In this document: piece by piece, positions 1-64,000 of the stretch
Layout of the letters: each line of letters starts with the position of its first letter
How positions within the stretch are numbered: position 1 is the first letter of the stretch
Source of the DNA: Hydrolagus colliei
Taxonomy: Eukaryota
Length of the DNA: 64,000 bases
Direction of reading: 5' to 3'
NCBI GenBank assembly: GCA_035084275.1
Contig: CM068742.1
Location: forward strand, 79,174,001-79,238,000
Translations under genes and position numbers: made by a program
Notes under the pieces: model-generated
Seen by the model: the letters and a program-made list of their open reading frames with translations, nothing else
Told to the model about the DNA's origin: nothing
The model's database searches: none

Positions 1-1234
1 AGACAACCGCATGGGAATCGGAGACTTATCAAAATCAACTGAATGATTGTATGTGCTTCAGTAGTGAGTAAAACACACTTCAAATTTGACCCTTTTTTTT
101 GCAATCTAAATGCATCTCTAAATTACATGTAGGTTTGCTGTCAGTGAAGCTGGAGCTGTGTCCACATGCAGCAAACAAGCAGAAATAGAGACGACATAGC
201 AAGTAAGGGAGAGAAGCAAAAAAAAGTTATAGTAAATGTGGCTCACAATACAAACAACACAAATTTACATTTAGATGGTGTTTATGTTGTGAGATCGACC
301 CAAAGGCATAGTCAAAGCGGTAGAACTGGAGATGGACAGTGATAAAGGCGAAACAGGGAAGGAGTCAGAGGAATTCCCAGGATGAACTTCCAAAGATTTA
401 TGAGCTTGTTATAAAATTGCCTAATTCCATATATTTTTCCCTTACTGTGGTACTACAAGAAATTTGCAACATAGTGGACATTGTTATACAAATAGTGAGC
501 TTGGTGTTACCTTGGCTCAGTTGATAGAACTCTCGTCTCTCAGATTTTAGTCTCGTTTTTGTCATCCGGATGTCTTAACACATATGGAAACCCATCACTG
601 TACTTAAGCGTATCCAAACCAAGCTGAGATTTCCATGTGTTCCATTTACACACGGAAATCCAAGAGATAGATTGTTGGAATAGTACGTGCATGAAAGATC
701 TCCAGATAAAATTGGTTCATCCATTTCTTCCTAATTTGAAAGGCGTTGTATTAAAATGCAAGGATCATTTTTATTTTACAGTGTCATTTGATTTATCAAT
801 TTGCACAGGTCCACTCTTGATTATTATAAAGTACTAAACAGGAGTAGGTGATTTAAGCCTCGCTGTCCATTGCAATGAATAGAATATATGAGACAAACCT
901 AAGTTAATATGACAATCTTAATAAAATACACAAGTGCTTTCAGTGGACAGCTTTCTATACCTCCCTCTAATGTACATCACTTGGCTGCTTCAGCAGTTAA
1001 TGATGAATGGGTGCGTTTGGTGAGTGGATGGGTAGAGTTAGGTGGTTTAAACTTTTTATTTCAGGTCTTAAATTTTATTTTAAGGTAAATGTATCATGCA
1101 GGTTGCAATTTACACAATTGTTCCCATCAAATAAATACAGTGCTTCTTCACACATGGTATCAGATTACTGATCAGCAGGACATTAGTTGTAAATCTGCGA
1201 ATCAATGATCCATCCTCTTCATATCCCTTAGCAA

Positions 1235-1415
1235 TTGAGATAGACAGATTTTGACAGATTGACAGATTTTTTATGGATAAAGGGATTAAGGGATATGGGG
1301 ATAAGGCGGGCAGGTGGAGTTAGATTAGAAGATCAGCCATGATCTTATTGAATGGCCGGGTAGGCTCGAGGAGCCGAATGGCCTACTCCTGCTCCTTATT
1401 CTTATGTTCTTATGA
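1235..1415 (+). mobile_element. CR1-type LINE 3' end
   Basis: GATCAGCCATGATCTTATTGAATGG...GGCTCGAGG...GAATGGCCTACTCCTGCTCC...TTCTTATGTTCTTATG, typical chondrichthyan CR1 3' UTR and tail; similar to 29810-30075. Confidence 0.75.
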
Positions 1416-1833
1416 TAGAGATGACCACTGAACTAGAAAGGTACCTAGATTTTAATTTTGAATTTAATTGCCCGCAAATGTGGTCTATGATGCAAGTTGT
1501 GCTAACCATGTGAAACATTAACTCATCTGTGTTTTGGGGACACACCCTGATGTGTAATAAGTGCAAATTATAATGTAAACACGTGTGCGGTGAAAAAAAG
1601 TGGGTGTCATTAATTGGTTAATGACTGCTTGGGATTACAGTGTTATCTGTAACCTCTTGTGTGTTTTGGGAAAAAGAGAAATAATTGTGCGCTGTTTTTG
1701 TAGCAGGAATGTGCAATTATTGGGATTCACATTTGAAAAGTTACCAGACATTGTTTGCTGAGCCATTCAGAACTGAAAACGTTGCCACTTTCCTAACAGG
1801 GTTGTGCATGTATTTCTTTCCTGTTTGCTCCAG

Positions 1834-1989
1834 AATGACCAACTTGCTGGTAGAGCACAATACCACGGGGCTCAGCGCCTTTCAATCTGTGGGAGAGTGG
1901 CTGGAATCCCTTAAAATGGGTCGGTACACAGATGATTTCAATGAATGTGGGTACACCTCATTGGATATTGTGGCAAAACTAAGCTTAGA
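1834..1989 (+). CDS. EPHA5: Eph receptor (EPHA5-like) penultimate coding exon, N-terminal part of SAM domain
   Basis: Pyrimidine tract + CAG acceptor (1831-1833), GTAAGT donor at 1990, 156 bp, phase 2/2. Translates (R)MTNLLVEHNTTGLSAFQSVGEWLESLKMGRYTDDFNECGYTSLDIVAKLSL(E), resembling EPHA5 RVSNLLAEH...SVGEWLEAIKMGRYTEIF...GYSSMDAVAQVTLE (recalled). Confidence 0.9.
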
Positions 1990-3166
1990 GTAAGTAATTC
2001 TCTTTTTATTGTTCCTAACTAATGGAAAGTGACCATCATGAAATGCCAGCATCAAATCACTTGAAATATATATCCTCCTATCCACCATTCAAATGGAGAA
2101 ATGAATGACTCAAAATGAAATTCATCCACATGGCCCCTTGCTGAGCTTCACAGTGCCTCCGTAACTTTTGTTTTCTTAAAAGAAGCACAAAGCAGCTAAA
2201 AGTGAACGTTTGCTAAACTAACCGATCAGATCCAATGTGGGTAATTTTAGGTTTACAGTTTAGGACCTAAAACTTTAGGTTTGCTGCTTATCTCTTTGCT
2301 GCAAAGGATCTCCTCGCTTAGTTTTCAATTGAAGTTTCCTAAATGTGTGTACATAGCACGCTTGAATTGAGGTATAAAATAAAAACCTATTCTGTCATTA
2401 CTGCAATTTCCAGTGCAAACACACCACATTAAGATTAATATAATTCTCCAAATCTCATAGCATTCATCCTCAACTCCCATCTTTCCCATACATGTTTCAA
2501 TGTATTCAGATTGCACAGAAACAAGACGTGTTCCTTTTTAGCTACTTAGCGAAGTTATTCAATCCTGTGTTAGACTATAGTGTGGAACATAAAAAGTATA
2601 TGTACATACACACTGGGTGACCCCAAAATTATGATGTCTACCCTAGTTTTAAAAAATCATAATTTATTAAGGCTTATTAGACATTGTAATGGTATCATGA
2701 CTTTTTAGTCACCTTGCATGTGTGTGTAGATATATATAAACATATAATATGGGAGTATTTGCCCCTTATTGAGATATTTCCCAACCTTTGACCGTGTGCA
2801 GTTTCAATGGTAATGTGTGAATGAAGTCCCACATTGTGAACCTGTGGGAATCACTCCTTGTTTGTTGCAAAAGTCATTGTCAGTGACTGATAATGTAATT
2901 GAAGGTTAACATCTTAAATTTGGCATCACCTCATTGGTACATCACTATTCAATGTCAGGCATGATGTACAATACGAGTCTTGTCCATTCACCCAAGTTTC
3001 GGTTATGAAAAGAGCAAGTTGCACAGCACAGCAGTTGCGCTGGTGAGAGTGGTGCACTTTTTATGCACGTACGATAATTGAAGATGATTTTTTTCCACAT
3101 CGACCTTTACTCAGGGTCACTGAACAGAACTGAAGTACAGTATTGTTACTGTCATTTTCTCAACAG

Positions 3167-3272
3167 AGATTTGAGGAGAATCGGTGTGAGCCTTGCTGGC
3201 CACCAGAAGAAGATCATGAATAACATTCAGGAACTCAGGGTCCAGCTTATGAATGGCAGCATGGCCATGTGA
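3167..3272 (+). CDS. EPHA5: EPHA5-like last coding exon: SAM C-terminus and PDZ-binding tail
   Basis: TTTTCTCAACAG acceptor ending 3166; splices in frame with the previous exon (GA|A = Glu). Encodes [34 protein letters not shown], versus EPHA5 [34 protein letters not shown] (recalled). TGA at 3270-3272. Confidence 0.9.
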
Positions 3273-5339
3273 CTCGGTCCCTACACCTCAAGATACCGCT
3301 CGTCAATTAGCACTTTTTTTTTTCAGAACTGAAACTTGTATTTATTCACTCCTCGGGAGAAAAGGAAAAGGGAAGATCTGTACCGACCTGTAATGGGATT
3401 TTAAAAAATCACCCTCCATGGATCAGCATTTAAATTGCTTCCACTATTTCCATGAATTTCATATTCATCCAAAAACGAGAGGGAAGAATGCGGAAAGAAA
3501 GTTTAAAATGGGGGCATTTCACCTATTTCCCTCCCAAGTGAAGCAGCACTACAAACTTTGCCACTTCACTTGTTTCTAAGAAGGTCTCTACAGCACCTTT
3601 GTCATTTTGTTTTGCAGTCAACGCCTGTGATTCTCCTGTGAAAGGAATTGACTGTCTTTATAAACCAGTTTCCACGGATTCAGAGATAGCAGTAGAACAA
3701 CAATAGTTTACGTACGTTTACTGTATCGAGTCTCAATGACTTACAGTGGTGTATTGAAGAGCAATATATATTTATGTTTACTACTTGGTAGTGATTTCTT
3801 TGTAAATTATAAGTGAGGTTATGACATGTATTTAATAAGTTATAGAAAGTAGTGTATAAAGTCTTCGCTTGAATCAGTCTTGATCAGTATGTATTTATTA
3901 ATTGAAATGGTATCAGATGTAATGAAACCCGTTATTTGAAAACGTATACATTTACTTTGCCCTGGCATTATATGTATATACTGTACAGTTTGCTACTGCG
4001 GGTACAGATTTTTTTCTGTGTAACATCTGCTTAAATGTATGAGTTTCATGTGGGTTTGGCTAAAAAAAATGAGTGCTGCATATTTGTAAAATGTCATGAT
4101 GAGAGTTCCTTAAACTTTAGAGTTTACAACCCTGCTTCCATTTTTTGGAATAGTGTGTGCCACACCAATGTGTTTTTGTAATAGTATTGGTTAAATGGCT
4201 TCAATGCTCAGATACGTGGAATAGAAAGTGCTCACATTCTTCCCCGATATCATGGTGAAAATCAAACAGAGTTGTAGGAAATTGGCTAGGTCACGAATGT
4301 GATGCTCTTTCAATCATCTTTGCCATTATTTGTCAGGCAACACCAACGGCAATTTTTTTTAAAAAAAACAATGTTTTATCTTGAATAGCAGGTGAGCTGC
4401 TTTGACTAACGGTACACAGATACCAAGGAGCCCAATTTAAATATATCTACATAGTAATTTAATTCCAGACCCATGTTGCTTGTATTTGAATAACTGTGTT
4501 ACAGAAATGTAATGGAGTAGAGATGGAAGATGGATAAATTAATGTCTTAAAAGGACATTTATTTAGCTCACATCAACTTAAAGGAAAACTCCAGACCTCT
4601 GCATAAAATATATTTTCAATGTTGCTTGGGGCGCATTGAGCTGCATTTCTGTTTAGCATTATATACTTTTTTTAACGATTATAAAACAGTTTTTGCTGAC
4701 AAAGCACAAGGATGCAATCATCTGGGCAATGTTAGGAGCAAGACAATGATTATCAGCGAGAGTCAGATGCATTTTGCTAACCTATTTAGGAGTTTGAAGC
4801 TGTCTTTGTTTTGCGGAAAGAGATTCAACGAAATAGATCACTTTCTTAAACCAAGAGTCCAAGTGAGCAAGACATGACAGTTTTGCATTTTGTTTGCAAA
4901 TGCACGCAGATCATTCATTTTGTCTTTTGGTGCTTTCTGGGTCTAGGTGCTAAAATCAGCACGAAGCTAATGGTTGACTTGCATCAGACACTTTGACGGA
5001 TTTGTTAGAAACACTTGTAGATCTGCTGTTTGTGCCATAGACTGGCTACAGACTTTCAACCCCAAAGCATCCCCTTTCTATTCCAGGTTCTAAGATAAAA
5101 ATTGTGCTGCAGATCTATAACCTCCAATATTTATTTACTGTATCATTCACTTGTATTGTGACAGGCATGGTGCTTCGTATAAATGTATGGTTAGCCATTT
5201 TACTTTTTGTTTAACGTCTTAATTTGAAGAAAGAGATTATTGTGAAACCAAGGTATTAGATCTGGGCTTTTAGGACTGGGTCACTTTAGTTGAACCTATC
5301 TACACAGAGGAAAGGATTTTGAAAGGGATTTGATAGGCG

Positions 5340-5600
5340 CAGCGGGTTATCGTAGTGTCCTTTCACCCCGAAACATCCCATAATAGTGGGATGAACATCT
5401 CTCTCTCTGCTTGTTGTAATGGTCTCATGAATTGATGTTGATCAATCTCACACCAAGTGGGTTTGGATTTTTAATGGAACTAAACCTCTACCCAGAATTT
5501 GGCACTGAATTTTGGCATTCTCACTCAATGAGGCTGGAGCATGGTTGGTGTGACAAAAACAGAAATCATATTGATGTTATAGGGGAAGAGGGTGCTGAGA
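5340..5600 (+). mobile_element. Old SINE remnant resembling LF-SINE-related shark SINEs, inside the 3' UTR
   Basis: CTTTCACC..., GGGATGAACATCTC..., AATTTGGCACTGAATTTTGGCATTCTCACTCA resemble the LF-SINE-like body (TTGGCACTAATTGGCA); highly diverged. Confidence 0.35.
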
Positions 5601-5722
5601 AAAAGCATACCCCCACCACCTTCGCACACCAATGGATGTCTCACCTTGTTAAGCACAGAATGTTGCTTTTAAAGCCTTAGCAAGCAACTTCCAGAAACAA
5701 GCACATCATTTGAGAAAGCTCA

Positions 5723-5975
5723 AAAAACAAAAGCAAAATACTACAGATGCTGGGAATCTGAAACAAAAACAAAAGTTGCTGTGGAAACTCAGCAGGTCAG
5801 GCAGTATCCATGGAGAAAGGAAAAAGAGTCAACAGAGTTCTAACGAAGGGTTGTAGACCCGAAAAGTTGACTCTTTTTCCTTTCTCCATGGATGCTGTCT
5901 GACCTGTTGAGTTTCCACAGCAACTTTTGTTTTTGTTTCAGATTCCCAGCATCTGTAGTATTTTGTGTTTTGTTT
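5723..5975. mobile_element. Palindromic Penelope-like (inverted pseudo-LTR) short element with 15-bp TSD
   Basis: Arms 5734-5833 and 5866-5965 are reverse complements (97/100). ATTTGAGAAAGCTCA is duplicated at 5708-5722 and 5976-5990. The arm sequence GATGCTG..TGACCTG.TGAGTTT...CCAGCATCTG resembles shark Penelope pLTRs. Confidence 0.8.
5834..5874 (+). ncRNA. Degenerate minimal type I hammerhead ribozyme motif
   Basis: Stem I AGAGTT/GACTCT; core CTAACGA (canonical CTGANGA); stem II GGGT-TGTAG-ACCC; GAAA; AGTT (sibling copies have GAAACGTT). Two core substitutions. Confidence 0.55.
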
Positions 5976-6741
5976 ATTTGAGAAAGCTCACTGGACTCCA
6001 CATGTACTATCTGGCATTCAAAGCTGTGACCATTCAAAGTTGTTAGAACATTGCAGGTATAGAAAAAAATATATTGCTTGAAATTGAACTTAGATTGACT
6101 TAAAAAAAACTATATTCTGAATTCAATAACAATACAATGTACATGTGTGTGGGGGTAGGGAGAATGGGGTGGGGCAGAAGAAGAGGGGAGAATGGAATAT
6201 AGAACCAGACTAATTCACAAGTGAGATGGAGGAGCTAGGATTCATTCTCCGATGCACAGATGAGATTAGGGTGATTGTCCAGATTGGTGTGAAATATCTA
6301 ATTTAACGTTTAAAATTTATTATGCTTAGTTTGACGAGTGCATCTAGAAAAATAAATGGAGGACTATGGTCGTAAGCAATCCCATGTTAATTATTAAAGC
6401 ATTAAGTATCATCACATGGAGCTTTCCTTTAAATTATAGAAATGATTGCAATTATACACCAGCCTGATATTGCACAAAATCTTGCTTATCAGGGTTATAA
6501 GTGATTGACAGTGAATTGTGTGAGAATGTAGAAGGAAGCATAAAATGCATTAGTATTTAGTAATTTGTACTTGGATTCAAACTGTTGAGGAAAATATCAT
6601 TTTCTCATTCAGAACTGAACAATAGGCAACATTTGATGCTGATATTTACTATATAACAACAAATCACATATTAATACTATTAAAAACAAAATATTTGTTT
6701 CAACCATTTACCTGTACTATAATACTAAGTGAAGCTTTCAT

Positions 6742-6867
6742 AATAAAAACACGAGTGTGCTTTATTTATTATTTTAAGGCCAATATCCTGACACTGTCTG
6801 CATTTTGTTTGTGTACATGTTTTTGTAGTGTAAGATATGAAATTTTATATTTTCATAAAAAAATAAA
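6742..6867 (+). promoter_or_regulatory. Candidate polyadenylation signals
   Basis: AATAAA at 6742-6747 and 6862-6867, with TGTA motifs (6812-6833) upstream of the second; a further AATAAA at 6351-6356. Confidence 0.5.
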
Positions 6868-7129
6868 TTTTTATATCAACACATTTGTGAACATTTATTT
6901 CATGCTTGTTAAGACTATACAACCCACCATATACTTCTACAGGTTGAAACTGCACTTTATTGTACAAATGAATTTAGAAGGAAACCACATATTTGATGCA
7001 TTAAGGAATTAGCTCATTATTTACCTTTTAGTATCTCCCCGGAAAAAAAAGTTTTCGACGAAAAGAGGGGCCAGAGAGGCTGAAGGCCTGGCCTGGCCTG
7101 GCTCGCTTCAGTGACAGGGAACTCAATCC

Positions 7130-7925
7130 ATCCACTTCACTTTGCTTCTGCAAAGCACGTCTCAAGACCCTCTTCTTCAACTGTGCCACCTGACGCCCTC
7201 CTACTGTCCCTGCCACGACCTCACCCTTCAGGCCACTGAAAACCTCATTCATGCCTTCATCACATCCAGGCTCGACTATGCCAACTTGTCGGCCTTTTTG
7301 GCCCTGCTTGTCAGCCTTCCCAATTCCTCCCTCCATAGCCTGCAGATAATCCAGAACTCTGCCCGTGTCCTCTACCGCTCCAAACCCCACGACCCCATCT
7401 CCCGCATTCTTGCCCTATTCCATTAGCTTCCCATTACCCAGAAGATTGAATTCAAGATACTGGTCCTCACATTCAAAGCCTTGCCCCACCCTACCTCTGT
7501 GACCTACTAGCCCCCTACCAAACTGTTTGCTGCTCCACTCAGCAGGCTCTGGCCTGCTCCATGTTCCCCAACCCACCTGCCCCACCATCGGCGGGCGAGC
7601 TTTCAGCTACTCTGCCCCTAACCTCTGGAATTCCATCCCACAGACCCTCCGCCTCACCTTCTTCAAGTCCTGCCTGAAGACCCTCCTCTTTGACAGTCCC
7701 ATCAGTCACCCCAAATGCCCCCTATCTCTCTACCTTCCCTGATGCTGTCCTGATATGAAAGGCGCTATACCAAGTGTAAATTTTGTTTTTGTTGTTGTTG
7801 CCCCGCAACCTCCCTGATCTCAACCCCCCCACTACCCCCAGCCACCTCCCCTTCGGGACCAAATCCCTAACGGTCCAGCACTTTCTGACATCCTCCCAAA
7901 GTGAAAGGCGCTACACAAATTAAAT
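7130..7925 (+). mobile_element. L2 LINE 3' fragment with a second L2 tail
   Basis: Decayed ORF2 C-terminus (ATENLIHAFITSRLDYAN; TIGGRAFSYSAPNLWNSIP), TGAAAGGCGCTATA and (TGT)n tail at ~7790, second tail at 7875-7925. Confidence 0.85.
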
Positions 7926-8103
7926 TTGGGGTTTAGTTTAGGGTTCATCCACAGTCACAGTCAGACAACTCAAGCGATCATTCTTCCTATGATCACTGAG
8001 TGTGTTAAATACCCAAGCTAATCATTGTCCCTAACCAAGGGATAGGTTGGTTCATTCAACACAGATTAAATCTGGGATGAAAGCTGGGAACTTTCTGGCC
8101 TGG

Positions 8104-8412
8104 ATAATAATATTAATCTTCGCATTTGATATGGAGCTTTTCACATCTTTTAGACATCTCAAAGCGCTTCACAGAATATACTGAAAAGTGAATTGACTGT
8201 ATATTTGTGGGATAAACGTGGCAGCCAATTACACACAGAAGTGTCCCACAAACAGTTGTTGATTGAAATGACCAATTTATTATTGATTTTTTGAGGGATT
8301 ATTACTAAGTGTGTGCAGTAAAGAAACTTGCCCAAGGTTTTGCCTTGCCTGGAATAGAACACAGGTCTCACCCTTGTAAGGCGAGTGCTCTAACCACTGA
8401 GCTACAGGACTC
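8104..8412 (-). mobile_element. tRNA-derived SINE, short subfamily
   Basis: Reverse complement has head GAGTCCTGTAGCTCAGTGGTTAGAGCACTCGCC, body TGTGGGACAC..GTGTGTAATTGGCTGCC and an L2-like tail with (ATT)n. Confidence 0.85.
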
Positions 8413-8639
8413 AGATGATTCTGTTGGCAATGGCTTTACCAACCGAATTAAAAGTGATGTTGTGTAGAACATTCAAACAAAAACTGTGATGCACTGACAA
8501 AGCAAGAGCAGAGCTGGATGGAACATCAGGTGTGTACCAGTCTATAGTCTTCTCTGGAGGATGGGATGCCATTGGAGCCAGGCATGGATGGAGGTGATAG
8601 ACTCATGGAGTCTAGTGAACTGCAGAGTTCTGGATGTAC

Positions 8640-8888
8640 AGTAGCCCCCACCCTTTGGAATTCCATCCCACATTCCCTTTGTCGCTTTCCCTCACTTGCC
8701 TCCTTCAATGCACATTTTAAGACCATCCTCCTCAATCACGCCTTCGGAAAGCCTCCTACCACTACCCTGTCTGCACATCACCGACTCTGAACACAACCCC
8801 CACTTCTACCTCCCTTCCCCCCAACTCCGGTCAAAATCACTGACTATTCAGCACCTTGGTATATCAAATACAAGAATTATTATTATTT
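8640..8888 (+). mobile_element. L2 3' fragment
   Basis: APTLWNSIPHSL...FKTILLNHAF, then pyrimidine-rich UTR and tail. Confidence 0.65.
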
Positions 8889-9827
8889 CGACACCCCTGT
8901 ATCTGTGGCATAACACAAAATGAAAACAATCAAGCTGTCCTCAGCTGCAGGATGTGATACACGTACATGATTTTGTTTTTCCACAGATTTTATTTTACTT
9001 ATACGTCGTCAAGAGTTTGATTCTAAATTGCTGTTGTATATTTTGATTTTATTATTGAGGCAGAATATGAAAGGCAGAGAGTGATCCAACAAAACACTCA
9101 TAACTCACAAGATTTGAGAAAACAGTATAACATTTCCATTGTATTTCATTTCTGTGTACTTTGATGAGATCTATCAATCATTCCGAGACAGTTTAAAGTG
9201 ATCCAACAATGAACACAGTCACATTGCACAAACACACTGGATCCAGACTTCAATAAATCCTTGTTTTGAGACACTTATATGTTGGTTCTGATTAATTTTG
9301 ATGTTTTATTATCAGTGCGGTAGTGGGCTGAAGGGTAGAGATACCCTTTTGTTTTATGAAAGGGACAGATCTCCATTGCCTTGAGCACAACTCTACACAA
9401 GAGAGTTTATTGTTAAGAGGAGCAATTAATTTGTCAGCCATTCATCTAGAAAAATTGTCTTCCTCGTATAATGGAACTCTGCTCATTTCCACCTTTACAG
9501 GCTCTGTATCCTCAGTCACTCTGGCAGAACTTCAGTCATGCTTCGTATCCTGCAATCCAGCATATTGGAGCTCGAATTTATGAGATTCGCAAAAGCATTT
9601 GCAAATAGCACATTTTAGGGACAGCACTTGGATATCAATGTTCTACCAGGTGCCGAGATCTTTATACTTCCACTGTCTGAACCTTTCACCCAGCTGAGGT
9701 TTCTATACTGTCCCTGTAAAATCACACCACCACATTATCCTGTATGAAGAGGCGATAAAAGTGAATGTTACTGTTCTCATTTGACCACGGTCTGCCTTCA
9801 CAGAAGTTAAAATAGAGACAGGGTTAC

Positions 9828-10070
9828 CAACCTGGCTTGGTTAGCATGACTGCTTTTGAGTCAGAAGGCTGTGACGTTCAAGTCCCACATCAGAACTTTG
9901 AATTCACAGTCTGGCTGTCACTGCAATAAAGGGGAGCGCTGCAATCTTGAAGGTGCCTTTCTTCATATGACACAACTTCCTGACCAATCTGCCTGTACAA
10001 TTGGACGTTAAAGATCCCATGGCATTGTTTGAATAGAGAAGAATCTTCTTCTGGTGTCCTGACCAACCGA
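9828..10070 (+). mobile_element. Old DeuSINE/SacSINE1-like SINE
   Basis: TGAGTCAGAAGGCTGTG..GTTCAAGTCCCAC head; GGACGTTAAAGATCCCATGGCA...GGTGTCCTGACCAA Deu-domain-like segment. Confidence 0.65.
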
Positions 10071-10199
10071 ACCCCAGATAAAAAGTAAACAAAGAACAAT
10101 ACATTAGAATTAACCAGGTCAGTAGAATAAGAGGACCAATTTATGTATAGAGTTATAAAGGGCAATTTCAGGACCAACACCAGTTAATTTTGCTTGGCA

Positions 10200-10400
10200 C
10201 AGCGTGGACTGGAAAAGATAGTTGAGGCTAGGACACTAAGAGAAACTTCTTTACCCTTTTCAAACTGTGCAATGGGATCTTAAACATCCACCCGAACAGA
10301 GTGGCACAACCTCAGTTTAACATCTCACTCTAAGAATGGCACCTGTGACAATGCAGAGCTCCCTCAATGCGGCATGGGAGTATCAGCTTCAACTGAGCCC
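10200..10400 (-). mobile_element. Old DeuSINE/SacSINE1-like SINE, inverted relative to the 9828 copy
   Basis: GCAATGGGATCTTAAACATCCACC...CCTCAGTTTAACATCTCA is the reverse complement of the Deu-like segment. Confidence 0.6.
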
Positions 10401-11228
10401 AAAATGTCAACACAGCTATGTGAAATGAGAAGGTTGACTACCACAAGCAGATAAATGGCTAAGCAAAGTGTGACATGTATACAGGAGAACTATTACACCA
10501 CTACTACATGTAAAATTGTAACTCCAAAGTAAAGAGTATCTCACACGATATCTCCAAAGAGCATTGTTTCAAGCAACTGAGCACAAACAATCAAATGACA
10601 TTGAATTACAGAAGGGACTTCTATATTGCACAAATACAGATAGTACAAAATCTCAAATTTATACAAAGAAACAATGCAAACACATCTATATTTGAGACCC
10701 TGGCATTTGTTTTTGCCAGAACTAGAGATGTGATCATCGAGTTCTAGATGTTCCTGGGATTGGGGAAGCGGAAGCATTGTGGGGCACGGCTGTTGTCTGA
10801 CATGATTGTTACTGTCTGTCCCCTTTCTGACCTCATCTGAGTAGAGTTCACTTAAACTGCCTCTTGTTTCTGATCTAATACGCTGCATGGTTGAGCGTGA
10901 TGCTTCAAAATGAGGTATTGCTCGTGAAGTCAACTCCTGTAAGGTTAGCAATGAGAAAAGGAATAAATAGAGGTCAAATCAGTGGTCACACAGACACCAC
11001 AAAAAAAAATGTTGCTGGTAACCATGAAGATCAATAAAGGTGACCTCACAGAAATTCATCTCTGGTTCATTAGAGGAAGGTTAGGGGAGCAGGACAGGAT
11101 ATCATCGGCTTCGTGAGCAGTAGACGTTTGTTGTACTCTGTAAGAAATAAGGGCAGCCACTTGATAAATGCGGTCAGAGGATTTCATCCATGACTTGCCG
11201 CTTAAATACATACATCAGGACGAGAGTA

Positions 11229-11548
11229 GTCATGTAGCTCAGTGCCTAGAGCACTCACCTCGCAAGTGAGAAGCCTGGGTTTGATTCCCGAGCAGGCCAA
11301 CATGTTGGGTCCTTAGTTCACATGCTTTGTTTGGTAAACAATGAAATAGAGAATTATTTTGTCCTGGTATTCTGGCCAACCAATTCCTCAAATAGGAAAA
11401 TCATTACTTTCATGGCTATTTGTGGTACCTTGCTATGCACAAAATGTCTGACCTGTTTGTCGAAAGTGTATACTTGTCAGTAATTCCTTGTGAAGCGATT
11501 GTGATATTGATAGGCACTATATCAAATGCAAGAATCCTTATTTATTAT
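11229..11548 (+). mobile_element. Diverged tRNA-derived SINE
   Basis: GTAGCTCAGTG..TAGAGCACTC head, GGGTTTGATTCCC B-box, tail CACTATATCAAATGCAAG. Confidence 0.65.
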
Positions 11549-13029
11549 GAAGGTGATGATATTGTGAATTCATTCTGATATCAACCGCAGTTGATTTATA
11601 GGAATTATCTAAATTAATTTACATAATAATAATCCAAAAAGGTGTGTTGTATGATATCTGTTCATGAGTTTAACAGAGCACTGTTAAATAGCACTTGAGT
11701 TTGAATAACACAAGCATGAAATCCTGATATGGAATTATTTAAAAAAAACACTTAGCAAATATAAATGCATGGCTGTTTATGGAACATTGCTGTGCAAAAA
11801 AATGAGCTGCTGTGCTTACCAAAAATTTATAATAAAATCCTGAAAAACAAGTTGAAACATGTTGATGATGTGATAGTGCTATGTCAATGCAAGAAATATT
11901 CTTAAGTTACTGTAGTTCTTTGCAAAAAGCCGTTTAAAAACTCGCCAATATTTACATTATAAAGACTAGCCCAGCAGAAGTGTGTGTGAATCCAATGAAG
12001 CTACTGTAGTATCTTGCTGTCTGTACAGAGAGGAAACCAGGCTGTATTAGGCTTGGTGCCTTTTGGCAGCCATTGAGAGTGATTCTGACTGATCACAAGT
12101 GACAAACCAGTTATTTTCCCACTGGTAGACATGTGGGTGTGGTGGATGAAGCAGCTGAATTGTGACAAGTACTTTAAAGTCTTCAAACCAGCCCCAAATC
12201 CACCCTTTGCTGTTCCACACACCAACATGAAAATAGCAGCAAAAAAAATCCAATCAAAGCTGCCAAATTGGGTATGGTTCACACTGCATGTTTGGTCTAT
12301 ATCTTGCTCATGTGTTGCCAGATCACTGGAGCTGCTGAGGACAGCCAAGCCAGTCTTCCAACTCTAGCACCTGAGCTGTAGTCAGATTATCTGATGGGAG
12401 CATCACCAAAAAAAAACTGTTGAGATTACTTCCACACCTATTTTTCCAAACTGGTCTCTCCATTCCCTCAAAGAATATAGGAACATGTCATGTCCCCTAC
12501 CCTATTTGGAGGAGGGCTGGGGGTGGAGGGAAGAGGTGGTGCTTTCAACCATTCTACCCCCAATCTCTGGAAGTCCATCACAGTCTCTTCGACTCACCGC
12601 CTCACTTTCAAAGTCTCATTCAAAACTTAATTCTTTGACTGCGCTTTTGGTCAACTTTCCCCCACCCCATCAGATGCACACACTTTCCAACTGCACAGTG
12701 ATCAGCAAGGAAAACTAAGGCTAGTGTTTTTTTCTCTCTTCCCTTGACAGGGAGCATTGATGCCAATTGCAATGGCAAACTGTTCTTATGGCTGAGATCA
12801 GCTAAACCAATGTAAGGCCATTACTGTCCCTATATTGTATTCCACTTTATTTTAGTTAATTAATCGAGTGAAGTCCCAAGGCTCCTTGTGTACAATAGCA
12901 CCAAATATGAAAGGAGCAGGATATATGTGTTTAGATGATGACAAGCTTGGATTTCATAAGTCTGCTGATTGGATGAGGAAGTGAAGAAGGTGAGCTCCTT
13001 GGAAAGTAGGAGTAGGAGATAATCTGGTT

Positions 13030-13335
13030 AATTTGGATATCCACACATTAAAGATCCCAGGGAACCATTCAAAAAGTGAGGGGCGTTTCTGCCAGTGTTC
13101 TGGCCAACAATCCCCCAGATAAAAATTATTCATTCACTTCATGATTGTTTGTTGGACAATGCTGTGTGCAGGGAATCCTGTGAAGCTCTTTAAGACATCT
13201 CTTTCAATGATGTGATAAAGATGCTGTACTGAATGCAAGGCTTATTATTAGGGATTATAATAATAATAGACATCCAGAAGACGTGAAAAGTGCTAGATCA
13301 AATGCAGGAATTATTATTATTATTATTTATTTTAT
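13030..13335 (+). mobile_element. DeuSINE-like 3' fragment with duplicated tail
   Basis: ATTAAAGATCCCAGGG...GTGTTCTGGCCAAC, followed by two successive AATGCA(A/G)G(ATT)n tails. Confidence 0.55.
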
Positions 13336-13946
13336 AATAACGAAGATGGCAAATGGAAGACAGGGTTAAAGAAATTCCAGCTTTCACTTAGAAAGCCTCC
13401 CACCTTGCAGGAGAGATTGCTTGGCTCTGTCCTGCAGGGAACCAGCTTTGGCTGCCTCCAACCTCAGCAGGGTTTCACTGAGCTGTCGACAGCTGAGTGG
13501 CTTTGTGCTGACTGTGGAGACCTGAAAGCTCTTGGGAAGGTAAATTAAACCTAAATTATAAATTGAAAGCACTCTTTGCACCCATACCTACCATCACTTT
13601 TATTAGTCAACCTTTAGAGGCAATTAGACTTTTTACGATACAACTATTAATGTAAGCTTTTATAATATCAATAAACGTATTTACTGATCTCACTATTTCT
13701 TAGTGCAAAATGTATTCGTCTTTTGAGATTATATCGGCACATAAATAAATGATATTGGCTTTAACTGCCATTTGCAATATTTATGGACATAATCACACTG
13801 GGAAGATTACAGTTTAGAGAATTAATGGGAGGTTCCTGACACTGTGGTCAGAGAATATCACCTCTCTCGCAGATGAATGTTCTAAGTCAATTATTTTCTG
13901 TCATCGGTTCAGTATTAAAAAATCTTCTGGTGCTCTTCAAGAATAA

Positions 13947-14300
13947 GTGATTAGAACACTTGCCTCACAAGTGAGAGATAGACCTTGGTTAAATTTCTGT
14001 TAAGGCGAAAAGTTGGGTAATTTTCCTTACTCCACACACACCTCTGTTTACCTAGCAGTCAGTAGGAACCCAGTTGTTAGTCGATTGGTGGATTGCTTTT
14101 CCGTGGATAATAATTCCTTTAAAAAATAATAATTTGGTCACTTCAATTCATGATTGTTTCTGGGACACTGCTGTGCGCATTTGGCTGCCGTGTTTTGCCC
14201 ACAAAAAATAGTCAATTTATTTTACAGTATATTCTATCCAGCATTTTGAAACGTCTTAAAGACATGATATACTGCCATTTCAAATGCAAGAATCATTATT
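13947..14300 (+). mobile_element. tRNA-derived SINE, long subfamily
   Basis: Contains the internal block CCTCTGTTTACCTAGCAG..AGTAGGAACCCAGTTGTTAGTCGATTGGTGGAT and the family tail. Confidence 0.85.
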
Positions 14301-14714
14301 GATAATACATACCACAGAGCACACTGGCAGCTCAGAAAGCCTCACAATGAATGAAATCATTCTTCAAACACTGCATAACCAAACCAACACTTAAACTGGT
14401 CTTATTTGTTTGCAGCAATTAAATCTCTATACTCAGGTGAGGGCTATAAAACTGCTTAAATATCATCCTTGAAATTGTTCACAATGTCCAAAAGTACTCG
14501 ATTAATCAATTCCCTTTACCCACTGTAATCCACTTGTGCGGAATATCTACATCCTTATATATTCAACACATTAATTATCATTTTAGTTTTGATTCCGTTC
14601 CCTGCACTGTAATGACAAGGTTGCTCTTCACACTTTGTCAAGTGTCTCTGAAGAGTCCTATTTTGCACCAATATTCATTTTCCCTGAAACTCAGGAAGAA
14701 ATAATTGAAAATAC

Positions 14715-15029
14715 AATAATAATAGTAATAATAATCTTTGCATTTGATATAGCGCTTTCCACATCTTCTAGCTCTTCACAGAATATAGTGTAAAGTGATT
14801 TGACTGTATATTTGTGGACAAAATGCGACAGCCAATTGCGCTCAGCAGTGTCTTGCAAACAGTCATGGATTGAAATGACCAATTTTATTATTGTTTTTTT
14901 TTGGAGGGATTATTATTAGGCTTGTGGAGTAAGGAAACTTGCCTAAGGTTTTGCCCTGACTTGCTTGGATTCGAACACAGGTCTCATGCTTATAAGGCAA
15001 GTGTTCTAACCAATGAGCTACAGGACTCC
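14715..15029 (-). mobile_element. tRNA-derived SINE, short subfamily
   Basis: Full head GGAGTCCTGTAGCTCA..GGTTAGA, B-box GTTCGAATCC, (ATT)n tail; lacks the internal block. Confidence 0.85.
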
Positions 15030-16280
15030 ACAACAAAATCAAGTAGACGTGGACCGTGAGTGAACTGTGACTGGCAGCCAAAGGCAAGCTACAAAAAAAG
15101 TGCTCACTCACAGCAGAGTAACTAACTCCACTGATTTGAAGCCCTGCAACTTAAAGCATTGTGACAAGTCACTGATATACTCCCACAAACAAAGCCTGAC
15201 TTTGTCCAGCAGTGCACTTCAACGCAATGCAAAGTGGGACCAACAAAAGGCCAAGCGCAACAGCTGTGAAGAACAGTAAAAAAAGTAGAAACTAATAATT
15301 ATTTCACATTATTAAGAATGTTTACTAATGCAACTAATCCGATCTGCAGACATGCTGCATTTATATAGCTAAAACCAACGCACTCATCCGTCCATTGTAC
15401 TGACTGACTGACTGGCTGGCTGGCTGAACAGTGATATCTGACACCAGAGATATTTCCTTCTCAATTCCCGATTCTTAAACCCCAGCAGGACTAATTACCA
15501 TGCTGGTGCTACACTTATCGTAATTAGAGCACTGTCTGTCAGTGAAGACTGCAGTGCCAAGCCCCGGGTCAAAAATGCAATAAAGAAATAAATTATGCTT
15601 GCAGAATGCATTCAGAAACAGAATTTAGACACAGCTGGCATTAGCAAGACATTTCCTCCTGCCATTTTATCATTTACACTTCACTAAACGTTATGGAAAT
15701 GACCAATAAGTCAGCGTGAGAGCAGATATGCCCACTGAGGTAGTATTAATACTCATTTTTATACAATAACAATTGCCACAAACTAATCTTTTAGAATTTT
15801 TTGAAGGCCATTAAGATGTCTGTGTAGCCACAGGAGACGGAGAGGTCTTTGAAACAGGAATTAACCTGTGAAACAAACTTTCGCTCTGTTCCTGTCATTC
15901 AGTCATCAAAACAGGGTGCCTGCCTCATTCTTAATCTGAGCTGATGACAAGAAGATGTCTCAAAACGTTTCACATGATTTATAGTAAAGTGTAGTAACTG
16001 TAGCCAATTTGTGCACAGGTGAATTGTACATTGCAGAGGTTTGATAGCTCATTTGCTTTTCTTTTCTTAAATTGCTACACTATGGTCAGTGTCTGTTTGG
16101 GTGGCTCAGATTTCTAAGCAGCAAGTATCGCACTGCTGGTGACTGGAAAATGGTGTGCTCCCATCTGTTTAAATATCTGTGTTAATATTTTGGACACAGA
16201 CACATTGAGCATGGCAGTGATTGAATTAAAAGATGAAATATTGAAACTGTGTGGTGTTGGGATCAATGACATGTTTGGGA

Positions 16281-16415
16281 ATGAGAGGGAGAGAAGGAGG
16301 GAGAGAAAGAGAGAGGGTGGGGAGGAAGATAGAAAAGAAAGGGGAGATCAAGATGGGGAGAAAAAGTGAAACAGAGAGGGAGAGAGGAAGAGTAAGAGAG
16401 GGAAGGAGGGAGACG
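16281..16415. repeat. Purine-rich (GA) low-complexity tract
   Basis: Almost exclusively G/A on the + strand. Confidence 0.7.
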
Positions 16416-18489
16416 GAGCTTCAGATCAACTGTTTTCAAAAAATTAGGATGGGTGGAGGGGTTGTCCATTGTGACCAGTTATTCACTGGAATTTTGTCAG
16501 TACTGTAATAGAAATTCAAAGTTCTGAAGATGAGAACATAAACATCAAATTATATTTGTATAGCTCTTTCATGCCGAGATGGCATCTTCAGGCGCTAGAC
16601 ACAAGCATTTGCACTCTAGCTGAGGGTTGGGATCAGGAATGATGGGGTAGGAGGGTAGGGGAATCACTAAATGCACTACTTGAATGTATAGTTAGATCTT
16701 GGTGAGTCAATCATAAGCAGCATATCTACCACTCATTGTACATTTCATACTGATGTTAAGTTTATTTGATGGCACCATCCTAACTAACAGCCAGAGACAG
16801 ACCTGTCACGCTTGGGATATGTATTCTTCGTACTCGGTAACTGAAAGCAGACAGTGTGACCTTCTCTGCAAAATAACCTCTTGCTCTTTTGATGTTTGAA
16901 GCTCGACTTCAAAAGGAAAAAATGCTTAAAAGTTGAGGCCAATTTTTTTCTAAAAAAAAAGCAAATTCATTCATTCTATGAGGTAGTGTTTGACCCCTAA
17001 CAGAAGATTCCAAGTGACTGGTAATGAAAGTGAAGATAAGCTGTACCTACAGGGGAGAAGAGTCCAAAGAACTCTTCGTTCCATATGCCTGACTGAAGAG
17101 ACACAGTCCAATTTGACTGTATTTGCTAAAATTAGCTGAAGCTGTATTCTTCGTCTAAAAGGACAATTAATCCCTTATGAACTGGTTGCTTGTTATTTTT
17201 TGCAGCCTGGGCAGCTCTGTTACCTAGTGTATTCCGTCTATTGTATTTTTCTCACTATTGTGTTTTTTTCTTTAGTTAAACTGTTGTTGGTCTGCGTTCT
17301 ATCGCACATTTTGTATGAATAGTAATGAGTGGGACGTGGAGTTCCTAAAAAATATAGAGTCACAGCACTTTACAGTAAAATCCTGTAATTTGAGATGCCC
17401 TTCTGACATGAAAGGTGCAATATCAAATGTGAGCATTCTCTGCAGAATGTGCATTGGGGTACTGCTAGATTTTAACAAATGCAGCTTGCCATTATGAAGA
17501 ACAATAACATGTATACAGCATCCTTCACATGGGGTAGCATCTCGGAGCACTTTACAATGGTGGAGTTTGACCTTGAGCGAGTGGGAGAGGGAGGTAGGGA
17601 AGGTGATTACAAGCGCAATTAAAAAGAAAGATCAAAAAGATTGTGCTTTTCCTTATGATATTACCATTCACCCTGTCAAGTAATCCCCTAAAATCTGAGA
17701 CCCAATTTGTGATGCTCCATCCAGTGCACTGTTTAATACTATGATGGATCTGTGCTTGACAAAGATCCAGCGAGCCATGCTTTCCTATATATGTTATTTT
17801 GTGTGTTGCCTATTCTTCTGAGAACATCTAAATGGTTGATCTAGGTAAACATTCAGTGAAATCAAGAGCAAAATGACAAAGAAGCATTTCAGCAAGAGTT
17901 GATTCATAATGGAAATAAAGTTCTAGGCATCTTAGTTGAACGAGTAAGACAGTGGTCTCAGCTCTTACACTTGGGAATACAATTTGCAGTGTTTGCTAAC
18001 AGTCGCTGGTGTTAATTGCTCAGAATCACTAGGTGGCAATCCAGGGCCCTCCTTTTTTAAGTGATTTATTTATCAGATGTAGTGCCTTGTTTTGAGGGCA
18101 TACCTATGATAAATAGATCACTTAAGAAAATGTTATTGTACGTTACAGCTTCCTAATAGTGGCTTCTAAGTGGTTTTGTGTTTGGTCAATATTTTCTCAG
18201 GTTCAACTGTTGGGAAGGGGAGAAATTTACTTGAAACATGACTGAGTGGTCTCGGCTAAGGCTGATTTGGCTGGGAGGACATCAAACCCTCTTCAACTAG
18301 TACACCCTGGGAAATAGATATTAAGCTAATATATTAGATGTCACCCTGGGGTCTCGCTTCAAATTAAAATGGTGGAATATAGGATCTAACGTTGAGATGA
18401 CTTACCAGGAACTGCTGCAGTGCCCACTAGTGGGTAATTCATGCCTGCATTGTTTATCGAATGTCAAATCTTAATTTGATACTCAAAAT

Positions 18490-18880
18490 CCTTACAATTG
18501 CTACAGCAATGTCAGGACATGTCATGTCAGGTCAATGTCTCAAAGGGCTTCACAGTATTTACTGTAAAGTTTAATGATTATGTATTTTGTAGATGAATGG
18601 GACAGCTAAGTCATGCACAGCAATGTCCCACAAATGGCCGTACAGGTATTTATGTGTGAGATTATTGGTCAGAAGATAGGAAGGAACTCACTTATCTTTT
18701 CAAATACACTAGTGCCATTGGATCCTTCAAGTCTACTTAAACAGGCAGATTAAACATCTTCAGAAGGACAGCACCTCCAACCTGCATTGTATTGGAGTGT
18801 CAGTGTAGATCTTGAGGTGGATGGATTGTGAGCCCATACTATTTTACTTCAGAGATCAGAGTGCTCCAAATTGAGCCACC
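18490..18880 (-). mobile_element. Old DeuSINE/SacSINE1-like SINE
   Basis: GCACAGCAATGTCCCACAAA, TAGTGCCATTGGATCCTT and AGTGCT..AATTGAGCCA in reverse orientation. Confidence 0.55.
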
Positions 18881-19111
18881 TCAAAAAAATTGTCTTAAAA
18901 TTTAAGTGCATAGAAACTTTTTATGTTTAGATTACTCTATTAACATAGCATTTCAAAGAATGCAAACAAATTCCCTAATTTCTTATGTGGTCTTTAGATT
19001 TGCAATTTTGCGATCTCTAAGCTATTATGAGACATTTCAGACTTTTATAGTCCAACAGAAGTCACTGGATAATAATTAAAAGTATGAGTCAATGGCTGTT
19101 TGATAAAAAAA

Positions 19112-19450
19112 TATATAATTCTTGCATTTGATAGAGCACCTTATCACATCTTCAAGACATCTCAAAGCACTTTACAGAATATACTGTAAAGTGAATTGAC
19201 TGTATATTTTGTGGGCGAAACGCGGCAGCCAATTTTGCATAGGTATGTCTCATAAAGAGTTATGGATTGGGTGGCCAAATTATTATTATTTTTTATATCG
19301 TTGATTTTGAGAGGATTATTGCCACCCGGAAAAGCAATCTGCAAATCAATGGACCATATGGCTTCTCCTTTGCTATAATATTCTATGATTCTATTCTATG
19401 ATTTTATGACTAACAATCGTGTTCCTACTTACTGCTAGGTAAACAGAGAC
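19112..19450 (-). mobile_element. Long-subfamily SINE (5' truncated) interrupted by a ~60 bp CR1-type tail at ~19350-19409
   Basis: SINE consensus ...CCAATCGACTAACAA... is split by TGGACCATATGGCTTCTCCTTTGCTATAATATTCTATGATTCTATTCTATGATT. Confidence 0.75.
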
Positions 19451-20354
19451 TTTTCCTTTATCTCGGGGCAATGGAACCATTTGTAAAGGTTCCACCACCA
19501 CCCTGGCTGATATCAGTTCACTCAGCACAGGCTTGGAATCAGATTTGTGACCTACTAAATCCGCGTAGCTAACAAAATCACTGACGGTGTTTTACCACTT
19601 GGGTCTCATTTCTGATATGTGATGATTATGAAATTGTGCCATTTCATTGATTTCTTATAAAATTTGGCTACAACAGGTTCTTGTCCAAGTCTGCCCCTCG
19701 GTCAACAGTTAACCAGAAGAGCAATGGTCAATAATGGTTGTGAATTTAGAACTCAGTTTGCAACCATCATTTACAACTCTCCTGTCGTTCATTAAGTAGT
19801 CCTGTCTTTCATTAAGTAGCACATAATTACTGCAACATAGACATTAATTTATTCTCTTTATGTGCAAGTTCAAGTTAAGAATTTCACTCATTGGAGCATA
19901 TAAACGGCCACTATGGAACCAGCAGCCTAGATGTGCTATATATAATCAATCTGCCATTCACATTTCCAGTGGCCATTACAGACTGTGAAAATGGTTTAAG
20001 CTGCATTGAAAAACATGATCTCTATCCGCCAGGTGCTCTTTGTTCTCTGAAGAGTCCTTGACTGATTGTCTTAGAAGTGGAGAGAGTTGAGTTCAATCCT
20101 ACACTAACTCTAGAGTCCACATTCAGCACATTCTCAAAACCCAGAGACAATAAACAGGATCTGTACAAAGACTTGATGAATACATTATTTTCCAGAGGTA
20201 TGGGGAATGTTTTACATAATGGATATAAACAATATCCTGCTAATGTTACGTAGCATTATTTGTCCTTGAAAAACAAAAAATTAGTTTATCAGTTTACAAG
20301 TGATACCCCAAACAGCTACAAACAGTCAGCATGCCATACATTTCTGGTATAAAA

Positions 20355-20900
20355 GCATTACAACAACAAAGTTACACTCATATAGCGCCTTTCATTTCAG
20401 GAGGACATCCCAAGACGCTGGAAGATTGTATCAGATCTGAGAAGGGGTCGGGGACAGGGAGGGTGGAGGGAAAGGAGGAATTTGGGGTTAACAATGGGAC
20501 CGTCAAAAAGGAGGGTCTTGAGGCGAGACTTGAAGAAGGCCAGGGAGGGGGCGAGGAGCAAGGACTGTGCGATGGAGTTTCAGAGGTTGGGAGCAGAGTG
20601 GCTGAAGGGTCACCTGCCAATGGTGGGGCAGGTGTATTGAGGTACATGGAGCAAGCTGGAGCCTGCTGAGCCAAGGGAGCAGGCAAGTTGGTAGGGGGTT
20701 AGGAGGTCGCAGATGTAGGGTGGGGCGAGGCCATGGAGGGTCTTTGAATGTGAGGACCAGGATTTTGAATTGGATCCTCTGGGTGATGGGGAGCCAATGG
20801 AGTCGGGTGAGGATGGGGGAGATGGGGTCATGAAGCTTGGAGCGGTAAAGGAGACGAGCCGCAGAGTTCTGGATTATCTACAACCTATGGAGGCAGGAAT
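20355..20900 (-). mobile_element. L2 LINE 3' fragment
   Basis: ACAACAAC..TATAGCGCCTTTCA tail; reverse translation gives LHGLAPPYICDLLTPY and TCPTIGR. Confidence 0.85.
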
Positions 20901-21211
20901 TTTAAACTAAAATCTATGCACCTGAACCTAATACTTAACTTCAGGTACTAGCCTATTTGATGATTTATCAAGTATAATGAGTGGTAATTTGACAGGCTTA
21001 AGGAAGAACAGTTTAATGTTTCATCCGTCCTTTGAGGTCCCGTCAAAAATACATAATGTCATACCACTCTATAGTATATCCTATGAAATGTTTTGAGACA
21101 TCTCAATGACATGAAAATGTGTTATGTCAAATTCAAAGATTATTATTATTAAATTTTTTGCTGTAAAATTCATCTCTTGATCAGCACCTGATATCTAGGT
21201 GTTGATATCAA

Positions 21212-21500
21212 GCAACAACAACAAACAATAAAATTACACTTATAGTGCCTTTCACATCAGGAGGATGTCCCAAGGCACTGGACAGTCACTGTCTCAGACC
21301 CGAGCTAGGAAGTGGGGATGGGGGACGGGGGACGGGGGTGGGGGGAGGGATTAGGATTTGCCAATGTGTCCATCGAAGAGGAGAGTATTGAGGTGAGACT
21401 TAAAGGAGACCAGGGAGGGGGTGAGGCGGAGCGACTGTGGGATGGAGTTCCAGAGGTTGGCAGTGTACAGGCCGGTGAACTCTTAGCTGTAGCAGAAGGT
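21212..21500 (-). mobile_element. L2 3' fragment
   Basis: CAACAACAAC...TATAGTGCCTTTCACATCAGGAGGATGTCCCAAGGCACTG tail and GGAGTTCCAGAGG. Confidence 0.75.
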
Positions 21501-22198
21501 GCTCAGAAAATGTATCAATATGTTGTTTACCACATATACTGTAATATTGTGCAATTAATATGTATCCCATAAAATAGCATATAGTATACTGCTGGAGATA
21601 ATTGGTCTTTCTATGAGCCCATCTGTGTTTGTGTGTATGTGGGTAGGTGTTCACTAAAGTACTTTGGCTTCTATGACTATCCTACATTCCATTCAAACCT
21701 TTGAGGACCGATGATTAGTGAGTGTTGAGGCCCAATCGCTAGTTAACTGGAGTGGACACTTATCAGGTTTCTGGGGCCACTGGCAGTCTATCCATCACCA
21801 ACAAAGCATTTCTGGTTTCAATATATTGTTTGTGCCAATTGACTTGGATCCCAACTATGATATGAACGCGTCATTTTTTGAGAGCCTCGGCTTGTTGCTC
21901 GCTGCGACGGCTGATCTTTAAATAGAAGAAATTGCTGCCACTTCCTAAACTGGACAGTGGTAGCATGGAGACAGAGAAAGGTGAATTAAAGGCTTTGAGA
22001 TTTCATAAAGGTTACAAAATGATAACATGAAATAGGCATTACAAGGAATACAAGATAAGGAAGAAATGACAATGCCATATTGATAAATAGTCAGCAGGGT
22101 TAGCAGAAGAAACAAGACACAGAACTACTGAATGAACACTGGTATTTACCTTTCTAATATTTTGCCTAAAATAATCTGTGTAATATTTAGTTTCATTT

Positions 22199-22555
22199 TA
22201 TAATAATCCTTACATTTGATATAGCATTTTCACGTCTTCTAGACATCTCAAAGCACTTCACGGAATCTACTGTACAGTGAATTGATTGTGTGTTTCATGG
22301 GCCTAGTGTGATAGCCAATTGTGCACGGCAGCCGCCCATAAACAGTCGTGGATTGAAGTGAAAACATTTTTTTTCAAGAGATTATTAACGCCAGAAAGCG
22401 ATCCACCAATTGATTAGCTACTGGGTTCCTACTTACTGCTAGGTAAACAGAGGCATGTGGAGTTAGGAAACGTGCCTAATGTTTTGTCCTGCCTGGGAAT
22501 TGAATCTAGGTCTTCTAGCTTGCAAGGCGAATGCTCTAACCGCTAAGCTGTAAGG
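22199..22555 (-). mobile_element. tRNA-derived SINE, long subfamily
   Basis: Near full-length reverse-complement match to the other copies. Confidence 0.85.
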
Positions 22556-23010
22556 TTGATATTAGTTATGAGCTGTTTAAGCATTTTTAGTGCTTAGTGC
22601 TTATGTAAGCATAAAACTTGCAAACCAATCATTCAGACTGATTCTGTAAACCTCCCTGCATTTAGGGGTTAAATGTATTGTAAACTCACTAAACTCTAAT
22701 TACAGAACAAGAGATGAAGAGATTTGGAAGCATTGCCACAACTGCAGCCTTATTATTATCTGCTTTCCTAGTTGCTCAGTACCATATGTTTATGGTGCCA
22801 AACCAGCAACAAAAAGGCACTCCATGAGAAGTAATCTTATCCTTTGTTCATTCTAGAGTCCTATTGTTTAGCCTCTTTTCTTACCAAACGAAAGATGAAT
22901 ATAACCATCTTCAAGCAGCAATGATTATGACATGTTCTTTCCAGACATTTCACCTTGGAGCCAGTTCAGCTCCAAGGAGACCCACCCAACTCCCCCACCA
23001 ACGAGGATCA

Positions 23011-23262
23011 TCCTGTAGCTCAGTGGTTAAAGCACTCACCTCGCAAGCAAGAGACTTGGGTTCGATTCCCAGCAGGGCAAAATGTTGACCAAGTTTCCTT
23101 ACTCCATACGCCTCTGCTTAACTAGCAATAAGTTGGAATCCAGTTGTTAGTTGATTCGCAGATTGCTTCTCCAGGGGTAATAATTCCTTAAAAATAATCA
23201 TTTGATCATTCAATCCACAATTGTTTGTGGGACACTGCTGCAGGCAATTAGCTGGAGTGTTC
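23011..23262 (+). mobile_element. tRNA-derived SINE, long subfamily, 3' truncated
   Basis: A-box TAGCTCAGTGG and B-box GGTTCGATTCC intact. Confidence 0.8.
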
Positions 23263-24436
23263 AAGATCCAATGCATCATGGATGAATATATCAAATAAGA
23301 TGGTTGGCAATGGACAGTCCAGTCTTTCAAGAGTGATAGGCCTGATGAGTCTACCAACAACCCTGACAACAATTTTTAAGGCTGCAGTATACATGCTGAT
23401 TAAAATCTAAAATGTGGCCATGTCTCAACCTAATTAAGAACAATCCATGCTTTTTAAAACTAAATAGTACGAGTTTTATTTCTATATTTCAGGAAACAAG
23501 TTATGAAATAAATTGAAAGAACAACATTGTATATAACCCAGTCTACAATAATTCAATTGACTGGGTTTGGAAAAATACTTATTAAGCCATGGGTTATTTT
23601 TGAGAGTATCTGATAGTGCCAATCTTCAAGATTGACAGGTACTGACGGGACCCAGTAAACATATTTGGAGAATTGGCAGACACGTAAACAATCATGTCAT
23701 TCAGAAGCATTTTTAAATTAAGAAGCGTTTCATGAAATATGACAAGTCTTTCCTGATGGTTACTGCTGACAGAAAACACAGCAGCTGCCTCCCAGAGAGC
23801 TGCAATCATCTGGGTATCCCAACCTCCCGCTATCAATCAGCTCATGTCCTTCAGCTCTTCATTCACTCCTACACCGATCTGCCACGCATCAATGATTTTC
23901 AAATATTCCTGACAATTATCATGCTTCTGAAGCTAGTAAGAGGAGCAGAGGTGAATTCATAAAAATTGATATGGATTATTAGATTTTTTCATTATTAAGT
24001 GGCTTAATGCTTTGAGACATTGTGGCTGATATTAAGCAAAATCATTATTTTTTTTTCAAAATGACTGATTGACACTGGATGCTACTCATCTGGAGCTCCT
24101 GTAAGATCAGCTTCAATAAAACTACCCTCTCTCCCTGAAGGCTGCAGGAACCAAAGTTATTCTAAACTATAGAAGCCAAATTTAGAACACTCCAAGCCTT
24201 TAAAAGGACATAGATAAAACTGGGCAGGGTTCGGTGAAAGGTGACTGGGAATAAGAGTTTCCCAGTTATAAGGAAAGGCTGAAAGATTGAGGGAGAGATG
24301 AGCTACAATCTTAATAAACTCTGGTGCAAACCCTTCACTATCCAATGCCTTGGGACGTCCTCCTGAAATTATATGAATGCAACCTGTTGTTCTTGTTTGT
24401 TGTTGAAACTTTAAAGCTGAGTACTGAGGTGCACAG

Positions 24437-24729
24437 ATAATAATAATATTCCTTTCATTTGACATAGCACCTCATCAAGTCTTCAAGATGTCTCAAATCA
24501 CTTCACAGAATATACTGTAAAGTGAATTGACCGTATATTTTGTAGGCAAATCACAGCAGACAATTGCGCACAGCAGTGTCCCACAAACAGTCAGTGACCA
24601 AATTATTATATTTTTTTCTTGAAGGGTTTATTATACCTGGAAAATTAATTCGCCAATCAACTAACAACCAGATTCCCACTTACTGCTAGTTAGGCAGAGC
24701 ATGTGGAGTAAAGAAGCTTGCCCAAAGTT
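24437..24729 (-). mobile_element. tRNA-derived SINE, long subfamily, 5' truncated
   Basis: Tail, body and internal block in reverse orientation. Confidence 0.8.
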
Positions 24730-24994
24730 TCATCAGATGACCCAGTTTAAGCAGTTTATTTGATCTAGATCATGGTTTGAAAGATAGAGGAATGTAATTA
24801 TGTGTTGTCCATTAGCTTTGAATGAGGCCAAAATGGATAATGTATATGATAAAACAACTTTGCACAATATTTAACAACTATATAGCAATCTTCTGCTTTA
24901 CTGTGTTCCAAAGACTGATCATAGCCCATCTCCTCCTCTCCCTTCACCCTAGATTTTGTCCTGTTAATATTGCCATTCCTATCATTGAGTTCTA

Positions 24995-25110
24995 ATATTA
25001 TAATAATCCTTGCATTTGAGATAATGCCTTATCACGTCTTTGAGATATTTCAAAATGCTTTACAAGATATACTGTAAAGTGAATTAACTGTATATTTTGC
25101 GTACAAAATA
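24995..25110 (-). mobile_element. SINE tail fragment
   Basis: TAATAATCCTTGCATTTGA...ATACTGTAAAGTGAATT. Confidence 0.7.
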
Positions 25111-26094
25111 TTATCCGGTAAAGGGACAGTGAAACCAAGTCAGTAACAGTAATTTACTGTTACCAAATATAACCAAATGGTTATAACCAAATATATTTGG
25201 ATCTAACCAGTGAGAGAAGGAAAAGAGGAAGGTATACATCATAACTTTTGGCTTTAGTTATTAAACAGGATCTGAGGTGTTTTTTAGATGGGTTAATTAA
25301 TACAGTAAATCTGTCAAGCATTATGCAGATGCTTTCCAGATGTTGATTTGACCACAATATAATTCTATACCAAAAGTTGACTATTTGGTATATTTTACTA
25401 CCTCACTCCCATGAAGGATTGCTGCCAGAAAAGGATTGAACTTCTCTTTATCATCGTTGCCCAACCACAACTCCCAGACATGTGCATAATAATTGAGACT
25501 AGTGAGGCTAGCATTCACTGAATGTGTCATGAATAATGTGCCTTCCTTCTCAAGCTGCATCAGACTGCATCTGTTCCTTCCCATCCCTGAAGGCTGAACA
25601 ATATCATCTAAAATATCAAATTAATATTTGGTTTAAGAAACTTCTTTTCGTTTTTACTGTCCACCGTTTCTTTTCAAGCGGAGAGCAGACCAATCCTGGA
25701 GTCCATGGAAGTTATTCATGACAGCTGTCGTATTCCATAATTATTATCCAGTAGCCCTCGAGAATCACACATGTGATATGATCTGTAAATATTGAACCAC
25801 AACAAAGGATGTGACACATTGACCTCAGGAGATGTGAATCCAAATCCAGCTTGATAGCTGTCTTAAATCATCATTGAGTTCGGATCCAACAGCCTATTCC
25901 ACTGCAGCCCCAGACTCCACAACATGAATCTCATTTGAAAACCTCAGCTTGAGAGCTCTGAGCTGCCAGGGACAAAAGGCTCATCTGCTGCAGTGAAGAA
26001 TGGTTGAACACTGGTCAAAATGCGACATTGACACTGTTACTGCAGTAAACATTTTCAAATCACTTTATTCCCTCACACTTCCCTCTACTTATTC

Positions 26095-26412
26095 TACCTT
26101 CTTGCCCACACCCCACCACCAGCTGCCTCCGCTCGGATACTCCATCCTCCTAATTGCCCCTCATGTCCTCCACTCCACCATTGGCGGCCGTACCTTCAGC
26201 TGCTACACTCTGGAACTCTTTCCTCAATGTCTCCATGTTGCCTCTGCCTACCCACATTCAAATCCCACCTAAAGGCCTTCCTTTTTGATTGTGCTTATGG
26301 TCACCTGCCCACTCCCACTCCCCCTGGCTCATTGTTAGACTCCGCCACTGTAAAGCATTCCGAGATGCTACCTTGCGTGAGGGGAGATATATAAATGAAA
26401 GTTGGTTGTTGT
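26095..26412 (+). mobile_element. L2 3' fragment
   Basis: STIGGRTFS motif; ATATAAATGAAAGTTGGTTGTTGT tail. Confidence 0.65.
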
Positions 26413-27054
26413 AAACTACACTGAGGAAACCTAAATCATACATTAAAAGTGGAGAATGACAGTAAGTCTTCCTTCCGCTCTTTAATAATGAACTAAAAAG
26501 CACAAATATGGGAAGACTTCGGAAATGGAGCAGCACTTATTTGTCTACTGCCATTATCTGTCTGGGCAGCATGTATTCACCTCCATTTGTGTACAATACT
26601 TAACCTAACCTGTTTGCTCATTGCCACTTCAACTCTTCTGATCTTGAGATTTTATCTGCTTGTTAGTTCATGGTTATATCAAATATATATGGGAGTACCA
26701 TCAGTTTGCAATGGGATTCACTGATAGAACCTCAGAGTAAATAATGGAGAATACTGGCAATGACTATTAGTACATTATTGCCAATTTACTGACTTCCGCA
26801 CAAAGTATACAGTCAATTCACTTTACAGTATATTCTGTGAACTGATGTCTCGAAGATGTTTTAAGGCACTCCTTCAAAGGCAAGGATTATTAAAAATTAT
26901 GATTCCCTCTCCAAAGCATTGGAACAGATTATGGGGGTAAAGTAGACGGATTACTGGCAGGAAATAGTCCATATTCATGGCGATGAGTTTTCTGATGGTG
27001 AATCCTGTTGCAAACTGTGAGTAAATTCAATTTATCTTTACAGTTTTCCTTTGT

Positions 27055-27410
27055 GGAGACCTATTGCACAGTGGTTATATCACTCGCAAGCAAGAGACCT
27101 GGGTTTGATTGCCAGGCAGGGTGAAACATTGGGCAAGCATCTTTACTCCGCATGCCTCTGTTTATCTAGCAATGAGTAGAAACCTGGTTGATAGTCAATT
27201 GGTGGATCGCTTTTTCAGGCATAATAATTCCTTTAAAAAATAATAATACCAATAAAATTGGTCACTCAATCCAATACCATTTGTGTGCAATTGGCTGTCG
27301 CATTTCGCCCACAATTATACAGTCAATTCACTTTACAGTATATTCTGTGAAGCACTTTGACACATCTCAAAGACGTGATATCAAATGCAAGGATTATTTA
27401 TTTTATTATT
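27055..27410 (+). mobile_element. tRNA-derived SINE, long subfamily
   Basis: Head, internal block and tail present; a separate tail-only fragment lies at ~26795-26892. Confidence 0.8.
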
Positions 27411-28800
27411 TTGCAATCTTGAAACCTCAAAAAGATCTCCCCAGAGAACCTCTCTTTTCCAGCTAGAATATTCCTAGTTTCTATTCCATGGAGTTGAGCT
27501 ACCTTACCATAAATTAGTTGTTCTCCACTCTAGCTTCTACAATGGTAAGCCATTCCTACTGTTACTGCAGTGACCAGACTATACTCTGGTGGAACAGGAC
27601 AAGTGTTCTGTACATGATTGCTGTCACTTACTGGAATTCATGCTTCATGCCCCTGGCTGTACATTCTGAGACTCAGTTTGCTTTCTTTACTGCTGCCAAA
27701 CACTGTGCTTTCAGTGCATTATCAAGCAGTGCCCAGATGCTTCACGTGCATTGTGTCCCGCAGTCTATTACCTTCAGTATGTATTCCCTCTGCTCATTCA
27801 CCCTCCCCAGTCTAATCACTTTGTGTTTACCTAAATTAAATGGCATCTATCATTTATCAGCCCAAAATATCTATTGAGGTCTCTCTATATTTGGTCTACT
27901 TGTTTTCTTATGGCCATCAGGGAGAGGAGACATTCTTCCTCTTCGTTTTGGATTCGGTTTCAGGTCCCGAAGGTGAAAGGACAATGTTGTAATCCAATGT
28001 GCAGCCAAGCCCCTCATAATGAGTTTTTGATGTTTTTCCTGCAAGGTTCATTAACAGTGCATCAGCTCTCCACACCTTCTCTGAGGACCCAATGTGGCTT
28101 CAGTGCAATAATGAAGGCAAAGTCTGCCTTGTGATTTGGGACATTCACGCAGCTCAATTCTGTTCCTTCTTTCAGCTGGTGCAGGTGCACTTTCCTCAAC
28201 AATCCCATTCCTGGGGCAATGTTCCGTCTGAGAGAAACACACATGGAGCTAATTTACATCTGAAAACAAAGGTCAACTGACATATTTTTAATGCAATTTT
28301 GTTGTTAATATTAAAGCCTGATGTGAACTATTAAAAAGGACACTTGAGATTACTGAATGCTCATTCTTGTACAGGATTAGTAAATATTGACTGAATCATA
28401 GTTGACAGGCTGTTTATATTAACACCCTCATGTTAATAAACTGATGCAAATACATAATATTTTTTAAAGGACAATATACCAGTCAGTACCAGTGCAGTAA
28501 CAATGTCCTTTGTTCTAGTTAAAATCATGACAGTGATTTGTAATTATACTTAATAGTCTTTACTTCATTTTGATTTAGAACTTCTTTGCAAAAACAATAT
28601 GTTTGATAACTTGAATAGTACAGGCAGCTCGTATCTTTTCTGCAATTAAAACTGAAAGCTGCCATGAACTCAGTTTGCCTATAGGTTGGAAAATGCTGCA
28701 TGTTCCAAAATGTCTGGAAATATGATCTGAATTACATGGGTAGGATTTTGTTTGTTATGAAGTCTAGCCTTTCCAATCCTGGGAAATTGAACACTTTCCT

Positions 28801-29161
28801 ATTATAATAATCCTTACATTTGATATAGCACCTTATCATCTCTTCGAGATGTTTCAAAGCGCTTCACAAATATATTGCAAAATTAACTGACTCTACATTT
28901 TGAAGCAAAACGCAAGAGCCAATTGTGCACAGCAGTGTCTCACAAAAAGTCTTCGATTGAGTGACCAATTTTTTTTGAAGAAATGATTAACCCCGGAAAA
29001 GTGATCTGCCAAGCGACTAACAGCCAGGTTCCTATTTACTGCTAGACAAACAGAAGAGTGTGGAGTAAGAAAACTTGCCCAACATTTTGCCCTGTCAGGA
29101 ATTCAACCCAGGTCATCTCGCTTGTGAGGCAAGTGCTCGAACCACTGACCTACGGAACTCC
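28801..29161 (-). mobile_element. tRNA-derived SINE, long subfamily
   Basis: Full-length reverse-complement copy. Confidence 0.85.
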
Positions 29162-29671
29162 TAGGTCCGGCACAAGTGACACTCAGGGTATAGTGGTCTC
29201 TCGTTTGCCTCATCTTACATCTTCAAAGGAATATTGCTCATCTGACATTTTCCCTTTCCACATCAGGTTGTGTGAGGTGCCTTTTAGCAAGATTATCCCC
29301 TTGCTACGAAATGATCAGTGCTCTGATTCTACACCCACTCAAGAACAAGTCAAGGCTCTCAACCTTGTTAAACATTGGATCCTTGCAGACATACAAGACT
29401 TCCATCTCATCTACAGACTAGAATCAAACACAGACCTCCCAGGATTTAATCACAATTTATCACAACTCAGATTCATATACAAAAGTTCCAATCACTTTTT
29501 GGCTGCCTTATAACTGTTTTCCAAACTTAGAGCCACCAAAAACATTACTCGTATACATCATCTTTCATGAAGGAGAGCATCTCAAAGTGCCTTATATAGA
29601 CAGGAACACTAAGCAAGGAGGGAGGAAAAATGATTTAATATATAATAACAATAATAATAATCCTTGCATTT

Positions 29672-29803
29672 GATACAGTCAATTTTCCTATTCTTCATTC
29701 TGCCCCGACCCCTCCCTTCCTTCTCTTGTCCCTACCTAACTGTACAGTGCCTTGGGACGTCCTCTTAACGTGAAGACTTATACAAATGTAAATATTGATT
29801 ATT
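29672..29803 (+). mobile_element. 3' end of L2-tailed element with (TTGA)n tail
   Basis: TACAGTCAATTTTCCTA...CTAACTGTACAGTGCCTTGGGACGTCC...ATTGATT; same family as 35896 and 47663. Confidence 0.65.
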
Positions 29804-29809
29804 ACTATA

Positions 29810-30075
29810 TTTTGAGAGAAGCATTTTTTCTCTCAAAGGGTGGTAGAAATCTGGAATTCTCTACCCGAAAAGGTTGTGGATGCTGGATCCATCCACACCT
29901 TCAAGAGTGAGGTTGATACATTTTTGGTAGATCAGGGTATTAAGGGATATGGGGAGAAAGCGGAAAATTGGAATTGAAAGGATTTGTAGAGATATAGATC
30001 ACCAGCCATGATCTAATTAAATGGCAGAATAGGCTCGACAGGCTGAATGGACTACTCCTGTTCCTATGTTCCTAC
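29810..30075 (+). mobile_element. CR1 LINE 3' end
   Basis: Encodes FFSQRVVEIWNSLPEKVVDA, followed by the CR1 3' UTR and TTCCTATGTTCCTA tail. Confidence 0.85.
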
Positions 30076-30789
30076 ATTAGCAAACACGCCAGCCAATTTG
30101 CACAGCAATGTCCCACAAATAAGTCAAAAAGTCAATGATCATTTTATTGCTCTCTGGGGGATTGGTAACCAGGACATCAAGAGAAACAAAGGTCTCTCCT
30201 CAATTAAAGTGTACATGTTAAATACATATGCTGTCCTGTTGATCAAGCGTTTTAAAATTTTCCTGAAATAATGAAGGAATGGAATGTGTTTTGAAATACA
30301 GCATTTTCCATGTTTTACACGCAGAGTAGTAGATATGAGTAACAAACCTCAAGAAGAGATGATTCTGGTTTGTTAAAGCTTTACAAAAGAACTGGATAAA
30401 TATCAGCTGGGAACACCACTGAATAATAAAGACATCAGGCCAACTGAGATAAACAGACTGAAAGAGCCACAATGATTTCTGTGTTGCTGGGTTCAATGAG
30501 AAAGAGAGGGCATTTATATGTGGGAGCATGTTTGAAAAGAAAAGATGTAGCGACTGAAGAATATCATGACAACAACAAAAAATATTTTATTTGATATAGC
30601 GCGCTTCATGTCAGCAGGATGTCTCAAAGCTCTTCACAGGATATGATGTAAAGCGGAGCCTATGTATTCTGTAGGCAAACATGACAACCTTTTGCATGGC
30701 TTAGGATGGAGCAGGCTTCATGGACTGGATGACCTTTCTTGTTCAAGCCAATGTTTTTTAATCCACAGGATTTGAAAACAACGAATCAT

Positions 30790-31345
30790 ACTTCCATAGT
30801 CCCCTTCACATCAGAAAGACATGCCAGGGCACTGGACAGTCAGGTATTTTTGTACCGGAGCAGGGAGTTTGGATTGGAATGGTGGAAGTCAGTGGGAGTG
30901 GGAAGATGGCTAGAGGCACGGTTGAAGAGGAAAGTCTGTCAGTGTGCCTTGAAGGAGGCAAGCGAGGGGTTGAAGCGTGTGATTTCAGAATAAAGTTCCA
31001 GCGTTTGGTGGCAGAGATACTGATCGCTTGACCACCAATGTTGCGACAGGATGTGCGAGGGAGCTGAAGCAGGTTGATGTCTGCCAACTAGAGGGAGTGG
31101 ACAGGCTGATATGGGGTTAGAAGGTCAGAGAGGTAGGGGGAAAGCAAGAACCATTGAGGGCTTTGAAGGTGAGATAATCTGAGGCATGGGTAACCAGTGA
31201 TTCAAGCAAGAATGGGGGTGATTGGTTTGCGGAGCCTGGTGCATGAGAGCACACAAGCTGAAGAATTTTGAATAATCAGTAGCTTGTGGAGGAACGAGTT
31301 GGGAAGTGCAGCGAGCTGGGAGTTGGTGTAGTCAAGCTGGGACAA
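30790..31345 (-). mobile_element. Old L2 3' fragment
   Basis: NIGGQAISISATKRWN and CCAGCTTGACTAC (SRLDY-like) in reverse orientation. Confidence 0.7.
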
Positions 31346-32805
31346 TCAAGCTCGACTATGTGCACTATTTTCTTGTTACTCTTTCTACCTTGACGGTGTC
31401 CTATACTATCAAATTTAGCCTTTCACTACAGTTTTTTTAAAGCAAGTTACAAGATGCGCTTCAAAACCACTTGAATATAAGTTTAGACTGGTTAATTTGA
31501 CGTTCTGTAGCTCTTTGGCAAGACTAAAACTGGAATATTGAGTGTCTGTTGAACAGTTTACCTTCAAAAGGACATTGCATTGAAGAAAAAATGCATGTAT
31601 AAGGGAACCGAGACAATTTTGGCACTTAACATGCTAATTTGTGGGGAGAAGCTGACTCAAGGGACTTGATGTAAATTGAAGAAAGTTTGAGTGAGACATG
31701 ATTCATCTCTGAAAGATACTGAAAGGCGAGGATAAACTGAATAAAGCTGGTTGTTTAATTTAGACTAGAAATGCAGGAGTTGAGGACACAAGCACAAAAT
31801 CAATAGACTCCCATCCAAATAACTTAAAGGTATTGATCAACTCCTGTAAAAAATGAATTGGAGGAAAACATGCCTATGCCAGGTATTGTAAATGGAAGAA
31901 TAAGAACAAGTGTGGATCTTGTGCTATCTGGACAATATAAATGTCAGCTGAGAAATGACCTGAATAAATTAGATTGGAATGTGACATTGATGTTTCACCT
32001 TGCAGGGTAAGAGACAAAGAGAAATATCAATGCCTTTATCTTCTCTCCTTCCTATGAAAATGCTTGTCTTTGGGATAATGTTTGTCTTCTGAGGTTTTAA
32101 TGGAAAACTCTTAAGGGATAAACACTAACATTTCTATTTTCCCCTGAGCTTCTAAAGGTGAAACCCTTAAATATCATCGTCACATTACAATCCAATTTAT
32201 TCCAATCATTCCACAAATGTCATGTTTGTTGTTCAAATAGCACAGCGTCCACAGATGTTCCTACTCTTACACACCCAGTTCTCTACTTAGTCAAGTATTC
32301 CTCTAATTCCTTTCCTTTAGATGTCTTTGTAGGGATATTTGTATGTTTGAAATAATACTATTACCATAGAACCATAGACATCTATAGCACAGAAAGTAAG
32401 TCCACATAGCTCACCATGTCCTTCCTGGATCATGGTTTGATTAGTCGGGTGGCTGATATATGCTGAAACCCATCAGGAATGATAAATGTTGAAACCCATC
32501 ACCATGTTGAAGGATATCCAACACAGACTGGGTTCTCCATATGCAAGTCATGAAAAGATCTCTGTGCTTCGAATGGAATGCCTATCCTCTCCCCTGGAAG
32601 AATTAGCCAGTATAGTTAATTCTGGAGAGTATTAAGCATATTTGGTATTATATTTTATGCCGTATTTATAGAACTGAAAACCTCATTAGCTTTCTTCATA
32701 GCTTTGTCCACCAGCCTTCCATTGTTAAAATGTTGTGTATGTTAACCTCTATGCTGTACATATACAAAGTGAGCAGCACATTTTCTTACTTGAGAGAGGA
32801 TACTC

Positions 32806-33114
32806 TAATAATATAAATCGTCCTTGCATTTGATATAGTGCTTGTCATGTCTTCTAGACGTCTCAAAGCACTTCACAGAATATACTGTAAAGTGAATTGA
32901 CTGTATTTTTGGGGGGCAAAACACAGCAGCCAAATTGCACACAGCAGTGTCCCACAACAATCGTGGATTGAAATGACCAATTATTAATAATTTTAGCGAT
33001 TTTTGTTAGGCATGTGGAATAAGGAAAGATGCCCAAGGTTTCGCCCTGCCTGGAATCAAACCTAGGTCTCTCGTTTGCAAGGCGAGTGCTCTATCCACTG
33101 AGCTACAGGACTCC
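32806..33114 (-). mobile_element. tRNA-derived SINE, short subfamily
   Basis: Head GGAGTCCTGTAGCTCAGTGGATAGAGCACTCGCC; no internal block. Confidence 0.85.
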
Positions 33115-33299
33115 ACAAAGAGTAAGGCTAATACCAAGATGACACGGCAGAACATTGCTACAAATCAGAGATTCTAATATACACAAAAATACAAGATTAG
33201 TTCAGATGAAGAAGCCTCTTTTGCCCCATCTGATGTCAATCCCAACAGAATGCCCACTCGACTGTTCTCCCATCACAGCAACAAACAGCAATTTAAATG

Positions 33300-33518
33300 A
33301 AATGCAAAATACTGCAGATAAGAACATAAGAAATGCTAGACAAAAAAAGACCAAAGTCCATCTAGTTTACCTTCCTGGCAGTTGCATGCACATATGTCTC
33401 AGCTGCTGGAAATCTGAAACAAATGCAAAGTATGCTGGGAACACTCAGCAGGTCAGGCAGCATCTATGGAGAAAGGAAAGCGGGTCAACGTTTCGGGTTG
33501 ATGACCCTACGTCAGAAT
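33300..33518 (-). mobile_element. Penelope-like short element with hammerhead-like motif, interrupted by a ~80 bp CR1-type tail (~33320-33402)
   Basis: Minus strand reads TTCTGACGTAGGGTCATCAACCCGAAACGTTGAC...GATGCTGCCTGACCTGCTGAGTG. The element end (AAAATACTGCAGAT, 33306-33319) is separated from the rest by AAGAACATAAGAAATG.... Confidence 0.7.
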
Positions 33519-34084
33519 CACTTGTCACTCACCATGTCAAAACAGTGTGAAACAGCAATAAACAAGGCAAACAGGGCTATGTTATTAAATCAGTTCAGAT
33601 ACACAGGAAATACAGTATACCATGGCTGTATGTGAGATATCGCTGTGCACAAATGGCATTTGACTCCAAAATAGATAATTGCTACATTTTATAGTGAACT
33701 TGTCACAGATTGGGAGTGAATCCTGTCAATGGTTGGGAGAGGATGTCTCATTCTTTGATATATTCTGCCTATGTGAAAGATATTCAAATTCAAAGCTTAT
33801 TATTATTTGGCTGACTCCATGAACAAGAACAAGAAAAGGAAGCAATATATTCAAATACCTCTAGCTTGTTGAAAGTTCTCACAAATGTATCTCCAAAAGA
33901 AACCAAGCTGAAATGTCCAGGAAATTGTTTGTTTTGCGCAAAAGCTTGTTTTGCAAGCTCATTTTAGCCCCTCAGGAAACTGAAACGATGAAACACAGCC
34001 AGCAAAGGAAATGATCCACACAGCACTGAAAACAGCTGTTTGGAGCACTGAACACTGATTCACCGTGGGGAGAAATTGAATATC

Positions 34085-34380
34085 AGCCTGGTTCAATTGG
34101 TAGTACTTGCCTCTGAGTCAGAAAGTGTGTATCCATATTTGGCCTTGGAATTCATAAAGTCCAAGACTGTGTGTGATTTGTGGGTTGTGTGACTATCAAT
34201 TGTACTGAGCCATGTCCTTCAAACAGCCAAGAATAAATAACCAATTTTAATCAGGGAAGTTTTGGCCAGGATGCTGGGAGAAATTCTCCTGGAGCAATGC
34301 CATGGGATCTTTAATGTCTATCTATTCAGATGCTTGGTTTCACATCTCATCTGAAGGATGGCACTTCTATCAATGCACCT
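34085..34380. mobile_element. DeuSINE-like fragments (head on +, Deu segment on -)
   Basis: CAGCCTGGTTCAATTGGTAGTACTTGCCTCTGAGTCAGAA; TTGGCCAGGA...TGCCATGGGATCTTTAATGTC. Confidence 0.55.
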
Positions 34381-34382
34381 TT

Positions 34383-34770
34383 GGAATCCTGTAGCATAGT
34401 GATTTGCATCCTCACTGGACAAGAAAACAAGAAGATCTGGGTTTGTATACTGGTCAGGGCGAAACTTTAGGCATTTTCATTACAGTACTTCACACACACA
34501 CTTCTTTTCACCTAGCAGTCAGTAGAAACATGCTTGTTTGGGGAGGTTAATCCTGCCTCCCCCCACCCACCACCCACAATAGTAGCAATTCGGTCACTCA
34601 ATCTACGGCTGTTTGTGGGATACTGCTGTGCGCAATTGGCTGCTGCATTTCGCCCACATATACAGTACGTATAGAGTCAATTCACTTTACAGCATATTCT
34701 GTGAAGCACTTTGAGATGTCTAGAAGACGTGAACAGTGCTATATCAAATACAAGGACTATTATTATTATT
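34383..34770 (+). mobile_element. tRNA-derived SINE, long subfamily
   Basis: GGAATCCTGTAGC head through CTATATCAAATACAAGGAC(TAT)n tail. Confidence 0.8.
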
Positions 34771-35895
34771 AAGTTCCCAGTGACAAGTTTAGTCAATCAG
34801 CACCTGCACGGAAAGAATCATAGTCACTTCCTTCCTTCTTGCTCCCAGAATTCTCAGGCTGGCCAACAATGGCTTATTCATGCAGGCAGCTGCAGGTACA
34901 AAAGCCTTTTATGAATGGGAAGTTTCCAACTGTCCTTATAACAATATAAAGCAGGAACAATTGGTAGCCTATTCTTATAGCCTTGAAACGTTTAGCATCA
35001 CTGGTCTTTTTTGCTTTAGTATGTGGAAAGAGCAGATCCCAGGAGAGGGGGTTCACTTTGAACCTAACATAACAAAGAGTTCCAATCTAAATGAAGTTGG
35101 CTTTGGTTTTTCTGAACTCTTTCAATGGTTGGGCAAATTCCAACCTCTGTTTGAGGCTAGATTGACTTGAAAATGAATGTCGCCATTAATGCCTGGTGTG
35201 CAATGCAACGGGGGAAATTCCATCCTGTTTCTTGCTGGAATGGAATTAGCAAATTCATAGGTCAATGTGTGACTTGCTGGTGCATAAGGCAAGTGTGATA
35301 CCACTTGAGCTTCTTTTACTACCCAATTAATGTGGGGGTGACAATCTCATCCACTTCCTTCTGCAGGGTTTACCCATTTGATGATGAACAACATGTGTAC
35401 TTAAAATGTACAATGTTGAAATCAAGGTTTCATTAGAAAGTATTGTAAGGATAGCATCAGGATGAAGTTTACTGGATACTCTCGTCTTTTCATTCTAAAC
35501 TTATTTTCTTCAGAACCAAGACCTGATTCCTATGAGACGCTGAGTTATCAATGGTGGCTTTTTGCTATGGACCTCTGCATCTTTATCCTTGAGCCACCAT
35601 AATAACTTCATGTGTTACACTGGATGCTTTGTTTCAATGTTATGATCAAGAAATGGTTTATTTATTCAGCATGGCCTTTTCTCTGTGTCTACTGTGTCTA
35701 ACTGCCGCAGTGCTACTACATCTGGCAGGGTGGGAAGTGGAATGGGACTTCCATAACACACATTGTATATCATTCATGAATTTAAATCAGTCTTTCTGTG
35801 AGTGTAAAATCTTGGGTAACTCACCAGACAAACAATTGTCATCCTATTTTGGAATGTTAGGGTAGGGCAATGGATATGACTCAACAGTCAAGTAT

Positions 35896-36565
35896 CAACC
35901 AATCAATCAAAACTTTCATTTATATAGCGGCTTTTGTGTCGGGAGGATGTCCCAAGGCACTGTACAGTCAGGTAGGGACCAGAGTAGTGGGGGAGGGGTC
36001 TGGGCAGGAGGAAGGAGAATAGGAAAAAATTACTGTATATTTGTGGGTGAAATGCGGCAGCCAGATTGTGCACAGCAGTGTCCCACAAACAGTCGCAGAA
36101 GTGGGGTTAGGGGAGAAAGGTGGAAAAAGCAGTAAAGGGGGAGAGGGAGGGAAAAATGTAGTGGGGTAAAGTCAGGGAGGAAAAGGGGGGAGAAAGGGGG
36201 GTAATGGGAGAGAGGGAGATAAAGGTAGGGGGGGTTAACAGCAGGGAGAAATAGGGGAGGGAGGGAAGGGGGAAAAAGGAGGGGAGGGAAAAAATGGGGG
36301 GGGAAGGGAAGGAAGAGGGTGAAGAGGGAGAGGGAAGAAAAAAGGGAAGTAAGGAGAAGGAGGGGAAAGGAAGGGAAGGGGATAGAGAGGGTAGGGGTGA
36401 AGAAAAACAAGAGGAAGGAAAAGGGAGAAAGAGAGGGTGAAGAGAAAGCAGGGAAGAGGGAGAATAAAAAGGGAAGTAAAAAGGAGGTAGAGATGGGCAA
36501 AGAAGGGAGAAAAGGGGGAAAGAAAATAGTGGGGGAAAGGTTAGGGGGGAAAGGGGGGGGGGGTG
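35896..36565 (-). mobile_element. L2-tailed element carrying the SINE body segment and a long polypyrimidine (minus strand) tract
   Basis: (CAAT)n tail, L2 stem-loop, ACTGTATATTTGTGGGTGAAATGCGGCAGCC...GTGTCCCACAAACAGTCG, then ~460 bp of G/A-rich sequence. Confidence 0.7.
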
Positions 36566-36687
36566 ATTAATCAGCAACAACAAACAACAAAAACAGTAAT
36601 AACAACAGCAACAAAGTCCTTGAGCTCAGCCAGCAACCGCTCCTTGTCCTTGCTGCCCGCCTGGAAGCTCTTTAGGGCAGAATGTAT

Positions 36688-37822
36688 CAGTGACTTGCGG
36701 TGGGTAAAATGACAGGGTAGGCACTTCCCTGAGGGCCACGCCCCCAAAGCAGCATCAGACTGCTTTTTCCTATCCTTTACATATTTACAGTTCTAATACT
36801 GCTTACAATCCCACGCCTTCATCACCTTTGCACCAAGCTATACTGTATATTAGATGTCAGTTACATTCCTTAGGCGAAGTATAACAATAAGAGTATTTAT
36901 AAATGTTTAAATTCACTTACATATTTATTTGAAGATGAAGTCCATCCGCCTTTCCTTCCGAACAAAGATTTCCGTAACCAAACTGTAAAAATCATTGGTC
37001 TTGGTGCCCTGTAGTTTTAAAAGCCTTTCCTTTCCAATTAACTTCATTCAATTCAGAATGATAATGGCTTATTGTCTGAATAAGCCATGAATGCAAGTTC
37101 CACCTCGTCGGTGCAGCCCTACACATACATCGCTTCACGACTTCATCAAGAAACCTCATGCGTTTGGTAGATTTGTTGAACAATCAAGAAAATCCCTCTA
37201 CTGTTTTAAAAAATATTTTACATTCAGGGATGAGTTTTGCAGACTGAGAAAGTACTAGATTAAACTTATGAGTGTAACAGTGTGTAAATGTCGCTGCTAG
37301 AGCTTTTTCTTTTCTTTTGGCCTGAACTCCATTTAGTTCTGATACCATTACAGAGACATCATAGGTCTGAGCTACCAGCTTTTGTACTCAGTTGTATGTT
37401 TCCAGGGCCCACAAAATATACTCTAACAAAGCCACTGCTGTTCTGTCACTGCTCACATCATCAAACCCCAGAAATGCTTCCTTCACTTCACTGTTCAGCA
37501 CGTACCGTAAAATCATAGAGGCCTGAGCTTTGTTACTAATGTCAATTGACTCGTCTACTTCAACAGCAACAAATGGTGCTTGAAAATTCTCTTCTTTGAT
37601 GTTATTTCTTATAACTTCGCTGATTGCTTCAACCAAATTGTTTTGAGTTCTGTTAGACAGACCGGAAAATACCAAGGATGACTGCAAATGTGTGGCTAAC
37701 TTCTCATCGTAGCTAGCAATGAGGTGTATTAGCTCTACTTAATTGCCAAGATTAACAGAACAGCTACTCTCATCATTACCGTGGATGGCAAGCTCCTGTC
37801 TGATTAGATGGCAAGTGGCATC
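36688..37822 (-). pseudogene. Decayed, internally deleted hAT transposase (DUF4371/ZMYM1-like) with one terminus
   Basis: Minus-strand motifs QELAIHGNDES...N.GN, SNRTQNNLVEAI, VEVDESIDISNKAQ..ILRYV, HCYTHKFNLVL, KSTKR...APTRWN, and C-terminal FVRKERRMDFIFK* (stop 36925-36927). Terminus CAGTGACTTGCGGTG at 36688. Confidence 0.85.
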
Positions 37823-37899
37823 TACTCCGCTCCCTCCCGCCCACTGACCACATCAACCATCTCCAGTTAGTGTTCTCTTAATTGTATTTATTATCATAT

Positions 37900-38118
37900 T
37901 TATATATTTACTAAACAACTAATAATAAATGTAATCAGCTAATATCCCTTAAATTAATAAAATTTTCTAATTTTTTTTCTAACTATTTATTAATTAACAA
38001 CGTATAGTCGAAACAATGTATATTGGGACGACGTATAGCGAGGAGTTCCAGTACGTCGTTTCAATTAAAGTCACACTTTTCAAGAACACATCCCCAACGT
38101 TAATTGAGGAGTCCAGTA
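37900..38118. mobile_element. Tigger/pogo-like DNA transposon end
   Basis: TTAAAGTCACACTTTTCAAGAAC...CAACGTTAATTGAGGAGTCCAG|TA and internal CGACGTATAGCGAGGAG resemble Tigger-type termini followed by TA. Confidence 0.45.
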
Positions 38119-38189
38119 TTCCCCTCCCAGCATTCAATCAATCAATCAATGTGGGGGGGTGTTAAAATCATGGAGAAATGGGGAAGGCG

Positions 38190-38307
38190 GAGCGAAAGAC
38201 AGAGCGAAAGACAGAGCGAAAGACAGAGCGAAAGACAGAGCGAAAGACAGAGCGAAAGACAGAGCGAAAGACAGAGCGAAAGACAGAGCGAAAGACAGAG
38301 CGAAAGA
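38190..38307 (+). repeat. Perfect 12-bp tandem repeat (GAGCGAAAGACA) x ~9.8
   Basis: Directly visible with no mismatches. Confidence 0.95.
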
Positions 38308-38319
38308 GTGGGGTTAGAA

Positions 38320-38345
38320 CAGTGGTTCCCAACCTTTTTTCCCAA
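38320..38345 (+). mobile_element. hAT-Charlie-like terminal fragment
   Basis: CAGTGGTTCCCAACCTTTTT preceded by GGTTAGAA, which fits the NNNTAGAN target preference; no partner end found. Confidence 0.4.
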
Positions 38346-38449
38346 CTCGCAAGTAGCCTCTTTATGATTGAAGTTGATAGAAAGAGGAAAGGCAGCGGTA
38401 GCTTGTGCCTATTTCACCAGTTAAGATTACGAGGTTTTCAAGATCATGA

Positions 38450-38790
38450 GGGGATTCGACAGAATAAACAGGGAAAAACAGTTTCCATTCATGGGTGTAT
38501 CAGTGACTCATGGTCACAAATTTAAAATAGTTTCAAAATGAACCAGAGGAGAGTTGAGGAGAAATGTTTCCACTCAATGGGTTGTTCAAATCTGAAATGC
38601 ATTGCTTGAAAAGGTGGTGGAGACCGATTCAATAACAACTTTTAAAAGAGAGGTAGACATGTATTTGGGGAGGACAGGTTTGCACAGTTATGGGGAGAAA
38701 GCTGGGCAGTGGGATTGAATTGCTCTTTTCAAAGAGCCGGCAAAGACTAGATGGGCCGAATGGCCTCCTTTTGTGACGTAAGATTCTATA
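38450..38790 (+). mobile_element. CR1 LINE 3' end
   Basis: G..RRNVSTQWVVQI.NALLEKVVE-like decayed frame; GATGGGCCGAATGGCCTCCT...ATTCTAT tail. Confidence 0.8.
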
Positions 38791-41057
38791 ATCACAAACT
38801 GTTTTGTAGCTCTACTGATATACAACATACTCTTCAGTACACAACAAGCTGACAATGGGTTCCTTTACAGCTTTTCCACTAATATGGAAGCAATCTTAAA
38901 AGTACTCATTTAAGTAGTAATACACTATTTGTGTGACTTCCAAATACTCTATAGCATACCAGGGAGGACCATGTATTGGAAGATGTAACAGATGGTGAAG
39001 TTAATGATGGTTCTGGGCATACTGCAGCCCTGCAATTTAATCAGATTTCTTACTCAAAAGATGAAAACACTGAGAAAATTGAGTTCTGGGAGAAAAATCT
39101 TTTAATGGGGAGTGGGGTACAACCACTATAAAACAGCTGCAGACTTCAATTGAACAGTCCCTTTCAAAATATTTCAAAATTGGCTTCATTTTGCTCCTTG
39201 TGGCATTGACCACCCATATGAAACAAAACTAAAGAGGGTTGGAAGAAGACCATGGCTATAGAAAAATACATGGCTAACTTTGTGACTATGTTTGTAGAGA
39301 GGCAATGGCATCTTCCCATCCAGCCCCCTTCCCTGTCATGTCATTGATACAAGTGTATACAAGCTATACAAGTGTCATTTGTTGTTTCTTGATGGATTTT
39401 CACTTAAGGAACCTTCAAGGTTGATGGTGTAGCCTTTTTCCAGGACTGAAGGGATGATAATTATTGTGTTGCAGCATCATGTACCTCCTATATTCATCCA
39501 CCTCAGAGGTTTGCACCAAATTGCATCCAATAACTCCGATAACCCTTGACACTGATGCTTATGCCTTTGCTGTGCAAAGGCATAAGGCATAATTCCCATG
39601 GAGGAGCATGTCCTCCATGGGAATTATTAAGGAACCAAAATTGCTCTCCTGGTGTTTTTCACCTCTTCTTACTACATATACCATGCTATATCATCATCTT
39701 GGTTCTATATGAAGAAATATTTGTTGCCACACTTTCTCTGGTCATGACCTGTTCAGTGCCATAGTTCAGGTCCCACAGGGCACACTGGAAACAATGGATA
39801 TATCAATGGAGCAGTTGCATGCTTATTTGGTGGTCTTTTCCATGTGCCATGATGCTCTGTCACTTCAGTTCAAATGAAGTAGGTAGAATAAGACTGAATG
39901 TCAGAAATATGATTTTTTTTTGTCGCAAAATTTGCCCATGGAAATTTTATTTTCTTAAAGTGAACTATGCCTGAATTATTTTCTAAGATTCCATTATGTC
40001 TACATATTTTTCGAATCTGATGGAACACACAGAATTTCAACACCCCAAAATGAGATCTAATCTGTGTCTCATCTCTACCTACAATTGTCACAGTTCCAGA
40101 TCTCACAAAGGTCTCTTCTACTCCCATTGTCCTACTTGGTGGGGCTCATAAGAAAAATTATAGAGGATCTGTAACCTTGCAGCTTTCTTCATAAATTTTC
40201 CATTAACAGCTGCGAGCAATAAGACTCTAGGGTATAGGTAATGCCTACAGCCAAAATGAGGACATCTTTAGTCTTATTGTTCTCCTGAGAACCGTTGGCT
40301 TCGGACAATCTATTTGGTTAATGTGTATTGGTCCCCTTCAACTGCTAAAGACCATAAACAATTTTATGCAGCATCTGTCACACTGATGTGTTCCTTACAT
40401 ATGATCTATAGCTACAGGCTAGATCTCTTCATGGAATAAAACATGACAATCAATTTAATCCATGTCTAATAGGATTTATTTGTGGATCAATGGTGACCAA
40501 ATTTCCTATCCCCTTCTAAATAGCTACTATTTGTACATTAATTTTAGATCAATCCCATCTCAGATATATTTTGATATTAACCTCTCCTGTTCATTTTTCT
40601 TTTAGAAGTGATTTACCCATGCTATTTAAACTATTTGCCTTTAAGATAGAACGGATTCTCAGAGATGGGAGTCGTATTGAACTTGAACGTGTGAAGCTGA
40701 CCTGGAATTAATCAATGGATCACTGGAAAAGATGTGCTGGTTCTTTAAATGTGAAAGAAATACCGGATAGTTCAACAACACCATCATCTACTGATCCATG
40801 TGCGGAAAATGCTACAATCAAATGCCTGCAATTCCATCTCACCTTATCTCCTGAGACCATTTTGATTTAAAATTTAAGGCAGTTCAGAAGAAAGATGAGT
40901 GCTTAAATTCAGACTTTTTTGGCTTCCGTGGTTAACTGTGAGCTGAGTGGGAAGAGTCTCTCCGTGTCCTGCTAATGAGCCACACTAGCAGACTGTCATC
41001 AACAGTGCCCAACTCGGGGGAGTTTGACTTGATTGTGACATTCCTTTGCCAAAAGTA

Positions 41058-41260
41058 CAACAACAACTTGCACTTATATAACGCACTCCACATTACCTCC
41101 AGGGTGGTGTCTCAGATCATTTAACAGTGGCAGAGCCTGACTCCGAGCTGGGTGGTGGTTGTGGAGGTGGGTGATGGTTGCGGGGGGCTGTAAGCACATT
41201 CAAAGAGGAAGGTCTTCAGGTGGGACTTGAAAAAGGGGAACAAGGGGTTAAAGCAGAGGG
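41058..41260 (-). mobile_element. Old L2 3' fragment
   Basis: ACAACAACAACTTGCACTTATATAACGC tail. Confidence 0.5.
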
Positions 41261-41819
41261 ATTCATGTAATCCTGTAGACTAGTTCAGCTCAATTACTCC
41301 TCCAAACCCTGTATTCCCAGGAGGATATTACTAGTTGGTCATTTCACATCCGATAAAAGCAGATTTGAGCCCTCATTTGGAATCTAATTTGGATTCATTT
41401 TAATAACTGTGCAAAACTGCCTTCCTACTAAATTTGGTATTTAAACATGAGCAGTATATAGGAAATCATGTCAATAGCATCCTGCTGTCAGCCATTTTAT
41501 CTTCCTGCCAGCTGGCATTTTGAAGTGATTTGTATTTGAGTAAGTAAATGTTATACTTCACACTTCAATTATGATGTAAGGAAACCCATATTATTATGAA
41601 GCATGTTTTAACATGACTCTAATGTAGCTGGTCATTAGACATCTGACAATCTTAGATTTGAGCCCTCACTAGATGGATGGTAGGTACCTGTCAGCTTCCT
41701 GGTTCAACATAAAACACGAGAGAACATTGCCACTAATCTCTTGTTCACGATCAGACATATAACCATGCCCACTGAGCAATGGCATATCAATTGAGGTGGA
41801 TTCCCATACCCTTGATATA

Positions 41820-42105
41820 TGAACTTACATAGAATTACGTAGAATATACAGCATAGAACCAGGCCATTCGGCCCAATTGGTCTATGCTGCCATTTATGTT
41901 GTACATGTGCAACATAAATGTCTTTCCTTAATTTAGCTTATCAGCAGAAAGTTCTATTCCTTTCTCCCATGTGTACTGTCTACCTTCCCCATCAATGCAT
42001 CTATGCGATTCGCCTCAACTACTGTTTGTGATAGCAAGATCCACATTCCCACCACTCTCTGGGTAAAGAAGTTTCTTCTGACTTCCTTATTTGATTTATT
42101 GTGAA
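41820..42105 (-). mobile_element. CR1 LINE 3' end
   Basis: CATAGAATT...GGCCATTCGGCCCA; TCCACATTCCCACCACTCTCTGGGTAAAGAAGTTTC (FFTQRVVGMW in reverse). Confidence 0.8.
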
Positions 42106-42196
42106 CTTGTGTTCACAAAAGTGGGCTCCAGATAACATTGCCTCAAGATTGGGAGATTTCTCTGTTTCAGTCGAAGATCAGTAGAGATTACGAAAG

Positions 42197-42330
42197 CAAA
42201 ACACAAAATACTAGAGATGCTGGAAATCTGAAACTAAAACAGAAGTTGCTGGGGAAACTCAACAGGTCAGGCAGCATCCATGGAGAAAGGAAAAAGAGTC
42301 AACGTTTCGGGTCTATAATTCTGTCAGAAC
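42197..42330 (-). mobile_element. Penelope-like short element (single arm) with 14-bp TSD and degenerate hammerhead
   Basis: Close match to arm 5734-5833. TSD AGAGATTACGAAAG (42183-42196) / AGAGATTAGGAAAG (42331-42344). Minus strand begins GTTCTGACAGAATTATAGACCCGAAACGTTGACTC. Confidence 0.8.
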
Positions 42331-43914
42331 AGAGATTAGGAAAGGTTTAGTTAAGGTGGACATTGAGAGATTGTTTATACTTTATTCTTTATATTGTTCA
42401 TACATTGTTCTCATGATGCATACATGAGAGAGAAGGGAATAGAGAGGGATAATAAAAGAATATGGAGGGGGTTGAGGAGAAAAAAAAATCTGCACAGTCT
42501 AGTTGGGACAAATAGCTTGTTTCTATTGTGGTCTCAGGGAATTACTGGACTCATCACTCACAATGTAAAAACATGTGTGGCAGCAAAAATCAAGCCAACC
42601 AGGAAGCCAGGCTATATAGTTAACACAGTTGAGTTCAGATCCCAAGATGTTATACTATGGCTTTATAGTGCTTAATAGTGTTCAAGCTTAAAAGTGGCAT
42701 ATTCTCTCCGTAAACAAAAGAAGATCACCTGTAAGTCACTCTTTCAACCCCAGTATTTGCTGATTTAGCAGCTCTCAATCCCCAGCATGCACTGAATTAG
42801 TTTATAACAAATTGCCAAATTTCAAACGTGTTCAGTACAAACTCTGTTTTGGCATACAATAGATTTTGCACACTGACCAAAGCTCAAAGCTCTTCAATAT
42901 CTAACAAGAACAAGTCAATGACTTCTAAGCTATTATTCACAGAACAAGATTCACAACAAAGAGAAGTAATGCTGTTGTGCATTCAAATATATGGCTACTG
43001 ATCCAACTCCCTTTTTAGATGAAGCTCGTTCATCATCATTATGTTATTCCGTGTACACAATGTGTCAGGCTGTGCAATTTGTACTTCTCCTCAATTTAGA
43101 GAATGAGCTGTCTTTGTTCACATGTCACAGAACGCTGTAGTTTAGATGTGTGATGAGAAGAATAGATTGATTATTCACCAACTAATTATTCTTGTATTTA
43201 AAGAGCCATTGTCAAGGACGAGAGCCAAAACCTAATACCCCCATTGTGAAGAGCAGCCTTTAACAACAGTGTCAAAGCTGTGATTGCATTATACAGTGGG
43301 CTCTTTAACCTTCAGATCCCTGGAAATATGCCCCAGTGAAAATTCTCAAATAGCAGGTGAAGGGCATTTGCATGTTCATCAAGCCAATAATCCACATGCT
43401 GCAGCGAATGCCAATGGCTTGGTTTCTAGAAAGCATATGGTCTCCCAACATTTTTGACTGTATAAGTTCACTTTTTTTTCACAAAATAAGCCTTTCACAG
43501 AATCTTACCGTAGCACAAAGGGAAGCAATTTAGCCCATCATGCCTATGCTGGCTCTTTAAATAGCGCCAACTAGTCCCATTCCCAATCTCTTTGCCCATA
43601 GCCAAGTAAATTCTTCATTTTTAAGTACCTACCCAATTCCATTTTAAAAGCTATTATCGAATCTGCTTCCAACAGCCTTTCAGATAGTGCATTCTCTACT
43701 TATAAAACCAAGGATCCCATACACTTTTTTAACCACTTTGTCAACTTGTCCTACCACCTTCAAAGATTTGTATATGTGAATTCCCAGGTTTCTCTGTTCC
43801 TGCACCCACTTTAAAATTGTTTGATTTATCTTATATTGCCTCTCCTCATTCTTCCTCCCAAAATGCATTACTTCATACTTGTCTGCATTATGGAGTCCTA
43901 TAACTCAGTGGTTA

Positions 43915-44860
43915 TACGATCGATGTTCTGACAGCATGTCTGTCCGACATCGAATCGTGGACGAGGGACAACGTTTTGCAATTGAACGTGAATAAGACCG
44001 AGGCCCTCCTGATTGGCTCAAGCCAGCGCCTCCGCACATCGGGCGCTGCCAGCCTCAACATCCAAGGCTGCACTCTCCACCTCACAAAGCCAATCAGGAA
44101 CCTCGGCATCATGTTCGATCAAAAACTTTCCTTCCTCCCCCACATCCGCGCCTTGACCGGCACCGCCTATTTCCATCTGCGCAACATTGCCAGGCTCCGC
44201 AACTATCTTACCCCCCGCGCTGCCGAAACACTTGTGCATGCTTACATCACCTCACGGCTGGATTACGGAAATTCTCTCCTAGTTGGCCTCCCCAGTTCCT
44301 CCATTCATAGGCTGCAGGCCATCCGAAACTCTGCAGCCCGTGTACTATCCCGCACCCGCCTCCGTGACCACATAACCCCCACCCTCGCCCATCTCCACTG
44401 GCTCCCCATCCTCCAGAGGATCGAGTTTAAGATCCTCGTCCTCACCTACAAGGCCTTACACGGCCTTGCCCCATCCTACCTAACTGATCTACTCTCCCCC
44501 TACACGCCCACCCGGACCCTCCGTTCAACAGGACTTGGCCTGCTCCAAGCTCCCCGCCCGAACCGCCCCACCATCGGAGGCCGGGCCTTCAGTTTCTCCG
44601 CTCCCACCCTATGGAATGCCATCCCTCAATCCCTCCGTTTCGCCTCTTCCCTTTCCTCTTTCAAGGCCGGTTTGAAGACTTTCCTCTTCGATTGTGCCTT
44701 TTGTTCCACCCCGAACTCTTTTACTTCCCCTTCGTGTTTCACCCCTTCCCAAACACTCCCCTCCCAGCTCGGGTCACACGCCTCTTGTTCAGCGCCTTGG
44801 GACGTCCTCCCGACGTGAAAGGCGCTCTATAAATGTAAATTGTTGTTGTTGTTGTTGTTG
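43915..44860 (+). mobile_element. Young 5'-truncated L2 LINE with open ORF2 C-terminus
   Basis: 280-aa open frame (LQLNVNKTEALLI, RNLGIMFD, ITSRLDYGNSLL, LHWLPI, GGRAFSFSAPTLWN); (TGT)n tail; TSD TGGTTA at 43909-43914 and 44859-44864. Confidence 0.92.
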
Positions 44861-45070
44861 GTTAAAGCACTCGCCTTGCAAGCAAGAGCCATGCATTTGT
44901 TTCCAGGCAGGGCAAAACCTTGGGCAAGTTTCCTTACTCCACCTGCCTGATAATAACCCCTTAAAAAAAGAACAATAACAAATTGGTCACTTTAATCCAT
45001 AACTGTTTGTGGGACGATGCTGTGCGCAGTTGGCAGCTGTTTTTCACCCAGTTAATTCTCTTTACAGTAT

Positions 45071-45353
45071 GGTAAGGCTGGCTGGCTATCAGGGGCGTCC
45101 ACGCAATCCAATCCTCCTCCTGCCTCACTCCGGCGGGTGCCATTACAGCAGAAACCAAAGCAGCGTCACTTCCCGCTGTTGATGGATGGCTTGAGTTCTG
45201 GTTATGGTTGATGACCTAATTACATTTGGTTTGGTCCCCAGCTGCCGACCTAGGGTGGCCTAAGGATGGGAGGGGAAGCACACCTCCAATGAGGGCAGTG
45301 GGGAATCACACTGGTCTCAATGGCGACACTTTTAATAAAATGTTCCATATAAG
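45071..45353. mobile_element. Unclassified 283-bp insertion
   Basis: Interrupts the SINE at CAGTAT|ATT with GTAT duplicated (45067-45070, 45354-45357); AATAAA at 45334-45339. Confidence 0.6.
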
Positions 45354-47215
45354 GTATATTTTGTGAAGTGCTTTGAGACGTTTAGAAGATGTGAGATGGG
45401 CTATATCAAATGCAAGGATTATTATTATTGTTATATTCTGTGAAGTGCTTTGAGAAGTCTAGAAGATGTGAAAAGCACTATATCAAATGCAAGGATCATT
45501 ATTATTATTAAATTCCAATGGCCATACATCTGCTATTTCATCAGCCTATTTACATCCTCCTGCAATCTGCTACTGTCCTCCTCATTGTTTACTGCTTTTC
45601 CAAATTTTGTGTCATCTGCGAGCTTTCAAATTTTGCTCTCTTTATTATCATTCACTATCATTCATAATTTCTAATTTGAAATATAGCCATTTAGACCTGA
45701 TGCTGAGCATTAAACTATGCTGGACAATGTACGTTTGGAGATTGAGTGATTACTAGATAATGCCATAGTCACCCCATAGCCACTCCCCCCCCTCCCCCCA
45801 TCACCACTCTTTTCTGCCTCCTCCCCACATTTCCTACAATCTCATAAGCCTACAAGCACTCAGTTTCAGGCTCATACATGAATGGCCACATGAGCATGGT
45901 AAAAAATTGTATACAGTATTTAGCAATGTGGAATTATACCCCAGTGCAAGGAAAATTGTCGAAAACTTTCAGTAGAGGAGGTCGACAGCCCCATAAAGTA
46001 AAACCATGAATAAAATTAATATAATAGGATGGATTACTAATAGGACACACCAGTAATAGGGTATATCAGTAATAGGCTACACTTACTGATAAGTGTACTT
46101 CGAGATGAAGTAAAAGCTAATTAAAATAATAAAAGTGAAAGTTAGAAATATGGAGAACAGAGGTGAAAGTGGTAGAATAGTCTTGCTTTACTATTTATGT
46201 TGTGTTTCTATTATTTAAATTGTCCTTTTTATATCGTTCAACATTGATAAACCTACTGCTGAGGTTTGAGGAATATTTATGAATGTTATATTTGATTTAT
46301 TCCAGCTTTACGTTCATAAACTGAAAACTCAAAAGAAACTGTGGTTGCCTAGAGGGGAACTGAAATTTCTCTGGCCCCATTGGGCAGCCTAAGGATTGAT
46401 ATTCTTCATGCATATCTCTGGCGTTTGGTTGAATTGTACATGAATAAATAGGTTTACAGTTATTTGTCCCAAAGTGAGTGATAAGAATTACTTTTTCCAT
46501 TCCAGTAGTGTACTTATATTGAAACTGTTGAAGCCTGGCAATATCTTACCACTTTGAGTATAAATCTTTCCCTGTAAAATATTATTGTTTCCATAAAATA
46601 ATAGCAATTGGCAACTGAAGTGAAATATCTACAAAGGATTTCCAGATCCTGCAGAAGGTGGAGACGCATACATCCGCACACTTATTCATTACTTTTCAAA
46701 TCAAACGACTGTATCAATGCAGTAAAAACAATGTGAACACAAACACACAGAAATATTTAGCACAAAAGGAGGCCATTCAGCCCACTGCACAAAGCACATT
46801 CAGTAGTCCTCCTGATGTGAAAGGTGTTACATAAATGTAAACTGTATTATGTCAATGCCATTTTCCATTTTCGTCCAATCATCTCACTGACTTGCTCATT
46901 TCTTTGCTCCTTAATATTTACTCAGGTGTTTCACAACTTTCCTTTTCAATGATTCTATTGGTACAACCTCAACAGCCAAGCTTGGTAAAATCATTTTACA
47001 CTCTAACAATACGTTGAGTGAAGAAATTTCTTCTAAAAATCTAACAATAGCAGGATTTACAGTGAAGAGCACCACAACCTGAATTTCGCCAAGCAATGGT
47101 GGAAGACTAATTAAAAAAATGAAAAACGAAGTTAATGAATCATTTGGTTTGCTCATTGCTCAGCCCAAGTATATATCTTATCAAGATCTCTTTTTAAGAT
47201 CTTTTCCTGCCTCAT

Positions 47216-47436
47216 CTCAGGTAGCAAGCCCATGTGGGGGCCATATGGGTCCTATATGGGCCAGCCCATATTCTGCCCACATGGGCTTGCCCAGTTTTTT
47301 CCCATATGATACCCAAATGGGCTAGCCCAAGTAGATCCCTATATGGACTAACCCATATGGGATACATATGGGTCGATCCATGCCCATATGGCCCGGGTCA
47401 TGCCCATATGGGCCCCACATGGGCTTGCTACCTGGG
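47216..47436. mobile_element. MITE with ~34-bp TIRs and 2-bp TSD (CMC/EnSpm-like)
   Basis: CTCAGGTAGCAAGCCCATGTGGGGGCCATATGGG ... CCCATATGGGCCCCACATGGGCTTGCTACCTGGG; AT on both sides; internal CCCATATGGG-like repeats. Confidence 0.88.
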
Positions 47437-47662
47437 ATCTGATTCCACCATCTAGATGTTATAGGGAAATACCAGAAAAATCAGTTTTACTGGAAAATAG
47501 AGTATAAATTAACTCTATTAAGACAACATTTTGGTGCATGCAGAACTGTTCTATAAGTTTTTAAGTAGAGTAAAACCTTGTTTATCTGATACCCAACTAA
47601 CTGGCATACTCAACCAACCGTTATCTCCCAATTGTATTAGGAGATCTGCGACACTCGCGGTA

Positions 47663-47985
47663 TCAATCAATCAATTAAAACGTACATTTATATAGTGCCT
47701 TTCACGTCGAGAAGACGTCCCAAGGCACTGTACAGTTAGATAGGGACAAGAGCAGGTAGAGGAGGGGTCAGGATAAAGAAGATTAGGAAAATTAAATGTA
47801 TATTTGTGGGCAAAATGCGGCAGCCAATTTGCGTACAGCAGTGTCCCACAAATAGTCATGGAAGTGGGACTAAGGGGAAAAGGGGGGAAAGATGGCAAGG
47901 GGAGGGATCGGGGTAGGGGGAAGGAAAGCAGGAAAGCCTACTGTATTTTTGTGGGTGAAATGCGGCAGCCAAATTGCGCACAGCA
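47663..47985 (-). mobile_element. L2-tailed element with two tandem copies of the SINE body segment
   Basis: (TCAA)n tail and L2 stem-loop; TGTGGG..AAATGCGGCAGCCAA.TTGCG.ACAGCA occurs at ~47800-47850 and ~47940-47985. Confidence 0.7.
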
Positions 47986-50212
47986 ACAACAACAACTTAA
48001 ACTTATAAAGCGCCTTTCACATCGGGAAGACGTCCCAAGGTGCTACACAGGAGGCGTGTGACCCGAGCTGGGAGGGGAATATTCGGGAAGGGGTGAAACA
48101 CGGAGGGGAGGTCAAAAAATTCGGGGGCGGAAACAAAAGGCACGGTCAAAGAGGAAAGTCTTTAAACCGGCCTTGAAAGAGGAAAGGGAAGAAACAAGGT
48201 GGAGGGATTGGGGGATGGAATTCCACAGGATGGGAGCAGAGAAACTGAAGGCCCGGCCTCCTATGGTGGGGCGGTTCGGGCTGAGGGCTTCGAGCAGGCC
48301 AATTCCTGCTGAACGGAGGGTTCGGGTGGGCTTATAGGGGGAGAGTAAATCAGTTAAATAGGGCGGGGCAAGGCCGTGTAAGGCCTTGAAGGTTAGGACG
48401 AGGATCTTTAACTCGATCCTCTTGAGGATGGGGAGCCAGTGGAGACGGGCAAGGGTGGGGGTTATATGGTCGTGGAGGCGGGTGCGGGATAATACATGGG
48501 CTGCAGAGTTTTGGATGACCTGCAGCCTGTGAATAGAGGAGCTGGGGAGGCCGACGAGGAGAAAGTTTCCTTAGTCCAGCCGTGAGGTGATGTACGCGTG
48601 CACGAGTGTTTCGGGAGCATGCGGGGTGAGATAGTTGCGGAGCCTGGCAATGTTGCGTAGGTGGAAATAAGCGGTGCTGGTCAAGGCACGGATGTGGGGG
48701 AGGAAGGAGAGTTTATGGTCGAACGTGATTCCAAGGTTCCTGATTGGCTTTGTGAGGTGGAGCGTACAGCCTTGGAAGTTGAGGCTGGCAGCGCCCGATG
48801 TGCGGAGGTGCTGGCTTGAGCCAATCAGGAGGGCCTCGGTCTTGCTCACGTTCAATTGGAGAAAGTTGTCACTCGTCCAGGGCTCAATGTCGGACAGACA
48901 TGCTGTCAGAACATCGATGGTCTGGGGGTTGAGGGATGAGGCAGAAAGATACAGCTGGGTGTCGTCCGCATACATGTGGAAATTTGCCCCATGTTTGCGG
49001 ATGACATCGCCCAGAGGGAGCGTGTAAATGGTGAAACAGAGGGGGCCGAGGACAGAGCCCTGAGGGACGCCGTGAGAAACTGTGCGGGGGTTTGAGGAGA
49101 AACCGTTGGAAGATACAAAATGTAGGCAATGGGTCAGGTAGGAATGGAACCAGTCAAGGACTGTGCCTTTAAGGTTGAGGTGGGAGGAAGGACGTTGGAG
49201 GAGGATGGTGTGATCGACTGTGTCGAATGCAGCAGACAGGTCAAGGAGGACGAGGAGGCAGAGGGAGCCCTGGTCGCAGGCGGTTAGGATGTCGTTTGTA
49301 ACCATAACGAGGGCAGTTTCCGTGCTGTGAGCAGGGCGGAAACCTGATTGGAGGGGTTCAAGGAGTGAGTGAGGTGAGAGGAAAGAGCAGAGCTGGGAGG
49401 CAACCACTCTGTCATGGACCTTAGATAAAAACGGGAGGTTGGAGATGGGTCGGTAGCTTGATGGCTGCGACGCATCAAGGGAGGGTTTTTTCAGGATAGG
49501 GGTGATGGTGGCTGTTTTAAGGGAGGTAGGGATGGTGCTTGAGGAGAGGGAAAGGTTGATGGTGTCAGAAATGAGCGGGGCCAAAAGGTGGAGCTGGGTG
49601 TGGAGGAGTGGGGTGGTGATGGGGTCCAATGAACACGTGGTGGGTTTCATGGAGGTGATTATTTTTGTGACTGAAGACGGGGAGGTGGGGATGAAAGTAT
49701 GAAAGGGGGGGGGGTGGGTGGGGGTTGAAATAACGGATGGAGGGGCGGAGGTGGAGGAGAGGTGGGGGGAGGAAACCACAGAACGGATTCTCTCTATTTT
49801 GGACTCCAGGAAGTCCAACGTCTCCTAACAACGTTCGTTTGAAGAGAGGATCTGCGAAGCGAGACGGTGGGGGCGGAGGAACTGGTTGGTGGTGGCAAAG
49901 AGGAGGCGGTGGTTGTCCTTCGCTTCCAGGATTATCCTGGAGTAGAAGGCTAATTTGGCGGTGGCTAGGGCGGAGCGGTAAAATTTGATGCGGTCCAGCC
50001 AGATTTGCCGGTGGACCGTGAGGCCAGATTTGAGCCAGGTGCGTTCAGCTGCTCTCACTTGGCTTTTGAGGGAATGGAGGTGAGTTGTGTACCACGGTGA
50101 TGATCGGGAGTGGGAGACGGTTCTGGAGGTGAGGGGGGCCAGGGTGTCGAGGGTAGTGGAGAGGGTGTTATGGAGGGTGGTGGAGGCGGAGGATGGGTCG
50201 GTACAGGAAAAA
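47986..50212 (-). mobile_element. L2 LINE, 5' truncated, with full reverse-transcriptase domain (pseudogenized)
   Basis: ORF 48571-49818: YRPISNLPFLSK, QSGFRPAHSTETAL, LLDLSAAFDTVDH, GVPQGSVLGP, YADDTQLY. Nonsense codon at 48571-48573, frameshifts upstream, (TGT)n tail. Confidence 0.95.
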
Positions 50213-51894
50213 TGCCACAGGCATCAAATGACCAGCTACACCCTGTCTTCCTTTCGGATGAGGTACATGGTGTCGCCTTGTAGCTGAATTGGCTATGGTG
50301 ATATGCTTGGCCATGGAATGTTAGAATTGAACCCACCCTCTATGGTGGTGTCATTCAGTACTCCAGTTCCTGAGTCAAATGGATCCATAGTTTTCCAGGA
50401 CACTGCTAATGAACAGTGCAGCCAGCCTGGCTCATTAGCAGAACTTGAAAGGGCAGACCAGTCACTGGAGGTAGGGAGTCATCCCACTCAGCTCCCATTA
50501 AGACTGCAAGGACAAGCAGCTGGAAAGCTTGCCACACAGTTCTCAATGGCAAGCTGTGCGATTTTAACTGGTTATCCATGGGAATCCCAATACACACTCT
50601 GGGGTCCCCAAGCCAACCTCTACTGAATACTTTCCAGAACTAGAAAAGCAGGGTGCATCCCCCCAGAGAGAGAGTGTGCATTCCATCCAATAAACATCTC
50701 TGGAATTTTCATTTGTAGGCAAAGTGGATGGATCTCTGTTTGGATAATCTTAACGTTCCTCCCAACATGAAAGGCACTATACAAATGTAATTTGGTTGTT
50801 GTTAAGCACGGTGATAGATTTTCACATGTGTTAGGAACATGGCTAACCCCACAAAAGCATGAGACTACAGACAGTAAATATCATTAAGAGTAGGGCATAC
50901 AGTGGGCAGATATTGTGGCTTTCAAGTCGTTTAAGTGCACTTTCAATTATTGAACACTGCAAAATATAATCTGGAACCAGGAAAAAAAACTCTCCCTGCC
51001 TAAGGCTCACAAAACAGAATGGCCTCTTTCTATTCTGTGGCTTCTTTGGTTTTGCGTAAAGAAAGTAACTCAGCAACTGTAATCCAAGGGCACCTTCTGA
51101 ATTAAAAGTATTTTCAATTCTCCTGAACAGACAAAGATGAGACTTAACAGTTGTGTGAAATTCAATCTTGGGAAAAGAAAAGATCTGAAAAGGGAAGAAA
51201 CTTAGCTTTTGGAAAAATAAATCGAGCTGCTGCTCAAAAGATGGTGTTTAAGAGGAAAGAGAGAATAAAAGTATAGCTAAGTAGAAAAGAAACGAAGGCA
51301 GAATGGAAATGCAAAAAATATATATACTGATCACTAAAGAGGAAAAAATAATCTAAGATAAAAAATATATTTAGTCTCTACTTAGAATTCTATATCTCTG
51401 GAATGCTTTGAATTTCTGATGGATTATGTGACTTTGTGAGTGACTGAATTAACAGTTTGTGAATCTCCAGGGATTGTGTTCCAATCATTGCTTGGGGGTG
51501 TTAATTAAATTCAATGGAAGCTATTTGCAAGTGAAGAAAAAGTAATTCCATCCTTCGGAAATCATTTTCTCAGAAAACAGCAACAACAAAAGTGAATTTG
51601 TTTTTCTTTCATATTACATTTTTCTGCAGTGCTAAAAAAAAATCTTGTTGCCTTATGCTCATACACCTGCCCTAGTTGGATAGGTCCATTGACATTAATT
51701 CCAGGGGAACAATTGACACAGTGAAATTTCATTGAAGACATCAAATGTCACAGGTTGCTGTTTAATGTGAGGTTTTGGATAAAGTGTAGGCACAGATATA
51801 ACAATAATCCTTACAATTGGTATAATGCTTTTCAAGTTGGGAAAATGTTCCAAAGTGCTTCACAGGATGTACTATGAAGCACTTACTCCACACT

Positions 51895-52030
51895 TTATGC
51901 AATTGGCTGCCACGTTTCGCCCACAAATATACAGTCAATTCACTTTACAGTATATTCTTTGAAGTGTTTTGAGACATCTAGAAAATGTGATAAGGTGCTA
52001 TATCAAATGCAAAGATTATTATTATTACTG
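51895..52030 (+). mobile_element. SINE 3' half
   Basis: AATTGGCTGCCACGTTTCGCCCACAAATATACAGTC...(ATT)n. Confidence 0.75.
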
Positions 52031-52223
52031 TAAAGTGCAGTGACTGTGTTTTGAGAACGAATGTAGCAGGCAATTTGAAGACAGCAATTTCCTACAATAT
52101 ATCTTAAACTGATCTCCTGGAATACAGCTCTGGTGATGTGTCCATTTCTGATTTCTGTGACATTATGTTGTGGCCAAATGAAGTTCCTGTAGGCAGCAGG
52201 AACAAAGATATAGCACAGCTTGT

Positions 52224-52340
52224 AATAATAATAATAATCCTTGCATTTGATATAGCGCTTTTCACATCCTTTCGACGTCTTAAAGCGCTTCACAGAATAT
52301 AGTGTAAAGTGAACTGACTGTATATTTGTGGGCAAAACGA
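52224..52340 (-). mobile_element. SINE tail fragment
   Basis: (AAT)nCCTTGCATTTGATATAGCGCTTTTCAC...AAAGCGCTTCACAG. Confidence 0.75.
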
Positions 52341-52808
52341 TTCATCAACATATGTAAATGTATAGGTGTGGACTGAGTTATCAGCAAAGAGGCCTGGTAT
52401 GTGCTGGAATTGGTGTCAACTGCACTCAGTTGATACTCCTCTCAACTCAGATTCAGAAGGTGATGGATTCAAGCCCCACAATGAGACTTGTTCGCCTATA
52501 ATAAATACCTTGTCACAACATTTCACAGTAAATGCTGTGAAGCGCTGTGAGATGTCTTCCTGATGTGAAAGGTGCTATATCAAATGTAAGGATTATTATT
52601 AATAACAACATATCATAGACAGTGGGAAGTAATGGTCTCAGCTACCTTTGTTGAGGAGGAAGAAAAAAATCATTCAGGGATCCTGCTGCTAGGAAATGGA
52701 TGTCTGCATGGAAAGGATATTAGTGTCCTCTTGATTGTGATAATATAATAAAAGAACATACCGGCAGATTATGGAAACTTGTTAGAAAATGGTGACAATA
52801 GGAGATTT

Positions 52809-53128
52809 GCAGTCCTGAAGCTCAGTGGTTGGAGCACTTGCCTCGCAAGTGAGAGACCTTGATTTGATTCCCAGTAAGGTGAAACCTTGGGCAAGTTTCC
52901 TTACTCCACATAGCTGATAATAATCCCTCAAAAATAAAAAAATTAATAAATTGATTGCTTTAATTCACAATTGTTCATGCAAAACTGCTGTGTGCACCTT
53001 CGGCTTCTGTGTTTTGCCCACAAAGTATATGCAGTCAATTCACTTTACAGTATATTCTGTGAAGTATTTTGCGATGTGAAGAAGATGTGAAAAGCGCTAT
53101 CGCAAATGCAAGGATTGTTCTTATTATT
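52809..53128 (+). mobile_element. tRNA-derived SINE, short subfamily
   Basis: Head AGTCCTGAAGCTCAGTGGTT through the tail. Confidence 0.85.
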
Positions 53129-53224
53129 TTAATTGAAATTGTGGGAAAAATAGCAAAACCGATAGAAAAGCAATGCATTTCTTGAATACATGTAGAATAG
53201 TACAGTATTCTGAAGCAGCAGCGT

Positions 53225-53360
53225 GTCATTACTGATGAGGGAACAGAATGCATTTGACTTAGTTATGAGTAACGAGCCAGAAATAGCTAGCAATCTGGTA
53301 ATAAGGTTGTGTCTTGGGAATAGTGACCATGACGTGATTAAATTCGGTTTCAGGCTTGAG
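53225..53360 (+). mobile_element. CR1 endonuclease-end fragment
   Basis: REQNAFDLVMSNEP...LGNSDHDVIKF (APE-endonuclease SDH motif). Confidence 0.6.
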
Positions 53361-53542
53361 AGTGAAAAGAATCATATGTTCCAGTCAAGCCTGCTTGACT
53401 CACTATGCTCTTGCATTAAACAGCTCAAAGTGAGTGACAGAAAGTGCTTTAAAAGAGTTTGGGTTTGTGACTTTGCAAATTCATTTTTCTACTGTGATGT
53501 AGATGAATGTGCACACCAACCCTCCCATCTCACATCATAAAA

Positions 53543-53870
53543 CAGCCTGGCTCAGTTAGTGTCACTTTCGCTTCTGAGTCAGTAGAGTGTGGGTTCAAGC
53601 CCACATTTGGACTTGGAATTCTTACGTCTAAGCTGACACTCAGGTGTGCTGCTGGGGTTGTACTGTGTTGTTGGAGGTGACGCCCTTCTGATGAGATATT
53701 AAACCAAGACCTTGTCTGCCTCTTCATGTGGACTGAAAGATCCCATTGCACTATTCAAAAAGAGAAGAATGTTTTCCTAGTGTCCTGAGCAACGATCCCC
53801 CAGTTCAAATTTGTCATTGACCTTACGGCTGCTTGTGGGACATCGCTGTAAACAAATTGACTGCCATGTG
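53543..53870 (+). mobile_element. DeuSINE/SacSINE1-like SINE
   Basis: CAGCCTGGCTCAGTT...TCTGAGTCAG...GGGTTCAAGCCCAC; GATGAGATATTAAACCAAGACC...AAAGATCCCATTGCACTATT. Confidence 0.75.
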
Positions 53871-53916
53871 GCTTATGGTTGGAGTAGTGGATTGTTGACT
53901 TAGTCCCACTATTAAT

Positions 53917-55084
53917 TAAGGTCCGGCGATATATCGCTAAAACCCGATATAATTTTCACATCGATACACCGATATAGGCATTTCAAAAATATCGATATAC
54001 TGGAAAATCGATATATCGAGGTAAAAAATCGGAATGCATGCACACTGAACTACAAGACCCAGAATGCTCATCTCTATACACAATGCACAGACCAAGGTGC
54101 AAAGCTGCCATATTGTATTCATAGTCCTCAAATACAATATACAGGTATGCAAGGGGTGGGGGGGGAAGAGACGGCTGGGGGGAGGGTGAGGGGGAGAGAG
54201 ACGACTGGTGGGGGGGGGTGAGTGGGAGAGAGACAGCTGGGGCGTGGTGGGGGGGAGAGAGATGGGTGGGGGGAAGAGAAACGGCTGGGGGGGGGGTTGG
54301 CCAAGGGGTGGGGGGGGAAGAGACGGCTGGGGGGAGGGTGAGGGGGAGAGAGACGGCTGGGGGGTGGTGGGGGGGAGAGAGATGGGTGGGGGGAAGAGAA
54401 ACGGCTGGGGGGGGGTTGGTGGGGAGAGAGAGTCGGCGGTGGTGTGTGTGGGGGGGAGAGAGAAACGGCGGGGGGGGAGGGGCAAATAAATGGCTGGGGG
54501 GTGGTGGTGGGGGGAGAGAGAGACGGCGGTGGGGGAGGGGGAAAGAGACGGCTGGGGGGCGAGAGAGACGGCGGGGGGGGGGGGAAGGAGAGGGAGATGG
54601 CTGTGGGGGAGGGGGAAAGAGATGGCTGGGGGGCGAGAGAGACGGCGGGGGGGGGGGAAGGAGAGGGAGATGGCTGTGGGGGAGGGGGAAAGAGACGGCT
54701 GGGGGGCGAGAGAGACGGCGGGGGGGGGGAAGGAGAGGGAGATGGCTGTGGGGGGTGTGGAGGGAGAGGGACAGTGGGGGGGAGGGGTGGGGGGGAGAGA
54801 CGGGGTGGATGTGATAATATACAGATAGATAGAGATGGGAGGGATGTGAGAGAGACACAGAGACACCGACAGACAAACACAGAGATGGAGAGAGTGAGAG
54901 ACACAGAGAAATAAAGATATTTACCTCCCGAGGAGATAGGCCCCGAATGCGCACGCACCCCGAATGCGTGCGCAGCGCGTGCATGCGCAGTACAAAAACC
55001 CCGGAAATATCGATATTTCGGTATATCTCGATATGAGCCCGTTGATATATCTAAATCAGAACATTTCCATATCGACGGACCCTA
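53917..55084. mobile_element. Non-autonomous hAT (Ac-like) element with G-rich minisatellite interior
   Basis: TIRs TAAGGTCCGGCGATAT / ATATCGACGGACCCTA (14/16); 8-bp TSD CTATTAAT (53909-53916) / CTATTATT (55085-55092); subterminal CGATAT/ATATCG repeats. Confidence 0.88.
54152..54808 (+). repeat. G-rich compound minisatellite (GAGACGGCTGGGGGG-based)
   Basis: Repeated GAGAGACGGC(T)G(n) units with runs of 5-12 G, arranged in higher-order blocks. Confidence 0.9.
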
Positions 55085-55339
55085 CTATTATTACTTGCAT
55101 TTGATTTAGCATCTTATCACTTTGTCGAGACATCCCAAAGCACTTCACACGATTTAGATAAAGTGGATTGACTGTATATTTTGTGGTACACCAGTGTTGT
55201 GGATTGAGAATCACATTATCGATGCATGTATCCATGAGCTCTAAGGTGATTTAGCAGCATGTAACCAACTAATCTGGACCAGCATGGTGCTCTCTTGGTC
55301 TGTTAACGGTATGCAGTTGTGGTAATGTACATAAGGTGT

Positions 55340-55630
55340 TAATTGGTCTCAATCTTGGTATTGAGTCAGATGTTTTGGTAGGTTCAAACCTCCCATCAAG
55401 ACTATGAAATTATAGCCTAGGCTGACATTACAGTGTAGTTCTGGATTGTTGGAGGTGTCATCCTTTGGCTAAGATGCTAAACCAAGTCTGTCCTATTCCT
55501 CTTAAAGAACCCATGATGCGATTTGAAACTAAAGATTCTCCCAATGTCCCAGTCAACAATCTCTCAAACAAAATTGGTCACTTACTCCATGGCTGTCTTT
55601 GGACACTGCTGTGCATCAAAGGGTTGCTTA
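55340..55630 (+). mobile_element. Old DeuSINE-like SINE
   Basis: TGAGTCAGA..GGTTCAAACC, GCTGACA, TAAACCAAG, TTAAAGAACCCATG, GGACACTGCTGTGC. Confidence 0.55.
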
Positions 55631-56844
55631 TATCATTAACTATTATAAATTACTATAATAAACATTAGTTTATATAACAAAAACATTAGCTTATATAATT
55701 TGTTTGAAGGAGGGTTGGTTAATTCCAATGCAGGAGTTTAAAATGGTATCTGAATAAAGATCACCCAATTTAAAAGAATCATTCTGAATGCTCCTTTCTA
55801 TATCCAGATGGTGGTTACACTTCAGCCTTTGGCTCATATACCATAAAAAGCAATGACAAAGCCCAGAAAATGACCAATATAACAGTAAGATTGATCATAA
55901 TAACATTATTTGTTCACGTATTATATCCTAACCAGCCCTGAGGGTCTCATTAATGAACAGAGTGAATGAGCAACTCAGCTCTGGTATGCACTGTAATGTC
56001 TTTCAAACCAATATCATTGCTATTTTACACCATATGTGAATGAGAGCGGTATTAGGTAATTCCACCAAACATATTATTTCAGTGTAAAGGCATGAAATAT
56101 TATTAGTGACATTGTTGAAGGCTGAACAGTGTTTCCTGAAGCTTCTCCCCTTCGTTGCCCAGCGTTCTACTTCTATGTACTCAAGTAATTAAATGCAGAA
56201 ATAAATAAATGCTGCAATACACACCAGCATTCCCCTCATCAAATAAAGGTGGTGAGAGACAATTTAAGATGTCATAAAATATTAACGTATTATTTTTTTT
56301 GCTCATGTAGTTGCAGTTCTTGGTTGCCTAGTACAATGGAAAACAATGGCTTGATCTGCCCGTGGTACAATTTTCTGATCCCAAATACACTTTAGGCTCT
56401 GCATTATTATCACCCTAGACTGGTGCAAGGAAAGTGGAGCAGAGACATGCAAATTCACTTATCTGATTTTGGGTCAGTTTTAATTTGAATAGAAAGTACT
56501 GTGTCAATTTGGCTGATCTTTGATTCAGAAAATTATGTACATGTCCTCCTGCCATGAAAGGTGTTCTATAAATGTATTTTTGGTGTTGCTGTTGTTGTTA
56601 TATTCTTCAACATTCCAGTGAAGTAATTCAGATGGAAGATCCCATAGCAGTACTCTATATTGGAGAGAATTTCTCTTGATGTCCTCGCAAAGTAATTCAC
56701 AGATTAATGGTCATTCGCTTATTTGTGGAAATTTGTTGACGCATTTGCCCGTAAAATTTGTTGCAACAACAATAATAACGATTTACTTTTCTACAGAATC
56801 TTTCACATTAGGAGGCTGTCTTAAGGTGCATGTATGTCAATCTG

Positions 56845-57105
56845 TCCAAGTGGTAGTACTCTCGCCCCTGAGTCAGAAAGCTATTGGTTCAAGCCCCATA
56901 TTGGGACAGAAACTCACATAGCCTAAAATGGCACTCCAAAATCCATGAATGGGTAGTCCTGGTGGTACATTTTGGAGATACAGTTCATCAGATGGAACAT
57001 TAAAACGGAGGACACATGCACTTGTTCAGGTGGACATTAAACATCTCACAGTACTTTATAGAGAGAGAATAGAATATCTCCCGGTGTCCTGGCCAACAAT
57101 CCCCA
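56845..57105 (+). mobile_element. DeuSINE-like SINE, 3' end cut by a younger SINE
   Basis: GGTAGTACTCTCGCCCCTGAGTCAGAA..GGTTCAAGCCCCA; CTCCCGGTGTCCTGGCCAAC. Confidence 0.65.
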
Positions 57106-57110
57106 CCCCC

Positions 57111-57487
57111 TACTGCAGCTCCGTGGTTAGAGCACTCGCCTCATAAGCGACAGATCTGGGTTTGATTCCCAACAGGGCAAAATGTTGGGCAAGTTTCCTT
57201 ACTCCACAACCCTCTGTTTACTTAGCAGTAAGTGCAATACGTAACAAATATGTTAGTCGATTGGCTGATCGCTTTTCTGGGGTAATAATTCTTTCAAAAA
57301 GTGACAATAATTAATTGGTCATTTCCATCCACGACTGTTTCTGGAACACTGTTGTGCGCAATTGACTGCTGTATGTCACCCACAAAATATACATTCAATT
57401 CACTCTGCTATTTGTTCTGTGAAGTGCTTTGAGACGAGTCAATGATGTGATATGGTGCTATATCAAATGCAAAGATTATTATTATTA
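57111..57487 (+). mobile_element. tRNA-derived SINE, long subfamily
   Basis: Full-length copy with internal block and (ATT)n tail. Confidence 0.85.
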
Positions 57488-59684
57488 GCCTTTAGCACTA
57501 AATGTTGCGACTGTGATGCTGTTAATAGGAGCTTCCCAACATAAATGTACAGTGGGGTCTGAATTGTGGTGATTCCTAAGAGGAGTTTTTAGTAACTACT
57601 AAAGTGGTTTGAATTGGACAGGAATTCCCATGGCATACCTTAGATTACCAGACAAAATAACTATTTACAACTTGGAGATGTTATCAAAGTATCACAAGGA
57701 TTAATTTGTCCCAGTACAACACAGGAAATTTAGAGGCACCTGTTAAACACATAACCTTCCGACTCAGAAATGAGAGCCCTTCCAAATGAACCATCTTATT
57801 ATACTCAGGAACGGACTTGTTAGTCCAAACGGCCTTTACATTCTATGCTTTATTATGTTCTTGACACAGACAGAGTAGCTCACATTGTGATATAGGATGG
57901 AGCTGAGACCCATCATCACTAAAGAAGCACCTTCTTCCTTTTGACTGAATCACACATTTATCATCTTCTCATCCATTTCCTGATCTGAGAGCATGATGGA
58001 TGATCTGTACAATAAAATATTTATCTGCATGTCCATCCATCAGCAACCTAATACTTTGACATAACCTCAGGGCATAGTCTGAGGATGTGTTATAGTCTGG
58101 GGATGTGTCACGGTATCAAAATGGATTTGGCTGAAATCTATACCATCCTGTCTTTGTTGCTTACCAGGGTTTCTAATTCAATTCAGTTAGTCTTGAAAAC
58201 ATAGAGTATAAAATCAGCCATAATACAGGTTTGCTGTTTATCCTAGCTGCTTATAGTTCAGATAAAGCACAACAATGGATAATTTCCATGTGTATTGAGC
58301 GCAAGAAGAGTTAATGACCAGCTCCCTATACAAAAATCATGCATTTCTGGTTTGGTTTTATGAAGGCTCTCTCAGGGTTTGATTTTAAAAGTCCCATCAG
58401 TGGCAAGGAGTATGTGATAGTTTAACTACTTGTTTTTTATCTGAACCAAGATAACCGATCCAAGGAGGAGTTGGACTGAAGTTAATTTCATTCCTGCAGT
58501 GAGATTATAAAAATATATACAAATAAAACAAATTAGTGATGAAACTGAAACAAAAATAAAAGGACACTGTGTGTGTGTGTGTATATACATATGATTCATA
58601 TGGGTTTGACGTTATTTCCATGAGTCTTTAACACTGTATGGAAGACAGAATTTATACAGATACTTTTCTGAGAAATTCCATGCCAGAATCAAGTGTTTGT
58701 CCTGATTTCACTGAAACACAAATTCGTCCCCTTCAAGAGGAGCATATCCTCCCACTTTAGCTGGGAATAACTCATGTCCATTAGTGACATTTATTCCATT
58801 CACTTCAAACGGGAGTTAAATTTCTGTTCTACCTTATCAATCCCTGCTCTTGAACACATGGAGCTGCATTCTTGGGGGAATCATTCATTTTAATTTCTCA
58901 GAAAGAACAAGATAAATTGCAGAGTTTTAATGGAATGACGGACTCGTCTGCATTACCTTCTTCCTGACTGTTTGTTAGAGAGCACATTCTTGATGCTCTC
59001 AAGTGTCTGGTTCTGCTAAGTTAGGTTAAAGTAAGTTAAAGTGCGCTGAGGAAGAATAGAATGAAGGCATTCAAAGTTAACATTGCATAAAGGTAAGTAA
59101 AATGCTAAAAGCCTTCAATTTTCAAAGAAATTAGCACAGGATAGCCACAGCATGGGGCATTTTTAGCCATTGACAAAATAAGGAGAATAGTTTCTCAGAC
59201 AAGATTAGTCTAAGATACAATGGGAGACATAGAATGCATACACTGTCCATTTTGTGCATGACCTGAATAGATTTGCTTTGTAAAAATATCTTACAATTGG
59301 CTTAGTTTCATTTGTCTCGTAAGGAATTGGACCAATACAAAAAGAAGTAAGACGCACCACTAATTTTCTCTTGCTTTGACTTTTGTAAAGTGCGGTCACT
59401 CTCCATTTTCAATGTTTATGTGTTTGCAGATGTGTGCACTGAAGTAAGAGATATTAAGTGCCTTCAATTCAACACCTTGGGGCCTGATGGTATCTGTGCT
59501 GTTGAAGGGTGGGCAAAGGTGTGGTGCTGTTCTGTGGAGTGTAACGGGCTGTGGGATTTTCACAGTTGAAAGTGAGGCCACCGCTTGACCCGAGGCCCTA
59601 TCTCGGATTATGAAATAAGAATTTCTGGGGCATAAAGAGCATGAATTTCACTGCATTTTTCAAGATCGTAAGAATAGTGGTTGA

Positions 59685-59960
59685 AGTGGTTAGAGCACTC
59701 GCCTTACAAGCGAGAGACCTGGGTTTGATTCCAGGTAGGGTGAAACCTTGGGCAAGTTTCCTTACTTCACATGCCTAATAATAATCCCTCAAGAAATTAA
59801 AATGGGTCATTTCAATCCACAACTGTTAGTGGGAAACTGCTGTGTGCAATTGGCTGCCACTTTTTGCCCACAAAATATACAGTCAATTTATTTTACATTC
59901 TGTGAAGCTCTTTGAGTAGAATGCATGAAAAGCGGTATATCAAATGTAAGGATTATTATT
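59685..59960 (+). mobile_element. tRNA-derived SINE, short subfamily
   Basis: AGTGGTTAGAGCACTCGCC...CACATGCCT|AATAATAATCCC junction. Confidence 0.85.
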
Positions 59961-60130
59961 AAATATTACTTTGGATGAAAAACCATTTTGCCAATCGGAT
60001 ATCACCGTCCGCAACACCCATCCTAGCATCCTTCTACCACAACGATTTTCAGTTTTGAGAGAAGAAGCCCCAGGAGTGCCTATCGAGTTGTAGACAATTT
60101 AAAATGGGATTGAAAAAATAAACCCAGAGA

Positions 60131-60383
60131 ATAATAATAACAACCCTTGCAATTGATATAGTGCCTTATCACCCTTCAATATGTCACAAAATGCTTCACA
60201 GAATATACTGTAAATTGAATTGACTTGTATATCTTGTGGGTGAAATGCAGGACTCAGTGACCAAATTATTATTATTATTATTTGGAAGGAATTATTACCT
60301 TCAGTAAAGCAAACCACCAATTAACTAACAACCGGGTTCCTACTTACTACTAGATAAACAGAGATGTGTGGAGCAAGGAAACT
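60131..60383 (-). mobile_element. tRNA-derived SINE, long subfamily, truncated
   Basis: Tail and internal block in reverse orientation. Confidence 0.75.
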
Positions 60384-61869
60384 GTCACAGCATTTTTCAG
60401 TCTTGAGAGAAGAAGCCTCAGAGGTGCTTATCCAGGTGATATAGATATAATAGGGAGCCCAATCTCAGCAACTAATTGGGATTGAACCCATGTGTGGATC
60501 TGGAAACAGTGCACATAATTGGTTAACATGGAAAATACGAATTGTCTATATTGTTAACTGAAAACAAATTTAATCAGAAGTTATACAGTCACTTTAATGC
60601 ACTGTTGTGCCATAACTTTTCTCTCTCTCTCCTCCCTGACTCTCTCTCTCGTATGCTCTCTCTAACTTTCTCTTTTTTTTCTTTCTCTATCTCTCACATG
60701 TTGTCTCTTTTTCTCTGACTGACTCTCACTCCACTGACTGCACATGTAGGAAATTACTAAATTGTACATTTCCCTTGTTTCGGTAAATCACAAACCAAGT
60801 AACACCTGGTTCAGAACTTTCCTTTTAAACCAACATTGCAGCTCCACTTTATTCTGCACCAAACCCCAATGCAGATAAATTGACTGTTACAATTGTCTCA
60901 GCAATCATATCCAATATGCTATAGCAGAGCAATACTGGATGCAGCTGTATTTTGCGGGTATGATGAACTTGAATAGGAATGAATCTGGATATTACTTGGA
61001 TTTTGTCAAGTCTATATCATGCACTTGAGGGAAAATGTTCACCTTTCTCTAACTTCAATTGATCGCAAAGCGAAATCCCCACCTGAACCAAGATTCATAT
61101 ATGTTTCAAAATATTTAATGGATAATTGTTTGGTGCGGTGAGCCCTCTCACTTCTGGGATTTGGCTTTATTTAAATTCAGCCAAAGCTGATGAGTTAAAC
61201 GTCTTCTGTGAGCTACAAGGCTCTTAAGGGGCATGAGTTTGGGCTTTCTTAACCCAATTTCCCGTGTCTAACAGGCACACAGCATAAAACTACCTCGGAT
61301 TTCATACAGATTAGCATAGACATTCAGAACTATTCCTCAGAGGAAGGATAAAGGTGGTTCATGTGCATTGCAGAAAGATAATATTCTTTCAGTAGGGGGT
61401 ACTATTTGGAGCTTGGGGCTGAAACTCCTTATTGTTGAGCAATGGAGGCAGCTTTGCTTTGTATTAACAATGAGCCGAGGATGTTGAATACTGCAAACCT
61501 GAGCATAGGATGTTGTATACTGCAACTGGTGCCAAAAGCAGAAATGTGCTTTATTTCCCAGCAATGAAAATTCCTGATCTCAATGAGCGCAAATAACATT
61601 TACCTTTCCCACTGGGAGGATTTTTCAAAGTGCTAGCCATACTGACTGTGCTGCTGGGGAGCTGAGGGTATGAGGGGAGGAAGGTGTCTGAAAGTTTAGT
61701 CGCAACGTTGGATAGAACGCAGTTGCTAGGGTGACCAGGTCATAGGTACGTACATAAACTTGTGACTTGAACAGTATTATTTTCTCCCCCTTCTACCCCC
61801 ATCTTTATACTTATGGATCTGTTCAGAGATACTTGGTCGCTTTATTGTATAGATATTGGACGTTAGATG

Positions 61870-62325
61870 TAGTCATTAAATTGAAGTCCCTCCTGCCTGT
61901 TCGATTGGACATTAACAATCCAATGGCACTACTCAATAAGAAAAGTTTCTCCTGGTGTCCTGGCTAACAATCCCTCGTGAAATTGCTCATTTGTTCCATG
62001 GCTATTTGCGGGACATTATCATGCACAAATGTGCTGTATGTTAGTCCACAAATACAGTCACTGAACTTCCTGTGGAGTCCTCCTGATATGAAACATGCTG
62101 TACCAAAAGCAAGTATTAATATAAGAGAGAGACCGGGGTTTGATTCCCAGCAGGGCAAAACCTTGTGCAAATTTCCTTAATCTACTTGCCTGGTAATAAT
62201 CTCTCAAGACAAAAAATAATGATTGGGTCACTCAATCCACAACTGTTTATGGGACACTGCTGTGTTGCCATGTCTAGAAGCTGTGAAAAGTGCTATATCA
62301 AAAACAGTGATTATAGTATTATTAA
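61870..62325 (+). mobile_element. DeuSINE-like 3' part followed by a short-subfamily SINE (62124-62325)
   Basis: TGGACATTAACAATCCAATGGCACTA...GGTGTCCTGG; then GGGTTTGATTCCCAGCAGGGCAAAACCTTG. Confidence 0.65.
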
Positions 62326-62539
62326 TATTATTGATTGTTAGCTGATATCCAGTACCTGAGATGAGAACAGCATCTGAGGAAAATTATTTTTTTTACATTT
62401 AAGAAGTGTAAATGAATGGTTGTAGAATCAGGAGTCTCATCTCATAGATTAAGATAAATAATGATTTGATACAGCTTGTTTCATGTCAGGAGAGCATCTT
62501 AAAGTGCTTTGTAGGATTTACCATAAAGTTATGCATACT

Positions 62540-62770
62540 GTATTGTAGGGGATGATCTCAATGGGCATAGATAAACCGAACTTCTAATAATATGTTTAAT
62601 ATGGTCAACCAATCTAGAACAAAGGGGCACAAATTTAAGATCAGAAAAGAAAAGTTGAGATTTAACAAACATTTTTGGAGAGTGTGAACTAAATTATCCA
62701 GAAGATACTGAAAATTTGACGTGTCAGGAAATTCAAAAGAGGAATTAGATAGCAATCGACCAAATAAAAA
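62540..62770 (+). mobile_element. Old CR1 3' remnant
   Basis: GGGGATGATCT, AGAACAAAGGGGCACAAATTTAAGAT (RTKGHKFK), TTCAAAAGAGGAATTAGATAG. Confidence 0.5.
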
Positions 62771-62981
62771 GTTAAAGTCCAGTGCATTTGCATGATTATA
62801 TCTCTAAACATGATGTCATTCACTCCCTCCCTTCATCTCAAAATGCAACACACTGATTACGGTTTTAGACATTGTTCCACTCTCCACCACCTTGGCTTCC
62901 ATCTCCAGCTTGGGGTCCCCTTCATTGTCAAGTGTGTGAGACATCCTCCCAGTGTGAAACAATCATAAATTTTATTTATTA

Positions 62982-64000
62982 AAGTTGGTAAGGAGGCAGA
63001 GGGCATGGGTGATGTACTGAATGAGTACTTTGTCGCTGTCTTCACAAGAGAAGAGGATGCAGCCAATGCTACAGTATTGAAGGAGAGGGTAGAAGAAATG
63101 GATAGGATTAGTAATAAATAGAGCGGAAATACTAAAAAGGTTGACGGCGCTCAAGGTAGATAAGTCACCCAGTCCCGATGGGATGCATTCTAGGTTACTA
63201 AGGGAAGTGTGGGAGCAAATAGCAGAGACTCTGGCCACAATCTTTCAATCTTCCTTGGACACAGGAGTGGTGCCAGAGGACTGGAAGGTTGCTAATGTTA
63301 CTCCTCTGTATAAAAAGGGGCAGAAGGACGAACCTGGGAACTACAGGCCAGTCAGTCTTACGTCAGTAGTGGGCAAACTTCTAGATCTTCACTTAGAAAG
63401 ATATAGGCTAATAAAGGACAGCCAGCATAGATTTGTTAAAGGCAAATCTTGCCTTACAAATCTAATAGAATTTTTCGATGAGGTAACGGAATGGGTGGAC
63501 GAGGGCAGCGCAGTTGATGCAGTTTACATGGATTTTCAAAAGACATTTGACAAAGTGCCACATGAGAGGCTTAGTAGGAAAGTAGCGGCCCACGCCGTTA
63601 AAGGAACAGTGGCAGCATGGATCCACAACTGGCTGTAAGACAGAAAGCAGAGAGTTGTGGTGAGCAGCTGTTTTTCAGATTAGAGGGAAGTGTGCAGTGA
63701 TCACACCCACTTTTTGGGACCACTATTCTTCCGAATATATATTAATGATCTGGACTTGGGTATAGGGAGCACAGTTTCCAAGTTTGCAGATGATACTAAG
63801 TTAGGAAGAAGAGTAAATAGTGAGGAGGATAGTAACCATCTACAAGAAGATTTAGATAAAATGGTAAAGTGGGCAGACACATGGCAGATGAAGTTTAATG
63901 CAGAGAAGTGTGAGGTGTTACGTTTTGGGAGAAGAAATGAGGGGAGGCAATATAGGCTAGATGGTACCATTTTAAGGGGTGTGAGGGGACAGAGAGCCTG
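62982..64000 (+). mobile_element. CR1 LINE ORF2 reverse-transcriptase region (decayed, runs off the window)
   Basis: LNEYFVAVFT, KSPSPDGMH, PEDWKVANVTPLYKKG, NYRPVSLTSVVGK, SCLTNLIEFF, VYMDFQKTFDKVPH, FADDTKLG; in-frame stops and deletions. Confidence 0.93.

Follow-up and report, generated by a model that had tools for sequence, protein, structure and literature searches.

Cervera and de la Pena (2014, PMC4209133) described minimal hammerhead ribozymes (min-HHRs) in the pseudo-LTRs of metazoan Penelope-like elements, where most of them are single and dispersed. According to the sections of that paper cited here, they share an extra base after A9, a G10.1-C11.1 pair and a palindromic 15.2-16.2 segment; the single motif gave no cleavage and dimers gave low cleavage only, and dimer cleavage is also covered in PMC6765202. 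The hosts named in those sections are fish, coelacanth, Xenopus and reptiles, with no cartilaginous fishes among them. A literature search combining Penelope hammerheads with sharks returned 'shark' only as the name of a shape, one on purifying selection of such hammerheads in untranslated regions yielded only a plant review, and a 2026 preprint describes, in the part cited here, related tandem elements in one cartilaginous fish (10.64898/2026.07.22.740005).

Penelope-like insertions have a recognisable layout. An inverted, 5'-truncated copy next to the element's 5' end is described by Craig et al. 2021 (PMC8557442), who call the function of the ribozyme unclear, and inverted pLTRs flanked by 8-10-bp duplications are described for endonuclease-bearing Penelope elements, with rotifer examples, by Arkhipova et al. 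2013 (PMC3846280). In the Poseidon element of Anolis carolinensis, hammerhead cleavage requires the element's own protein (Frangieh et al. 2024, PMC11167929). The sections cited from that study report that uncut RNA is the main insertion template, that insertion in vitro can do without cleavage, and that RNA-seq reads neither begin nor end at the cut site. A different kind of hammerhead, discontinuous, of type III and with a very long helix I, lies in the 3' UTRs of Clec2 genes, is found mammal-wide and is thought to have been co-opted (PMC6155905, in the part cited).

Here we describe a 253-bp insertion (5723-5975) in a 64-kb window, by which we mean the whole stretch of DNA analysed. The insertion combines a hammerhead motif and a 110-bp inverted arm with a 15-bp target-site duplication, whose left copy (5708-5722, + strand) is identical to the right one (5976-5990, + strand). 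These are the only two occurrences of the 15-mer in the window, and the duplication had gone unmentioned in the first-pass annotation. The left arm (5723-5833, - strand) is an inverted, 5'-truncated copy of the element's 3' part and contains no hammerhead core; the right arm (5866-5975, + strand) is the forward 3' part and is 93% like a sibling copy at 42194-42318. Positions 5724-5833 are 94% complementary to 5866-5975, with seven mismatches, four of them at the outer end. At 5782 and 5917 the arms share a base that is absent from 96-99% of the family depth, and this base must therefore predate the insertion or have been copied between the arms.

This is the Penelope-type layout, with an inverted 5'-truncated copy adjoining the 5' end and the unit enclosed in a target-site duplication, as in the inverted pLTR insertions of the cited parts of PMC3846280 and PMC8557442. 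The locus differs from those in that the forward element is only about 140 bp long and has no ORF, and in that its duplication is 15 bp rather than the 8-10 bp of the rotifer examples. The insertion is likely the truncated end of a Penelope-like retroelement, an assignment made on architecture because no reverse-transcriptase ORF is linked to any of the three short copies in the window. Compared with Poseidon, as presented in the cited sections of PMC11167929, the hammerhead likewise lies roughly 100 nt upstream of the genomic 3' end, and an uncut template fits the forward piece; the preferred Poseidon cut motif ATT also starts the duplication here, a weak likeness in AT-rich DNA. Unlike Poseidon, this element lacks both an ORF and a start codon at stem II.

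The motif, identified by sequence, folding and a descriptor search, is of the minimal type I architecture of PMC4209133 and lies on the + strand at 5834-5874 as first described, its family part being 5836-5872. The 5' strand reads AGAGTT (5834-5839), CTAACGA (5840-5846), A (5847) and GGGT (5848-5851), followed by TGTAG, and the 3' strand reads ACCC (5857-5860), GAAA (5861-5864), A (5865), GTT (5866-5868) and GACTCT (5869-5874); letters, coordinates and anatomy are all as the first-pass annotation wrote them. The core box C3-A9 spans 5840-5846, with C3 at 5840, position 5 at 5842 and A9 at 5846, and is followed by an extra A (5847). Stem II has 4 bp (5848-5851/5857-5860), G5848-C5860 forming the G10.1-C11.1 pair. 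The second core box, G12-A15.1, spans 5861-5864; position 15.2 is A5865, and the cleavage triplet GUU (5866-5868, G16.2-U16.1-U17) places the predicted cut at 5868/5869. Two lesions are present, a G5>A core substitution at 5842 and, at 5865, a 15.2 C>A substitution that breaks the ACGT dimer palindrome. Stem I is 4 bp long (5836-5839/5869-5872), or 6 bp (5834-5839/5869-5874) when two outer pairs are counted. The earlier reading of a 6-bp stem stands as far as the letters pair, but the dinucleotide at 5834-5835 that provides the outer two pairs is probably junction-derived rather than family sequence, since neither sibling has it and the loose contig ends before 5836 (94 in run X4, 85 in run X6) are heterogeneous, agreeing at only 0.42-0.43 and tending to end in CCCC. 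Positions 5834-5838 are the reverse complement of 5870-5874. AGAGT also appears twice within 5825-5838 (5825-5829 and 5834-5838), and the second occurrence may reflect a brief extra template switch at the junction.

A relaxed descriptor, which allows up to two core mismatches and requires a 4-bp stem I, finds this motif as its sole match on both strands of the 64 kb, with one core mismatch, and gives no match in eight simulated windows of the same composition. The 5836-5872 copy has ten of the 11 fixed core positions of the min-HHR, the exception being A in place of G5, and with A5865-G5866 it lacks the palindromic 15.2-16.2 segment from which a dimer helix III would form. The extra unpaired base after A9 and the G10.1-C11.1 pair are present in all three window copies. 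The family thus shares with the min-HHRs of the cited part of PMC4209133 its type I form, the absence of helix III, the extra base between A9 and G10.1 and the G10.1-C11.1 pair, and its majority sequence also has the palindrome and occurs mostly as single, dispersed, truncated copies; the insertion copy differs in G5>A, the broken palindrome and an inverted arm predicted to occlude the motif. No hammerhead covariance model in Rfam matched at E<=5 in the window or at E<=10 in 5834-5895. Folded alone, the 41-mer gives pairing probabilities of 0.50-1.0 for stem I and 0.98-1.0 for stem II, at an unremarkable folding energy (MFE z-score -1.9; nine of 200 shuffles equally stable). A strict two-box pattern was set aside: it matched five times against 5.97 expected, and none of its matches was a family copy. 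The 5836-5872 segment is a minimal hammerhead of the Penelope kind, most likely a dead one; G5A serves as the inactive hammerhead control in the cited part of PMC4075628.

Both lesions are private to this copy. The claim that G5 and the palindrome are intact in sibling copies is borne out, as both siblings have G5 and C15.2, and so does the family majority, which excludes the possibility that the substitutions belong to the family consensus. Family depth was obtained from contigs of four DNA runs aligned to 4700-5895 at 80% likeness, and is not a copy number. By this measure position 5842 is G in 98.5, 98.2, 99.0 and 99.7% of the depth in the four runs, and position 5865 is C in 86.2, 86.6, 90.4 and 91.1%, with T, presumably by CpG decay, in 8.2-12.5%; the palindrome C is lost in 9-14% of the depth overall. 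The family majority carries the min-HHR core boxes, and no other core position differs at the 10% threshold. One variant, 5839 T>C (14-29% of the depth), converts a U-G pair of stem I to C-G and is compatible with the structure.

The family is a high-copy one: summed contig depth reaches the millions over the element, compared with 58 on the unique flank (run X4). Of the three copies in the window, the relaxed descriptor still recognises the insertion copy alone. The closer sibling (42191-42330, - strand) has its own 8-bp target-site duplication (42183-42190/42331-42338), is 93% like over 125 bp and keeps G5 and ACGT, while its G8-A9 region and stem II are broken. The more distant one (about 33400-33518, - strand; 81%) also keeps G5 and ACGT, has A9>U and a short stem I, and shows no clear target-site duplication. 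A scan for family copies with a tail motif outside the core found none in viral contigs; its single metagenome match, in unrelated GC-rich sequence, was dropped as chance.

The insertion is present in a second sample with the same organism code and at the matching site in a related organism, organism B, with contigs that break inside the repeat and so stop short of 5842 and 5865. The second-sample contig (4700-5762) has no difference from the window. The organism B contig covers 5635-5756 and so extends 34 letters into the left arm, which indicates that the two organisms share the insertion; its flank differs by 11 substitutions in 595 aligned letters (about 2%) and a 14-bp indel. In runs X6, X7 and X10 the uncovered parts carry no information on whether the insertion is absent. 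At 5201-5202, organism B and run X7 have 14 extra bases, which could be a deletion in the window lineage or an insertion in theirs.

Upstream of the insertion lie two coding exons on the + strand. The penultimate coding exon (1834-1989), bounded by AG/GT and with an open frame, encodes the first part of a SAM domain, and the last (3167-3272) continues it in matching splice phase to a stop codon, TGA, at 3270-3272, where the domain ends. The best PDB match is EphA5 for both exons (E 9.6e-12 and 4.6e-10), followed closely by an EphA6 fusion (3.4e-11 and 1.3e-9). With EphA5 best and EphA6 close behind among solved structures, the label 'EPHA5-like' is a fair one, and it makes the motif sense-oriented. 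A 3' UTR is predicted from 3273 to 6867 (+ strand), its end being uncertain, with AATAAA at 6351, 6742 and 6862. AATAAA or ATTAAA does not occur on the + strand of 3273-6350, against nine occurrences on the - strand (4.8 expected, P 0.006); weaker poly(A)-signal variants such as TATAAA do occur on the + strand before 6351. The motif lies 2.6 kb beyond the stop codon of the EPHA5-like gene and before the first AATAAA (6351), and is therefore predicted to fall inside the 3' UTR of the EPHA5-like mRNA. The first-pass description of a motif in sense orientation to the mRNA thus holds for the orientation, whereas its place in the mRNA is a prediction. Both sibling copies are antisense to the gene, 27-36 kb farther downstream.

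The inverted arm changes what this hammerhead can be expected to do. Helices I and II form in isolation, and in a fold of 5834-5990, without the arm, stem I has a probability of 0.47-0.96; helix I is predicted to be lost once the arm is in the transcript, its probability falling to 0.0000 in the whole element (folding energy -195 kcal/mol) and to 0.0001 in a nascent transcript ending at 5876, according to an equilibrium model without protein. Forcing the hammerhead fold with the arm present would cost 11.4 kcal/mol in the same model. By this prediction the arm ties up the triplet along with the 3' strand of stem I independently of the core sequence, and the ribozyme fold would be out of reach for this copy even if its lesions were repaired. 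Neither lesioned base enters the competition between arm and hammerhead, which suggests that the block predates the lesions. Among the three family copies in the window, none offers a same-strand partner for dimerisation. Over the hairpin, Rfam gave matches to two microRNAs, mir-2131 (40.6 bits, cut-off 92) and MIR1507 (37.3 bits, cut-off 73); both reflect the inverted repeat and were rejected.

We propose, with a probability of about 0.8, that the locus records the neutral decay of a hammerhead predicted to have been unfoldable since its insertion, within a truncated, inverted, Penelope-like insertion flanked by a 15-bp duplication. Reverse transcription of uncut element RNA at a staggered break would have produced the forward piece, which extends from the 3' end as far as stem I. 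Template switching would then have added a second, shorter copy in the opposite orientation, the joint being made through a 2-nt filler or a short microhomology. In the host transcript the arm, being made first, would pair into a 110-bp hairpin that takes up the triplet and stem I's 3' strand, and no cleavage would follow. Free of constraint, the copy would have gathered about 5-8 substitutions, two of them in the unpaired spacer. Neutral decay is favoured because the fold is occluded by the arm, no partner exists in cis, the siblings are lesioned as well, and variation at G5 in the family is at the level of non-core sites (non-majority depth 0.3-1.8%, the same size as the 0.3-3.8% of two non-core arm sites). 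It also fits the published behaviour of these ribozymes, since single minimal hammerheads did not cleave in the cited part of PMC4209133, and Poseidon needed its protein and used an uncut template in that of PMC11167929. Speaking against it are a small excess of hits in the core, an arm end 3 nt from the cut and, among the records listed, four from other copies whose junction falls within 6-7 letters of this one.

The excess of core hits bears on the suggestion, made in the first-pass annotation, that the lesions were selected. An intact hammerhead, assisted by protein or by dimerisation, would have severed the poly(A) tail from the EPHA5-like mRNA at a rate high enough to have consequences, and selection would have favoured alleles carrying G5>A and the disrupted palindrome. 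Consistent with such a history, the motif is sense-oriented inside a predicted 3' UTR, G5A inactivates hammerheads (PMC4075628, in the part cited) and a hammerhead has been described in mammalian Clec2 3' UTRs, which share with this locus a sense-oriented motif in a 3' UTR, here predicted. The Clec2 ribozyme is otherwise a poor guide, for the copy described here is of type I, minimal, lesioned (G5>A) and predicted not to fold, and so does not resemble the co-opted kind as the cited part of PMC6155905 presents it. Private substitutions number 5-8 (5805, 5842, 5865, 5898, 5907, the shared base at 5782/5917 and one or two outer-end events), and two of them fall in the 13 core positions of the 253 (P 0.022-0.057), a weak excess identified post hoc and calculated from arms in which homogenisation, if it occurs, may have hidden some mutations. 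For two hits placed in the 32-nt spacer, the probability that both strike the core or the palindrome is 0.11, and that both strike the core or the stems, 0.51. Selection has to contend with an arm predicted to occlude the motif regardless of its core, with the lack of a partner copy in cis and with core lesions in both antisense siblings. Moreover, one lesion would have been enough, so that the second brings no gain, and if the insertion were harmful its loss would be the simpler outcome, but it is found in a second sample and in a related organism. Taken together the evidence leans against selected inactivation, which we consider distinctly unlikely. The insertion may instead matter through its 110-bp double-stranded hairpin, acting on editing, small RNAs, export or mRNA stability, with the hammerhead a mere passenger in the loop. 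Effects of inverted repeats in 3' UTRs are known from work on mammalian inverted Alu elements, and a hairpin of this length in a predicted 3' UTR could possibly undergo editing or give rise to small RNAs. The complementarity of the arms, their predicted stability and their retention in a second sample and a related organism agree with such a role, but three internal arm mismatches have accumulated without compensation and the two organisms differ by too little in the flank to demonstrate conservation; as the explanation of the locus we regard it as very improbable. It is extremely improbable that the hammerhead is a fortuitous resemblance within the loop of some unrelated palindromic repeat: the missing Rfam match, the weak folding z-score and the lack of an attached reverse transcriptase would suit it, but the simulated windows gave no match, the family majority has every core base together with the extra base after A9, the G10.1-C11.1 pair and the palindrome, and the 5839 variant turns a U-G pair of stem I into C-G.

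It had also been proposed that ribozyme processing of the template RNA may be recorded at the inversion junction, where the inverted arm begins exactly at the GUU triplet. Pairing does start at 5866, but the scissile bond lies at 5868/5869, so that the arm reaches 3 nt inside the would-be 5' product: a 3' cleavage product would start at 5869, and the arm continues as the exact complement of 5868, 5867 and 5866; it stops 3 nt upstream of the scissile bond, at the midpoint of the family palindrome. The arm thus includes G16.2-U16.1-U17, and the forward piece runs unbroken across 5868/5869, joining the 5' and 3' parts of the ribozyme, which means that its template was uncut or rejoined. The proposal could be kept if a 3' product beginning at 5869 had been the template of the arm and 5831-5835, the five bases that follow, were filler, but the match of 5831-5833 to the complement of 5866-5868 is a 1-in-64 event for filler. 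Family contigs of the four runs contain at least 11 other inverted joints from arm to forward piece. All 11 forward skips among the joints listed (15 of 72, with very short skips and joints near 5834 under-reported) have arm ends at 5753-5799, 34-80 nt away, and forward starts at 5836-5862, the visible forward starts being limited by the aligned stretch. Among the records listed, four, drawn from three runs, span a joint that is no more than 6-7 letters from the insertion's own, which shows that junctions near the ribozyme recur and, with an arm end so close to the predicted cut and a joint table blind to very short skips, leaves processing some room. The anole element, in the cited sections of PMC11167929, shows no RNA ends at the cut site and inserts without needing cleavage. 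The junction probably does not record cleavage, and copying from a cleaved product is quite improbable. A broader proposal treats the hammerhead both as a landmark of Penelope integration and as a target of host selection: copies would start at stem I and some arms would end at the triplet because the ribozyme, folded or cut, halts or diverts reverse transcriptase, and in this lineage sense copies in mRNAs would be kept only when silenced, here by the arm and two lesions. If true, this would be the first genome-scale readout of the in vivo action of these ribozymes; such a role could be tested from genomes alone if, across the family, junctions clustered at the cut site or intact motifs in UTRs favoured one strand. 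A single locus can show neither clustering nor strand bias, the evidence here leans against both, and we think the proposal unlikely. On the preferred reading of neutral decay, the insertion is a single decayed member of a high-copy family, and both its type of ribozyme and its inverted layout have been published before.

The points at which copies start show a pattern of their own. The forward piece begins at 5836 in the insertion and at the equivalent of 5837 in the 42-kb sibling, where the duplication fixes it, and likeness begins at the equivalent of 5838 in the 33-kb sibling; in all three window copies the start, or the start of likeness, therefore falls no more than 3 nt from the 5' strand of stem I. 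Among the joints listed, two of the 11 skips and one further entry restart at 5836. A fixed 5' boundary, or a stop of reverse transcription at the base of the ribozyme, is possible, but three copies are too few to settle it. Were copies found genome-wide to start at the 5' strand of stem I and not at the cut site, a short non-autonomous unit or a reverse-transcription stop would be indicated. A 36-fold step in contig depth at 5837-5839 was set aside as proof of a family boundary, as short contigs may clip at private bases. In a Drosophila virilis element, according to the cited part of PMC4209133, an intron ends at helix I. A longer form of the family, with CCCC before 5836, would read as pyrimidines followed by AG before the core, which is splice-acceptor-like, if speculatively so.

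Elsewhere in the window, ten tRNA-like Rfam matches (23.7-48.5 bits) are scattered over 8340-59734, several within a dispersed repeat family, and are likely the heads of tRNA-derived SINEs. Broken reverse-transcriptase-like frames, of LINE type by eye, lie at 43904-44818 (+), 48112-50223 (-) and 63093-63638 (+), the first two forming a 797-bp inverted pair at 89%.

What the first reader, a model, noticed from the sequence alone, without database searches (positions are those of the whole stretch)
5723..5975. 100-bp RNA hairpin with a hammerhead-like loop inserted in the EPHA5 3' UTR
Seen: arms 5734-5833 and 5866-5965 pair over 100 bp with only three non-Watson-Crick positions. All three are G.U wobbles on the sense (mRNA) strand and would be A.C mismatches on the antisense strand. 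The element is flanked by a perfect 15-bp TSD and lies between the stop codon and the candidate poly(A) signals. Known: long 3' UTR dsRNA is a substrate for ADAR editing, Staufen binding and Dicer. Inference: a young insertion may have given this neural receptor mRNA a lineage-specific dsRNA regulatory module. Three wobbles is only suggestive, about 1 in 8 by chance for transitions.
Basis: partly seen in the sequence, partly recalled or inferred. Interest (0 to 1): 0.8.

Follow-up and report, generated by a model that had tools for sequence, protein, structure and literature searches.

The report
Penelope-type retroelement hairpin in Eph UTR
The 253-base hairpin is real, but it is best read as one insertion of a small hammerhead-bearing, Penelope-type retroelement that landed as two copies head to head, a known habit of that class, and a regulatory role in the receptor mRNA is untested.

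Summary
Arms 5724-5833 and 5866-5975 pair. Within 5734-5833/5866-5965 there are exactly three non-Watson-Crick positions, all G.U on the + strand. A perfect 15-bp duplication flanks the unit.

The arms are two copies of a ~134-139-nt dispersed retroelement. Two solo copies lie elsewhere in the window, one with its own 14-bp duplication. The right copy is full length. The left is inverted and lacks the first ~30 nt.

The loop is therefore the head of the full copy. It carries a decayed minimal hammerhead motif of the kind described for Penelope-like elements. No Rfam hammerhead model matches it.

Head-to-head pairs with one shorter copy and a single duplication are a published Penelope signature. 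One such enzyme extends both cut strands in vitro.

Lying in the 3' UTR of an EphA5-like gene is plausible: no poly(A) hexamer occurs on + from the stop to 6350.

Earlier, unchecked notes of this scan report the same family and hairpin forms elsewhere in this genome.

The parts
5708..5722 (.). left copy of the 15-bp target-site duplication ATTTGAGAAAGCTCA
   Evidence: family D1, 100% identical to 5976-5990
5723..5833 (-). inverted copy of the retroelement lacking the first ~30 nt (no hammerhead core); its T-rich 3' tail is at the outer, left end
   Evidence: nhmmer match to family profile positions 30-136, E 1.4e-33; alignment
5834..5836 (+). three junction bases (AGA) that belong to neither copy; with 5837-5839 they form the 5' strand of a 6-bp helix I
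   Evidence: alignment of the four units; descriptor hit with helix I = 6
5837..5975 (+). full-length copy of the retroelement (139 nt) in the sense of the mRNA strand, starting at the same base as the two solo copies
   Evidence: nhmmer positions 2-138, E 8.5e-45; alignment
5834..5874 (+). decayed minimal hammerhead motif: helix I 5834-5839/5869-5874, core 5840-5846 (reads CUAACGA, one departure from CUGANGA), bulged A 5847, helix II 5848-5852/5856-5860, GAAA 5861-5864, predicted cleavage position after 5868
   Evidence: only hit of the relaxed descriptor in both strands of the window; features compared with the description in PMC4209133; no Rfam hammerhead match
5976..5990 (.). right copy of the target-site duplication
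42197..42330 (-). solo 134-nt copy of the same family, flanked by a 14-bp duplication (42183-42196 / 42331-42344, 13 of 14)
33393..33517 (-). older solo copy of the same family (80-83% to the finding)
3165..3272 (+). last coding exon of the Eph receptor gene (end of the SAM domain) with stop at 3270-3272; exon start inferred from the acceptor AG at 3165-3166
   Evidence: best solved-structure match EphA5 5zrz_A, E 1.7e-09
3273..6350 (+). stretch without any AATAAA or ATTAAA on the sense strand: the likely body of the 3' UTR, which holds the element
   Evidence: 0 on + against 9 on -; shuffle mean 4.48; 1.2% of 500 shuffles with 0

Best explanation
The 253-bp unit is one integration event of a short (~135-nt) non-autonomous retroelement. 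The head of that element is a minimal hammerhead motif of the type carried in the terminal repeats of Penelope-like elements (PLEs).

The event left two copies head to head, with their 3' tails at the outer ends, inside one 15-bp target-site duplication. The + strand copy (5837-5975) is full length. The - strand copy (5723-5833) lacks the first ~30 nt. The 32-nt loop is therefore the single-copy head of the full unit.

The most likely route is inferred, not shown. The staggered cut gave two 3' ends, each primed reverse transcription at the 3' end of an element RNA, and the two cDNAs were joined by a template jump, leaving 3 extra bases. Self-priming (snap-back) is a variant of the same reading.

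The long hairpin is thus a by-product of how this class integrates. If the host gene's 3' UTR runs through it, which is likely but unproven, every mRNA carries a ~110-bp near-perfect duplex. By general knowledge of double-stranded-RNA-binding proteins, such a duplex would be open to ADAR, Staufen or Dicer. Nothing here shows that this is used or selected.
For: Family and solo copies:
- 4 units at 3 loci match the family profile with E <= 1.4e-33; the next best match has E 0.009 (blastn).
- The solo copy 42197-42330 has its own 14-bp duplication, 13 of 14 identical. The unit of transposition is therefore the monomer, and target duplications of 14-15 bp are the family's habit.
- All 3 full-length units start at the same base.

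A single event:
- One perfect 15-bp duplication encloses both copies, and no inner duplication was reported.
- Both outer ends are the element's 3' tail.
- The tails differ at 4 of 12 columns against 3 of 99 in the body (Fisher p 0.0024). The right tail matches the 42-kb copy and the left does not. This favours two separate primings.

The motif:
- The relaxed minimal-hammerhead descriptor has 1 hit in both strands of 64 kb, in the loop. In shuffles, 3 of 20 gave one hit, mean 0.15.
- A bulged base before helix II, a 2-nt insert in place of helix III and a short helix I are the traits listed for PLE hammerheads (PMC4209133, Results).
- The three units carry different lesions in the core, as expected for decay from an intact ancestor.

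Literature:
- PLE insertions are 5'-truncated and often have an adjacent inverted 5'-truncated copy (PMC8557442, passages).
- Head-to-head is the commonest arrangement. An inverted terminal repeat 37 bp shorter than the direct one lies within one duplication (PMC3846280, passages).
- A purified PLE protein cleaves and extends both strands, unlike R2 and LINE-1 (PMC11167929, passage).
- Animal hammerhead repeats are non-autonomous PLE derivatives, and those that overlap exons sit mostly in 3' UTRs (bioRxiv 10.64898/2026.07.22.740005, Results part 1).
Against: - No PLE coding sequence is in the window. The two reverse-transcriptase ORFs (48571-49818, 63141-63638) match only the general RVT_1 family. 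The one compared with solved structures (48571-49818) is closest to LINE-1 and R2 proteins. None of the neighbouring ORFs has a Pfam match, and no GIY-YIG domain was seen. The link to PLEs therefore rests on motif and architecture, not on a shared sequence with an autonomous element.
- No Rfam hammerhead model matches any of the 3 heads, even at E up to 10.
- The isolated loop folds no better than shuffles.
- An intact-core descriptor has 0 hits in the window.
- The duplications of 14-15 bp are longer than the 8-10 bp reported for rotifer PLEs.
- Only 3 loci could be examined.
- A scan of metagenome contigs for the family's head found nothing.
- The constant 5' start of the full units lies 3 nt before the core. 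It is not the predicted cleavage site, and it is unexplained.
Confidence: 0.8

Rival explanations
1. One reading: the hairpin is a lineage-specific double-stranded RNA module of the EphA5-like mRNA. It would be kept by selection and act through ADAR editing, Staufen binding or Dicer processing.
For: The duplex is very stable on the sense strand (-195.4 against -179.0 kcal/mol on the antisense strand). It persists in a 901-nt context (109 arm pairs). All 3 arm differences keep pairing as G.U on the sense strand. The element lies in a stretch with 0 poly(A) hexamers on + against 9 on -, consistent with a transcribed 3' UTR.
Against: 3 of 3 wobbles has p = 0.125. By outgroup, at least 2 are plain C-to-T changes on +. 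A strand-biased mutation process or chance gives these equally well. The architecture is fully explained by the integration mechanism. Earlier, unchecked notes report similar hairpins elsewhere in the genome, which argues against a design specific to this gene. No RNA evidence of any kind was obtained.
Confidence: 0.1
2. A LINE-dependent SINE-like element (L1, L2 or CR1 partner) that was inverted by twin priming during target-primed reverse transcription.
For: Duplications of 14-15 bp are typical of L1-type integration (recalled). LINE-type reverse-transcriptase ORFs are present in the window.
Against: Twin priming, as I recall it, gives an inversion of adjacent element sequence, not two copies of the same 3' end. 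Here both outer ends are the same 3' tail. The tail is T/G-rich, not poly(A). The element has no tRNA, 7SL or 5S head: Rfam gives no such match over 5500-6200. Instead it has a hammerhead-type head.
Confidence: 0.07
3. A miniature inverted-repeat or fold-back DNA transposon, whose natural form is the hairpin. The solo copies would then be half elements.
For: It has 110-nt terminal inverted repeats and a flanking duplication.
Against: The solo 134-nt copy has its own 14-bp duplication at both ends, so the monomer transposes by itself. All full-length units share one defined start. A 15-bp duplication is longer than any DNA-transposon superfamily that I recall. The two 'repeats' are unequal, one lacking the head.
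Confidence: 0.02
4. Two steps: one copy inserted next to or into another, or a later local inverted duplication.
For: The arms differ at 3 of 100 body positions and more in the tails. Different source copies could explain this.
Against: There is only one duplication, perfect and enclosing both copies. No second duplication lies at the inner junction, which holds just 3 extra bases.
Confidence: 0.03

Closest known systems
Inverted (head-to-head) pseudo-LTR pairs of Penelope-like elements, for example Pen2a_Av of Adineta vaga (PMC3846280; PMC8557442)
   Same: Two copies of the element's terminal region lie head to head. The inverted one is some tens of bases shorter. One target-site duplication surrounds the whole, and a hammerhead motif sits in the repeat.
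   Different: There is no coding body between or beside the repeats: the whole insert is 253 bp. The duplication is 15 bp rather than 8-10 bp. No 30-40-bp 'tail' extension was recognised. The autonomous partner was not found.
Minimal hammerhead ribozymes of metazoan PLEs (Cervera and De la Pena 2014, PMC4209133)
   Same: It has the CUGANGA-type core, an unpaired base before a longish helix II, GAAA, a 2-nt insert in place of helix III, a short helix I and a dispersed solo occurrence.
   Different: In this copy one core position departs from the required letter, and the 2-nt insert is no longer palindromic. Helix I's 3' strand is locked in the 110-bp stem. Activity is untested.
Non-LTR retrozymes of animals (bioRxiv 10.64898/2026.07.22.740005)
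   Same: It is a short non-autonomous hammerhead-bearing repeat tied to PLEs. Monomers are dispersed, and exon overlaps fall mostly in 3' UTRs.
   Different: Retrozymes are defined by direct tandem units. Here there is no tandem, only solo units and one inverted pair.
Inverted-repeat Alu pairs in human 3' UTRs (recalled; PMC8211916 seen only as a search listing)
   Same: A retroelement-derived long intramolecular duplex in a 3' UTR, a potential substrate of ADAR and Staufen.
   Different: Alu pairs arise from two separate insertions and are imperfect. This duplex was made in one event and is near perfect. Its binding or editing is unknown.
LINE-1 twin priming (recalled, no paper seen)
   Same: Use of the second cut strand as a primer during target-primed reverse transcription, giving an inverted 5' part.
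   Different: Twin priming starts internally and does not duplicate the 3' end. Here both copies include the 3' tail.

Membership tests
Penelope-like element insertion (terminal-repeat derivative) | Hammerhead motif in the terminal repeat | tested here: met
   Descriptor hit at 5840 (+), the only one in the window. The traits match those in PMC4209133. The motif is decayed.
Penelope-like element insertion (terminal-repeat derivative) | 5'-truncated and/or inverted adjacent copy within one target-site duplication | tested here: met
   compared.
Penelope-like element insertion (terminal-repeat derivative) | Sequence shared with an autonomous element that encodes a PLE reverse transcriptase and a GIY-YIG endonuclease | tested here: inconclusive
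   None is present in the window. Other parts of the genome could not be read. Earlier notes mention PLE-like copies elsewhere, unchecked.
Penelope-like element insertion (terminal-repeat derivative) | 30-40-bp 'tail' extension at one end | tested here: inconclusive
   The left tail differs from the right tail and from the 42-kb copy, but no clear extension was seen.
Hammerhead ribozyme | Conserved core CUGANGA ... GAAA ... UH | tested here: not met
   This copy reads CUAACGA at 5840-5846. GAAA and UU are present. The other two units each have a different core lesion.
Hammerhead ribozyme | Match to a curated covariance model | tested here: not met
   0 hammerhead matches in 5 Rfam searches, at E up to 10 locally. 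Whether Rfam's models cover variants without helix III is not known to me.
Hammerhead ribozyme | Self-cleavage | not testable with these tools
   This needs in vitro transcription of monomer and dimer constructs.
Non-LTR retrozyme | Direct tandem repeats of the hammerhead unit | tested here: not met
   No tandem array of the family was found.
MITE / fold-back DNA transposon | The hairpin is the mobile unit, with a duplication length fixed by a transposase | tested here: not met
   The solo 134-nt unit has its own 14-bp duplication.
3' UTR double-stranded RNA element (IRAlu-like) | Transcribed as part of the mRNA | tested here: inconclusive
   Poly(A)-hexamer depletion on + from 3273 to 6350 supports it.
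3' UTR double-stranded RNA element (IRAlu-like) | A-to-I editing, protein binding or small RNAs from the arms | not tested
   No reads were available.
microRNA precursor | Match above a family's gathering score | tested here: not met
   The best matches are mir-2131 at 40.6 bits against 92 and MIR1507 at 39.1 against 73. These are generic long-hairpin matches on both strands.

The most novel reading that the evidence does not exclude
In this lineage, single integration events of tiny Penelope-type elements create near-perfect ~110-bp hairpins at birth. They would then serve as the main source of long intramolecular double-stranded RNA in mRNAs, doing in one step what pairs of Alu elements do in primates. 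On this reading the copy in the EphA5-like 3' UTR is transcribed and tolerated or kept, drifting only through wobble-compatible changes. It would tune the neural receptor's mRNA through editing, Staufen-type decay or small-RNA production.
Probability: 0.1. Interest if true: 0.6.

Novelty: new member of a known kind. Interest (0 to 1): 0.3.

Why it matters
As it stands, this is a clean worked example of a known oddity. Penelope-type integration can leave a complete, very small head-to-head pair. That fits the in vitro finding that such enzymes extend both cut strands.

It also shows that a 'hammerhead in a hairpin loop' need not be a designed RNA device. Here it is simply the head of the one full-length copy.

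It would matter more if RNA data showed two things: that the duplex is carried by the mRNA of a conserved neural receptor, and that it is edited or processed. Such one-step hairpins would then be a ready-made source of double-stranded RNA in genomes that lack Alu-like pairs.

Tried and rejected
Rfam:
- Five searches gave no hammerhead at any of the three heads.
- The microRNA-family matches are far below their gathering scores and occur on both strands, so I treat them as generic hairpin matches.

Folding and descriptors:
- Folding the loop alone gave z -0.27, with no thermodynamic signal.
- The intact-core hammerhead descriptor gave 0 hits in the window.

Search for a PLE partner in the window:
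- Eight ORFs of at least 130 aa and seven shorter neighbours were scanned against Pfam.
- Only two RVT_1 matches were found. The one compared with solved structures is closest to LINE-1 and R2 proteins.

More copies from outside:
- One metagenome scan with the family's head gave 0 loci.
- I did not use the second scan. A pattern short enough to be general (14 bases) would mostly return chance matches.

RNA evidence:
- The run search listed one run of unknown kind and no RNA run.

Small items:
- The candidate 13-bp duplication around the 33-kb copy may be a chance match and was left as such.
- The weak similarity of the tRNA-headed SINE body to the family (E 0.009-0.03) was looked at and dropped.

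Literature limits:
- A paper search for Penelope, shark and hammerhead ribozyme together returned one general review. I found no description of this family in print by that search alone.
- Supplementary files were not opened. These include the minimal-hammerhead alignments of PMC4209133 and the family tables of the 2026 preprint, which has one cartilaginous fish. They may already list this family.
- My impression that the arm sequence resembles an abundant repeat of cartilaginous fishes is recall only and was not tested. The organism was not determined.

Full report
THE OBSERVATION

The feature is in the sequence as described. The repeat finder reports inverted arms 5724-5833 and 5866-5975, 110 nt each, 94% complementary, 32 nt apart. 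It also reports the direct repeat ATTTGAGAAAGCTCA at 5708-5722 and 5976-5990, 15 of 15 identical.

All are G.U on the + strand and A.C on the - strand.

As RNA, 5723-5975 folds at -195.4 kcal/mol on + (z -29.8; 0 of 200 shuffles as good) and at -179.0 kcal/mol on -. In a 901-nt context the long stem keeps 109 arm-to-arm pairs. This is far beyond chance.

WHAT THE ARMS ARE

The arm sequence is a dispersed repeat.
- blastn of the element against the window finds two further loci, 42194-42318 (91-93% identical) and 33400-33517 (80-83%).
- A profile built from the four units finds those same four units at three loci, with E between 8.5e-45 and 1.4e-33. Nothing else scores better than E 0.009.
- The copy at 42197-42330 is a solo unit of 134 nt, flanked by its own 14-bp direct repeat, 13 of 14 identical.

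The mobile unit is therefore the monomer, and it inserts with a 14-15-bp target duplication.

Aligning the four units shows the following.
- The + strand copy 5837-5975 is full length and starts at the same base as the two solo copies.
- The - strand copy 5723-5833 lacks the first ~30 nt.
- Both copies carry the T/G-rich 3' tail, and the two tails sit at the outer ends of the insert.
- Three bases (AGA, 5834-5836) at the inner junction belong to neither copy.

The hairpin is thus a head-to-head pair inside one duplication. Its loop is simply the head of the only full copy.

THE LOOP

On the + strand the head reads as follows.
- Helix I 5' strand AGAGUU (5834-5839).
- Core CUAACGA (5840-5846).
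- An unpaired A (5847).
- Helix II GGGUU/GACCC with a 3-nt loop (5848-5860).
- GAAA (5861-5864).
- A 2-nt insert, then UU (5865-5868).
- Helix I 3' strand GACUCU (5869-5874).

I wrote a relaxed descriptor for this layout. It allows at most one mismatch in the core, an optional bulge, helix II of at least 4 bp, GAAA, an insert of 0, 2 or 4 nt, U-H, and helix I of at least 3 bp. It hits both strands of the 64-kb window exactly once, here. Three of 20 dinucleotide shuffles gave one hit, mean 0.15.

These traits are the ones listed for hammerheads of Penelope-like elements in the Results of PMC4209133: a type I layout, a long helix II with an unpaired base at its 5' end, a short helix I, and no helix III or only a 2-nt palindromic insert.

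Against this:
- The core of this copy departs from the required pattern at one position.
- The two solo copies each carry a different core lesion.
- An intact-core descriptor has 0 hits in the window.
- No Rfam hammerhead model matches any of the three heads, even at E up to 10.
- The isolated loop folds no better than shuffles (z -0.27).

I conclude that the loop is a decayed relic of a minimal hammerhead, not an active ribozyme. In the hairpin RNA its helix I 3' strand is also sequestered by the long stem.

WHAT IS KNOWN ABOUT SUCH ARRANGEMENTS

- PMC8557442, passages: PLE insertions show much 5' truncation. [quoted passage not shown]
- PMC3846280, passages: a rotifer element has an inverted pseudo-LTR 37 bp shorter than the direct ones inside one 9-bp duplication. 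Head-to-head is called the most frequent arrangement, self-priming is discussed, and terminal repeats alone are shown to suffice for integration in trans.
- The 2026 preprint 10.64898/2026.07.22.740005, abstract and Results part 1: animal hammerhead repeats are argued to be non-autonomous PLE derivatives. They occur as dispersed monomers, and the few that overlap exons tend to lie in 3' UTRs.

HOW IT MOST LIKELY AROSE (INFERRED)

A staggered cut 15 bp apart gave two 3' ends. Each primed reverse transcription on the 3' tail of an element RNA. One cDNA reached the RNA's 5' end and the other stopped about 30 nt short. A template jump joined them, leaving three extra bases.

Two separate primings are favoured by the tails. 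They differ at 4 of 12 columns against 3 of 99 in the body (Fisher p 0.0024). The right tail equals that of the 42-kb copy, while the left does not.

Snap-back self-priming would give the same overall shape and cannot be excluded. Tail slippage after insertion could also explain the tail differences.

GENE CONTEXT

Two + strand exons encode the SAM domain of an Eph receptor.
- 1808-1993 matches EphA5 chain 5zrz_A residues 5-46, E 5.2e-12.
- 3078-3269 matches residues 45-78 of the same chain, E 1.7e-09.
- EphA6 and EphA7 follow as the next-best matches.
- The stop is at 3270-3272.

The exons were searched apart and not joined.

The element starts 2,451 nt after the stop. From 3273 to 6350 there is no AATAAA or ATTAAA on the + strand, against 9 on the - strand. 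Shuffles average 4.48, and 1.2% of 500 reach zero. Only 2 of 122 sliding windows of that length have zero on +, and both overlap this stretch. The first hexamers follow at 6351 and 6393.

This is indirect support that the 3' UTR runs through the element. I put that at about 0.6.

Direct evidence failed. The run search listed one run of unknown kind and no RNA run. I worked beside that stretch and did not look for this gene in other collections.

THE WOBBLE ARGUMENT

Three of three has p = 0.125 one-sided. By comparison with the two solo copies, the changes at 5805 and 5898 are both C-to-T on the + strand. The third, at 5907, is ambiguous because the family itself varies there.

Chance, a strand-biased mutation process in a transcribed region, and selection for pairing all fit equally well.

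WHAT IT DOES

The best-supported reading is that the hairpin is a by-product of integration with no shown function.

If it is transcribed, a ~110-bp near-perfect duplex in a 3' UTR is the kind of substrate that ADAR, Staufen and Dicer accept. That is general knowledge, recalled: among papers I saw only a search listing. This remains a hypothesis with roughly 0.1 probability of being a used or selected function.

RIVALS

- A fold-back DNA transposon is contradicted by the solo unit with its own duplication.
- LINE twin priming does not duplicate the 3' end (recalled), whereas here both tails are present.
- Two separate insertions would leave a second duplication, and none was reported.

EARLIER NOTES OF THIS SCAN

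All of these are unchecked by me unless stated.
- The same window's hammerhead core and the 134-bp unit were noted (s1-903133, s1-903146). I re-derived both independently.
- A follow-up on other DNA of this genome called such units decayed PLE tails that all start at the same base (s1-138833). I see the same constant start in 3 of 3 full units.
- Four notes describe hairpin or palindromic forms of 213-244 letters elsewhere (s1-901833, s1-903143; s1-903759, s1-902574). If true, these make this hairpin one of a recurrent class.

VERDICT

This is a real, well-defined feature, and a new member of a known kind: a Penelope-type head-to-head micro-insertion with a decayed minimal hammerhead. It probably lies in the 3' UTR of an EphA5-like gene. 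Interest is 0.3.

Still unexplained:
- What sets the constant 5' start, which lies 3 nt before the core rather than at the predicted cleavage site.
- Where the three junction bases come from. They happen to complete a 6-bp helix I.

Noticed in passing
window 33041-33112 (-), 23009-23080 (+), 11233-11294 (+), 57113-57175 (+), 14956-15027 (-), and four weaker hits: Nine tRNA-like matches in 64 kb (five above Rfam's gathering score; ARAGORN calls four). Where I read on (23009-23290), a non-tRNA body follows, so these are heads of a tRNA-derived SINE family rather than tRNA genes.
   Followed up: partly
window 23078-23108 and 13999-14036: The SINE body just after the tRNA-like head shows weak similarity (E 0.009 and 0.03) to positions 17-54 of the hammerhead-headed family (GAAA..GTTGAC..TTTCCTT..CTCC). 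It may be chance or a shared module.
   Followed up: partly
window 48571-49818 (-) and 63141-63638 (+): Reverse-transcriptase ORFs (RVT_1, E 1.2e-32 and 1.6e-11). The first is closest to LINE-1 ORF2 and R2 proteins among solved structures, and no endonuclease domain was found in neighbouring ORFs. On the - strand, 46.5-51.5 kb lacks poly(A) hexamers.
   Followed up: partly
window 54153-54784: A G-rich minisatellite block with periods of 29-147. It accounts for the overlapping long ORFs on both strands at 53937-54984, which have no Pfam match.
   Followed up: partly
window 38190-38307: A perfect 12-nt tandem repeat, GAGCGAAAGACA, 9.8 copies, 100% matches.
   Followed up: no
window 33288-33551: The older family copy seems to carry an ~84-bp internal insert between its tail piece (about 33300-33316) and the rest. 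A candidate 13-bp direct repeat (33275-33287 / 33552-33564, 12 of 13) would bound a 264-bp unit, but this could be a chance match.
   Followed up: partly
window 5973-5978: The junction of the element's right end with the target duplication creates TTTATT on +, that is AATAAA on the - strand. No poly(A) hexamer is created on the sense strand.
   Followed up: no

Follow-up and report, generated by a model that had tools for sequence, protein, structure and literature searches.

The 134-bp unit that we call copy A is, in our judgement, probably a solo pseudo-LTR (pLTR) of a cartilaginous-fish Penelope-like element (PLE), and the parent element probably belongs to the Neptune clade. This explanation is better supported than one in which the unit arises by way of ribozyme-processed or circular RNA. 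As a solo pLTR the unit would be ordinary, and its curious feature is a boundary that falls at the start of the ribozyme fold rather than at the cut. All copies described below lie in the window, by which we mean the whole 64-kb stretch of DNA that was analysed, and published systems are cited from excerpts of the respective papers.

Copies of the unit and their ends

Copy A occupies 42197..42330 on the minus strand (5´ end 42330, 3´ end 42197) and is a real short mobile-DNA insertion. It is flanked by a 14-bp TSD with one mismatch, AGAGATTACGAAAG at 42183..42196 on the left and AGAGATTAGGAAAG at 42331..42344 on the right; when ~20,000 random position pairs were compared, four matched as well as the pair found within 5 nt of both ends of the copy. 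On the minus strand the copy starts with GTTCTGAC, at a hammerhead-like motif, and ends in TTTTGTGTTTTG, which is T-rich and without poly(A). The unit, its TSD, its start at the motif and its end sequence had all been described in a sequence-only reading of this DNA, and each was confirmed.

Searches of the 64-kb window with blastn and nhmmer recovered a family of four arms (A, B, C and D) at three loci, 529 bp in total, and no further convincing copy. Three loci in 64 kb would imply many copies genome-wide, if the window is typical. Over the parts aligned by blastn, identity to copy A is 93% for arm B, 93% for arm C and 87% for copy D, and 3´ of the hammerhead the identity is 92-96% among A, B and C, and 82-85% between D and these three. 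Arm B (142 bp, 5834..5975, plus strand), which starts at the base of helix I, and the inverted arm C (5723..5833, minus strand), which starts 3 nt before the predicted cut and is 32 nt shorter, form a head-to-head pair at 5723-5975. Of their aligned bases, 105 of 109 are identical, and the whole pair is bounded by a perfect 15-bp TSD (5708..5722 and 5976..5990). The miRNA-like Rfam matches at 5737-5962 were discarded, as they merely reflect this inverted repeat.

Copy D (~33293..33518, minus strand, left end approximate) is more divergent and has the 5´ start seen in A and B. It was later split by an 80-bp insertion (33320..33399, with a 5-bp near-duplication at 33315-33319 and 33400-33404), which we take to resemble the 3´ end of a LINE. 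Because copy D and gene models of Callorhinchus milii have residues in common that are absent from A, B and C, D is likely a separate subfamily. No TSD abuts it. A 10-bp direct repeat (33283-33292 and 33550-33559; 12 of 3000 random positions reach 10 bp) was considered as the TSD of copy D and rejected, since 33520-33635 aligns to ~42549-42680 straight across that repeat (E 5.5e-7, a match seen in none of ~3000 random segments); it would also have moved the 5´ end of D 31 nt upstream, against the common start. These two aligned segments are decayed copies of another, older repeat, one abutting the 5´ end of D and the other ~200 bp from copy A, that presumably reads as a CR1 LINE RT. The right copy of the 10-bp repeat lies 31 nt inside the older repeat, and the pair is neither a clean TSD nor clearly a product of chance. 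The 31 nt upstream of D were likewise rejected as a unit 3´ end, the arrangement sought in a test for a circle: they gave no match, and between 561 and 1312 of 5000 random segments scored equally.

The base that directly follows the predicted cut is 42300 for copy A, 5869 for arm B, 5830 for arm C and 33486 for copy D. Counted from this cut, the 5´ ends lie at -30 in A, or -32 in the register of B after a 2-nt deletion, at -35 in B, at ~-32 in D and at -3 in C. The 3´ ends fall at +104, +107, +108 and ~+109 and are T-rich, without poly(A). None of the four arms goes past ~+110 into the 30-40 bp tail that is an optional feature of PLEs. The common start falls at the base of helix I and not at the cut site; three of the four arms, from two subfamilies, end there, and the fourth ends next to the cut site.

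That the relatives at 5834 and 33518 share their 5´ start with copy A had been noted from the letters alone, and both do begin within 3 nt of it, although the ends of B and D lack a TSD of their own and arm C starts at -3. Plain random truncation is therefore unlikely, as had also been argued. When uniform truncation was simulated over 100-1000 nt, the chance that three ends would fall within 4 nt was 0.004 to 0.00005, in a post hoc comparison with n=3 from which arm C was left out. Ordinary random 5´ truncation of PLE insertions would make the common start a small-sample coincidence, aided by how the ends of B and D are defined: only in A is the 5´ end set by its own TSD, that of B being an inversion junction and that of D the point where homology stops against the older repeat, with no abutting TSD. 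Arm C does start elsewhere, and PLEs are described as generally heavily 5´-truncated (PMC8557442 and PMC8969392, excerpts). We nevertheless find this explanation improbable, as the simulated probability is at most 0.004 and the start is found right at the base of helix I. That two subfamilies have this start in common is more readily explained by a structural landmark than by a single master copy. Such a landmark is already known at the 5´ end of helix I, for an intron of Drosophila virilis ends there (PMC4209133, as excerpted).

Elsewhere in the window, repeats with tRNA heads are plentiful, and there are two LINE fragments that code for RT. Among the repeats is an abundant SINE family with a tRNA head, whose members are ~310-370 bp long and have both an A and a B box and a tail of ATT repeats (8100-8412, 14711-15033, 23009-23260, 32800-33115, 52808-53135, 57113-57487 and others), five heads of which pass the Rfam tRNA threshold. 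An inverted LINE pair (43916-44855 and 47980-48921, 88% over ~940 bp) is presumably L2; in the LINE copy at 48112-50223 stops interrupt the RT domain (E 1e-32), and a further RT fragment at 63093-64000 (E 1e-11), which we take to be CR1-like, runs off the window end. An open frame of 131 codons at 10544-10936 on the minus strand lies behind a splice-acceptor-like site and is possibly an exon; its best domain match is a weak one to Wntless (E 0.076), and an Atlas search gave no match. There is also a perfect 12-bp tandem array of 9.8 copies at 38190-38307, and a G-rich minisatellite with periods of 73 and 120 bp at 54150-54784.

The hammerhead motif and the RNA template

A type-I hammerhead is cut 3´ of its core. 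In sense orientation, the head of the unit fits the published consensus for the minimal type-I hammerhead of metazoan PLEs, which consists of a short helix I, CUGANGAH, helix II, GAAA, a 2-nt palindrome, UH and helix I (PMC4209133, consensus as excerpted). The motif contains GAAA-CG-UU and no loop 3; it is minimal, not canonical with a capped helix III. A descriptor built from the PLE consensus, with up to two mismatches allowed, matched arm B alone in the 64 kb and nothing in six shuffles; copy A fails it even with two mismatches, and A and D match through homology only. With Rfam, no hammerhead match to the unit appeared at the gathering score, nor when E values up to 10 were admitted.

The core is damaged in every copy. 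It is best preserved in arm B (5834..5874, plus strand), which carries G5>A and C15.2>A, while copy D carries A9>U; the positions are given in hammerhead core numbering. The motif of copy A (42295..42330, minus strand, predicted cut between 42301 and 42300) is the most damaged, with a 2-nt deletion at G8/A9 and disrupted pairing in helix II. Just beyond the predicted cut there is a pyrimidine tract in A (42279-42295, minus strand) and in D (33462-33480, minus strand); in D it ends in TAG followed by ATG, and so resembles a 3´ splice site ahead of a short open frame. Introns are reported to be frequent in PLE pLTRs (PMC2377424, excerpt).

The sequence-only reading had gone further and proposed a retrozyme-like family, possibly mobilised through ribozyme-processed or circular RNA; neither proposal found support. 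Metazoan retrozymes are described as 150-450 bp tandem repeats with canonical type-I ribozymes and highly self-paired circles (PMC7229834, excerpt). The unit does agree with that description in its type-I hammerhead, its lack of coding capacity, its low GC and its TSDs >4 bp, and retrozymes are reported in one chondrichthyan (Li et al., bioRxiv 10.64898/2026.07.22.740005, excerpt). Long TSDs and low GC do not discriminate, however, since PLE insertions have them too. The unit is shorter than 150-450 bp, though within the 51-972 bp range of Li et al., who, in the part cited, require two consecutive units and accept minimal motifs if these are in tandem. Here the hammerhead is minimal, and the 64-kb window holds neither a head-to-tail junction nor a tandem array of the unit. 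When folded as circles, the decayed copies A and B are no more stable than 200 shuffles each (z +0.32 and -0.32, respectively).

The ends bear on the same question. A monomer running from cut site to cut site is not what we see, as in three of the four arms the start precedes the predicted cut by 30-35 nt (32-35 nt in the register of B), which makes a cleaved linear RNA impossible as the template for A, B and D. These upstream starts do not speak against a circle, which would yield the observed permutation if it were copied a single time from a fixed start, and arm C does begin 3 nt from the cut site. Head-to-head inversion is, on the other side, a PLE trait. All considered, we regard a true non-LTR retrozyme, with a tandem precursor, ribozyme cleavage, circular RNA and rolling-circle cDNA, as very improbable.

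Matches to a Pol III A box were absent from three copies of the unit at two mismatches, and a B box was likewise not found, whereas both boxes were present in two of two SINEs from the window that served as a positive control. The box consensus is printed in PMC8969392 (excerpt). A sigma-70 promoter scan came out empty, and is irrelevant to a eukaryote.

This result bears on a third alternative, namely that a pLTR gave rise to a monomeric non-autonomous family, with units of ~135-142 nt, that propagates itself and is copied from its own or read-through linear RNA by a PLE protein acting in trans. The unit would then be an independent retroposon without a Pol III promoter, mobilised from uncleaved RNA by a Neptune-like PLE protein, with the hammerhead fold serving as a 5´ boundary, not a catalyst, and perhaps also as a protein-binding or template-switch site. 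All three loci are of unit length and none extends upstream, which speaks against a solo pLTR insofar as a dedicated non-autonomous family would give the same picture. No ORF-bearing copy lies in the window, the ends are tight on both sides, and two of the three loci have TSDs of their own. There are also precedents, non-autonomous PLE derivatives in Chlamydomonas (PMC8557442, excerpt) and pLTR-derived retrozyme monomers in Xenopus (bioRxiv 10.64898/2026.07.22.740005, excerpt). Against these points, the Pol III boxes carried by both control SINEs are missing, the same boundary occurs in two subfamilies, and, if the anole PLE is a guide, the unit would lack downstream RNA that the PLE protein needs. 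A sample of three loci is moreover compatible with a large fraction of longer copies. We therefore hold this alternative to be possible and on balance unlikely.

Protein relatives and the Penelope link

The proposed connection to Penelope elements stood up, and is supported by the minimal PLE hammerhead, the inverted-arm layout and an RT junction in one protein, P0012. Antisense translations of the unit match 12 proteins, 11 of which were kept and one of which was spurious. The first protein search returned three proteins from 1159 candidates, two of them C. milii gene models, which makes a cartilaginous fish the probable source of the DNA. The one protein dropped is P0004, the best match of one search but a repeat-driven false one. 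P0001 and P0003, C. milii UniRef models for an Ig-domain protein and golgin A1, carry antisense pieces of the repeat, probably as annotation errors.

An antisense arm followed by a sense arm, the order of the B/C pair, occurs in three of the 11 related proteins (matched in 0, 0 and 14 of 1000 shuffles), and the opposite order in one. In P0012 the antisense arm is spliced to a PLE RT motif that is identical at 22 of 30 positions to a protein with RT and GIY-YIG. This motif retrieves 15 proteins of 26 candidates, including five named from sharks, rays and skates, and a linker CxxxxCxxC is found in six of the 15; such a cysteine motif in the linker marks Neptune elements (PMC8557442, excerpt). 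The terminal 7 residues of P0018, a Mobula PLE gene model, match the sense hammerhead, a weak match that 16 of 1000 shuffles equalled.

A PLE ORF was not detected in the window by tblastn with the 15 PLE-like proteins (best E 0.14), and when the sense reading frame served as query it yielded no relatives, none of 1394 candidates being a PLE protein with its start in the unit. From an ATG at +23 this frame stays open up to the 3´ end, a length short enough to be due to chance. DNA relatives were absent from bacterial and archaeal genomes (two patterns), plasmids and phages. The link to a full-length PLE parent is thus indirect, and is suggested by the motif, the layout, one spliced gene model and the 7-residue match in P0018. 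Our literature search found no paper on this repeat family in cartilaginous fish; Repbase, Dfam, Lunse et al. (2017) and the bioRxiv supplements lay outside that search and may hold it.

A model of insertion and comparison with known systems

The model that we propose for a solo pLTR takes the boundaries, TSDs, motif and inversion as observed, and supplies by inference which enzyme acted, on which template, and why synthesis stopped. By analogy with the anole PLE, a PLE RT/GIY-YIG protein would bind the PLE transcript and nick the target DNA, and its RT would prime internally at a fixed point 3´ of the hammerhead, giving the common 3´ ends at +104 to +109. Synthesis would then pass the cut site and end at the base of helix I, where the sequences do end (-32 to -35), and because it runs through the cut site its template would be uncleaved. 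The helix I landmark could be the 5´ end of the transcript, or a point at the ribozyme fold where synthesis stops or switches strands. As the initiation site would lie near the 5´ end of a transcript comprising pLTR and ORF, a short cDNA with a fixed end would result. Staggered nicks would account for the 14-15 bp TSDs that are seen, and if both nicked strands were extended, two cDNAs might be joined head to head near the hammerhead, giving the pair at 5723-5975. Autonomous transcripts would give rise to the short copies as by-products, and these copies probably do not move again. Snap-back priming of a simple kind at helix I was rejected as a source of the pair, since, by inspection, the B/C junction retains both helix-I arms.

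The anole element (Poseidon PAc of Anolis carolinensis) is the source of these mechanistic analogies; the likely partner here is Neptune-like, whereas the anole data come from a Poseidon element. In PAc the ORF begins at helix II, RT initiates 111-118 nt inside it, and the cut lies 26 nt past the start codon (PMC11167929, excerpt, as for the other PAc data), which by arithmetic puts the RT start 85-92 nt beyond the cut. Nicking and extension affect both strands of the target, the reaction does not depend on cleavage in vitro, and the shortest usable RNA has to include the first 172 nt of the ORF, a stretch that reaches past the RT start site. By analogy the unit may likewise have a fixed 3´ end ~100 nt past the cut and an uncleaved RNA template, and extension of both strands would account for the inverted pair. 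PAc belongs to a different sequence family, however, and the unit has no ATG at helix II and, in its four arms, no 30-40 bp tail.

If the helix-I boundary holds genome-wide, it would allow a direct test of the way in which PLE cDNA terminates and inverted pLTRs arise. Should the unit prove to be an independent retroposon, it would stand midway between a solo pLTR and a retrozyme, and would point to a non-catalytic role for PLE hammerheads that also explains where inverted arms join.

Published solo and truncated pLTRs are the closest comparison (PMC4209133, PMC3846280 and PMC8557442, excerpts). The unit resembles them in carrying a minimal type-I hammerhead whose helix III is a 2-nt palindrome, in occurring as single dispersed copies, and in its inverted shorter 5´ arm, TSDs and lack of poly(A). 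Most minimal hammerheads are reported as single copies, thousands per genome and probably related to truncated PLEs, with some forming opposite-strand pairs 100-700 bp apart (PMC4209133, excerpt), and most PLE insertions are said to keep a single terminal repeat (bioRxiv 10.64898/2026.07.22.740005, excerpt). An inverted, shorter 5´ arm inside the TSD is the typical PLE layout (PMC8557442 and PMC3846280, excerpts), and an inverted 5´-truncated arm adjoining the 5´ end, with a TSD around the whole pair, is what we find at 5723-5975. In Pen2a of Adineta the inverted pLTR is 37 bp shorter (PMC3846280, excerpt), compared with 32 nt for arm C relative to B, while the TSDs are 14-15 bp here and 8-10 bp in Adineta. 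In full-length PLEs the pLTR flanks an RT + GIY-YIG ORF; in the window we see short units alone, and the 5´ end at the base of helix I that we observe is unstated in the excerpts of these three papers.

Metazoan retrozymes are like the unit in being non-coding and PLE-related, with a type-I hammerhead, low GC and long TSDs, but in the descriptions cited they have head-to-tail units, mostly canonical ribozymes and highly self-paired circles (PMC7229834 and bioRxiv 10.64898/2026.07.22.740005, excerpts), none of which is seen here. Set beside these systems, the unit is most likely a solo pLTR with a decayed minimal hammerhead, a known type of insertion and not a new circular-RNA element.
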